Shown: positions 1 to 38,838 of the stretch, one piece after another
Numbering within the stretch: the first letter of the stretch is position 1
Layout: each line of letters opens with the position of its first letter
Virus record (IMG/VR): IMGVR_UViG_3300033076_000885
Span: 1 to 38,838 of that record
Reading direction: 5' to 3' (one strand)
Length of the DNA stretch: 38,838 nt
DNA from: a virus
Taxonomy: Duplodnaviria; Caudoviricetes
The notes under the pieces: model-generated
Seen by the model: only the letters and a program-made list of their open reading frames with translations
What the model was told of the DNA's origin: nothing
Databases searched by the model: none
Position numbers and translations under genes: made by a program

Positions 1-381
1 GGCAAGGCCAATGTCTCCGTAACGGGCGTTTCAGCGACCGGTGAGATCGGCACTGTAGACATCCTGCTGAGCATCAATGTTGATGTATCCGGGGTGGAGG
101 CTACCACCAGCCTTGGCTTTGTCACTGTCGTAACCAAGGCCAATGTTTACCCGACCGGCGTAGAGGCCGTTGGCTATATCGGGAATGTGCTGGTTTGGGG
201 TATAATTGTACCAGATCAGAACCCCGATTGGCTTGGCATCGACGATGCCCAATCCCCCGGATGGGAGGCTATAAATGACAGCCAGACTCCGGGGTGGATA
301 CCGGTGAGCAACACCCAGACGCCCGGTTGGAACCCAGTTGATGACTCCCAGACACCTGTCTGGACTGAAATAGCAGCATAG
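1..381 (+). CDS. Phage virion/tail-associated protein, C-terminal part (5' truncated)
   Basis: Frame 1 is open from base 1 to TAG at 379-381. Gly/Val/Thr-rich 'VSATGEIGTV'-type repeats, then Q(T/S/N)PxW repeats. Lies directly upstream of the tail fibre. Confidence 0.7.
   Translation, partial: GKANVSVTGVSATGEIGTVDILLSINVDVSGVEATTSLGFVTVVTKANVYPTGVEAVGYIGNVLVWGIIVPDQNPDWLGIDDAQSPGWEAINDSQTPGWIPVSNTQTPGWNPVDDSQTPVWTEIAA
213..372 (+). repeat. Five imperfect 33-bp (11-aa) coding repeats, xxQ(T/S/N)PxW
   Basis: DQNPDW, AQSPGW, SQTPGW, TQTPGW and SQTPVW recur at 11-aa spacing. Confidence 0.8.
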
Positions 382-388
382 GCAAAAC

Positions 389-2170
389 ATGGCTAATTCC
401 TACACCAATACCCTCCGCCTTATTGAGATGGGCAACGGCGACCAGTCCGGTACTTGGGGCGCCACGACCAATCAGAATCTTGCCACCCTCCTTTGTCAGG
501 CAATCACAGGGGTGACTACGGTCACACTCTCATCCACAGCCAAAACTCTCACCACATATGATGGTGTTTCCGACGAGTCTAGAAACGCCGTCATCAAGCT
601 TGATGGCACTCCCGGCGGTGCTGCTACCGTCAAGGTGCCTAATAGCTCAAAAGTTTATATATTCTATAACGCAACTTCGGGTGGAAACTCGGTAACAATT
701 GAGAATGCAACTGCCGGAACTGGCAAGGTTACCATTCCCAATGGTGCCACGATGCTCGTCTACACGGACGGGGCAAATGTGTTTGAGGGTATTACAGCCG
801 CGAATGGCGGCGAAATTGTTACAACAACAGGTACACAAACACTCACCAACAAGACACTGACTGCGCCAAAGTTTGCAGACGGTGGTTTCATTGCCGATCC
901 AAATGGCAATGAAATTCTTGTCTTTGATTCGATCGCTTCGGCAGTAAATGAAATCACAGTTGGTAACGCTGCGTCTTCGACCCCGACTGCCACAATCACC
1001 ATCGCATCCCCCTGCGTAGTTACCGTGTCTGCGACACCAGCCAATGGGACGCCACTCACATTCACAACCACAGGCGCACTGCCGACTGGGCTTTCAATCA
1101 ACACCACATATTATGTCAAGTATATTGACTCAACGACATTTAATGTCTCCGCGACACCCGGCGGCGCGTCAATTAACACCAGCGGCTCTCAAAGCGGAAC
1201 TCATACTGCAAACTTTGTTGGTATGCCCATCATCTCGACTAGCGGCACGGGTACAGATATATCCCTGAACCTGACTCCAAAGGGAGCCGGAACTGTTCAG
1301 GTTAATGGCGTAGCCGTCACCACAGTCTCTGGCGCACAGACACTTTCTGATAAAACCTTGGCGGCTCCAAAGTTTGCCGATCTTGGATATATTGCAGACG
1401 CAAATGGAAATGAATTGATTGTCATGGACACAGTTACGTCCGCAGTCAATGAGATTACAGTGGCAAATGCTGCGTCCCCCTCTCTCACGGCAACAATGAC
1501 CATTGCGTCACCCTGCGTGGTTACTGTATCCGCGACACCGGCCAATGGTACGCCCGTATCGTTCTCGACAACCGGTAGCCTCCCAACGGGAATTTCCGCA
1601 GGGACAACATACTACGTTAAGTATGTAAACTCTACTACATTCAACATTTCCGCGACTCCGGGTGGGAGTTCCATCAACACAAGCGGGACTCAGAGCGGGA
1701 CTCATACTGCCAATTTCGTTGGGATGCCAAGCATCTCAACAAGCGGCACCGATACGAATGTTTCCCTCAATCTTACGCCGAAGGGTTCTGGAACCGTTCA
1801 AGTAAATGGCGTTCAGGTTGCCACCATTGCTGATATCCCAAGCGGAAGCACCAGCACACAAAGCACACAAACTGGGTCATATACGCTTGTTTTGACGGAT
1901 GCCGGTAAAACAGTTACGATGGACAGCAGTTCAGCAAACACGCTGACAGTCCCGACAAACGCATCCGTTGCCTTCCCAACAGGAACTCGAATTGACGTTC
2001 TTCAGCTTGGCGCGGGACAGACATCCATTGTCGGTGATACTGGCGTCAACGTATACAAGTACAATATCGCTGTCGGAACTACCGCGAAGATAGCCGGTCA
2101 GTATGCTGCCGCAACCCTGTGGAAACAGGGGACAAACACTTGGTACCTCGTCGGGAATCTGACTACATGA
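389..2170 (+). CDS. Tail fibre / receptor-binding protein with internal duplication
   Basis: N-terminus MANSYTNTLRL..GDQSGTWGATTN is typical of podophage tail fibres. TQTLTNKTL motif, Thr/Ser/Gly-rich, C-terminal YTLVLTDAGK..TLTVP..FPTGT..W domain. Confidence 0.85.
   Translation: MANSYTNTLRLIEMGNGDQSGTWGATTNQNLATLLCQAITGVTTVTLSSTAKTLTTYDGVSDESRNAVIKLDGTPGGAATVKVPNSSKVYIFYNATSGGNSVTIENATAGTGKVTIPNGATMLVYTDGANVFEGITAANGGEIVTTTGTQTLTNKTLTAPKFADGGFIADPNGNEILVFDSIASAVNEITVGNAASSTPTATITIASPCVVTVSATPANGTPLTFTTTGALPTGLSINTTYYVKYIDSTTFNVSATPGGASINTSGSQSGTHTANFVGMPIISTSGTGTDISLNLTPKGAGTVQVNGVAVTTVSGAQTLSDKTLAAPKFADLGYIADANGNELIVMDTVTSAVNEITVANAASPSLTATMTIASPCVVTVSATPANGTPVSFSTTGSLPTGISAGTTYYVKYVNSTTFNISATPGGSSINTSGTQSGTHTANFVGMPSISTSGTDTNVSLNLTPKGSGTVQVNGVQVATIADIPSGSTSTQSTQTGSYTLVLTDAGKTVTMDSSSANTLTVPTNASVAFPTGTRIDVLQLGAGQTSIVGDTGVNVYKYNIAVGTTAKIAGQYAAATLWKQGTNTWYLVGNLTT
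815..1820 (+). repeat. Tandem 501-bp (167-aa) duplication inside the tail fibre
   Basis: ccaaagtttgc occurs at 866 and 1367. Both copies encode APKFAD..TIASPCVVTVSATPANGTP..SLNLTPKGxGTVQVNGV. Confidence 0.9.
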
Positions 2171-2838
2171 GTAACTATGGACTTGGCTTTTTGTCTGCTA
2201 CTGCGCCGTGGGACGGCTCTGCGGCTACAAGTATTTCCTTCACGGATACAGCGTCCAATACAACAAATACAGACGCCTACACATTTACGGGTCAGTCTAT
2301 AGGCTCCGCTGCATCGAATAGGATTGTCGTTGTAAGCGTATATCTTATCGGCGTGAGCAGCACAAAGACTGTCACAATAGGAGGCATTGCGGCCACGGAG
2401 GCAGTAACAAATTATTATTCGACTCCAAACACTTTCCTCGGAATATATTATGCGGCAGTGCCCACAGGCACTACAGCCACGGTTTTTGTTGAGTCTTCTG
2501 GTAAGGCCAACCGGTGCGCGATTTCTGTGTACAGGCTGATTCCAAGCTATTCTTCTTCGGCGCTGTATACAGTCTCCACAACGGCAATTGGAGATGCAAG
2601 TCTAAATGAGATAACTGGTGGTTCGTCTGTGTACGCTTATGTTAGGGACAGCAGCAATTCTTATACCATATCTCGCAACTCATCAACTCTCACCCCTGAT
2701 GTTAGCAGCGTATTTGGAGGGTCCAAGCTTGTAAAGTTTGGCAACTTCCCAGTTACCGGGAACCCAAACGCGCAAAACAATTCTACATATTCCAGCAGCA
2801 CAGCGGATGTTGGGATTGTCGTTGCCCACTGGAGATAA
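2167..2838 (+). CDS. Tail-fibre-associated beta-rich protein
   Basis: ATGA overlap with the tail fibre stop. Ser/Thr-rich, predicted beta-strand sequence. Confidence 0.65.
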   Translation: MSNYGLGFLSATAPWDGSAATSISFTDTASNTTNTDAYTFTGQSIGSAASNRIVVVSVYLIGVSSTKTVTIGGIAATEAVTNYYSTPNTFLGIYYAAVPTGTTATVFVESSGKANRCAISVYRLIPSYSSSALYTVSTTAIGDASLNEITGGSSVYAYVRDSSNSYTISRNSSTLTPDVSSVFGGSKLVKFGNFPVTGNPNAQNNSTYSSSTADVGIVVAHWR

Positions 2839-2839
2839 T

Positions 2840-3199
2840 ATGATTGACGAACTCATCCATCGCGCATTTTGCGCCCGTAACGCAGCCCACTTGGCTCATT
2901 GGAGGACTAAAAGTTTTGCTCAACACATGGCGCTTGGTTCTTTCTATGACGACATCGTGGACGCGACCGATAAGCTTGTCGAGGCTTACATGGGCGCATC
3001 TGGCAAGGTCGTCGAGGACATTGAAATCCCAGCCCTGAAACCGGTGAAGAACATCCTTACTTATCTCAGTGAGGAAGCGAACTGGCTTGAGGAGAATCGC
3101 AATGAAATCTGTGGCGGGGTTTCTGCCTTGGAAAACATTGTTGACGAGATTACCGGCATTTATCTTTCCACAATGTATAAACTGAAGCAGCTTTCGTAA
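2840..3199 (+). CDS. Ferritin/Dps-like four-helix protein (DUF5856-like)
   Basis: GGAG RBS. Motif HLAHWRTKSFAQHMALGSFYD..D.LVE..G and terminal ENIVDEI..STMYKL. Confidence 0.75.
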   Translation: MIDELIHRAFCARNAAHLAHWRTKSFAQHMALGSFYDDIVDATDKLVEAYMGASGKVVEDIEIPALKPVKNILTYLSEEANWLEENRNEICGGVSALENIVDEITGIYLSTMYKLKQLS

Positions 3200-5493
3200 T
3201 GACCGTTGCCAAGCTCAAAATAGCTCCGGGTTATGTCTGGGACTCCACGTTCTACTCAAATACTGGCGGGTGGTACGATGGAGATAAAGTCCGTTTCAGG
3301 AACGGGTTCCCAGAAAAAATCGGCGGGTGGACAAAGTACACGACAGAGGCTTATCTCGGGTCGTGCCGAAATCTGTTCTGCTGGGCGGCGCTCGATGGTA
3401 CCGTTTACACTGGTATGGGTACCAATATTAAGTATTACCTTTCTGGCGGCTCCATTAACGGCCTACAAGACATAACTCCAATTGTATGGACAACAACAAA
3501 ACTTCCTGACGGTTCTGTCGGTGCGGCTGCCCTTACGACAACAAGCGGAAGTACATCCGTAATTGTTTATGATGCGACATACTCGCCGGTGGTCGGGCAG
3601 TATGTTATTATCAGCGGAGCAACTGGGCCCGTAAATAATATCCCAGCAAGTGAGATAAATGCAGAGCATGTAATCACAAGCATCATTGACACCTCTCACT
3701 ACACGATCTCAGTATCGACAGCAGCAAATGCTACAGGTTCTGGCGGCGGGTCAAATGTTAAGGCTGAGTATGAGCTTCAACCGGGCCTGAACGATGTGTC
3801 GTTGAATACGGGCTGGGGCGTTGGGCCTTGGGGTGGCGCCGTTTCTCCCGTTAAATCGACCACACTCAGCGGGGCAATTGCGACATCCTCCAGTTCCGCG
3901 ACAATTACAATCACTTGGACCGGGCATGGTATACCCTCTCCAATCCCCACGACAGCGGGTTCCCCAACATACTGGATTTCCATTTCCGGCGTCACTGGGA
4001 GCGGCACTCCGCCCACGATTGGCGGCATTCCAATCCAGTTTATAAATTCAACATTTCAGGTTGTTTCAGCGCCGACAGCAGATACGCTCACAGTCACAAC
4101 AACGGCTGGTAATGCGTCTCCTGCATTGAGCATCTCTGCCGTTAGCGGTCAGGGCGGATCAAACATATCTGCCGCCTATTGGTCTTCTGCATCAGCAACT
4201 GGATGGGGTGACCCCAATAATGGGCTCGGCGCCAGTGACCAGTTGCGCCTTTGGACATCTGACAACTATGGCGAAAGGCTGATTGCCTGTGTCCGTAACG
4301 GCGGCATTTATGAATGGTCACCGGATTATGCTGAAGGAAGGATGATCAACATCGCCGACGATCCGGTTGCGACCGTTGTTGATGCTCCTGTTGTTGCCAC
4401 TCAAATCATGATGTCTGACATTGGTCAGCACCTTATTGCATTTGGAGCAAATGTTTGGGGTGCCACTCCGGCTGTTCAGGACACAATGAATGTTCGCTGG
4501 TCTGATAGCGAAGACATTTACAACTGGGACGAGGCAGACACCACGAAACTTGCGGGTTCTGTTCGCCTTGGCGTTGGGTCTTTCATCTCAACAGCAGCCC
4601 AGACAAAAGATGAAATTTTGATTTGGACAGACGCCGCGCTTTATTCCATGAAGCCAAGCGGCGACACAAATGTGTTCAACTTCTCCCTTCTGGCGACGAA
4701 TACAAATATTGTCGGCCCGAACTCTGTTGTTATTGCGAACAATACGGCCTTCTGGATGGGCCTCAACAACTTCTATTACTATGATGGCGCCGTATATACG
4801 CTGCCATCCACAGTGCGTGATAAGGTTTTCCTGAGTCTTAACCTTGAGCAATCCTATAAGGTGTTCGCCGGTAAGAACTCGGAGTTTAATGAGGTTACTT
4901 GGTTCTACCCATCCAGCACACTTGTTGATGACGGAAATGGGAACTTGGTGAAAAACACTGAGAATGACTCTTATGTGACGTTTAACTATGTAGACAAGAT
5001 TTGGTACTTCGGAACGATTGCTCGTACAGCTTGGCTTGATGCCGAGTTCAATAATCACCCCCTTGGTGCGACACCAAACGCCGATGGCTATGTTTACGAG
5101 CATGAGGTTGGTGACAACGACGGATCGACTCCGGGCGGGGCACCAATCAATGCGTGGATTCTTTCCAGCCCCGTTGAAATCGAGGATGGGGAGAACTTCT
5201 CTTTTGTTCGCCGTATCATCCCAGACATCACCTTCCGCAATTCTGATCCAACCAAGACCGTTGCGTTCACCATTTACCCACAGAATTACCCCGGCGCCGA
5301 AATTGGTTCTATGGACTCCAACAATGTGAACCTGACCGCTGGTCAGACATACGATTTGGACGTGTATACAAATCAGGTGTTTACACGGTTGCGTGGTCGT
5401 TCTGTTATACTTAGGGTGGAAAGCGACCAGCAGAACATTGCTTGGCGCCTTGGTACACCACGCCTTGAGATTGTTCAGGATGGTCGCAGATGA
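3199..5493 (+). CDS. Tail nozzle / packaged-DNA stabilisation protein
   Basis: GGWYDGDKVRFRNGFPEKIGGW N-terminus, VRWSD, EILIWTD, F.YDG.V..LP, WFYPS and WRLGTPRLEIVQDGRR motifs; position in the tail module. Confidence 0.75.
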   Translation: MTVAKLKIAPGYVWDSTFYSNTGGWYDGDKVRFRNGFPEKIGGWTKYTTEAYLGSCRNLFCWAALDGTVYTGMGTNIKYYLSGGSINGLQDITPIVWTTTKLPDGSVGAAALTTTSGSTSVIVYDATYSPVVGQYVIISGATGPVNNIPASEINAEHVITSIIDTSHYTISVSTAANATGSGGGSNVKAEYELQPGLNDVSLNTGWGVGPWGGAVSPVKSTTLSGAIATSSSSATITITWTGHGIPSPIPTTAGSPTYWISISGVTGSGTPPTIGGIPIQFINSTFQVVSAPTADTLTVTTTAGNASPALSISAVSGQGGSNISAAYWSSASATGWGDPNNGLGASDQLRLWTSDNYGERLIACVRNGGIYEWSPDYAEGRMINIADDPVATVVDAPVVATQIMMSDIGQHLIAFGANVWGATPAVQDTMNVRWSDSEDIYNWDEADTTKLAGSVRLGVGSFISTAAQTKDEILIWTDAALYSMKPSGDTNVFNFSLLATNTNIVGPNSVVIANNTAFWMGLNNFYYYDGAVYTLPSTVRDKVFLSLNLEQSYKVFAGKNSEFNEVTWFYPSSTLVDDGNGNLVKNTENDSYVTFNYVDKIWYFGTIARTAWLDAEFNNHPLGATPNADGYVYEHEVGDNDGSTPGGAPINAWILSSPVEIEDGENFSFVRRIIPDITFRNSDPTKTVAFTIYPQNYPGAEIGSMDSNNVNLTAGQTYDLDVYTNQVFTRLRGRSVILRVESDQQNIAWRLGTPRLEIVQDGRR

Positions 5494-5753
5494 GTATTAC
5501 GCGCCCCACTAGGCCGAGCCTTCCGCTCCCGCCGCAGGAGTATGAGCAGTCTTATATGTCTCGCCTTGTGCGGACGATTGAGACGGCGTTTTCTGTTATC
5601 ACCAATGTTGGTCAGCTTCAGGGGTCTGGTGACCCGACTGCCAATGCGAAGCAGCCATCCCCACTAAACCTCAAGAACATTCCCACATCAGCCACGGGGC
5701 TAAACTCTGGTGATGTATGGTCTGACGCTGGAACACTTAAGATTGTGAGCTAA
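5490..5753 (+). CDS. Small phage virion protein
   Basis: ATGA coupling. LPLPPQEY N-terminus and PTSATGL.SGDVW.D.GTLKIV C-terminus. Confidence 0.7.
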   Translation: MSITRPTRPSLPLPPQEYEQSYMSRLVRTIETAFSVITNVGQLQGSGDPTANAKQPSPLNLKNIPTSATGLNSGDVWSDAGTLKIVS

Positions 5754-5754
5754 A

Positions 5755-6558
5755 ATGTTTGGATTTCTCGCGCCTATGATCTCTGGTATCGGCTCCCTTT
5801 TTGGCGCCGCCGCCCCCGCCGCTGCCGCCTCTGCGGCCCCTACCGGTCTTAGCTCCCTCATGACCGGGGCTGGGATGGCCAAGTTCATGACCAATGCCGG
5901 TAAATCAATGATGTCTCAGGGGATGCAACAGCAGCCCGGCATCCAGCCACCCCCAATTACTCAGAGCCGGTACAACCCGCCCGGCACCAAGTCTGCCGTG
6001 GCCCCAATGCAGTCCTCTACCCCGGACACATATAACGCCTCGATCAATGGTATCGGCTCCCTGCCCACTCTGGGCATGGCTGATGGCGGTGAGACATCTG
6101 GCGACACAGACCGCAATATCCGCGTTGAGGCCATTATGGCGCTCCGTGGTCAGCACCCTGCACCGCAGGAGGCTCTTCTCCGGTTCGCCCGTAGGTATGG
6201 CCCAGAGGCCACCCGGATGCTGGTTCGTGAGTTCAGCGAGGGTGGGGTGCCAGACCCAAATGAGGGGGCCATGATGGCTTCTGGTGGGCGTCCGCCGTCC
6301 GACAATCCCGGCATGATTCGTGGGCCGGGGGGTGGCGTGGATGACCTAATTGGTGGTAAAATTGAGGGTAGGCAAGATGTGTACCTTTCCGATGGCGAAT
6401 TTGTCGTTCCCGCTCGTGTTGTTTCTGCCCTTGGCGATGGCTCCTCTGAGCAGGGCGCAAGGGTTCTCCATGAGATGGTGGATCGGGTGAAGGATCAGGG
6501 TGCGAAGCGGATGCACGACAACGGTCGGCTTAATAAAGAGAAAATTCTTCCTGCGTGA
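5755..6558 (+). CDS. Putative internal virion/ejection protein
   Basis: Hydrophobic Gly/Ala N-terminus. C-terminal GPG.G.DD.I..LSDGEFVVPA.VV..LGDGSS..GA motif. Three hydrophobic-(A/S)-x-GG motifs. Confidence 0.65.
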   Translation: MFGFLAPMISGIGSLFGAAAPAAAASAAPTGLSSLMTGAGMAKFMTNAGKSMMSQGMQQQPGIQPPPITQSRYNPPGTKSAVAPMQSSTPDTYNASINGIGSLPTLGMADGGETSGDTDRNIRVEAIMALRGQHPAPQEALLRFARRYGPEATRMLVREFSEGGVPDPNEGAMMASGGRPPSDNPGMIRGPGGGVDDLIGGKIEGRQDVYLSDGEFVVPARVVSALGDGSSEQGARVLHEMVDRVKDQGAKRMHDNGRLNKEKILPA

Positions 6559-6971
6559 TTAGCATTCGAGTTGTTCCCCCAGAGCGGGTTTATGAGCTTT
6601 GGGACCTTACCGAGCCGTTTATCTCTAAGTCATTTGGACTTAACCCGTACCCGATAGACCCTCTGGCCATATTGGCTGATATCCTCCATAGGGAAAAACA
6701 GCTTTGGGTCGTCTATGATGAAGCCGGTCATCTTATCGGCGCCTTCACAACCTCTATAACCGATCAATATGGAAATACGGTTGGGACGGTGGAGCATCTG
6801 GGCGGGGTCCGATTTGATGAATGGGCCACTCAAATGCTCTTGCAGCTTGAGGCATGGGCCAAAGACATTGGCGTCAAATACCTTCAATCTCCGGGCCGAC
6901 GCGGCTGGGAAAAATACACCAAACCTCTCGGATATAATTCCGACATAGTTCTCTTCAAAAAGGAAATTTAA
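6555..6971 (+). CDS. GNAT-like phage protein
   Basis: GTG start overlapping the upstream stop. QLWVV..GAFTT..LGG..W..LE.WAK..G....GRRGW pattern; usual position before DNA pilot genes. Confidence 0.65.
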   Translation: MISIRVVPPERVYELWDLTEPFISKSFGLNPYPIDPLAILADILHREKQLWVVYDEAGHLIGAFTTSITDQYGNTVGTVEHLGGVRFDEWATQMLLQLEAWAKDIGVKYLQSPGRRGWEKYTKPLGYNSDIVLFKKEI

Positions 6972-6972
6972 T

Positions 6973-7920
6973 ATGGGCGGCGGCGGCGGTAGCACAAAAA
7001 CCACGACAACCATTGATCCATTTCTCAAGCCTTACGTCAAGGATGTCCTTGAACAGGCTAAGAAAATCTATAACCAGCCTATGGCGCCGCAGACCGACCC
7101 GACCAAGCTTATTGCAAAGCCGGGCGAGACGATGCAGCAGTACAAGCAGGGTGCATCAAACATCACTGCCGGTACCGATACACTGGGTAAGGCCCAAGCC
7201 GGTATTGAAAAGACCGCCGCTGGTGTTGCTGCCCTTCCTGCATATGAGGGCGCCAAGTTTGATCCTCGCGTTTTGACACCCGCCCAAATCCGCGAATACA
7301 TGAACCCCTACCAGCAGCAGGTCATTGATACTGCTATGGCTGACGAGGCCCTTCGTGCCGGTCAGGAACGTGCTGGTCTCACCGCTCGTCAGGCAAACAT
7401 TCGCTCCCTTGGTGGCTCTCGCGGTTCCGTTGAGTCTGCCATCCTTCAGGACAGTCAGGCCCGTCGCGCGGCCACACTTGAGGCGGAACTCCTCAACAAG
7501 GGCTATGATGCTGCCTCCGCTCTCGCTCTCTCTCAGCAGAAGGCACAGGCTGAAGCCGACGCTCAGACAGAAGCCTCTCGCCAGTATGCTGAGGGCGCCA
7601 ATATGGACCGCAGTAAGTTCGGTCTTCAGGCCGCTCAGCAACTTTCTGATGCAGCCGCCCGTGAACGCGACATGGAAATCCAGCGCCTTCAGGGCCTCAA
7701 GGATGTCGGTGTCATGGATCAGGCTCTTGAGCAGCGCCTCCTTGATCTTCAGGAAGCCCAGAAGCAGTACGCCGAAAACTACCAGAAGCTTCAGCTTTCC
7801 GATCTCGCCGCTATGGTTTACGGCGCCCCAGCCGGTTCGCAGACAACGCAGTCTGGCGGCGGTCAGTCCTTTGGTACATCCCTTATGGGTGCCGCCCTCT
7901 ACGGTCTCGGCTCTCTCTAA
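6973..7920 (+). CDS. Putative DNA pilot / ejection protein
   Basis: MGGGGGSTKTTT start, YMNPYQQQVID and LGGSR motifs, Ala/Gln coiled coil, hydrophobic Gly-rich C-terminus. Confidence 0.7.
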   Translation: MGGGGGSTKTTTTIDPFLKPYVKDVLEQAKKIYNQPMAPQTDPTKLIAKPGETMQQYKQGASNITAGTDTLGKAQAGIEKTAAGVAALPAYEGAKFDPRVLTPAQIREYMNPYQQQVIDTAMADEALRAGQERAGLTARQANIRSLGGSRGSVESAILQDSQARRAATLEAELLNKGYDAASALALSQQKAQAEADAQTEASRQYAEGANMDRSKFGLQAAQQLSDAAARERDMEIQRLQGLKDVGVMDQALEQRLLDLQEAQKQYAENYQKLQLSDLAAMVYGAPAGSQTTQSGGGQSFGTSLMGAALYGLGSL

Positions 7921-7939
7921 TTAACTTAAGGTTTTAACG

Positions 7940-10723
7940 ATGAACATTCTCAAACTTCAGGATATGCTCAAGGGCCTTCCGGACGCTCGGCTCCAGCAGG
8001 AACTCGACAATCCGACGGGTACTGTCCCGCAGTACCTCGTTCTGTCTGAGGTGGTTCGTCGCCAGAAGATGCGGGAAGAGTTTGCCCCCACACAGGCCCC
8101 GCAGACCACAGTCCTTGACGATGCCAAGGCATCCTTGGCGCCCCGTCCTCCGATGCCGCAAGTTGGCCTTCCGGCTTCTCCGGTTGGCGTTCCCGCTATG
8201 GCTGACGGGGGTTTTGTGAGCCCGTCAGAAGCGTTTGGCAATGCAGGTTTTGGCGGGTTCCCACAGCAGCAGCAACAGAAGCCACAGCCTCCGATGGGGT
8301 CTTTGGCGGGGCCGGTCAATCTTTCTCCCCAGACGATGGCGCCACAGCAGTCTTATCAGCCCCAGCAGCAGCCTACTTCTCAGGCAGCGGGGCCTATGGT
8401 GCAGTTGCAGCAGTATGGCCAGTTGGCTCCTCCGCAGGATCAGAACCAGACTCCCGATAAGCAGCAGAGCTTTGCTCGTGGCGGCGCCGTTCGCATGGGC
8501 GATGGAGAAGATGTGTCTCGCTATATCGAAGCCACTGGTGGTGGCTCCTTGGGCAAGGTTGACCGCAACGATGTGCATGGTATTGCCGGTGGCGCCGGTG
8601 GCCGCATGGGCATTAACATTCCAGCCCTTGAGGGCATGATCCGCGCAGGTCTCCTCGGTGATGTGTCTGGTTACAATCTCAAGACACCCGGCGGTAAGCT
8701 CTCTTCTGTAGACCCTCGCATCTCGGGCGGTGATCTTTCTTACTCCAAGGATGGCCGTGACTACGGCGTCCAGTATCAGGAGTCGGTGACCCCGCAGGGG
8801 AAGAGCGACAAGTCTCTCATGTTCAATTATGCGATGCCGTTTGCTGAGGGTGGCCCAGTTTACCTTGCTGACGGTACACTCCCATTTGATCTTCTCGGTA
8901 AGCTTGAGGGTTTTGCAAAGAATCCCCTTTCCTCCGCATTTGGTTATGGCCAGTTCACCAATGATACTTGGATGGACTACATCAAGGCCAAGCACCCCGA
9001 TCTTCTGAACCAGATGAGCAAGGACGAAATCCTTGCGCTCCGTACCAATCCATCGTTTGGCAAGGAAGCCAACGACTGGAATCAGAATGAGCGCACTGGC
9101 CCGGCACTTGAGAAGGCTGGTATCCCAGTAAACGCGCAGACACTTTATACAGCCCATTTCGCCGGTCCTCGTGGCGCCGTTGACCTTTACAAGGCGGACC
9201 CCAATACGCCGGTTGAAGCTGTTCTTGGCTCCAAGGTTGTCGAGGCCAATCCAAATCTTCGCGGCAAGACTGCGGGGGATGCTATCGCTTGGCTTGAGGG
9301 TAAGGTCAAGACGGGCAATGAGCGCGTTGGCAATCCTGCCGATGCCGCCGCTGGTATTGGCAATGCCGGTCAGGGTTCTTTCCCCGGCGGAAAGTCTACT
9401 GCTCCAGTGAGTGTGGCACCAGATCGGGAGCCGAAGAGCAAACTCTCCAACTTCGTCTCCGACGTTGGCCTTGCCCTCATGAACCAGCAGCCCAATTATG
9501 CGCCTAATGCTGGTATGCTTCGCGGGGCCTCTCCCAAGGCTGCTGCCAGTTATGGTCAGCGTGAGCAATCCATTATTGATGCCTACAAGAAACAGGCTGA
9601 GCTTGAGGCTATGCAGGGTGGTATCCCAACATTCTTTGGCACAGGCATTATGAGCCTTGCTTCCGGTGGCCCGGTCTACCTTGCTAACGGCACTCCAGAA
9701 GGTCTCACCCCTGAGCAAGAGCTTGAGCTTATCAGCAAGATGACGCCAGAGCAGCTTCGGGCTTACCGTGCCGAAAAGTATCTCAAGAGCGACGCCTTTA
9801 AGAAGTGGAAGCAGGGCGTTCAGGGTGTCAACGATATGCTGGGCGGTACGGCAGCTGATGCTGATCGCACAACGGCGCCAGATCGCAGCGGTCTCCCAAC
9901 TCCTGAAGAGGCGGCAGCGGCTAAAATACAATTCGCCACCGGCCCACTTTCCGGCCTCATGACTGATGAGCAAATCATTGCTGCCTCACAGGCCGCTATT
10001 GATTCTGCCGATAAGGCTGGTGTCGGCGGAAAGGGTGACCGACTCACCCCATCGACTAGCGCCCTTCTCGGCAGTGCGTCTGAGCGCCTTCCTCCCCTGA
10101 TGGCTGGTACAAACTATACGCCACCAGCGACTCCGGCTGCGGCTCCACCCAAAGAACCAACAGAACTTGAATTGTACAATCAGTACATGAAACAGGCTTT
10201 GGGGTTGCAGAAGGACTTCATTGACGAGCAACGCCGTGCTGCCGAGGAGGCCAATCAGGGTGGCTTCGGTCAGTTCCTGCGCCGCCTTGGCATTGGTATC
10301 CTTGCGTCGCCCTCGGGCCGCATTCAGGATGCCATCGCTTCCGGTGTCCGCAATGTTGCCACTGCTGGGGAAGCCCAGAAGCAGCAGTATCAGGACCAGA
10401 TGGACAAGATTCGTCAGGCCGAGTTGCAATACGGTCTGGAATCCGCTAAACTTCCATATGAGATTGCGAAACTTACACGCGAGGGTTCTGGTGCCCCAAG
10501 CGCCAGTGAAATCCGCAAGTTCTATGCTGATCAGCTTTCTGATTTGATCAAGCAAAAGACTGAAATACTTAAGAACCCCGACCCGATCAATGGTGTAAAT
10601 ACATCTTATATCGACAGCCAGATTACTGCGATTCAGAATATGCTTCAGCAGTACGGCATCCCAACTGCGGCGATGCCGGTCTCCCCAAGCGACTGGGCTG
10701 CTGCCTCCGCCCCACCTAAATAA
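7940..10723 (+). CDS. Modular ejection protein with lysozyme-like (transglycosylase) domain
   Basis: LEG..KNPLSSAFGYGQFT..TW..LYTAHFAG..GA..ANP motif set at about 8880-9310, Q/P-rich linkers, C-terminal coiled coil. Confidence 0.7.
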   Translation: MNILKLQDMLKGLPDARLQQELDNPTGTVPQYLVLSEVVRRQKMREEFAPTQAPQTTVLDDAKASLAPRPPMPQVGLPASPVGVPAMADGGFVSPSEAFGNAGFGGFPQQQQQKPQPPMGSLAGPVNLSPQTMAPQQSYQPQQQPTSQAAGPMVQLQQYGQLAPPQDQNQTPDKQQSFARGGAVRMGDGEDVSRYIEATGGGSLGKVDRNDVHGIAGGAGGRMGINIPALEGMIRAGLLGDVSGYNLKTPGGKLSSVDPRISGGDLSYSKDGRDYGVQYQESVTPQGKSDKSLMFNYAMPFAEGGPVYLADGTLPFDLLGKLEGFAKNPLSSAFGYGQFTNDTWMDYIKAKHPDLLNQMSKDEILALRTNPSFGKEANDWNQNERTGPALEKAGIPVNAQTLYTAHFAGPRGAVDLYKADPNTPVEAVLGSKVVEANPNLRGKTAGDAIAWLEGKVKTGNERVGNPADAAAGIGNAGQGSFPGGKSTAPVSVAPDREPKSKLSNFVSDVGLALMNQQPNYAPNAGMLRGASPKAAASYGQREQSIIDAYKKQAELEAMQGGIPTFFGTGIMSLASGGPVYLANGTPEGLTPEQELELISKMTPEQLRAYRAEKYLKSDAFKKWKQGVQGVNDMLGGTAADADRTTAPDRSGLPTPEEAAAAKIQFATGPLSGLMTDEQIIAASQAAIDSADKAGVGGKGDRLTPSTSALLGSASERLPPLMAGTNYTPPATPAAAPPKEPTELELYNQYMKQALGLQKDFIDEQRRAAEEANQGGFGQFLRRLGIGILASPSGRIQDAIASGVRNVATAGEAQKQQYQDQMDKIRQAELQYGLESAKLPYEIAKLTREGSGAPSASEIRKFYADQLSDLIKQKTEILKNPDPINGVNTSYIDSQITAIQNMLQQYGIPTAAMPVSPSDWAAASAPPK

Positions 10724-10734
10724 ATAGAGAAAAC

Positions 10735-13700
10735 ATGGCAAAGATTGTTAATGTTCCGGGCGTTGGGAATTATGCTGTTCCCGACAATGCTACTCAACAG
10801 CAAATTGATAATTTCATCCGGAATGTTTCAGCCAATGGTGGCCTGAAGGCACCGTCTGCGCCCCCGCCTGAAGAGGCAACAGGACAGGGCGGCATTCCGC
10901 TTGTCTCCCCTCTGCTTAGCGGTGCCGCGACCGGCATTGCCGAAATCCCCCTCTCTATCTATGGCCTGTTCGATAAGGAAGGCTCACAGGGCGCCCGTAA
11001 GGCTACCTATGATGTGATCCAGCGCGGCCTCGGCATGAACCCAGAGGCTCAGCCCACAACGACAGAATCTGTCCTTGGGGGCATTGGCTCTTTGGTTCCT
11101 ATGCTCGGTGCCTCTGTCCTTACTGAAGGTGCTGCCACTCCGCTTCTTGCTTCTCGTCTTGGCCTTGGCGGGGCCCGTGCGCTTACCGCTGCCGAAGAGG
11201 CTGCGGCTGCTGCCAAGTTGGCTAGTCAGGCTACCATTGCTCGTACTGCCGGTGGTGCTGCCGCCGCCATTCCGCTTGGCATGGGCCAAGGTCAGCAGAT
11301 GGTGCAGCAGTACGAAGAACAGACTGGGAACAAACTCACGCCCGGCCAGTATACCGCCGCCAATCTTCTGAGCGGTGCCGTCGGCGCATTCGACCTTGCC
11401 CCGCTTGAGCGTTGGGCCGCTCCGGTTGCCAAGCTTCTCGAAAAGGTTCCCGCTTCGGAATCCATCGCGGCGTCTAAGATCGTCAATAACGAGAAGTCCA
11501 AGTTCCTTATGGAAGTGGCCAAGGGTGCCGGTATGGAAGGCGGTCAGGAAGCCGTCAGCCAGATCGCGCAGAACCTTGTTGCCGCCGGTATCTATAATCC
11601 AGATCAGGACATCACCGAAAGCGTTGCCAGTAACTTCAGCCTTGGTGCTGGTGTCGGCGGCATGGTTGAAGCCGCTGTCCTTGGTGCCACGGGCATCAAG
11701 AATCGCAGGATGGCTGCGCGTAACGCCCAGCTTCTTGGCGACGCTAACAACACACGCACAACTGCCCGTGCCGCTATTGAGCAGGGCAAGAATGTTCCGA
11801 ATGCTTCGGACATTGCCGGTCTCACACCGGCCCCATCTCCCATCTCTCGTCCTCTTGGTGATATCGCTACAGATATCAAGAACACAAATGCCGAGCTTGA
11901 TCAGGCGAGGCAGAATCTTCAGTTCTTCCAAGCCACAAGCCCGAATACTAAGAGGGCCATCAAGGGTCAGACGATTGACCTTAGCACCCTCACAGAGCCG
12001 GAAGTCCGTGATCTTGCTCGTCGCCTGAAGATCAAGCCGTCGCAGGACGCTGATCTTCGCACGGCGATTACAGAAAAGACAAATCCAGAACGCATTACGC
12101 AGGAGCTTCTCCGCCAGAAGGTGGACACTCTTCAGGCTCGTTCCAATAGCCTCCAGCGTTCCTTTGATATCGGCGCCTCTACTGGCTCCTCTGCGCCCCG
12201 TGAGAACGTCACTGGTAGCCGTTTCCGTGTTGCCCCGGCGCCTATTGCCACGCATGAGCTTAGCCCGGTTGCCAAGAGTGCCGTCTATGGGAATGTGACG
12301 GAGGCTCCGGCTGACGATATTCGTTCCGTTGCGGATGCTGAAATCGCCGTTCGGGCCGCGCTCTCCAAGAAGGAGATTGCAGGACCCCGCCCAGACACAG
12401 ATCAGATGTCTGACCCGGAGATTGCGGCGCTCATCAATGCTGCCAAGATCAAGGTTCAGAAGAACGAAGACCCGCGCATGGCGGTTAGGGCCGCGACTGA
12501 CAATGTAATTAAGCGCGGTATCCTTAAGCAGGAGCTTGATGCCATTCGCCAGAAGGCGAAGGAGCAGGATCGTTTTGCCGTTGTCGAAGATCAGTTTGAC
12601 TCAGAAGGCAAAAAGATCGGTGAGGCAGTTATCAACCGTCACAGGGACGAAGCCGCCGCCAATGAAAGCGCCCAGCTTTTCAATGAGGCCGCTGACCCCC
12701 TGAAGTATCAGGCTCGTGTCGCCCCGATTGGCCGCGCCCTCCGCAATGTTTTGACCGGCATGAACCTGCCGGATGTCGGCATCCAGCTTCAGCAGCGCAT
12801 TGGTAACCCCGGAGAATATATCGAAGGGCAGTATGATCCAGCGGGGAACCTGATCCAGATTGCCACCGGTCTCTATAAGCCCGGCATGACAGAGGCCCAG
12901 CTTGAGGCCAAGATCGTCAGCGTTATGCACCATGAAATCATTCACTCCCTGAAGGAGATGGGTGTTTTCAAGCCGCACGAATGGAACCGTCTGCTCAAGG
13001 CTATCGGCTCCCAGAAGATGCATGGCAAGTTGTATACACCCTTGGATTGGGTGACGCAGCTTCGTACCGATCTGGTTGAGAAGGCCATGAACGGTGACGA
13101 GTCGGCTGCGGAAGAGCTTCACGAAGAAGCCGTTGCTGAAATGTTCCGCGATTGGATGGCCAATGGCCGGACCCCGACCCCGGTTGGCGGTCTGCTTTCT
13201 CGCATTCTTAATATCATCAAGCGCATCGTCGGCGTCTCCCGCACCCACAAGGCGGAAGGCATCTTCCGGGCAATTGCCTCTGGCAAGATTGGCGCCCGTG
13301 AGCGCGTGGCTCGGGAAGCCCCACAGGTGGCCACAGAGGCCCCTTCGGCCCCGTCCGCACCAACCACTGCCGCCCCCGTCGAAACAGCCCCCAGCGCGGC
13401 TCCTGTGGCCCCGGAAGAGCCCGTCATCAAGGGTATGCGGTTTGCTCCACGTCCCTCTGAGACCGGCGCCGAGATGGCTCCGGCCCCGTCCCCGGTTGAC
13501 CTTCGCCTTCCTCCATCTGAGCGTGTGTCTCAGGCCGCTGGTATCGCAGAAGCTGCGCGTCCCGTGTGGGAGCGTTCCGTGTCTGGCCCAATGGCGCCAG
13601 AGATTGCTCCTGCCATTCAGGCGGTTCCGGACATTTTCAAGGGCGTTAAGTTCTCCAAGGTTAATCTATCTAAAGAAGCAGACAAGGCGTTTAGGGAATT

Positions 13701-16700
13701 GGCTAGGGCGCAGCAAAGCGGTGACCCTGAAATGTATATGGAATTTGCACAAAAGGCGCTAAGGGAGTATGAAAGCGGCCCTGCTCTGACATACGCAATG
13801 GAGCATGTCGGTGACTTGACGCACCGCATGGGACAGTACGGCAATGAATATCCTCAATATGAATTTGGCATAGAGTACGTTGCGCCGAAAGTTAGAACTG
13901 GTTTGCGTGTTGTAACAAATCCAGTTGATGCAGAAAGAATAGCAAAGCTCCCTGACGATCCAACATTGAAAAACTATGCGGATGCTCACGCAAAACTAAA
14001 AGTTTACAATGAGGCGCAGAGGGCGGCTCGTGATGCTGCCGTTTCCCTTGGTCGTAAGGACCTAAAAGAAGCAGAAAGAAATCTACTCATCCTTCAGAAG
14101 ATGATTGATAACGGAACCTATGTAGAAGTTGCTGGTTCCTATGACCCGAATTATGAGGACAATAGCAAGAAGTTGTCCAAGGTCAACATCAACAAGCTGG
14201 ACCCGGCAGACTATATGCCGCGCGACTTCCTGCCTATCTCCACAATTAACCTGCTGCACCGGGCGCAGGGTCCGGGTCTTAGTGAGCGTTTTAAGGGTGG
14301 CTATCGGAACAAGCTTGAGGCGGGGCGCTATATTCAGTCGCTCTACGAAGCCATGCGCGAAGAGGTCCGCAAACGTGGTGGGAATCTGCCAACAGACATG
14401 ACAGCCCAGAACGATGAGAATGCCGATTTGATTTCGGATGTTCTCACTGGCGAAGCCGTTGCCGCGCTTCAAAAGGCCGACAATGCGATTGGCTGGTATG
14501 ATGCCAAGCTAAAGGCGGCTAAGCGCGTAATGGCGCTTATCCACCCAGAAATCCTCACCAATCCAGAAATGGAGGCTGCGTTTGATGCAGCCATTGCCAT
14601 CACATCAAATGGCATGGCTGTGGTTGACAACTTCCGCGAGGGCCTCCGGCAGTACGAATACTACAAGAAGCACAAGCGTTTTCAGGAAGTCGGGACCGGT
14701 GATCAGGGTAGTGCGATGGCCACGCATTTTGCGCGGCTCAATTACATCCTGAAGGAACTTGGCGTCAAGGATGCCAATCGCTTCCTCGTGACCGAATATA
14801 CCGTTGGTGAGCTTCGCCGGATGGGGTGGCCGATTAGCGGCGAAAACGTAGACACAAAGGTCTACGGGAGCTTTATCTTTGGCCCGAAGATTGGTCAGGG
14901 TTTCTACCAGAACCTCCGTGGCAATTACGATCCACTTACGATGGACCGTTGGTTCATGCGTATGTGGAATCGCATTACCGGAAACCCATTTAAGACCCCC
15001 AAGTCTGAAGAGCGGATGCTTGAGAACCGGCTTAACATCAAGCGGGAAATCCTTAACGATAAGGAAATTTCCAAGGTTGACCGGAAGATTATTGATGAGG
15101 CTGGTAAACTTTTCTTCGGGAAGACAAAGTTCAAAGGTCTTGTGAAGTCTCTCAACCCCAACACAGATGCTGGGGCGGAGAAGCTTGATAACTTTGTCAA
15201 AGCTATTGAACGTCGCTACCAGTCTTATTACACAAAGTTTAACAAGGAAAAGACCGACAAGGCGCTCAAGCCAGAAAAGAGCGACCTGATGAAGGCTATT
15301 GGCACACACGTTGATAACGTCAACGGTGAGCTTCAGGAAGACCCGCGCAATGGAACTGAGCGTGAATACATCCGTCAGGTTGTTTCCCGCGCCATTGATA
15401 AGCTTGGGCGTCTCGGCATCAAGATCAACACAGCCGATTTCCAAGCCTTGGTTTGGTATCCAGAAAAACAGTTGTGGCGGGAGCGGTTTGGTGTTAAGCC
15501 GGGCCGTGGCGAGGATAATGATTACGCCGACGCCGCAAAAATTGTAGCGAAAGAAAAGGGCATCAGTGATGCAAAAATCCAAAACGCACTCTCCGCAGGT
15601 AACCGAAAGGGAGTCGGTGCTGCTGTCAATGCCGGAAGAGGAGTTCCGGGCAGCAGTGCAAAACCTCAAGAATCACTTCGCAAGGGATTCACAGGTAAGC
15701 AAAAAGAACAACTGACGGAAGAGCTTAAGAAGCGTAAACTCTTCTCAGCCGTTGATGTGGGCGTTCCTCTTTCTCCGGAATTGCAGGAAGCCTTCAACAA
15801 CTCGTTTGCTCCCCGCGTTCAGAAGTCTTTCTTCGAGTCCCTGACCGATCTGTTCACGGGCGACAGCCTTCTGCGGATGACGACCAACATCTTCGACAAG
15901 GACGCAATCAACCTGTTCACGGAAGAGCGCCTGAACGGGCAGCGCCTTACTGGTGCCTACTCTGCGACAGTTGCTGTCCATATGGCCCGTCGTGCTGGTA
16001 CTGTTGGCGCGGCTGCAATCTTCAATGGTGTTGCCCCCGTCCAGTTCAAGGAGAAGGGGAACATCCTCTCTGCCTATATCCGCTCGGCCAACCCCGGCGA
16101 GAACAAGGATGCCATCGCTAAGTTCATGGCTCCCATCTATAAGAACGGGCTCCAGAAGCAATTCGCCCTTTACGGCATCGCCAAACGCGCCAAGTCCAAG
16201 CCCGGCATGAAGATTGTCAACATGGACGAGGCTCAGATTGATGCGGCCATCCGTCTTGGCAATCAGCATCCAGAGGTCAAGGAAGCCTTCGAGGCTTACC
16301 AGCGGCACAACCGCAACCTGATCAATATGGTTGTGGAGTCAGGGCGCATTGCTCCGGAAGAGGCTGACGCTATGCTGGAAGACCTCAACTACTACGGCGC
16401 CTATCGCGTCTATAAGGATGAGGCTTATACCCCCAAGACCGGCGGAAGCATTGGCAGCGGCAGCAAGATCGAGAAGCTCTCGGGCATGAGCGACGAGAAG
16501 ATTCTTGATGACCCGATTGAAATCATGATCCGCAACCAGATGTTCTGGATCAATGCCGCGATGAAGAACATTGCCGCCATCAAGTCTGCCAACCTCGCCG
16601 TGACGGCGCAGGAAGCCAAGCTTGTTAAGGGCGACGTTCCTGCCGGTGCCTACACGATGGTTGCCTACGAGAACGGCAAGAAGAAGACCTATATGTTTGA

Positions 16701-18384
16701 GGGTCCTCGCGCCGCCATCTGGTATACGTCCCTTCGCGCCACAGATAAGATCGACTGGAGCGGGGCCATGAAGTATCTGGGCCTCCCGGCCCGTGTTCTT
16801 CGTGCGTCCGTGACCCATGATCCGGGCTTCATTCTCGCTAACTTGTTCCGCGACGCATTCTCCACATGGGGTCTGCGTGGCGAAAAGGTTGCCCCGTGGG
16901 AGACATTCTTCTCTTTCGCTGAGTCCCTCAAGGGCTCTACTGCGCTTGATGCCATGAGGGCATTCGGCATTGGTGGCGGCTACGATGAAGCGATGAAGGA
17001 CCCCGAGACACAGGCCAAGATGGTGGCCGGTAAGCTTTCTCCGGGCGTTCATATGATGAGCAACCCATTCTCCCTCGTGAAGGGATTGATGGGCCGTCTG
17101 GAATCCCTCTCTGAAGCCTCTGATGCTGCGACACGCCTTGCCGTGTTCAAGAAGGTGATGGAAGAGACCGGTGATGAGGCGGAAGCCGCCTACCGTGCAT
17201 TGGAGATCATGAACTTCTCCAAGCAGGGCGCCAGTTCTGTTGTCCAGATTATCAGTCAGCTTGTGCCGTTCTTCAACGCCGGTCTTCAGGGCAAGTACGT
17301 TCTCAGCAAGGGGCTTTACGCCCTCGGCAAGGGTGTCTCACGGGGCGGCTTCGAAACCCTCACCCCGGAAGAGCGTCGCCTTGGCGTTGGCGTACTCTAC
17401 CGTGGTGCCATGATGTCGGCTCTGGCCTTGGCTCTTGAGCAGCTTTGTGGCGGCGATGACCAGTACGAGGACCGTGTGGCTCCGTACCAGCGCGAGACGA
17501 GCTTTATCATCCCGCTCAAGTATTTCGGTATGCCGGGCACGTTCGTCTCGATCCCGAAGCCATTCGAATTTGGCACCATGTTTGCCACAATTCCTGTGGC
17601 CTTCTATCGGTATGCAACAAACCCGAATGAGTCGGGCGCCGACCTGACCCGCACGATGACGACCCAGATGTCCACAAACTTCGGCATCAATGTGATCCCG
17701 CCGATCTTCGTGCCCTTCATCGAGCAGTATTTCAACACCGACCTCTACACCGGTCAGCCACTGGTTGGCCGTGGTAAGCAATCCCTTGACCCAAGCCTTC
17801 AGTACAACTCCAGCACTGGTGAGTTCTCGAAGATGCTTGGCAACAAGAAGGTCTTCTACAACGTGGAGAGCGGTGAGTGGGAAGGTATCCCGCCGATCTT
17901 CGTCCAGAACTACATCCAGTCCTTCGGTGGACCCCTCGGCTCCTACCTGCTTCTGGCGGCTGATGCTGCCACCGCCGGTTCCGGTGTGGAAACCCTCAAG
18001 GCTTCGACCCCGATCACCAAGTACCCGGTCATCCGGCGCTTCCTGATCGACGCTAAGGAGCAGAACCCAGTCGGCGCCGACACTCTGTATAAGATGATCG
18101 GCAAGATTGATGAGGTGAACCGCACCCTCGCCTACTACAAGAAGATTGGCGATATCGAGGGCTACAAGGAATACGTTCAGGAGAAGATGCCGCTCATCAA
18201 GAACAAGGGCGCCATCAAGGCTCTCGCGGATGTCCAGAAAGAACTCCGCGACCGCGATACGGCCATCAACGAAAGCAAAAAGCTCACCCCGGATGAAAAG
18301 CGGGATGAGCTTCGGAAGGTGAACGATATCGAGGCTAAGTACCTGAACGAGATCAGGCGCCTGAAGATGGAGCTTGGGATGTGA
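10735..18384 (+). CDS. Large polyvalent / internal virion protein (zincin-like metallopeptidase, HhH-like module, LPD38-like C-terminus)
   Basis: 2549 aa. MHHEIIH..EEAVAE metallopeptidase motif. GWY..AITS..GPKIG..FYQNL.G..TMDRWF module. C-terminal N.FRD..NFS..G..VPFFNA.LQG..IPKPFEFG..P.IE...N.D.YTG.P.V motifs. Confidence 0.8.
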   Translation: MAKIVNVPGVGNYAVPDNATQQQIDNFIRNVSANGGLKAPSAPPPEEATGQGGIPLVSPLLSGAATGIAEIPLSIYGLFDKEGSQGARKATYDVIQRGLGMNPEAQPTTTESVLGGIGSLVPMLGASVLTEGAATPLLASRLGLGGARALTAAEEAAAAAKLASQATIARTAGGAAAAIPLGMGQGQQMVQQYEEQTGNKLTPGQYTAANLLSGAVGAFDLAPLERWAAPVAKLLEKVPASESIAASKIVNNEKSKFLMEVAKGAGMEGGQEAVSQIAQNLVAAGIYNPDQDITESVASNFSLGAGVGGMVEAAVLGATGIKNRRMAARNAQLLGDANNTRTTARAAIEQGKNVPNASDIAGLTPAPSPISRPLGDIATDIKNTNAELDQARQNLQFFQATSPNTKRAIKGQTIDLSTLTEPEVRDLARRLKIKPSQDADLRTAITEKTNPERITQELLRQKVDTLQARSNSLQRSFDIGASTGSSAPRENVTGSRFRVAPAPIATHELSPVAKSAVYGNVTEAPADDIRSVADAEIAVRAALSKKEIAGPRPDTDQMSDPEIAALINAAKIKVQKNEDPRMAVRAATDNVIKRGILKQELDAIRQKAKEQDRFAVVEDQFDSEGKKIGEAVINRHRDEAAANESAQLFNEAADPLKYQARVAPIGRALRNVLTGMNLPDVGIQLQQRIGNPGEYIEGQYDPAGNLIQIATGLYKPGMTEAQLEAKIVSVMHHEIIHSLKEMGVFKPHEWNRLLKAIGSQKMHGKLYTPLDWVTQLRTDLVEKAMNGDESAAEELHEEAVAEMFRDWMANGRTPTPVGGLLSRILNIIKRIVGVSRTHKAEGIFRAIASGKIGARERVAREAPQVATEAPSAPSAPTTAAPVETAPSAAPVAPEEPVIKGMRFAPRPSETGAEMAPAPSPVDLRLPPSERVSQAAGIAEAARPVWERSVSGPMAPEIAPAIQAVPDIFKGVKFSKVNLSKEADKAFRELARAQQSGDPEMYMEFAQKALREYESGPALTYAMEHVGDLTHRMGQYGNEYPQYEFGIEYVAPKVRTGLRVVTNPVDAERIAKLPDDPTLKNYADAHAKLKVYNEAQRAARDAAVSLGRKDLKEAERNLLILQKMIDNGTYVEVAGSYDPNYEDNSKKLSKVNINKLDPADYMPRDFLPISTINLLHRAQGPGLSERFKGGYRNKLEAGRYIQSLYEAMREEVRKRGGNLPTDMTAQNDENADLISDVLTGEAVAALQKADNAIGWYDAKLKAAKRVMALIHPEILTNPEMEAAFDAAIAITSNGMAVVDNFREGLRQYEYYKKHKRFQEVGTGDQGSAMATHFARLNYILKELGVKDANRFLVTEYTVGELRRMGWPISGENVDTKVYGSFIFGPKIGQGFYQNLRGNYDPLTMDRWFMRMWNRITGNPFKTPKSEERMLENRLNIKREILNDKEISKVDRKIIDEAGKLFFGKTKFKGLVKSLNPNTDAGAEKLDNFVKAIERRYQSYYTKFNKEKTDKALKPEKSDLMKAIGTHVDNVNGELQEDPRNGTEREYIRQVVSRAIDKLGRLGIKINTADFQALVWYPEKQLWRERFGVKPGRGEDNDYADAAKIVAKEKGISDAKIQNALSAGNRKGVGAAVNAGRGVPGSSAKPQESLRKGFTGKQKEQLTEELKKRKLFSAVDVGVPLSPELQEAFNNSFAPRVQKSFFESLTDLFTGDSLLRMTTNIFDKDAINLFTEERLNGQRLTGAYSATVAVHMARRAGTVGAAAIFNGVAPVQFKEKGNILSAYIRSANPGENKDAIAKFMAPIYKNGLQKQFALYGIAKRAKSKPGMKIVNMDEAQIDAAIRLGNQHPEVKEAFEAYQRHNRNLINMVVESGRIAPEEADAMLEDLNYYGAYRVYKDEAYTPKTGGSIGSGSKIEKLSGMSDEKILDDPIEIMIRNQMFWINAAMKNIAAIKSANLAVTAQEAKLVKGDVPAGAYTMVAYENGKKKTYMFEGPRAAIWYTSLRATDKIDWSGAMKYLGLPARVLRASVTHDPGFILANLFRDAFSTWGLRGEKVAPWETFFSFAESLKGSTALDAMRAFGIGGGYDEAMKDPETQAKMVAGKLSPGVHMMSNPFSLVKGLMGRLESLSEASDAATRLAVFKKVMEETGDEAEAAYRALEIMNFSKQGASSVVQIISQLVPFFNAGLQGKYVLSKGLYALGKGVSRGGFETLTPEERRLGVGVLYRGAMMSALALALEQLCGGDDQYEDRVAPYQRETSFIIPLKYFGMPGTFVSIPKPFEFGTMFATIPVAFYRYATNPNESGADLTRTMTTQMSTNFGINVIPPIFVPFIEQYFNTDLYTGQPLVGRGKQSLDPSLQYNSSTGEFSKMLGNKKVFYNVESGEWEGIPPIFVQNYIQSFGGPLGSYLLLAADAATAGSGVETLKASTPITKYPVIRRFLIDAKEQNPVGADTLYKMIGKIDEVNRTLAYYKKIGDIEGYKEYVQEKMPLIKNKGAIKALADVQKELRDRDTAINESKKLTPDEKRDELRKVNDIEAKYLNEIRRLKMELGM

Positions 18385-19189
18385 TGCTCTTCATCGCCTC
18401 CCGAGCCAACCTCTTCTGATCAGCAGCCTTGGTATATTTGCCGACCATCGCATCAGTCTTATGACCCGACACGGCCTTGATCTGGGCGGCTGAGCAGCCG
18501 TTCTCGGCAAGGTTCGTACAGGCGGCTTTACGGAGCCCGTGGAAAGGTTTGTCGATCCCGATCTTCCGGATGGCAAGTTTGTAGAGCTTCCTGAACGTGG
18601 CTGATGACATTGGCTTGGTGCCAGACTTGAAAATCATGTCATCGTTTTCGTCGCCGCGCACCCGGCTCCATATCTCTTTCAACCTATCATCAACCGGAAT
18701 CTCAAGCGAGGTTCCGGTTTTCTTTTGCTTGAACTTAAGAACACCGGTGTCGGCGGAGTCCCAGCACAGGTCAAGGATGTCGGACTGTCTCTGGGCGGTG
18801 TAGTAGGCAATGGCGATGGCAAGGCCAATCTTGGGCGGGGTCTTCTCGATGGCAGTCATGACCTCTTCCGTTGTCCATTCCTTCCATTCCCCAAGCTTCA
18901 TCTTCTTGATGCCACCGACCGGATTGACAACCATGTAGTCTCTCGCAATTGCGAAAGAGAACAATGAGCCAAGGGCCCCGAGAAGATTGTTCGCGGAGCC
19001 GGGTGTTTTTGAAAGCTTGTCACGGAGACGGAGGATGTCTGCCTTCTCGATGCTTTTCACATCGAGGTCCCCGATCTGGGAACTCTGGGCGTAGACAAGG
19101 AAGCGGCCATAGTTTTCCTTGGTGGCCGCACTGAGGGCGCCATATTCGACGCTCTGGGCAAACTCGGTAATCAGTTCTTTGACACGCAT
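18353..19189 (-). CDS. int: Tyrosine recombinase / integrase
   Basis: Catalytic set TAQRQSD (R), QKKTG (K), FHGLRK (HxxR), SGHKT (H) and KY (Y). Confidence 0.92.
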   Translation of the reverse strand: MRVKELITEFAQSVEYGALSAATKENYGRFLVYAQSSQIGDLDVKSIEKADILRLRDKLSKTPGSANNLLGALGSLFSFAIARDYMVVNPVGGIKKMKLGEWKEWTTEEVMTAIEKTPPKIGLAIAIAYYTAQRQSDILDLCWDSADTGVLKFKQKKTGTSLEIPVDDRLKEIWSRVRGDENDDMIFKSGTKPMSSATFRKLYKLAIRKIGIDKPFHGLRKAACTNLAENGCSAAQIKAVSGHKTDAMVGKYTKAADQKRLAREAMKSITSQAPSSGA

Positions 19190-19233
19190 GATGATCTCCC
19201 TTTCTGCGTAATGCAGTAATAAGGGAGAACATC
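19190..19233 (-). promoter_or_regulatory. Hairpin occluding the integrase Shine-Dalgarno sequence
   Basis: gatgatctccctt (19190-19202) is the reverse complement of aagggagaacatc (19221-19233) at 12 of 13 positions. Inner ctgc/gcag stem. Confidence 0.55.
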
Positions 19234-19240
19234 GCCGCCG

Positions 19241-19483
19241 TCAATAGGTATAACGCTTTTTCTTTGGGGGCTGTTTGCGCCGGTTGGTGACCTTGGCAAC
19301 GACCCGCAGGTTTCCGGGGCTGTTGTCCAGAGGGTTCATGTTCTTGTGGTCAATCTCTTTGCCATCGCCGACATGGGCCTTGCCATCACGAATGGCAGCA
19401 CGACGAGCCTTGTTCCGGGCAACTCGGCGCTTAACCTGTTCCGGACGGGCGTGGTAGGCGGCTTCTTGCTTATAGTCTCTCAT
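19241..19483 (-). CDS. Small HNH endonuclease
   Basis: EIDHKNMNPLDNSPGNLRVV...NR motif. Confidence 0.85.
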   Translation of the reverse strand: MRDYKQEAAYHARPEQVKRRVARNKARRAAIRDGKAHVGDGKEIDHKNMNPLDNSPGNLRVVAKVTNRRKQPPKKKRYTY

Positions 19484-19914
19484 ATGTCCCCACTCTTAAT
19501 TGATTGCTCAAATTCTCTCTTGATCTGAAGGAAGTTATTACGGGCTTCCTCATTGGTAGCAAACTCTGCGCGGGATTTGATCCCGCAGATATTCCGGATT
19601 GCCTCGACCGCAGAATCCTCGTCGGCCTTATCGGCGTGTCCGGAAAGCATCAGCCAGTTCTGGAACCGTTCGTTCCTGCACATGAGCCCGGCGGCAGCTA
19701 TAATGGAGTCCACCGCCTTCTTCCGCTGCGGAACCATAGGCTGATCATCATCTGAAAGACGGACTGCCGCGATGATATATCTGGCACCGACCGGATCGAG
19801 GATGACATCCTGCGGGGCGTCATTTGGGTGGATGGCCAGTTTCAGGATCAGGCCATCCTTCCCCTGTGTCATGGCAATCTTCACGGCCTCAAAATGAACG
19901 GCGTTCTCTTTCAC
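19480..19914 (-). CDS. Phage hypothetical protein
   Basis: ATGA-coupled at both ends. FEAVK.AM.Q.KDG..L.L..HP and AG.MCRN..FQ.WL..CGI.SR.E patterns. Confidence 0.7.
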   Translation of the reverse strand: MKENAVHFEAVKIAMTQGKDGLILKLAIHPNDAPQDVILDPVGARYIIAAVRLSDDDQPMVPQRKKAVDSIIAAAGLMCRNERFQNWLMLSGHADKADEDSAVEAIRNICGIKSRAEFATNEEARNNFLQIKREFEQSIKSGDI

Positions 19915-20396
19915 TGGTTTACCTTCGTGTCTTTAGGCAGCAGGGAAATATCTTGCAGCTTCCCCTGCGGTACGAACCAAGCCTTGGCGCCGTGGGTCTC
20001 ATCAATGTCCCCGACCACCATAGCGTCCTCGCCATGAATGAAGCCAATAACATTATACACCGGGGTGTCGCACACCACCAGAATGTATATGTCTTGGGGG
20101 TTATCGTTGGGGCGGAAGATCAACTTTCCGTTAGGGTAAGTCGTTGATCTTACTTGATAATTCCCAACATCAGGGGCCTTAAATGTTCCGACCCCGTGAT
20201 CCCAATGGACGTTAAGCATCTTGGACACAGCCATCTCTGCTGCGGCGCCGTTGATCTCCCCATCCCAGTTGTTCCATGAGATACCTGCCTTGTGCTTGTT
20301 TGCATCAAGGCCACGGCGGATGGAGTCGATGCGCCGCTCGATTGCGACCGTCGCTGCGGCTCGTAGCTCAGGGGCCGAGAGGTTTACCTTAATCAT
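19911..20396 (-). CDS. Putative PD-(D/E)XK-like nuclease
   Basis: G.AAE.AV..PDVG..QVRST motif; coupled within the operon. Confidence 0.55.
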   Translation of the reverse strand: MIKVNLSAPELRAAATVAIERRIDSIRRGLDANKHKAGISWNNWDGEINGAAAEMAVSKMLNVHWDHGVGTFKAPDVGNYQVRSTTYPNGKLIFRPNDNPQDIYILVVCDTPVYNVIGFIHGEDAMVVGDIDETHGAKAWFVPQGKLQDISLLPKDTKVNQ

Positions 20397-20652
20397 CTAT
20401 CGAGAACTTATTGGCAGACTTACTGCTGCGTTCGAACATCTCACGGAGCGGGATATTTTCCCCGCCGTAGAACTCAATGATCACATTGAGCGCATTGTAG
20501 TATTTCATGTTCTCCTCAAGGTCCCCCATATTGTGGGGGCGCGGGTATACATCCGACACAACCCGCTCAAGGATTTCACTGAATATCCAAGAGCGATTGT
20601 CCTCCATCACCTGCCGGATAAACTCGTCATCCACGTCAACTTCTATCTTCAT
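20389..20652 (-). CDS. Hypothetical protein
   Basis: GGAG RBS; packed in the operon. Confidence 0.65.
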   Translation of the reverse strand: MKIEVDVDDEFIRQVMEDNRSWIFSEILERVVSDVYPRPHNMGDLEENMKYYNALNVIIEFYGGENIPLREMFERSSKSANKFSIDD

Positions 20653-20653
20653 A

Positions 20654-21187
20654 TCAAAACTCCATTGCCTTCTTCATGGCTCTTTGCTGGTCAAAGAGTT
20701 CACCCCACAAATCTTTGTAGTCATGTGGGTTATACAGTGCAAACGCGAAGTAATCAAACTCACGCTCATACATAGCGATCCACCGTTCCCCGTGCTTCAG
20801 CGAACGGGCCTGATTGTGGCGCCTGTCGCAGAGCTTGATGAGAGTAGCCACGGGGCATTGACGAATACGCCAGTACGTCCTGAGATGCCGATCTTTACGG
20901 TTCCGACCGCTGGAATCCGTGAGCCGTGACACCGTATTAGCAACCGCCGGGGATATTGCGGCGATGTCCGAATAACTCGCACTTGTATCCTCAAGGACAT
21001 CATGAAGATAAGCGGACGCAAGAGCTTGTTCATAGCTGACCGAAACCGGCGCATGTGTTTTCCCATAGTGGATTTCCACGTTGTTGACCACATCCTCAAG
21101 GTGATCCTTAATCTTCAGGCATCCGTGATCTTGATCACCATGCATCCTGAATGCAAAGTCACGGGCCCTTTCAACTATACTTTCCAT
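20654..21187 (-). CDS. HD-domain hydrolase, RelA/SpoT hydrolase-like (small alarmone hydrolase-like)
   Basis: A..H.DQ, HLEDV, LHDVLEDT, V..LT and IKLCDR.HN motifs. Confidence 0.85.
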   Translation of the reverse strand: MESIVERARDFAFRMHGDQDHGCLKIKDHLEDVVNNVEIHYGKTHAPVSVSYEQALASAYLHDVLEDTSASYSDIAAISPAVANTVSRLTDSSGRNRKDRHLRTYWRIRQCPVATLIKLCDRRHNQARSLKHGERWIAMYEREFDYFAFALYNPHDYKDLWGELFDQQRAMKKAMEF

Positions 21188-21188
21188 T

Positions 21189-21326
21189 TCACACCTTGGT
21201 CATTGCGATAGTCGCAATTGCATAACACAGATAACAAACGGCCAGTGCATACTTCCCATCAATTGCCAGAGTTGTCGCGGCGATGAAGTTCAGCATTGCC
21301 ATGAGCATCAAGAACCAGAAGCTCAT
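21189..21326 (-). CDS. Small membrane protein (45 aa)
   Basis: MSFWFLMLMAMLNFIAATTLAIDGKYALAVCYLCYAIATIAMTKV has two hydrophobic segments. ATGA coupling. Confidence 0.55.
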   Translation of the reverse strand: MSFWFLMLMAMLNFIAATTLAIDGKYALAVCYLCYAIATIAMTKV

Positions 21327-21448
21327 ACCAGACCAAGCTCTTTCAGCTTGTCTTCGAGGGTCCCCCAAGGCACAAGGATTTCGTCCGTGTACTGATCTTT
21401 CACTGGCGGCTGGTCTTTCTTCTTTACTTTGGGAGGCTTGATGAGCAT
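21323..21448 (-). CDS. Hypothetical 41-aa protein (not in ORF track)
   Basis: MLIKPPKV..EDKLKELGLV fills the gap and its stop overlaps the next ATG. Confidence 0.5.
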   Translation of the reverse strand: MLIKPPKVKKKDQPPVKDQYTDEILVPWGTLEDKLKELGLV

Positions 21449-21663
21449 TGCGCTGCAAACTCCGTATAGTCAGCCCCACCGAAATCCTTGAGCATCTCCA
21501 CCGCACACCAAAGATACCCAAGCTGGAACTCGGTATCAGGCGGATCACCCATGAAGCTCATGACGCAGGTATCCAAGGCATCCATGATGCTGACCTCTCT
21601 CTCGTCGAGAGAACGGGCGTCTGCGTTGAACACCACGCGAATTACATTTCCACCATCACTCAT
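21424..21663 (-). CDS. Hypothetical protein
   Basis: GGAGG RBS before MSDGGNVIRVVF. Confidence 0.65.
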   Translation of the reverse strand: MSDGGNVIRVVFNADARSLDEREVSIMDALDTCVMSFMGDPPDTEFQLGYLWCAVEMLKDFGGADYTEFAAQCSSSLPK

Positions 21664-21949
21664 TGCTTTTCCTCCATAGTGATTGCGCCAAGTCTGCGCC
21701 ATCTATGCCGTGCAAGTCAAGAAAAGTTTTCTCGTCGCCGAACATGTGCAGTTCATCATGGTGTAGGCGGCACAAGGGGATCGTCCAGTTATCCCCGTTC
21801 TTGATAGCCATGCCCCTGCCGTGCCCGACATATCTCAGGTGGTGCGCGTCGGCTGCTGGGTTCCCACAAATGCAACAACCACCCTCTCGGATGGTTGCCA
21901 TATGCTTCTTATCGCGTATTCGTTTGGGCGGCTTGAGATGCTGCTTCAT
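21656..21949 (-). CDS. DUF968-like zinc-binding HNH-type protein
   Basis: CCICG...DAHH...G...K..D.W.IPLC..HH.ELH motif. Confidence 0.8.
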   Translation of the reverse strand: MKQHLKPPKRIRDKKHMATIREGGCCICGNPAADAHHLRYVGHGRGMAIKNGDNWTIPLCRLHHDELHMFGDEKTFLDLHGIDGADLAQSLWRKSNE

Positions 21950-22049
21950 TTGATAAAATTGCCGGTCACGCGGACGGGCGGAAAGGAGAAAGTTCCCGCC
22001 AACCACCGGCTGTATCGCTATGCGACACCTTTAGTTCCGTTCTGGGAGG

Positions 22050-22319
22050 TCAGAACGGAACCGCATCGTTGAGGGAGTTGTCCTTCTTCTTCGGCTCATA
22101 TGTGTCCAAAGAAAGGCCAATGCGCCCCTTAGTGCCGTCCTTCGGCCACCATCCAGACAGGTTAAACTTGACGGGCTGCTGGGCCTTGGCAAGTTCAATG
22201 AGCTTCTTCAGCGTGTCGGTGCTGAGTTCAAAGTGTCCACCCCAATCAGGAGCCTTGTCGCTCTTCTTTTCCTTGCGGAAGAAGATAACACCCTTGTCGC
22301 GGTTGTCGTAATCAGCCAT
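22050..22319 (-). CDS. Putative single-stranded DNA-binding protein
   Basis: G..F..EKKSDKAPDW.G..LSGW pattern and C-terminal DAVPF tail; lies downstream of ERF. Confidence 0.7.
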   Translation of the reverse strand: MADYDNRDKGVIFFRKEKKSDKAPDWGGHFELSTDTLKKLIELAKAQQPVKFNLSGWWPKDGTKGRIGLSLDTYEPKKKDNSLNDAVPF

Positions 22320-22527
22320 TGTTTTTCTCCACTTCAGCCCTGCGGGATGCAAAGGCCATTCTGATTTGTTCGTAGATTTCAGGGGCAAATTTCTTGGCCC
22401 CGTCAATCATGTTGGCGTTATCCTTCCAGTAGACCTTCAACTCATCATACGAGTTGCTCAAGGGAAGGCACTTAATCAGGACTTCCGAGAAAATCCTGTA
22501 GGCATCCTCAGAGGACGAGTCCGTCAT
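22312..22527 (-). CDS. Small helical protein associated with ERF
   Basis: MTDSSSEDAY..ELKVYWKDN..PEIYEQI..F; overlaps both neighbours. Confidence 0.6.
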   Translation of the reverse strand: MTDSSSEDAYRIFSEVLIKCLPLSNSYDELKVYWKDNANMIDGAKKFAPEIYEQIRMAFASRRAEVEKNNG

Positions 22528-22909
22528 TGGACTTCTTCTTATCGACGGAGGCGGTGTTGCCATCGTCGTCGTCATCAGCGGAAATGTTGCACATGGCGCT
22601 CAGCGCATAACGCCGGGCGTATGTGATTGCAGAACCCATTGCCTGTGGCTTGTCAAAGACAATGGGGAATTTTGCTTCGATGAACTCACCGCTCTTATGC
22701 ATGAGCCGCGAGATAAGGAAGATACGTTCGCCGATCATATCAGTGAACTGAACAATTGCAAGGCCATGTTTCGCAAGAACCGGAACAACCGTATCGCGGA
22801 CTTCGGCGAGGGTTGCGTAGCGGCTCTTGAAATGCGGGTTCACGGCATTGAGCTTGGCGTTTTCGAGATCAGTCTGCGCCGACACCAGAGCCGCTGCCAG
22901 ATTTTTCAA
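22508..22909 (-). CDS. erf: ERF-family single-strand annealing protein
   Basis: NPHFKSRYA.L and GSAITYARRYAL...DDDDDGN motifs. TTG start at 22909 inferred from a MKNLAAALVSAQ-type N-terminus. Confidence 0.88.
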   Translation of the reverse strand: MKNLAAALVSAQTDLENAKLNAVNPHFKSRYATLAEVRDTVVPVLAKHGLAIVQFTDMIGERIFLISRLMHKSGEFIEAKFPIVFDKPQAMGSAITYARRYALSAMCNISADDDDDGNTASVDKKKSNDGLVL

Positions 22910-23762
22910 TCCAGTATCGGCACCAGTCACGAACTTGGCACCAGTTTCCTTCACAACGGACATCCGTTCCAGTTCGCTCTTCGACATAGTAAGATTCGTC
23001 TGATCCTGCTGCATTCTCTGCGTCCTCCTTTGCATCATAAAGCTTGACCGCTGATTTCCTGCCCTTCTTCATCAGGGCAAATTGGCCGGGCCGGTGCCAC
23101 CTTTCCTTGTCAGTGCATAGCACGAGAGGACGACCGTCTGCAACATCTTTTTCTGCGGACTGATGGATGGCAATCCGTTCGCGGAAATATTCCTCCTGCT
23201 GCTCATCGTTCCACACCGGAATCTCGACCGGGTGGATCATGGACTGAGGGTAGGATGAATCCATCTCGGCCTTGCGCCTCGACCAATCCCGCAGGATGGC
23301 GATGATCCGCAGACGGGTCACGCGCCTGTTCTTGGCGACCCGCATCATGTAGGCGTAGATGTTAAGTTGTTGTACCCATTCATCTTTTTCGGCCCGAACG
23401 GAGAACTCGCCGACCACTTTGTAGTCATTGATTTCCCAAGTTCCGTCGCCGTTCTCGATCTGGAGATCAATGGCGCCCGATACCTTCCAGCCGTTGTACT
23501 CCATGAACAACCGCTCTTCAGCGATTGATCCCTCCGGAACATGGGCTTCGAGGGCTGAGTGGACAGCCGTTCCGACGAACGACCACATCTTGTCACGGGC
23601 ATCCATCTCCAAAAGGTTTTCGTTTGTCTTCTGGAGAATCCTGATACGGGGCGAGTTGATCATCCCCGTAACGGAGATATCGGCGCCGCCATTGTCATAG
23701 GCATCGTGCATCAGCGCGGACATTACTGCCGCCGGTGCATCGTATTTGTTAGTGATCTTCAA
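22869..23762 (-). CDS. PD-(D/E)XK exonuclease (Cas4-like) of the recombination module
   Basis: GTAVH..LE, E.RL, SGAIDL..DYK, QLNIY and C-terminal Cys cluster. Confidence 0.85.
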   Translation of the reverse strand: MKITNKYDAPAAVMSALMHDAYDNGGADISVTGMINSPRIRILQKTNENLLEMDARDKMWSFVGTAVHSALEAHVPEGSIAEERLFMEYNGWKVSGAIDLQIENGDGTWEINDYKVVGEFSVRAEKDEWVQQLNIYAYMMRVAKNRRVTRLRIIAILRDWSRRKAEMDSSYPQSMIHPVEIPVWNDEQQEEYFRERIAIHQSAEKDVADGRPLVLCTDKERWHRPGQFALMKKGRKSAVKLYDAKEDAENAAGSDESYYVEERTGTDVRCEGNWCQVRDWCRYWIEKSGSGSGVGAD

Positions 23763-23831
23763 TGGTTATCCCCTTTCTCGGGCAATCATTGGGGCTATTT
23801 ATGCGGGTGCCGCAGGTGATTTGCAAGGGGG

Positions 23832-23860
23832 TTGACGGCAATTGTTGGTTGTGTTTCCAT
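23832..23860 (+). promoter_or_regulatory. Possible promoter for a leaderless rusA transcript
   Basis: TTGACG at 23832 in the divergent gap. ATG lies 35 nt downstream of that position with no SD. The -10 box is weak. Confidence 0.35.
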
Positions 23861-23866
23861 CGCCGT

Positions 23867-24232
23867 ATGCAAACAGTTGAATTTGAAATCATTGGCGAAC
23901 CGGCATCTAAGGCGAACTCTCGCCGCTGGACGGGAAAGTTTTTCATCAAAAGCGAGAAGGCTCTGAACTATTCCAAGGAGTTCCTCAAGCAATGTCCGAT
24001 CCTCGACCCGCTGATGGCCGGTGATCTGCACGTTGACATGACGATCTGGTATGCCTCTCGGCGCCCTGACTTGGATGAAAGCTTGATCCTCGACCTCATG
24101 CAGGAACGCATCTACCTCAATGACCGACAAGTTCGATCCAAGTATATACGATGGGCACTGGACAAATCCCGACCCCGTACTCTCATCCGAGTCTCACCTC
24201 TGGATAGCAGTGGTGATGCAGGGCGTGATTGA
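23867..24232 (+). CDS. rusA: RusA-like Holliday junction resolvase
   Basis: GEPASKANSRR and RRPDLD...ILD.MQ..IY.NDRQV motifs. Confidence 0.85.
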   Translation: MQTVEFEIIGEPASKANSRRWTGKFFIKSEKALNYSKEFLKQCPILDPLMAGDLHVDMTIWYASRRPDLDESLILDLMQERIYLNDRQVRSKYIRWALDKSRPRTLIRVSPLDSSGDAGRD

Positions 24233-24476
24233 CGCCGCATCGACCAACAAGGAACTGCGCGAAGAGATTAGGGATTGGGTTGGCACGGAAGACTACGATA
24301 CGGTGATCGAGCTTTCCGGCATGAACCCAATCACAGTCCGGGCGAAGTTTGATGAAATCCTTCGGGAGAAAACACATCGCGGCGCCTTTAAGAAGGCCAT
24401 GAAATTTAGGTATGCAGTTAAAGCATATCTGACCCGCGTTGGTGGCATATCCAAGCAGGACAAGGATGATGTCTGA
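24120..24476 (+). CDS. Phage hypothetical protein
   Basis: LW.AV..Q...DA...W....D...V..L.G..P pattern. Overlaps rusA in another frame; start uncertain. Confidence 0.65.
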   Translation: MTDKFDPSIYDGHWTNPDPVLSSESHLWIAVVMQGVIDAASTNKELREEIRDWVGTEDYDTVIELSGMNPITVRAKFDEILREKTHRGAFKKAMKFRYAVKAYLTRVGGISKQDKDDV

Positions 24477-24517
24477 TCTCGGTGTGTATATGTATACACA
24501 CAACTTTTGAGACATCT

Positions 24518-24547
24518 TGCGCCTCCCCTCGGGGGCCGTGCTAGTCT
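24518..24547 (+). promoter_or_regulatory. Putative alphaproteobacterial housekeeping promoter
   Basis: TTGCGC followed after a normal spacer by tGCTAGTCT. Confidence 0.4.
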
Positions 24548-24860
24548 GGTTAGACTGATTCGTTGTCGGAGAAATTACGGCGGGGCGAATCAGGTCTGTG
24601 GTTACCGTGGGTGCCTACCAAAGCCACAAGCGCAGTCCTGAAGACAGAAGCGCGGTAGGGGCGGACACACCAGTCTGTCGAAGTAGCTGTCTAGCTTAGT
24701 CCTTGGTGCATGAAGGACGGCCTCGATTTCTGCGACTCGTCTGATCGGGTAAGATAGAAAGAGAGAGGAACGCCCAGATGCAAAATCTGGGTGTTGCCAC
24801 GTTTTGGTCCTCTCTCGAAATCTACGATCTGAACTGTTGGGTAAGATATAGGAGACGTAT

Positions 24861-25022
24861 ATGTCTTGTAATTGTAACGATTGTAATTGCGAAGAACTCC
24901 GTTCTCTCATTCAGGAATACATTGACCTTCTGGATGACGATAGCGTTTTCGATGACGATGAATGGTCTGACCGTGTAGACGAGACGCTCAGCCGCATTCG
25001 CTTTTTGCTCTCGACAAGCTAA
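24861..25022 (+). CDS. 53-aa Cys-rich, acidic protein (not in ORF track)
   Basis: AGGAG RBS. Translates as MSCNCNDCNCEELRSLIQEYIDLLDDDSVFDDDEWSDRVDETLSRIRFLLSTS. Confidence 0.65.
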   Translation: MSCNCNDCNCEELRSLIQEYIDLLDDDSVFDDDEWSDRVDETLSRIRFLLSTS

Positions 25023-25045
25023 ACGAACAGTGCTTATCTGCCGAC

Positions 25046-26809
25046 ATGGAGAAAGCACAGCACATCATTGAACAGCAATTCAAAGGGGCACACGCGCGAA
25101 TCGTGTGTCCTTTTTGTGCCTCTACGAGGCGCAGGGAAAACCGAAATCAGAGAACGATGACCCTCGACCGGGGTGATGCAGGAATTATCTATTACTGCCA
25201 TCATTGCAGCGAGAACGGGGTTGTTCCGTTTGAAAAGAGAGAATGGGCACCAGCCCGGAGGGAGAGAGTTTTGGAGCCTGTAGTCGCCGAGAAGATTGAC
25301 ACACGACCGCTCGGCGCAGAGGAACTGAAGTTCCTTGAGAGCCGTGGCATCCCGCAGGATATTGCGGTGGAGTACGGCGTGTTCAGTTCTGATAAGTTCT
25401 TCCGCAAGATTGGCTCTCGCCACCTTGCCATTGGATTCCCGTACCGCAACAAGGGCGTCAACTACGCAGCGAAATACCGCTCCGTTGGTGAGATCAAGGA
25501 TTTCATTTGCGATGGCGCCCCGCAGACTTTGTTTGGCCTCGATAAGATCAACGTCGGAGACGACCTGATCATTGTGGAGGGTGAGTTCGATGTCCTCGCC
25601 TGTGCTGCCGCCGGGATCAAGGCGGTGAGCGTACCGAACGGCGCCCCCATGAAGGTTTCGGATGGTGCCATCGACCCGGAGGAGGATCGGAAGTTTCGGT
25701 TCCTTTGGGCCGCTAAGGATTACCTCGACAAGGCAAAGCGGATCATCATTGCCAATGAGGCTGATGAGAGCGGAGAGGCACTCGCTGAGGAGATTGCCCG
25801 GCGTGTCGGGAAGGATAAATGTTGGCGCGTTCACTGGCCGGAAGGCTCGAAGGATGCCAATGATGTCCTGCTTCGCAATGGTCCCGGCGCTGTCGTTCTT
25901 TCTGTGGAAGGCGCGAAGCCTTGGCCAGTTGCCGGTCTCTATGATGCGGATCACTTCGCCAAGCAGGTGGCCGAGATTTATGAGAAGGGCGCTGGTAAGG
26001 GAGAAAGCACCGGCTACCCTGATGTCGATGCCCTGTATACCGTGGCACCCGGTCAGCTTTGTGTGGCCACCGGCGTACCGTCCAGCGGCAAGTCAGAGTT
26101 CATCGACCAGATCATGGTCAATCTGGCCGAGAGCCGTCATTGGAAGTTTGCCATCTGCTCATTTGAAAACGAGCCCAAGTTCCACATCGCAAAGCTCATT
26201 TCGAAGAGGGTGAGGAAGCCGTTCTTTGACGGCCCGAATGCTCGTGTCTCGAAAGTAGAGTTCGATGCGGCGTTCAATTGGATCAACGATCACTTTGTAT
26301 TCGTCCATCAGGACGACGGTAGCCTTACCGATCTTGACGCCATCCTTGAACGCCTGAAGATTGCCGTCCTGCGGCATGGCATCCGTGGCGCCGTGATTGA
26401 TCCTTACAACTACATCGCCCGGCCACGTGACATCTCTGAGACCGATTGGATTTCCGAGATGCTCACCAAGCTCAAGACGTTCGTTATGGCACATGGAATC
26501 CATCTCTGGTTCGTTGCCCATCCCACTAAGCTCCGCAAAAACGATGATGGGTCATTGCCAATCCCCAAGGGCTATGACATCAGTGGTTCAGCAGCATGGT
26601 TTGCAAAGGCTGATATCGGCCTCACGATCCACCGGGTTCCTGAAGTTGCCCCGCAGGAGGTTGGTGTCCACATTTGGAAGTGCCGCTATGCGTGGGTTGG
26701 GCAGCAGGGAAGCACGATGCTGATCTATGACAAGGTGACTACGACATATGGGCAGCAGGAAGCCCCGTTCGCAGGTCCCAAGTATTCACAATTTGATACG
26801 GACTTCTGA
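25046..26809 (+). CDS. Primase-helicase (T7 gp4/Twinkle-like)
   Basis: Zinc finger CPFC..CHHC, TOPRIM VEGEFD and KDANDVL, Walker A GVPSSGKS, VIDPYN, VAHPTK, YDISGS. Confidence 0.93.
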   Translation: MEKAQHIIEQQFKGAHARIVCPFCASTRRRENRNQRTMTLDRGDAGIIYYCHHCSENGVVPFEKREWAPARRERVLEPVVAEKIDTRPLGAEELKFLESRGIPQDIAVEYGVFSSDKFFRKIGSRHLAIGFPYRNKGVNYAAKYRSVGEIKDFICDGAPQTLFGLDKINVGDDLIIVEGEFDVLACAAAGIKAVSVPNGAPMKVSDGAIDPEEDRKFRFLWAAKDYLDKAKRIIIANEADESGEALAEEIARRVGKDKCWRVHWPEGSKDANDVLLRNGPGAVVLSVEGAKPWPVAGLYDADHFAKQVAEIYEKGAGKGESTGYPDVDALYTVAPGQLCVATGVPSSGKSEFIDQIMVNLAESRHWKFAICSFENEPKFHIAKLISKRVRKPFFDGPNARVSKVEFDAAFNWINDHFVFVHQDDGSLTDLDAILERLKIAVLRHGIRGAVIDPYNYIARPRDISETDWISEMLTKLKTFVMAHGIHLWFVAHPTKLRKNDDGSLPIPKGYDISGSAAWFAKADIGLTIHRVPEVAPQEVGVHIWKCRYAWVGQQGSTMLIYDKVTTTYGQQEAPFAGPKYSQFDTDF

Positions 26810-26810
26810 C

Positions 26811-27137
26811 ATGGCGAAGAAAAGCAAAGAGCCCGTGCCATATCTAGTGATATGGAAAGACATTGTGGATGATGACAATGAATGGAAGCGTGGGGAGGTT
26901 AAGCTGGAACCCCAGCTAATCACCACCGTGGCGCTCCTGATGAAAAGAGAGAAGGACAAGATCACCCTCGTCAGGGATCATTACGTTGACGAGCATGACA
27001 TGGTAACTGGTGGACGGCTCGTGATCCCACGGGGCGTCATTGTTGAAATGCACAAACTTGTAAAGGAAGTAAAACATGAAACGGGAAGAAATCCTCAAGA
27101 CGGCGCTCCGGCTCGTGACGAAGGATCGGCAGGATGA
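26811..27137 (+). CDS. Phage hypothetical protein
   Basis: V.W.D......W..T...L..IP.G.I pattern; starts 1 nt after the helicase stop. Confidence 0.65.
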   Translation: MAKKSKEPVPYLVIWKDIVDDDNEWKRGEVKLEPQLITTVALLMKREKDKITLVRDHYVDEHDMVTGGRLVIPRGVIVEMHKLVKEVKHETGRNPQDGAPARDEGSAG

Positions 27138-27471
27138 CTATGGCAGTGCCGAGAGCAATATGTCTCTCGCCGGTGAACTGATCGACGCCTACATCAATGC
27201 CCTTGACCGTCCACTGATGGCCAGTGACGTGGCGATGATCAACATCCTTCAGAAGGTTGCTCGGACTGTGTTTGGCTACAAGGATGACAACGCCATCGAC
27301 ATTGCCGGTTACGCCTGTCTGTTTGGGGAACTTCGCGGCGATGAAATTGCATTCGAGAAAGAGATCACGCAGAAGTTGATGGGTGGCTTGGAAAGCAAAG
27401 TTTCCGAAATCATGGGGGAAATGGAACCCAAAAGCAACGTGGTCAATCTCAAGCCGTCAGACGCAAATTAA
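27076..27471 (+). CDS. DUF6378-like (nucleotide pyrophosphohydrolase-related) protein
   Basis: EIL..A...V..DRQ..YG....N..KVAR..D..IDIAGYA motif; AAGGA RBS. Confidence 0.75.
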   Translation: MKREEILKTALRLVTKDRQDDYGSAESNMSLAGELIDAYINALDRPLMASDVAMINILQKVARTVFGYKDDNAIDIAGYACLFGELRGDEIAFEKEITQKLMGGLESKVSEIMGEMEPKSNVVNLKPSDAN

Positions 27472-27531
27472 ATTTTGCTCTGATTGAAAAACCTATCACC
27501 ATTTTCAATGGTGATTGCCGGAGAACCCGGC

Positions 27532-27566
27532 AAAAAAATAGGGGGGCGGCGTGAGCCGTCCCCCTT
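27532..27566 (-). terminator. Rho-independent terminator (second in tandem)
   Basis: Minus strand reads GGGGGACGGC-TCAC-GCCGCCCCCC-TATTTTTTT. Confidence 0.85.
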
Positions 27567-27579
27567 GTCGTTCGCGCAT

Positions 27580-27606
27580 AAAAAAAGGGCGGGGTTTCCC
27601 CCGCCC
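27580..27606 (-). terminator. Rho-independent terminator of the early operon
   Basis: Minus strand reads GGGCGGGG-GAAA-CCCCGCCC-TTTTTTT. Confidence 0.88.
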
Positions 27607-27610
27607 GATC

Positions 27611-27715
27611 TCATTTGCCGTGACGCCCTCGGCGCTTCCCGCGCCCATGCCGTCCATCCACCTCCTCGATCACACAAGCGATGATGACGGTGGCGAAGAT
27701 CAAGACGCCGATCAT
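27611..27715 (-). CDS. 34-aa membrane-anchored basic peptide (not in ORF track)
   Basis: MIGVLIFATVIIACVIEEVDGRHGRGKRRGRHGK. ATGA-coupled; ends just before the terminator. Confidence 0.5.
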   Translation of the reverse strand: MIGVLIFATVIIACVIEEVDGRHGRGKRRGRHGK

Positions 27716-28191
27716 CCGCGCACCGTATAGACGACGTGCGGGTGGCCATCCTCGAAAGCTTCCAATGCAAGATCGCGATGCTCGGCGGTGATCTCACCCG
27801 CCGCGCTCGGACGTTCGAGGTTCCACCATTGCGGCCCCTCGGCTCCTTCATGGAAACTATCAAGCCATTTCGAAACGGCGATGGGCGAAGCTGCCATGAT
27901 GTGCACGAGCCCGTCCGCCCTTCCCATGTCGCAGTCGATGAACCCATAGACGATGGCAACGCGCCCGTTCTCTTGATACTCGGAGATCATCGAAGCGAGA
28001 CGAGCCCGGCCCTCTAGTTCATCCCAGCGGAAACGGTCTCGCGCCCTTCCGCGAAAATCACGCCCCCTGCGAACGAATGCGCGATACCGATCAAGCTTTC
28101 GCTTGTCGTTCGCCCACGATCCCAGCGCATCAGCTTCAGTCAACATTGGCCATGCGCCAAGGATGCGGTGAACATACTGATGACGGTTCAT
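27712..28191 (-). CDS. Hypothetical early protein
   Basis: GGAG RBS; ATGA coupling at both ends. Confidence 0.7.
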   Translation of the reverse strand: MNRHQYVHRILGAWPMLTEADALGSWANDKRKLDRYRAFVRRGRDFRGRARDRFRWDELEGRARLASMISEYQENGRVAIVYGFIDCDMGRADGLVHIMAASPIAVSKWLDSFHEGAEGPQWWNLERPSAAGEITAEHRDLALEAFEDGHPHVVYTVRG

Positions 28192-28364
28192 TGTGCTTTC
28201 TCCATGATATAGCCGTTGTCAATTAGGTGACGCGCCATGCGCCCATAGTTTCCCTGCAATTGCCACGCAAGGCCAGTGTCGATCAGATGCTGGAAAAGTT
28301 CCAGCACCTGATCCTCATCGAGATCACCGTCCTCGAAGGACATGATCATTCCAACCGTGTCCAT
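28188..28364 (-). CDS. 58-aa phage early protein (not in ORF track)
   Basis: FQHLIDTGLAWQLQGNYGRMA..LID.G, a motif I recognise from small phage proteins. AAGGAG RBS; coupled at both ends. Confidence 0.75.
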   Translation of the reverse strand: MDTVGMIMSFEDGDLDEDQVLELFQHLIDTGLAWQLQGNYGRMARHLIDNGYIMEKAQ

Positions 28365-28912
28365 CAAACGGTCTCCTTCTCAATGCTGCGGCCAAACATG
28401 TCCACCGGCGTGGCGGCATTCATCCGGTCTATCTCGCTCTCGATCATCTCAGCGATGAGCAACGCGCCCTCACCTGTCGAGCAAACGCGCCATTGCATGT
28501 CACGGTAGTTCGTCGCGTTGCCATAACCGAAAACAATCTTCTTTGCGCCGATAGCTTTTGCCATCGCCAATGCGTTCATAGCGCAGCGCCGAGATGATGG
28601 GTCTCGATCACTCGGCGTGATCTCGCCAAGCTTTCGCTCGATCTTCGCCAATGTCCGCGCATAAGCTTTCAGCGCCCGGCTGTCGATGCTGTAGGCTTGG
28701 TGGATCATAGGCTTGTCGAAGCCCAGCACCTCGGCGGCATCATCACGCCACCTGCTGAAATGTCCGCGAAGCTGAACATCAGCGAGAGGTGTGCCCGTGC
28801 CATTGAGAGGATGCTTTCCATCAGCATCCCACACCAGCGCATGGGCGATGGCATACTTGGTGCCATAGTGATCCGCGATCTCGAAGCGGATGCAGGTCTC
28901 AATCTTTTCCAT
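28364..28912 (-). CDS. Hypothetical early protein
   Basis: AAGGAGAGAGAAC-ATG leader. Confidence 0.7.
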   Translation of the reverse strand: MEKIETCIRFEIADHYGTKYAIAHALVWDADGKHPLNGTGTPLADVQLRGHFSRWRDDAAEVLGFDKPMIHQAYSIDSRALKAYARTLAKIERKLGEITPSDRDPSSRRCAMNALAMAKAIGAKKIVFGYGNATNYRDMQWRVCSTGEGALLIAEMIESEIDRMNAATPVDMFGRSIEKETV

Positions 28913-28923
28913 GTTCTCTCTCC

Positions 28924-29157
28924 TTATTGAGCCCAAGGCTCGTTTCTAATGAAGCGCAGGTGAGCGGCAATCCAACCGGGATACCACATGCGCCATTCGT
29001 AGCTGTCCTCCGTCAGATATCTCTGGCGCAGGTCTTGATGAATTGCAGTCTCGACATATGCAATGAAGTCAGCGCGGCAGAGCTTCTTCAATTCATTGCG
29101 CTCGGCTTCCTGTTCTTCATAGCTGCGGAAGTCGGTGATCTTTTCACTGCTGGTCAT
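28924..29157 (-). CDS. Hypothetical early protein
   Basis: Fills the operon and overlaps the upstream ORF end. Confidence 0.55.
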   Translation of the reverse strand: MTSSEKITDFRSYEEQEAERNELKKLCRADFIAYVETAIHQDLRQRYLTEDSYEWRMWYPGWIAAHLRFIRNEPWAQ

Positions 29158-29563
29158 CTTGCATGTCCCAGATGTTGCGTGTCGTGTTGAGGTTCAGGCA
29201 TTCGTTATTTGATGCCCAGTTCAATTCGCGCAGCCGATCCATCTCGGATGTCTCGCTGCTCATGTTCTCTATCTCTGCATCATGATGCTTTGTCACGTTG
29301 GTCTCCTTCTCGGGGGTTACATCGAAAATAAACTCGAGGCATTCGGTAGCATAAGGGAATGCCTCGGCGGCATCGTGCCATCGCATGAAGCCCGGCTCGG
29401 AATCCGCTGTGCCAATGCACCAGCACTTCCCGTGCATGTCGATCATGCGCTGCGCCCAATTAAACATGGCGTTGAACTCATCTTCGTCCATGCCATTGGG
29501 ATCACCGTTGACAAGCCAGTTCGCCCAATGCTCGGGCAGCACATATGTTTCGGTCTTGATCAT
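29144..29563 (-). CDS. Phage early protein (LP.HWA..L.NGD..G type), possibly fused
   Basis: Purine-rich leader AAAGAAAGGGAGAAAAGA-ATG; recognisable N-terminal motif. Confidence 0.7.
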   Translation of the reverse strand: MIKTETYVLPEHWANWLVNGDPNGMDEDEFNAMFNWAQRMIDMHGKCWCIGTADSEPGFMRWHDAAEAFPYATECLEFIFDVTPEKETNVTKHHDAEIENMSSETSEMDRLRELNWASNNECLNLNTTRNIWDMQDDQQ

Positions 29564-29621
29564 TCTTTTCTCCCTTTCTTTTTGGTGTCCCGCCCAGACC
29601 ATCCGAGCGGGACCATCATCA

Positions 29622-30524
29622 TCAAGCTGCGGCGCTGTCCTCGCCCTCGCCCTCGTGATCATCATCATCAGATGCTGCGAGGATGAAGTCGGTTGCGGCT
29701 TGTGCAAGAGACGCAGCTTTCATGAAAGCTTTGTCGTCGTCGCGCAGAACCTTGATCCAATTCGCAAGGTACTCGGGATGTTGAAGCTTACCGTTCACGC
29801 GATGAGCGGCGCAGAGAAAGGCGCTTGTCAATTCAGCGACAAGTTCTTCCGCAGCATATGATGCCGAGCCAAACCGCCCAGTGAGGTTGCGATCTAGGCG
29901 AGACGCATGGCCTGTCCAATGCCCGGCCTCGTGAAAGAACGTGGCCAATGCGGCGGCGTCCTCGTTAAAGGCGGCGGCGGTGGGCATCTGCACAATGTCG
30001 AGCGCGGGAATGTAACAGGCAACATTGCCACCGATCTGCAGATGCATGTTGATCTTCTCGGCGATCTCACGAGCCGTCATGTCCGCTGTTGTTTCGCGCA
30101 GCTCGATCACCTTGCGCTTGGGCAACGTGATGTTCTCGCACTGCTCGACGTTGAACATCTTCGAGAGCTTGATGAGCGGGATGGTCTTGATCTTTTCAGC
30201 GCCCGTCTCAGACCGTTCTTTGATGGTGAGCTTTTTGAAGTAGACCACATCAAGCGATGACCTCTCACCCTTTCGGACATTGCCGCCCAGAGCTTGGGCT
30301 TGGCGGTACGTGAGCCACCCGTTGCTGGTATAACCGCCCTTGGATGCGGCAACCCAGCCCAGCACCGTGTTGATGCCGCGATATGCGCGGCCGGTGAGCG
30401 CATTGTGAGGCATGGCGGAAACGTCACCGGGTAAGTCTTTCCACGGCTTCACCCAAGGAGCAGCGCCGGAGCGCATGGCATCGAGGATGGTGGCGGTGAT
30501 CTCGGCATAAGCGATATTCGACAT
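29622..30524 (-). CDS. ardC: Antirestriction protein ArdC (ssDNA-binding domain plus zincin-like metalloprotease)
   Basis: PW.KPW, N..TGR.YRGIN, W.TYRQA..LGGNVRKGE, FN..Q, HE..HWTGH..RL.R and YA.EELVAEL motifs. Confidence 0.93.
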   Translation of the reverse strand: MSNIAYAEITATILDAMRSGAAPWVKPWKDLPGDVSAMPHNALTGRAYRGINTVLGWVAASKGGYTSNGWLTYRQAQALGGNVRKGERSSLDVVYFKKLTIKERSETGAEKIKTIPLIKLSKMFNVEQCENITLPKRKVIELRETTADMTAREIAEKINMHLQIGGNVACYIPALDIVQMPTAAAFNEDAAALATFFHEAGHWTGHASRLDRNLTGRFGSASYAAEELVAELTSAFLCAAHRVNGKLQHPEYLANWIKVLRDDDKAFMKAASLAQAATDFILAASDDDDHEGEGEDSAAA

Positions 30525-30551
30525 TCTCTTTCTCTCTTTCTTTCTATTTCT

Positions 30552-30603
30552 GATCTCATCAGGCAGCGCCTTACGCTGCGACGGGCCGGAGCCCGTTTCG
30601 ATC
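30552..30603 (-). ncRNA. Type II hammerhead ribozyme
   Basis: Minus strand reads GAUC-GAAA-CGGGC(UCCG)GCCCG-UC^-GCAGCG(UAAGG)CGCUGC-CUGAUGA-GAUC. Complete core, three stems, GUC cleavage triplet. Confidence 0.92.
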
Positions 30604-31005
30604 TCAAACACCGGCGAGAACCTCGGCGCGGTTTTCTGTGCGGCGCTTCTCGATGACGCCCACGATGATGCCCATCCGCTCGATGGCGGCGGCGGCGCTT
30701 TCTGCGTCGGCGATCTCGGCAGCGATCTCGGCATCAGTCCAACACTCGACGATGCTGTCCCATCCCTCCGAGTAGTGGGCGTGGGCGTGATCCTTCACGG
30801 CTGCGACATTGTTGAGCAGCGCCACCAATGCATCCTCCATGCGCTCGACAATGTGATCGGCTTGATCGGGCCTTGCGGTGCGCGAGATCGGCACACCGGC
30901 ATCGAGCAGTAGCTGCTCGGCGAAGAGATATCTCTCTTCCGAGATGCCGAAAGCAGTTGCGTTGTCCCATGTCGCTGCGGCGGCGATGATAGCGGTGATG
31001 TTCAT
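30604..31005 (-). CDS. Hypothetical early protein
   Basis: AAAGAAAGAGAGAACATC-ATG leader. C-terminal A..HY..GWD..VECW pattern. Confidence 0.75.
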   Translation of the reverse strand: MNITAIIAAAATWDNATAFGISEERYLFAEQLLLDAGVPISRTARPDQADHIVERMEDALVALLNNVAAVKDHAHAHYSEGWDSIVECWTDAEIAAEIADAESAAAAIERMGIIVGVIEKRRTENRAEVLAGV

Positions 31006-31022
31006 GATGTTCTCTCTTTCTT

Positions 31023-31256
31023 TCAGTATTGATTGCGGATCAGGAAGTCGATCAGGGCGTTGCGATCACCCGTCTTTATTTTCCCGCGATGTAACGGGCG
31101 CAGGTTGATGTAGCTGGTGAGATGGCCGTCGATCATGATCTCACCGATCATGTTCTCGGCGGCATCGCGCAGCGCAGCCATTCGTGCATATGCTTTTCCG
31201 TCGCGGCGTATCATCGCGGCGAAGCGGCGCTCAAGACGTTCTTCGTCGTTCATCAT
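31023..31256 (-). CDS. Hypothetical early protein
   Basis: GGAG RBS; packed in the operon. Confidence 0.65.
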   Translation of the reverse strand: MMNDEERLERRFAAMIRRDGKAYARMAALRDAAENMIGEIMIDGHLTSYINLRPLHRGKIKTGDRNALIDFLIRNQY

Positions 31257-31261
31257 TTCAT

Positions 31262-31447
31262 TCACTCCACAAACAACGGGCGCATCGCCCGGCAGATGAA
31301 ATGGAAATCGCGCACCACATCATCAGGCACATCAGGCTCGGCTCTCATCTGTAGCTCATCGTCGATGACATACAGCGCATCAAGAAGGGATGAGCGCCCG
31401 GCCCAGTCCGTCACGTTGGTGATGGCAGATTGCAATTTGTCGGTCAT
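31262..31447 (-). CDS. Hypothetical early protein
   Basis: GAAAAGAGAGAACGAC-ATG leader. Confidence 0.65.
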   Translation of the reverse strand: MTDKLQSAITNVTDWAGRSSLLDALYVIDDELQMRAEPDVPDDVVRDFHFICRAMRPLFVE

Positions 31448-31463
31448 GTCGTTCTCTCTTTCT

Positions 31464-31649
31464 TCAGATGGCGTTGATGTTCGCGACGAGGTAGAGCATG
31501 GCATCGCTGCCCTGCTGCGTTTTGTCGGCATCGCGCCGAGCGCAGATATCGCCGTTGCGGCGGATCACCATCGTCGATGCATCCCATTGGCTGCTGCTTT
31601 CCAAAAATGCACGAGCGGCAGCACGAAGATTTTTGCTTACGGTTTTCAT
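31464..31649 (-). CDS. Hypothetical early protein, first clear gene of the operon
   Basis: AAAGAAAGAGAGAATAGAA-ATG leader directly after the second hammerhead. Confidence 0.65.
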   Translation of the reverse strand: MKTVSKNLRAAARAFLESSSQWDASTMVIRRNGDICARRDADKTQQGSDAMLYLVANINAI

Positions 31650-31675
31650 TTCTATTCTCTCTTTCTTTGTTTGCT

Positions 31676-31733
31676 GATCATCATCAGGCAGCGCGTCACG
31701 CTGCGACGCCATCCTCCACATGGCGTTTCGATC
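31676..31733 (-). ncRNA. Type II hammerhead ribozyme (extra U after A9)
   Basis: Minus strand reads GAUC-GAAA-CGCCAU(GUGGAGG)AUGGCG-UC^-GCAGCG(UGACG)CGCUGC-CUGAUGA-U-GAUC. Confidence 0.88.
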
Positions 31734-31751
31734 TGTTGATATTGCCTCGGA

Positions 31752-31945
31752 TTCCTACACGGTCTGCTGCGGCTGCGGCGGTGGCGATGCTCGATCTGTT
31801 GCAGGATCGGCTTGTTGTTCTCGGCGGCAATGCGACGATGAGAACACGCTGCGATGCGGATGACGGTGAGCCCGGCGACAATGCGGCGATGGGCTCGGCA
31901 TCCTGCATCGCCACGCGCGGCGCGGCGGTCAGTAGACCGTAGGAA
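31752..31945. repeat. Long imperfect nested inverted repeat
   Basis: Pairs: ttcctacacggtctgctg / cagtagaccgtaggaa, gtggcgatgc / gcatcgccac, gcaggat / atcctgc, gttctc / gagaac, gagccc / gggctc. Confidence 0.7.
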
Positions 31946-32303
31946 CAGATTCACGATGAGAAAGAGCAGCAACAGGAACCCGAATATAGCGAGAGCCGGG
32001 GAACAGCACCAGAACGAACTTTTAGTTGAGTGTTGCCGCAAATGCTCCACAAATGGTTGTTAGGACTATAGTCCACCCTGGCATGTTATTTATTCCTATG
32101 CGATTGTCAGTGCACGGATGATCATTTGATCCGTGGGCTGATCATAGATGATCAGTGGGCTGATGAAAGAAAGCGAGAATATCGGGCCCCGTGCGCCCAG
32201 CGGCCCAGAGCGACATTTCAGCCCTGTCTCCACATGCCGTAGAATAGAAAGCAGATAGAGCGGCACACATATACATGGCGCCAAACGAATAAAGGATGAT
32301 CAG

Positions 32304-32843
32304 ATGACAGATGAAACAGACGGCAAGGACAACAAGCGGAAGATGCTCGAGCTAATCGCCGGGATCGACGTTGAAGAGAAAACAGCACCTAAGGCGAAGC
32401 GAAGCGCACCGGGCCCTGATGGACTCACCGATAAGCAACGCAGGTTCTGCGAAGAGATCATGAACGGATGCAGTCTTTCTGATGCATATCGTGCTGCATA
32501 TGACACTGCGAACATGTCGGACAAAACAATAAGAGAGAAGGCATCTATCGAACGCGCAAAGGACAACATCACGGCGGCGCTTTATGCGATGACGCAGGAT
32601 AGAGAGAAGAAGAACCGCATGAAGGCGGCTTCTCGAGAAGAAAAGATTTGGGCAGCGCTGATGCCGTTGGCGCTCGGCGAAGATCAAGACGCATCACCGG
32701 CCGTGCGTGTTAGCGCATTGGCACTCGCATCGAAACTCGCGGGGATGCAGCGCGACACCGTCGAGATAAAGAATGAGAGAAGCACGAGCGAGATCGAGGA
32801 TGAATTGACGGCGCTTCTCGGCGCACTCAAATCAAGAGCATGA
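32304..32843 (+). CDS. terS: Terminase small subunit
   Basis: LTDKQRRFCEEI..G.SLSDAYRAAY helix-turn-helix N-terminus and R.SAL.L..K..G motif. Confidence 0.8.
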   Translation: MTDETDGKDNKRKMLELIAGIDVEEKTAPKAKRSAPGPDGLTDKQRRFCEEIMNGCSLSDAYRAAYDTANMSDKTIREKASIERAKDNITAALYAMTQDREKKNRMKAASREEKIWAALMPLALGEDQDASPAVRVSALALASKLAGMQRDTVEIKNERSTSEIEDELTALLGALKSRA

Positions 32844-33000
32844 TTTGTTTTGTGTTCTCTCATTCTATCAATATGCGAGAACAACTGTCCGCCCACGGAT
32901 GAAGTAAAGCGAGAACGATCTGGTGCAATGGCACTTTGCTGTTGCGTGGATTGCTTCTCGCTTTATTTTTTGGAAATAGTTCTATTTTCTGGAATATCTG

Positions 33001-33185
33001 TCACACCCACCCACCCCGGACCCCCCCTTTTGCTGAGCGGGACTCCGATTTTGTATACATATTGATTTACTCATCCCATCCCAAAATATTTCCAATTTAC
33101 TTCTCTCTTTCTTTCCCACCCCACCCCCACCCCCCTACCCTAACCCCCCCTTCTTAGAAAGGGGTCATAGGAGTCCCACCCCCCG
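33001..33185. repeat. C-run-rich non-coding tract (G-runs on minus strand)
   Basis: cacccacccaccccggacccccccc-like run near 33004 and cccaccccacccccaccccccta..ccctaaccccccc near 33114. Confidence 0.75.
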
Positions 33186-33252
33186 TTGGATATATATTTT
33201 CAAAACGACGATAATTAACCGACTAACCAACATGTTCCATGTGAGACAGTTC

Positions 33253-33281
33253 TTGACTGTTTTTGCGCCAGTGGTATGACT
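33253..33281 (+). promoter_or_regulatory. Sigma70-type promoter
   Basis: TTGACT-16 nt-TATGAC with a TG extension, upstream of an AAAGGGAG RBS. Confidence 0.5.
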
Positions 33282-33317
33282 ATGCTTGACACGGGGCCTT
33301 AAAAAGAAAGGGAGAAC

Positions 33318-33551
33318 ATGTTCCTTGTAGTTAAGACAACGGATCACTTCCCATCTGACCTGATTGATGCGATTGACGCAGACCGCTTCCATTTGTCATT
33401 GGATAGTGCTAAGAGAATGGCCACAGGACTTCGTAGCCTTACAAAGGGGCACTACGAGGTCATTGAGTTGTCCTCTGTTTGGGACACCAACCAGTGGTTT
33501 AATGCGTCGAAAAATCCTGAAAAAATCGACACGAGGGAAAAACATGATTAA
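33318..33551 (+). CDS. Hypothetical protein
   Basis: AAAGAAAGGGAGAAC-ATG leader. Confidence 0.7.
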   Translation: MFLVVKTTDHFPSDLIDAIDADRFHLSLDSAKRMATGLRSLTKGHYEVIELSSVWDTNQWFNASKNPEKIDTREKHD

Positions 33552-33756
33552 GATCATCTTCACGAAGGCTGACGGCAAGAAGTACGGCATTGACCCGTAC
33601 CGTATTATTGAACTCACTGAGGCTGAGAATCTGGGCCAGACTTGGGCCTTGGTCAGCACCGGGACAGGCGACTCCGTTAGCCAGAAGACCGTCCTCCTGA
33701 ATCACGAGATCAAGGACATCGTGGACACGATCCACAAGGTTGCGATAGATTTTTAA
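33544..33756 (+). CDS. Hypothetical protein
   Basis: GAGGG RBS; overlaps the upstream stop. Confidence 0.65.
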   Translation: MIKIIFTKADGKKYGIDPYRIIELTEAENLGQTWALVSTGTGDSVSQKTVLLNHEIKDIVDTIHKVAIDF

Positions 33757-33802
33757 ATCCGGCCCCGTAGATAATTCTGGACTGCCCGGCACTCCCTGTG
33801 CT

Positions 33803-33839
33803 ATAAACCCCGTCAGGTCAATCTTGACGGGGTTTTATT
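33803..33839 (+). terminator. Hairpin, terminator-like
   Basis: taaaccccgtca-ggtcaatct-tgacggggtttta. Confidence 0.55.
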
Positions 33840-34052
33840 ATGACTTGGACGATGATGACTGTGATCGTGAATCTCTACGGTGGGCAACCCGTAGTTTTGC
33901 CGGGCTACCAGTACACCTCCGAGGAAGCCTGTAAGGCGGCGCTTTACGCCCCGATAGCTCTCCGTGAGCCTGTCGCGACAACGGCGGGGATTGTCTCTGC
34001 CATCTGTGTGCCTGTCGATCCCAGTGCTATGGGTCTGGGGACTGGAGAATGA
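33840..34052 (+). CDS. Hypothetical protein (Cys pair)
   Basis: Y.SEEAC.AA..A.CVP pattern seen in small phage proteins. Confidence 0.6.
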   Translation: MTWTMMTVIVNLYGGQPVVLPGYQYTSEEACKAALYAPIALREPVATTAGIVSAICVPVDPSAMGLGTGE

Positions 34053-34153
34053 GCGACCAAACCTTTCTTTACATCTTTGTTGTTGTAATCACCCTGACCG
34101 GCATTGTCTGGTCGATAGCTGTCCTGACGGGCAAGATTGGAATCCCGCAATGA
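34049..34153 (+). CDS. 34-aa single-pass membrane protein (not in ORF track)
   Basis: MSDQTFLYIFVVVITLTGIVWSIAVLTGKIGIPQ; ATGA-coupled at both ends. Confidence 0.55.
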   Translation: MSDQTFLYIFVVVITLTGIVWSIAVLTGKIGIPQ

Positions 34154-34290
34154 GCGACCAAAAATTTGCTATCGTCTCCCTCATCCGTTTGACAATGGTC
34201 ATTGTCGGGTCACTTCTCATCGCCCAGAATATCGGTTGGCAGGTCGGGGTTGCCGTCCTGCTGATCGTCTGGGCCTTGATGGTGGTGTGA
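34150..34290 (+). CDS. 46-aa two-helix membrane protein
   Basis: MSDQKFAIVSLIRLTMVIVGSLLIAQNIGWQVGVAVLLIVWALMVV. Confidence 0.55.
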   Translation: MSDQKFAIVSLIRLTMVIVGSLLIAQNIGWQVGVAVLLIVWALMVV

Positions 34291-34291
34291 T

Positions 34292-34504
34292 ATGGCTGCT
34301 GACATTGAGCTACTCCCCGGCAAAATGTGGAACGCCAAAGCCGCACTGCACCACGCCCTAAATGAGGTGAAGCTGGATACCCCGATTATCATCCTGTGGC
34401 TGGATGAAGGCGGCATAGTCCATAACATATCGTCTGGGACTGAGCGGCGAGATGCGCTATGGATGGTCGAAACCGAACGGCAGAGGGTTCTGAACGATGA
34501 TTAA
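34292..34504 (+). CDS. Hypothetical protein
   Basis: Operon packing. Confidence 0.6.
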   Translation: MAADIELLPGKMWNAKAALHHALNEVKLDTPIIILWLDEGGIVHNISSGTERRDALWMVETERQRVLNDD

Positions 34505-34730
34505 GCCAGAGCAAATCCCAAATCATGTGGTGGCTGATGCCTGTGACCGATTTGTCATCAGTCTCGGAGAAAGCCACGGATACCGTTATTTTTATGCTCT
34601 ACGATCTGCCATCGCCGCAGCCATCAATGCGTGGCCTGAAGCCAAGGCTGCATGGTTCTTGCCGCAGGGGAAGGTTTATATGCTCCCGGCCCCGTGGGAG
34701 AATCCCAAGAGGGAGAAGAACGATGACTGA
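34497..34730 (+). CDS. Hypothetical protein
   Basis: MIKPEQIP..AIAAAINAWP pattern; overlap coupling. Confidence 0.65.
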   Translation: MIKPEQIPNHVVADACDRFVISLGESHGYRYFYALRSAIAAAINAWPEAKAAWFLPQGKVYMLPAPWENPKREKNDD

Positions 34731-35004
34731 CATTGTTGAGCGGCTTCTTCACATGGTTCCGGTGGACATACTGGGTGGTAAGCCAATGTTGCTTAACCCA
34801 GATGGCCCTGCTGCCGTGCATGAAATTGACCAACTGCGGAATGAGATCATCAACTTTCGCACCGAGATTGAGCGGTTGCGGAAGGCTTTGCAAAAAATTA
34901 TAGACCTAACTGATGCGTGGGAACCAGAGGACAACGAGGATTATTCCATCATCGGTTATGAAGTTTGCGCAAATGTGGCCCATGCTGCACTGGAGGGAAA
35001 ATGA
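34723..35004 (+). CDS. Hypothetical coiled-coil phage protein
   Basis: MTDIVERL..EIERLRKAL..A.AALEG pattern; GGAG RBS. Confidence 0.65.
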   Translation: MTDIVERLLHMVPVDILGGKPMLLNPDGPAAVHEIDQLRNEIINFRTEIERLRKALQKIIDLTDAWEPEDNEDYSIIGYEVCANVAHAALEGK

Positions 35005-35354
35005 GCTATCAGGAAGCAATGGAGGCTGACGGGGCCGAGGTTCTGGCCTACCAGACCTTTGGAGACTACCAAGGCACTTGGATCGCCAAAGTTAAGTATG
35101 GCGGAGTCGTTGGCTGGGTCTCTGGCAGCTATGGCTCTTGCTCAGCCTGTGACGCCTTTGAGTCGGAGTTTTACTTTGCCTACGAGGATGACCCTGATTA
35201 CAAGGAGCGTCTGGCCAAGTTTGGCCGCAGCTATCTTCAGCATATGATGACCGCCGAGGAGGCGATCAAGGATGTTGAGAAGGACATCATCGACGAATGG
35301 GATGAGGCGGATGCGGCAAGGCGTATTGCCTTCATCAAGGAGAACTCAAAATGA
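35001..35354 (+). CDS. Phage hypothetical protein
   Basis: GDYQGTW..YGSCS.CDAF motif; GGAGG RBS. Confidence 0.7.
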   Translation: MSYQEAMEADGAEVLAYQTFGDYQGTWIAKVKYGGVVGWVSGSYGSCSACDAFESEFYFAYEDDPDYKERLAKFGRSYLQHMMTAEEAIKDVEKDIIDEWDEADAARRIAFIKENSK

Positions 35355-35566
35355 TCGACAAGCAATCAATGCCGGATGTCGAGGAGGCTGTACGTTTCCT
35401 CAACGCCGAGGGCTGCTTCAACCTTTCCGACGCGATTATTGAGCTTATCGAGAACTATGTAAACTCATACAAGGAAAACCTCAACCTTCGGCACAAGGTT
35501 GAACACCTTCAGGCCCGTCTCTATCTCAATGGGATCAATCACGATGTGGAAAACCTTGATGCCTAA
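35351..35566 (+). CDS. Hypothetical protein
   Basis: AAGGAG RBS; ATGA coupling. Confidence 0.65.
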   Translation: MIDKQSMPDVEEAVRFLNAEGCFNLSDAIIELIENYVNSYKENLNLRHKVEHLQARLYLNGINHDVENLDA

Positions 35567-35717
35567 CAATGTCTCTGAGGCTGATTTCGTTAAGTGGAAT
35601 CAGCAGAGGGAGTCTGATAGGGGCCGGATTGAGGCGCTGGAGTTGGAAGTCAGCGCCCTGAAGGATGAACTGACGTATTGGCGCAATGAAGCGACAAGGG
35701 TTCAGCCTCGGAAATGA
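35559..35717 (+). CDS. Small coiled-coil protein
   Basis: MPNNVSEADF..RIEALELEVSALKDEL; overlap coupling. Confidence 0.55.
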   Translation: MPNNVSEADFVKWNQQRESDRGRIEALELEVSALKDELTYWRNEATRVQPRK

Positions 35718-36172
35718 TGGGCTCTTCCTTCACCTCGGCGCGGGAAAATGGCTGGAAATGGTACTACACCGGGAAGCCATGCAAACACGGTCATGTCGCC
35801 CCGAGACTTGCGTCAAATGGTCGCTGCAAAACTTGTCACTTGACAGCCAAGAACAAATTGCGCCAAACTCCGAAGCATAGGGCTTGGAGACGAGAATATG
35901 ACCGTCGTTACTATGGCGAAAATCTGCACCGCCGCGACTGGATTATTAGGGCAACCCCGTTTTGGAGTGACAAAAAGGCGGTACGAGAGTTCTGCAAAGC
36001 ATGTCCGCCCGGATATCACGTTGATCACATATTCCCACTGAACGGGGCCACAGTTTGTGGCCTTCATGTTATTGAAAACCTTCAATACCTACCCGCAAAA
36101 GAGAACATATCCAAAAGCAATTCCGTTCCGGAAATTGAGGAACTCTATCCGGTCTGCCCAATCAAGATTTGA
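35714..36172 (+). CDS. HNH endonuclease
   Basis: YYTGKPCKHGH..C..C N-terminus and YHVDHIFPL.G..VCGLHV..NLQYL...EN..KSN. Confidence 0.88.
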   Translation: MMGSSFTSARENGWKWYYTGKPCKHGHVAPRLASNGRCKTCHLTAKNKLRQTPKHRAWRREYDRRYYGENLHRRDWIIRATPFWSDKKAVREFCKACPPGYHVDHIFPLNGATVCGLHVIENLQYLPAKENISKSNSVPEIEELYPVCPIKI

Positions 36173-36198
36173 CACAAGGGTGTGAAACGGGGGATAAT
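36169..36198 (+). promoter_or_regulatory. Sigma70-type promoter
   Basis: TTGACA-18 nt-GATAAT. Confidence 0.5.
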
Positions 36199-36248
36199 AT
36201 ACCCTGATGCAGTTGCATCAATTGGACAAACAACTAAAGAGTGTGACA

Positions 36249-36794
36249 ATGAAGAAACTCATGTCAATCTGCGCCATCACGGCGCTTTTGTGTTCTACGA
36301 GCCAATCTCCGGCAGTTTACTACCCAACTTCAGTAGCTCAGATGGTTCGTTCCTCCGCCCAACGCCACGGCGTACCGGCGGACTTTGCACTTGCGATTGC
36401 TCGGCAGGAAAGCAACCTTAGCTGCAACCGTGTTGGTTCTCATGGGGAGCGTGGTCCTCTCCAAATCCTTCCTTCAACAGCCCGTGGTTTGGGCTTCAAG
36501 AATATCCGCTCCGCCTCATGCCAGACTCAGATCGACGCCGGTATGAAGCATTTGGCCCTCTGCTATCATGGTATGAAGGGTGATCGTTGGTTGGCTGCTG
36601 GTTGCCACAATCAGGGCCTCAGTACCCTCTCTACTCGGCGCCTCTCTTCAGCGGCCCGTAGATATGCTAATAGTGTCACAGGGGTGATTCGTTACCCTCT
36701 CAAGGCCGTAGTAAATCTTAAGAGGAAAAATGTTGTGATTGTTCCGGTTTCCGATCAGGTCTCTCGCTACAAGAACAACTTCACAGCCTCGTAA
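36249..36794 (+). CDS. Lytic transglycosylase (SLT domain) with signal peptide
   Basis: MKK plus hydrophobic leader. AIARQES, GE.GPLQI.PSTAR..G and N/Q-IDAGM..L-type motifs. Confidence 0.85.
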   Translation: MKKLMSICAITALLCSTSQSPAVYYPTSVAQMVRSSAQRHGVPADFALAIARQESNLSCNRVGSHGERGPLQILPSTARGLGFKNIRSASCQTQIDAGMKHLALCYHGMKGDRWLAAGCHNQGLSTLSTRRLSSAARRYANSVTGVIRYPLKAVVNLKRKNVVIVPVSDQVSRYKNNFTAS

Positions 36795-36803
36795 AGGAAG
36801 AAA

Positions 36804-37031
36804 ATGTCCACCGACGACAATGAACTGTGCCGTGAAACGCTGGAAGATGCAAAAAATCTTGACTTGGTGACCGTTGTGGTGTTGGGTGTCACCAGCGAGG
36901 GAGAGAGTCACTTCATGTATAACTGTGAAGACCTCACTGCCCTCCAGATTTTGGACCTTTTCCGTGCGAACTTCTTCGCACAGATCATGCAGGAGGCACT
37001 AAGTGGACACTCAAAAGGAAAATACCACTAA
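36804..37031 (+). CDS. Hypothetical protein
   Basis: AAGGA RBS. Confidence 0.65.
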   Translation: MSTDDNELCRETLEDAKNLDLVTVVVLGVTSEGESHFMYNCEDLTALQILDLFRANFFAQIMQEALSGHSKGKYH

Positions 37032-37494
37032 CAACAAAAAGTGGACCCCGGAAGAAGACGCCATTCTCCGTCAATTCTGGGGTTCGATCTCCACAAAGGA
37101 GATCGGTGCCAAGATGGGTCGCGTGAAAAACTCTATTATTTCACGCGCCCATCGCATTGGCCTCCCCAACTACTCCCCAATTATCCGTCGTGAGTCGCAG
37201 GTCAAGAACCAGCAGAAGGCTGTTCGTGCCCTGAAGAACCGAAATTCCGCGTTTTTTAAGGTGAAGCTTGGTCCTGTTAAGCAGCCGACCATGCGTTTGC
37301 TTGATATCAAGCCGATCAATGGCACCGGCATCCTGTTCTTTGACCTTAAAGTCAATAGCTGCCGCTGGACGATGCCGGATGAAAAGCACTTCTGCGGCCA
37401 TCCAGTGCAAAAGGGCCAGAGTTTCTGCCCCGATCACTATTCTGTCGCCTACAAACCCGTCCCCAAGAGGAATCTGCGCTATGGATATCGTTGA
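37003..37494 (+). CDS. gcrA: GcrA-like cell-cycle transcription regulator
   Basis: WT.E....L...W....S..EI...MG..KN.II..AHR.GL N-terminus and L..L....CRW...FCG.P...G..FC..H...AY zinc-binding C-terminus. Confidence 0.88.
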   Translation: MDTQKENTTNNKKWTPEEDAILRQFWGSISTKEIGAKMGRVKNSIISRAHRIGLPNYSPIIRRESQVKNQQKAVRALKNRNSAFFKVKLGPVKQPTMRLLDIKPINGTGILFFDLKVNSCRWTMPDEKHFCGHPVQKGQSFCPDHYSVAYKPVPKRNLRYGYR

Positions 37495-37738
37495 TTGGCT
37501 CAAAGGTCAGGCAGCGGCCCATGCCGCAGCCGGTGAATCCGAGACTGCGACCATGTTTGACATCGCGGTGGCGGAAATTGAGTCCCGAAGAGAAGCCTGT
37601 TCCATCGACCAGCTTCTTCTGAACAAGAAAACAAGTATTATGCACGAGCTTTACAAGTTTTTGACGCCCGTGCAGATCGAAACTGCGTACCAAATCGCGT
37701 ACAACAACAACTTCAAACCACAGAAAGGTGGGATATGA
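37481..37738 (+). CDS. Hypothetical protein
   Basis: GAGG RBS; MDIVDWL..A..EIE pattern. Confidence 0.6.
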   Translation: MDIVDWLKGQAAAHAAAGESETATMFDIAVAEIESRREACSIDQLLLNKKTSIMHELYKFLTPVQIETAYQIAYNNNFKPQKGGI

Positions 37739-37929
37739 TGATCTACCTGTTTATTTACGTCTATCTCTGCGGCGCGTTTCTGTTTGCGTCGGCAGAACAT
37801 GAGCCAGAGGCCACACTTTCGAAGAAAACCCTGCATATTGCTGCATGGCCCTTCATGGTGACCATCTGGGTAACTCAGGTTTCACTGGAAGCCATCACGG
37901 CTTTTCTGTCTGAAAATTTCCGCAGGTAA
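37735..37929 (+). CDS. Small membrane protein
   Basis: Two hydrophobic segments, a WP motif and ATGA coupling. Confidence 0.6.
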   Translation: MMIYLFIYVYLCGAFLFASAEHEPEATLSKKTLHIAAWPFMVTIWVTQVSLEAITAFLSENFRR

Positions 37930-38227
37930 AACAGGCGTCAGTCTTTTCGAGGGTGGCTGAAATCGCAGTATCTGCGGTGCAGTCACCCTCAAATTCATTC
38001 ATCAGGCTCTTCTGCCAGAAGATGCAGTTCTTGCAGGTTTTGCTTTTCGGTTCTGACTTTTCGACGTTCATCTTCGATGATCCTGTGTTTATGCTCACGA
38101 AGAGCTTTCGCAGGAATGTTTCTGGGACGAATCCTTCCAAGGCCATCCCTCTTGCGCTTCCGGGCCATTCGGCACCCTCCATCTTGCAGTCACCATCAAA
38201 ACCGGGGTGAAAAGATTGGGCATCCAT
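37895..38227 (-). CDS. Hypothetical Cys-rich protein (start uncertain)
   Basis: TCKNCIFW..G.C..TC..F motif; lone minus-strand ORF in this block. Confidence 0.5.
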   Translation of the reverse strand: MDAQSFHPGFDGDCKMEGAEWPGSARGMALEGFVPETFLRKLFVSINTGSSKMNVEKSEPKSKTCKNCIFWQKSLMNEFEGDCTADTAISATLEKTDACFTCGNFQTEKP

Positions 38228-38238
38228 GCGTTTTTTCC

Positions 38239-38267
38239 TTGACGGTTAATGTTCCGCAGATAATACT
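38239..38267 (+). promoter_or_regulatory. Sigma70-type promoter
   Basis: TTGACG-17 nt-AATACT upstream of an AAGGAG RBS. Confidence 0.5.
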
Positions 38268-38299
38268 GCATTCATTGGTTCGTTTCAAGGAGTTGCTAA

Positions 38300-38575
38300 A
38301 TGCCTAAGCTCACCACAATTACCGACCCTAAGCATTTCGAGGATTGGATTGCAAAAGCCAATTCCGGGGATCGGTGCATTTATTATACAGGATACCTGTA
38401 TGTTGACAGATGCTGGGCTTCCAGCACACTGAAGGGTGAGATGGTTCTTGCCGCCCGTGGTCGTGTTGCGGCTGCGAACAGGGCTTGGAAGTCCTACAAT
38501 GAGGGTTATGTCGCCTTGACCCAGAAGAAGCTTGGTGATATGGAATATCAATACATCGCAACGAGGATCGCATGA
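38300..38575 (+). CDS. Phage hypothetical protein
   Basis: W...A..GD...YYTG.L..DR..G.V.L.QKK..Y.YIA pattern; AAGGAG RBS. Confidence 0.7.
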   Translation: MPKLTTITDPKHFEDWIAKANSGDRCIYYTGYLYVDRCWASSTLKGEMVLAARGRVAAANRAWKSYNEGYVALTQKKLGDMEYQYIATRIA

Positions 38576-38757
38576 AATTCGGTGTTTTTGAGAGCCGTAT
38601 GGTGTTCGGCCCGACCATTGTGGAATTGATGGGCGGCGTGGAAGCCATGAAAAAGGATGGGTGGGAGCCCTTTGGCACCCCGTATCCCTGCACTTTGCCG
38701 GGCGCCCGTGGATATGGCATGATGCACTTGGTGGTGCGAGACCGCGCAAAGGAATAA
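38572..38757 (+). CDS. Hypothetical protein
   Basis: GAGG RBS, ATGA coupling, GWEP.G.P motif. Confidence 0.6.
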   Translation: MKFGVFESRMVFGPTIVELMGGVEAMKKDGWEPFGTPYPCTLPGARGYGMMHLVVRDRAKE

Positions 38758-38762
38758 AGTTT

Positions 38763-38838
38763 CGGGGCGTAGCGCAGTCTGGTAGCGCATCTGCTTTGGG
38801 AGCAGAGGGTCAGGAGTTCGAATCTCTTCGCCCCGACC
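38763..38838 (+). tRNA. tRNA-Pro (anticodon TGG)
   Basis: Acceptor stem CGGGGCG/CGCCCCG, D arm GCGC-AGTCTGGTA-GCGC, anticodon arm TCTGC-TTTGGGA-GCAGA, GTTCGAATC T loop. Ends ACC at the window edge. Confidence 0.95.

What the first reader, a model, noticed from the sequence alone, without database searches (positions are those of the whole stretch)
30524..31733. Candidate system: ribozyme-defined standard leaders that partition the early anti-defence transcript
Seen: both hammerheads cut exactly 55 nt before an ATG (30579 to 30524 and 31704 to 31649). Both keep stem I identical (GCAGCG/CGCUGC, different 5-nt loops), while stem III differs in sequence but stays paired, which indicates selection on structure. 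Each downstream product would begin with a 5'-OH hairpin, then CUGAUGA(U)GAUCAG and the purine-rich RBS. Inference: a natural self-processing insulator cassette, analogous to engineered ribozyme insulators and to RNase III processing of T7 early mRNA but independent of host enzymes. It would yield a four-gene mRNA of about 1125 nt and a separate ardC-led mRNA, both shielded from 5'-monophosphate-dependent decay. The fragment between the cuts would carry 5'-OH and 2',3'-cyclic phosphate ends, so RtcB-type ligation could circularise it. I cannot establish novelty without a search.
Basis: partly seen in the sequence, partly recalled or inferred. Interest (0 to 1): 0.92.

Follow-up and report, generated by a model that had tools for sequence, protein, structure and literature searches.

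The report
Self-locking hammerhead ribozymes punctuate phage operon
Two hammerhead-ribozyme motifs sit just before genes in a phage's likely early operon and are predicted to cut its long message into hairpin-capped pieces, a layout known since 2011; both also carry a conserved five-base tail, which I did not find described, that can pair with the catalytic core and would likely lock the ribozyme shut after cutting.

Summary
Both type II hammerheads are real. The predicted cuts lie before 31704 and 30579 (- strand), each 55 nt from an ATG, and would release a 1,125-nt four-gene piece and an ardC-led piece. They belong to a very large phage family (about 500 distinct copies recovered). In it a start codon follows within 80 nt (240 of 273; control 28%) and the upstream stop codon abuts stem II (158 of 217; control 2.5%). 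55 nt is not fixed (median 53; neighbours equal in 6 of 94; close relatives 58-59), stem I varies, anti-defence genes are a minority, and circles get little support. Perreault 2011 already reported clustered prophage hammerheads, one set around ardA, and this scan has noted such arrays in hundreds of genomes. What I did not find described: no pseudoknot, a conserved U·A contact, and in about a third of viral copies, both of these included, a downstream RUCAG that pairs with core CUGAN. It covaries with N7 (U:A 48, C:G 35, U:G 4, C:A 0 across clusters), so it is likely a post-cleavage lock. Activity is untested. New variant of a known kind.

The parts
31674..31734 (-). HH1, type II hammerhead with an extra U after A9 (31680). 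Predicted cut between C31705 and G31704. Conserved A at 31734 and loop-I U at 31698 (likely U·A tertiary pair). Lock: core CUGAU 31687-31683 can pair with AUCAG 31678-31674.
   Evidence: sequence; descriptor scans; fold of the 3' product, z -4.1; predicted probability of a lock pair 0.995; extra U in 45 of 280 family members, always U
31650..31673 (-). A-rich unstructured leader with the purine-rich motif GAAAGAGAGAA (31665-31655), a likely ribosome-binding site
   Evidence: the same motif, with at most one mismatch, precedes five genes of the operon, with or without a ribozyme (31665, 31462, 31020, 30540, 29578); predicted unpaired
31464..31649 (-). ORF, 61 aa, no family; absent from this position in close relatives
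   Evidence: joint 31464-31672 in contigs of runs X2, X3, X4, X6, X8
31262..31447 (-). ORF, 61 aa, no family
31023..31253 (-). ORF, 76 aa, weak match to phrog_16256 (unknown function)
   Evidence: E 8e-7
30604..31005 (-). ORF, 133 aa, no family; the last base of its stop codon TGA (30606-30604) is the conserved A of HH2
30550..30604 (-). HH2, canonical type II hammerhead. Predicted cut between C30580 and G30579. Lock: CUGAU 30562-30558 with AUCAG 30554-30550, which uses 3 of the 4 bases of the stem II 3' arm.
   Evidence: fold of the 3' product, z -3.3; lock pair probability 0.992
30525..30549 (-). purine-rich leader and likely ribosome-binding site of ardC
29622..30524 (-). ardC, 300 aa: ArdcN plus zincin-like MPTase-PolyVal domain, with an intact HExxH motif (HEAGH)
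   Evidence: Pfam PF08401 E 1.5e-31, PF18818 E 1e-39; phrog_7245 anti-restriction E 1e-75; motif read
27587..27606 (-). intrinsic terminator-like site (8 G-C pairs, then a T run); likely end of the operon, so the ardC-led piece would be about 3.0 kb with six ORFs
32083..32110 (-). weak sigma-70-like promoter candidate (CTGACA-16-TAACAT), about 380 nt upstream of HH1, divergent from the terminase small subunit gene
   Evidence: not above chance (3 sites found, 4.3 expected); terS

Best explanation
Two type II hammerhead motifs sit just upstream of ribosome-binding-site-like leaders in a likely early operon of this phage and are predicted to cut its long transcript on their own into a 1,125-nt four-gene message and an ardC-led message, after which a five-base tail would likely fold back onto the catalytic core and lock it shut. 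Step by step: (1) Shown in sequence: intact cores, three stems, and the layout [stop codon]-ribozyme-[RBS-ATG]. (2) Inferred from tested type II hammerheads: self-cleavage during or soon after transcription, giving a 2',3'-cyclic phosphate and a 5'-OH. Folding is likely helped by a U(loop I)·A(5' of stem II) pair instead of a pseudoknot. (3) Follows from type II geometry: the upstream piece keeps stem III as a 3' hairpin, the downstream piece starts with stem I and no unpaired 5' base, and only the 4-bp stem II holds the two together. (4) Inferred from covariation: RUCAG pairs with CUGAN and competes with stem II, which would release the products, block re-ligation and hide the single-stranded core. 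(5) Inferred purpose: to give each gene block its own stable, context-independent leader without host nucleases, so that genes can be gained, lost and swapped as modules, like a natural RiboJ.
For: Family layout: start codon within 80 nt in 240 of 273 vs 28% at random points. Upstream ORF stop within -6..+1 of stem II in 158 of 217 vs 2.5%. Up to 9 copies per 4 kb, confined to one cluster per genome in 5 records searched whole. Stem I pairs in 100% of cells with changes on both sides in all 6 pairs. A before stem II in 273 of 280, not imposed by any pattern; loop-I U in 70 of 71 rows where it was not imposed. This matches the reverse-Hoogsteen U·A pair of viroid and satellite hammerheads (PMC2632901). 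Lock: NUCAG in the tail of 96 of 272 vs 6.6% background. AG follows an RUC arm in 33 of 50 vs 28 of 222 other arms. N7 against the tail base over 88 single-state blastn clusters: U:A 48, C:G 35, U:G 4, C:U 1, C:A 0 (p 3e-20); 7 more clusters carry two or more states. U·G without C·A points to RNA pairing on the sense strand. The next base avoids pairing into stem I: 5 of 115 vs 22.6 expected, 0 of 20,000 shuffles as low. Lock pair probability above 0.5 in 78 of 88 3' products. Activity of relatives: tandem prophage hammerheads cut in vitro and in E. coli (PMC3088659), and type II hammerheads cut in D. vulgaris cells (PMC8782182). RiboJ raises mRNA about 2-fold and protein 2-10-fold (PMC6206723). 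Close relatives gain and lose genes at the repeated leaders.
Against: No RNA data: cleavage, stability and the lock are untested here. By nearest-neighbour energies the lock is as stable as or more stable than stem II closure (window -4.3 and -3.3 vs -2.3 and -2.2 kcal/mol; more stable in 40 of 88), so it could inhibit cutting beforehand instead. Two thirds of viral copies and 109 of 121 copies from bacterial genomes lack it, so it is optional. Only one of the five lock pairs can covary. Removing the lock in silico does not change RBS access (0.63 vs 0.62, p 0.13, n 75), and cutting raises it only slightly (0.59 to 0.63). RNase J can degrade 5'-OH RNA, as for glmS (PMC3997798). 'Early' rests on gene content and position; the promoter candidate is not above chance.
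Confidence: 0.6

Rival explanations
1. The lock is a switch that acts before cleavage. It competes with stem II during transcription, and a ribosome ending at the upstream stop codon covers the 5' arm of stem II and favours the locked fold. Cutting would then be partial or depend on upstream translation, like an attenuator.
For: The lock is predicted to be 1-2 kcal/mol more stable than stem II closure in both window ribozymes and forms in the minimum-energy fold of uncut HH2. The upstream stop abuts stem II in 158 of 217. The lock avoids growing into stem I, which suggests a tuned balance.
Against: The lock is not enriched where a stop abuts (55 of 70 vs 103 of 147, p 0.25). No convincing ORF ends at HH1, which still has the lock. 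Nearest-neighbour energies ignore the core and tertiary contacts that stabilise the active fold. Stop adjacency may be simple genome compaction.
Confidence: 0.18
2. Cutting serves to shut expression down. It uncouples or destabilises the downstream early genes, as glmS cleavage does through RNase J, limiting host-toxic early proteins in time.
For: RNase J1 degrades the 5'-OH glmS product (PMC3997798, passages). Different stabilities of processed pieces have been proposed (PMC6765202, passages).
Against: The 5' end is fully base-paired by one or two hairpins. A dedicated RBS follows almost every copy. RiboJ-type ends raise expression in E. coli (PMC6206723).
Confidence: 0.1
3. The piece between two ribozymes is ligated into a circular mRNA, by RtcB or by a hybrid hammerhead formed from HH2's 5' half and HH1's 3' half.
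For: Both stem II arms are GAUC, so a hybrid could form. 76 of 105 adjacent pairs have compatible stem II vs 31% of random pairs.
Against: That 2.3-fold excess is no larger than the excess for stem I identity (14 of 105 vs 6%) or stem III starts (40 of 105 vs 5%), so common descent explains it; 29 of 105 pairs are incompatible. 119 of 167 locus-strands hold a single ribozyme in the stretch fetched. The lock hides the core. A ligated junction would be an intact ribozyme able to cut again. Perreault 2011 detected no circular or spliced products.
Confidence: 0.06
4. The cassettes are mostly hitch-hiking repeats and DNA recombination joints for shuffling early genes, and cleavage matters little.
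For: Contigs of relatives join or skip at the repeated leaders (31464-31672 and 31450-31009). Downstream genes are unrelated to each other.
Against: Cores are intact while stems vary with compensation, which lowers DNA identity between copies. U·G-tolerant covariation points to selection on RNA.
Confidence: 0.06

Closest known systems
Clustered type II hammerhead ribozymes of prophages (Perreault et al. 2011, PMC3088659; Rfam RF02276 Hammerhead_II)
   Same: Type II topology, canonical core, several copies flanking single genes or short blocks of changing identity, proposed processing into operon- or gene-length mRNAs, and a case next to an anti-restriction gene (ardA in Agrobacterium and Legionella).
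   Different: Their type II consensus has a loop I/3'-tail pseudoknot and often a 2-bp stem II. These have a 6-bp stem I, a 5-nt loop, a 4-bp stem II, no pseudoknot excess (6.3% vs 6.5% shuffled), a conserved U and A, and the core-pairing tail. RF02276 misses both window copies and passes only 3 copies in 20 loci rich in them. The type II pages of the paper's Dataset S1 were cut and not seen.
U(L1.1)·A(3' of loop 2) reverse-Hoogsteen contact of sTRSV, CChMVd and Schistosoma hammerheads (Dufour et al., PMC2632901)
   Same: A U at the 5' side of loop I and an A stacked next to stem II, both nearly invariant.
   Different: Here loop 2 is open (type II), so the A is the base just 5' of stem II and is often part of the upstream stop codon. 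The contact is inferred from conservation, not seen in a structure.
RiboJ synthetic insulator (PMC6206723)
   Same: A self-cleaving ribozyme removes upstream RNA and leaves a hairpin-capped 5' end plus a second hairpin before the RBS.
   Different: RiboJ is engineered, has one fixed sequence and sits after a promoter. These are natural, lie between genes, vary in spacing (5th-95th percentile 40-72 nt), and the second hairpin is made from the catalytic core itself.
RNase III processing of the T7 early transcript (recalled, not checked here)
   Same: An early polycistronic phage RNA is cut at gene junctions into hairpin-ended messages.
   Different: That needs a host enzyme and leaves 5'-phosphate ends. 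Here the RNA would cut itself and leave a 5'-OH.
glmS ribozyme (PMC3997798, PMC6765202)
   Same: Self-cleavage in a 5' leader that leaves a 5'-OH on the coding piece.
   Different: glmS is ligand-gated and destabilising. No ligand site is evident here, and the new 5' end is base-paired.

Membership tests
Hammerhead ribozyme class | Core C3 U4 G5 A6 N7 G8 A9, G12 A13 A14, A15.1-U16.1, H17 | tested here: met
   Both have CUGAUGA, GAAA and GUC. HH1 has one extra U after A9, as in 45 of 280 family members.
Hammerhead ribozyme class | Three stems closing the core, with G10.1-C11.1 | tested here: met
   Stem I 6 bp, stem II 4 bp, stem III 7 and 6 bp; family-wide compensation in stem I.
Hammerhead ribozyme class | Self-cleavage 3' of H17 | not testable with these tools
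   Needs an assay; relatives are active in PMC3088659 and PMC8782182.
Type II hammerhead | Stems I and III closed by loops, stem II open | tested here: met
Rfam RF02276 Hammerhead_II (pseudoknotted consensus) | Score at or above gathering (37 bits) | tested here: not met
   No hit at gathering or at E<=10.
Rfam RF02276 Hammerhead_II (pseudoknotted consensus) | Loop I / 3'-tail pseudoknot of 4 bp or more | tested here: not met
   Window loops UGACG and UAAGG do not pair with their tails. Family-wide 6.3% vs 6.5% with shuffled partners.
Hammerheads with the U·A loop-loop contact | 5' U of loop I paired with the A next to stem II | tested here: inconclusive
   Both bases are present and nearly invariant (A 273 of 280; U 70 of 71 where not imposed). 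Invariant bases cannot show covariation, and there is no structure.
Clustered phage/prophage hammerheads (Perreault 2011) | Two or more hammerheads flanking genes or short gene blocks in a phage genome | tested here: met
   Two copies flank four ORFs in a virus record with integrase, terminase small subunit and virion genes.
   Median 53; 23 of 412 equal 55; adjacent pairs equal in 6 of 94; 58-59 nt in close relatives.
   2 of 150 downstream proteins are anti-restriction and 110 have no PHROG hit, so unknown anti-defence genes are not excluded. 0 of 9 ardC loci found by protein search have one upstream and 1 has one downstream.
ArdC | ArdcN domain plus zincin-like domain with HExxH | tested here: met
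ArdC | Anti-restriction activity | not testable with these tools
   Shown for plasmid R388 ArdC (PMC7213743, search listing only).

The most novel reading that the evidence does not exclude
A widespread subfamily of phage hammerheads has a built-in second fold. The tail that pairs with the catalytic core is a conformational switch, set by the ribosome that stops on the codon overlapping stem II. The phage would thereby decide, gene junction by gene junction and without any protein of its own, whether its early message is cut and then locked irreversibly: a translation-gated, one-way ribozyme.
Probability: 0.2. Interest if true: 0.78.

Novelty: new variant of a known kind. Interest (0 to 1): 0.45.

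Why it matters
Why phages carry self-cleaving ribozymes is still an open question (PMC6155905, PMC6765202). This family gives it a quantitative anatomy (stop codon, ribozyme, RBS, start) and a handle for experiments. The core-pairing tail can be broken and restored at one neutral core base (N7), which separates 'irreversible processing', 'regulated cutting' and 'circle formation' in a few assays. The family is large (about 3,200 stored viral stretches match the loose pattern, chance matches included) and mostly invisible to Rfam. It is also a natural library of compact insulators of about 55-60 nt. The two ribozymes in this window are ordinary members of it.

Tried and rejected
Fixed 55-nt spacing: rejected. 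Stem I sequence as a conserved signal: rejected; GCAGCG is not among the 12 commonest 5' arms of 370 copies found without imposing it, so the identity here most likely reflects local duplication. Loop I pseudoknot: no excess. The tail pairing with loop I instead of the core: only 16 of 55 such loops start UGA, near the overall 24%. The tail as a DNA palindrome: spacer length varies and U·G occurs while C·A does not. Lock as RBS opener: no predicted effect. Lock linked to upstream stop: p 0.25. A dedicated ardC circuit: not supported. ardC homologues lie within 3 kb in 9 of the 92 loci found with this window's stem I and in none of the 136 loci of the general pattern, so the link is lineage-bound. 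Further ribozymes in the window: none by descriptor, pattern or Rfam. An ORF ending at HH1: candidates lack coding-like codon GC. Expression: no RNA holder listed. A relative contig joins an HH2-like 5' half to an HH1-like leader (run X3); it carries a different stem I and the run is guessed to be DNA, so I read it as another ribozyme copy, not a circle junction. Close cultured relatives: none (best primase-helicase match 36%). Host: a GcrA-domain gene suggests an alphaproteobacterium, not established. Literature searches that showed no paper on the core-pairing tail, read as listings. Scan-note searches with no hit. Subscription papers (Roth 2014, Weinberg 2015, Jimenez 2011) and the type II part of Perreault's Dataset S1 were not seen and may bear on novelty.
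Full report
Context. The window is a whole 38.8-kb virus record, 67% complete by CheckV. It encodes virion proteins, an integrase, a primase-helicase, a terminase small subunit and a GcrA-domain protein, so it is likely a temperate tailed phage, perhaps of an alphaproteobacterium. No close cultured relative was found. On the minus strand, divergent from terS, a run of small genes goes from about 31650 to a terminator-like site at 27606-27587. It includes ardC (PF08401 + PF18818). Calling it an early operon is an inference from gene content and position.

Observation. Both hammerheads are there as described: type II, intact cores, cuts predicted before 31704 and 30579, each 55 nt from an ATG, with 1,125 nt and four ORFs between them. 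They are the only two in the record. The descriptor gave 1 hit in total in 200 shuffles of the window and 0 in reversed loci. Rfam does not find them.

The family. Three pattern scans of IMG/VR and one of GTDB genomes returned 92, 136, 123 and 130 loci; a protein search added 9. A structure filter kept 278 + 106 distinct viral copies and 121 from bacterial genomes of many phyla. The patterns imposed either this stem I or a 17-nt stem-loop I with U at loop position 1; one search also imposed UCAG, but neither N7 nor the base before UCAG. Among the first 280 copies (the window's two included), a start codon with an RBS-like signal follows within 80 nt in 240 of the 273 with room, against 28% from random points. 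An upstream ORF of 50 codons or more stops within -6..+1 of stem II in 158 of the 217 with 400 nt upstream, against 2.5% at random. HH2 shows this: the stop codon of the 133-aa gene supplies the A before stem II. Arrays reach 9 copies in 4 kb and sat in one cluster in each of 5 records searched whole. So the ribozyme-plus-RBS cassette is a real, recurring unit.

What is not conserved. The cut-to-start distance has median 53, with 5th-95th percentile 40-72, and 23 of 412 equal 55. Neighbours agree exactly in 6 of 94 pairs. Contigs of close relatives in five runs lack the first gene and put HH1 58-59 nt before the second (my count from the joints). Stem I varies with full compensation. Of 150 downstream proteins scanned (picked from 188 of 60 aa or more, near-duplicates and most short loci dropped), 2 hit anti-restriction families, 38 other families and 110 nothing. 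ardC has a ribozyme directly upstream in L023/L027, only a 3' half in L003/L070, one directly downstream in L020, L023, L033, L042 and L101, and none upstream in the 9 loci (6 distinct upstream sequences) found by protein search.

Structure. Unlike the published type II consensus, this group shows no loop-tail pseudoknot. It keeps an A just 5' of a 4-bp stem II (273 of 280) and a U at the start of loop I (70 of 71 where not imposed). These are the two bases of the reverse-Hoogsteen pair described for viroid and satellite hammerheads (PMC2632901, passages); the contact itself is inferred. An extra U after A9, as in HH1, occurs in 45 of 280 copies. That such an insertion is tolerated in a viroid hammerhead is recalled, not checked.

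The lock. Folding the predicted 3' products gave a second hairpin, core CUGAU with a downstream AUCAG, in both ribozymes. Across the family NUCAG lies in the tail of 96 of 272 copies against 6.6% background. Where it overlaps stem II, AG follows an RUC arm in 33 of 50 copies against 28 of 222 for other arms. Where it lies beyond stem II, its first base tracks the free core base N7: U:A 48, C:G 35, U:G 4, C:U 1, C:A 0 over 88 single-state clusters of loci (blastn, ribozymes masked), and 7 further clusters carry two or more states. The fresh sample alone gave U:A 46, C:G 40, U:G 5, C:U 1. In a 60-row alignment of copies chosen for having the tail, that pair reads UA 35, CG 23, UG 2; the other four pairs cannot vary. 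The base after the tail avoids pairing into stem I (5 of 115 against 22.6 expected). This fold excludes the active ribozyme. Against giving it too much weight: it is absent from two thirds of viral copies and from 109 of 121 genome copies; it does not change predicted RBS access; and its energy is close to that of stem II, so computation cannot say whether it acts before or after the cut.

Mechanism. Most likely the RNA cuts itself at gene junctions. Type II geometry leaves stem III as a 3' hairpin on the upstream piece (family median -12 kcal/mol) and stem I as a fully paired 5'-OH end on the downstream piece. The lock would then displace the 4-bp stem II, release the products and prevent re-ligation, which full-length hammerheads catalyse well (PMC6155905, passages). 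The result would be separately stable, context-independent messages, which suits a region where genes come and go at repeated leaders. Rivals are a pre-cleavage switch gated by the upstream ribosome (0.18), destabilisation as in glmS (0.10), circles (0.06) and mere recombination repeats (0.06). Protection from RNase E and RppH by a paired, non-phosphorylated 5' end follows from known decay pathways, but RNase J can start at a 5'-OH (PMC3997798, passages).

Prior knowledge. Perreault et al. 2011 (PMC3088659; I read the abstract, passages, parts 1-2 of Results, part 1 of the Discussion and the supplement legends, and ran two supplement searches) reported clustered hammerheads flanking genes in prophages and proposed processing into gene-length mRNAs. 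They showed cutting in vitro and in E. coli for a triple set around ardA, and found no circles. Olzog et al. 2021 (PMC8782182; passages and part 1 of section 7) showed type II cleavage in D. vulgaris cells near phage-like genes. Reviews call the purpose open (PMC6765202 and PMC6155905, passages). RiboJ: PMC6206723, passages. PMC13725137 (passages) concerns eukaryotic RNA viruses and added nothing. This scan has 596 notes in at least 469 genomes matching the hammerhead-phage-early words, and 17 with ardC; these are unchecked leads. I found neither a paper nor a scan note on the core-pairing tail (paper listings 14, 15, 35, 36, 47, 62, 66; notes 39, 69, 82). The type II pages of Perreault's Dataset S1 were cut, subscription papers were not searchable, and one note (e1-6061571) mentions an undescribed extra hairpin that I could not compare.

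Verdict. The pseudoknot-free geometry and the covarying lock make it a new variant of a known kind. Interest 0.45.

Noticed in passing
window 29613-29587 (-): A 12-bp G+C-rich hairpin directly after the ardC stop, followed by the same A-rich leader and RBS motif. This junction uses a plain hairpin where others use a ribozyme.
   Followed up: partly
window 32155-32063 (-): Inverted repeats at 32155-32138 and 32135-32113, three TGATCA sites and a 12-bp palindrome at 32074-32063 around the promoter candidate; possible operators between terS and the small-gene operon.
   Followed up: no
window 32090-31735 (-): About 355 nt of apparently non-coding, strongly folding leader before HH1 (MFE -124 kcal/mol, no shuffle control), present with indels in relatives. 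It could be a small RNA that HH1 cuts off.
   Followed up: partly
window 38763-38836 (+): tRNA gene at the end of the record; the anticodon reads UGG (Pro) by eye.
   Followed up: no
L493 (Streptomyces phage Celia, MN062705.1) 1475-4660: A cultured phage with six unannotated pseudoknot-type type II hammerheads between small genes near the genome end, one directly before an annotated OCR-like anti-restriction gene; a ready test system.
   Followed up: partly
L024:3004 (47,399-bp record, same length as Burkholderia phage BcepB1A, hit H3): A likely cultured phage carrying the lock-type ribozyme with the extra U, before a pyrophosphatase-family gene.
   Followed up: no
L003:2952-3100 and L070; L025; L042:3021: Copies with an intact 3' half (stem I, core, RBS) but a missing, displaced or much enlarged 5' half, two of them before ardC; possibly decayed or discontinuous hammerheads.
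   Followed up: no
L373-L492 (gut MAG contigs: Gastranaerophilales, Bacteroidales, Bacilli and others): A near-identical ribozyme with a long conserved stem III, before genes with similar N-termini, appears in bins of several phyla; one mobile element or mis-binned phage family.
   Followed up: no
window 10735-18384 (+): 2,549-aa virion-region protein with an LPD38 domain.
   Followed up: no
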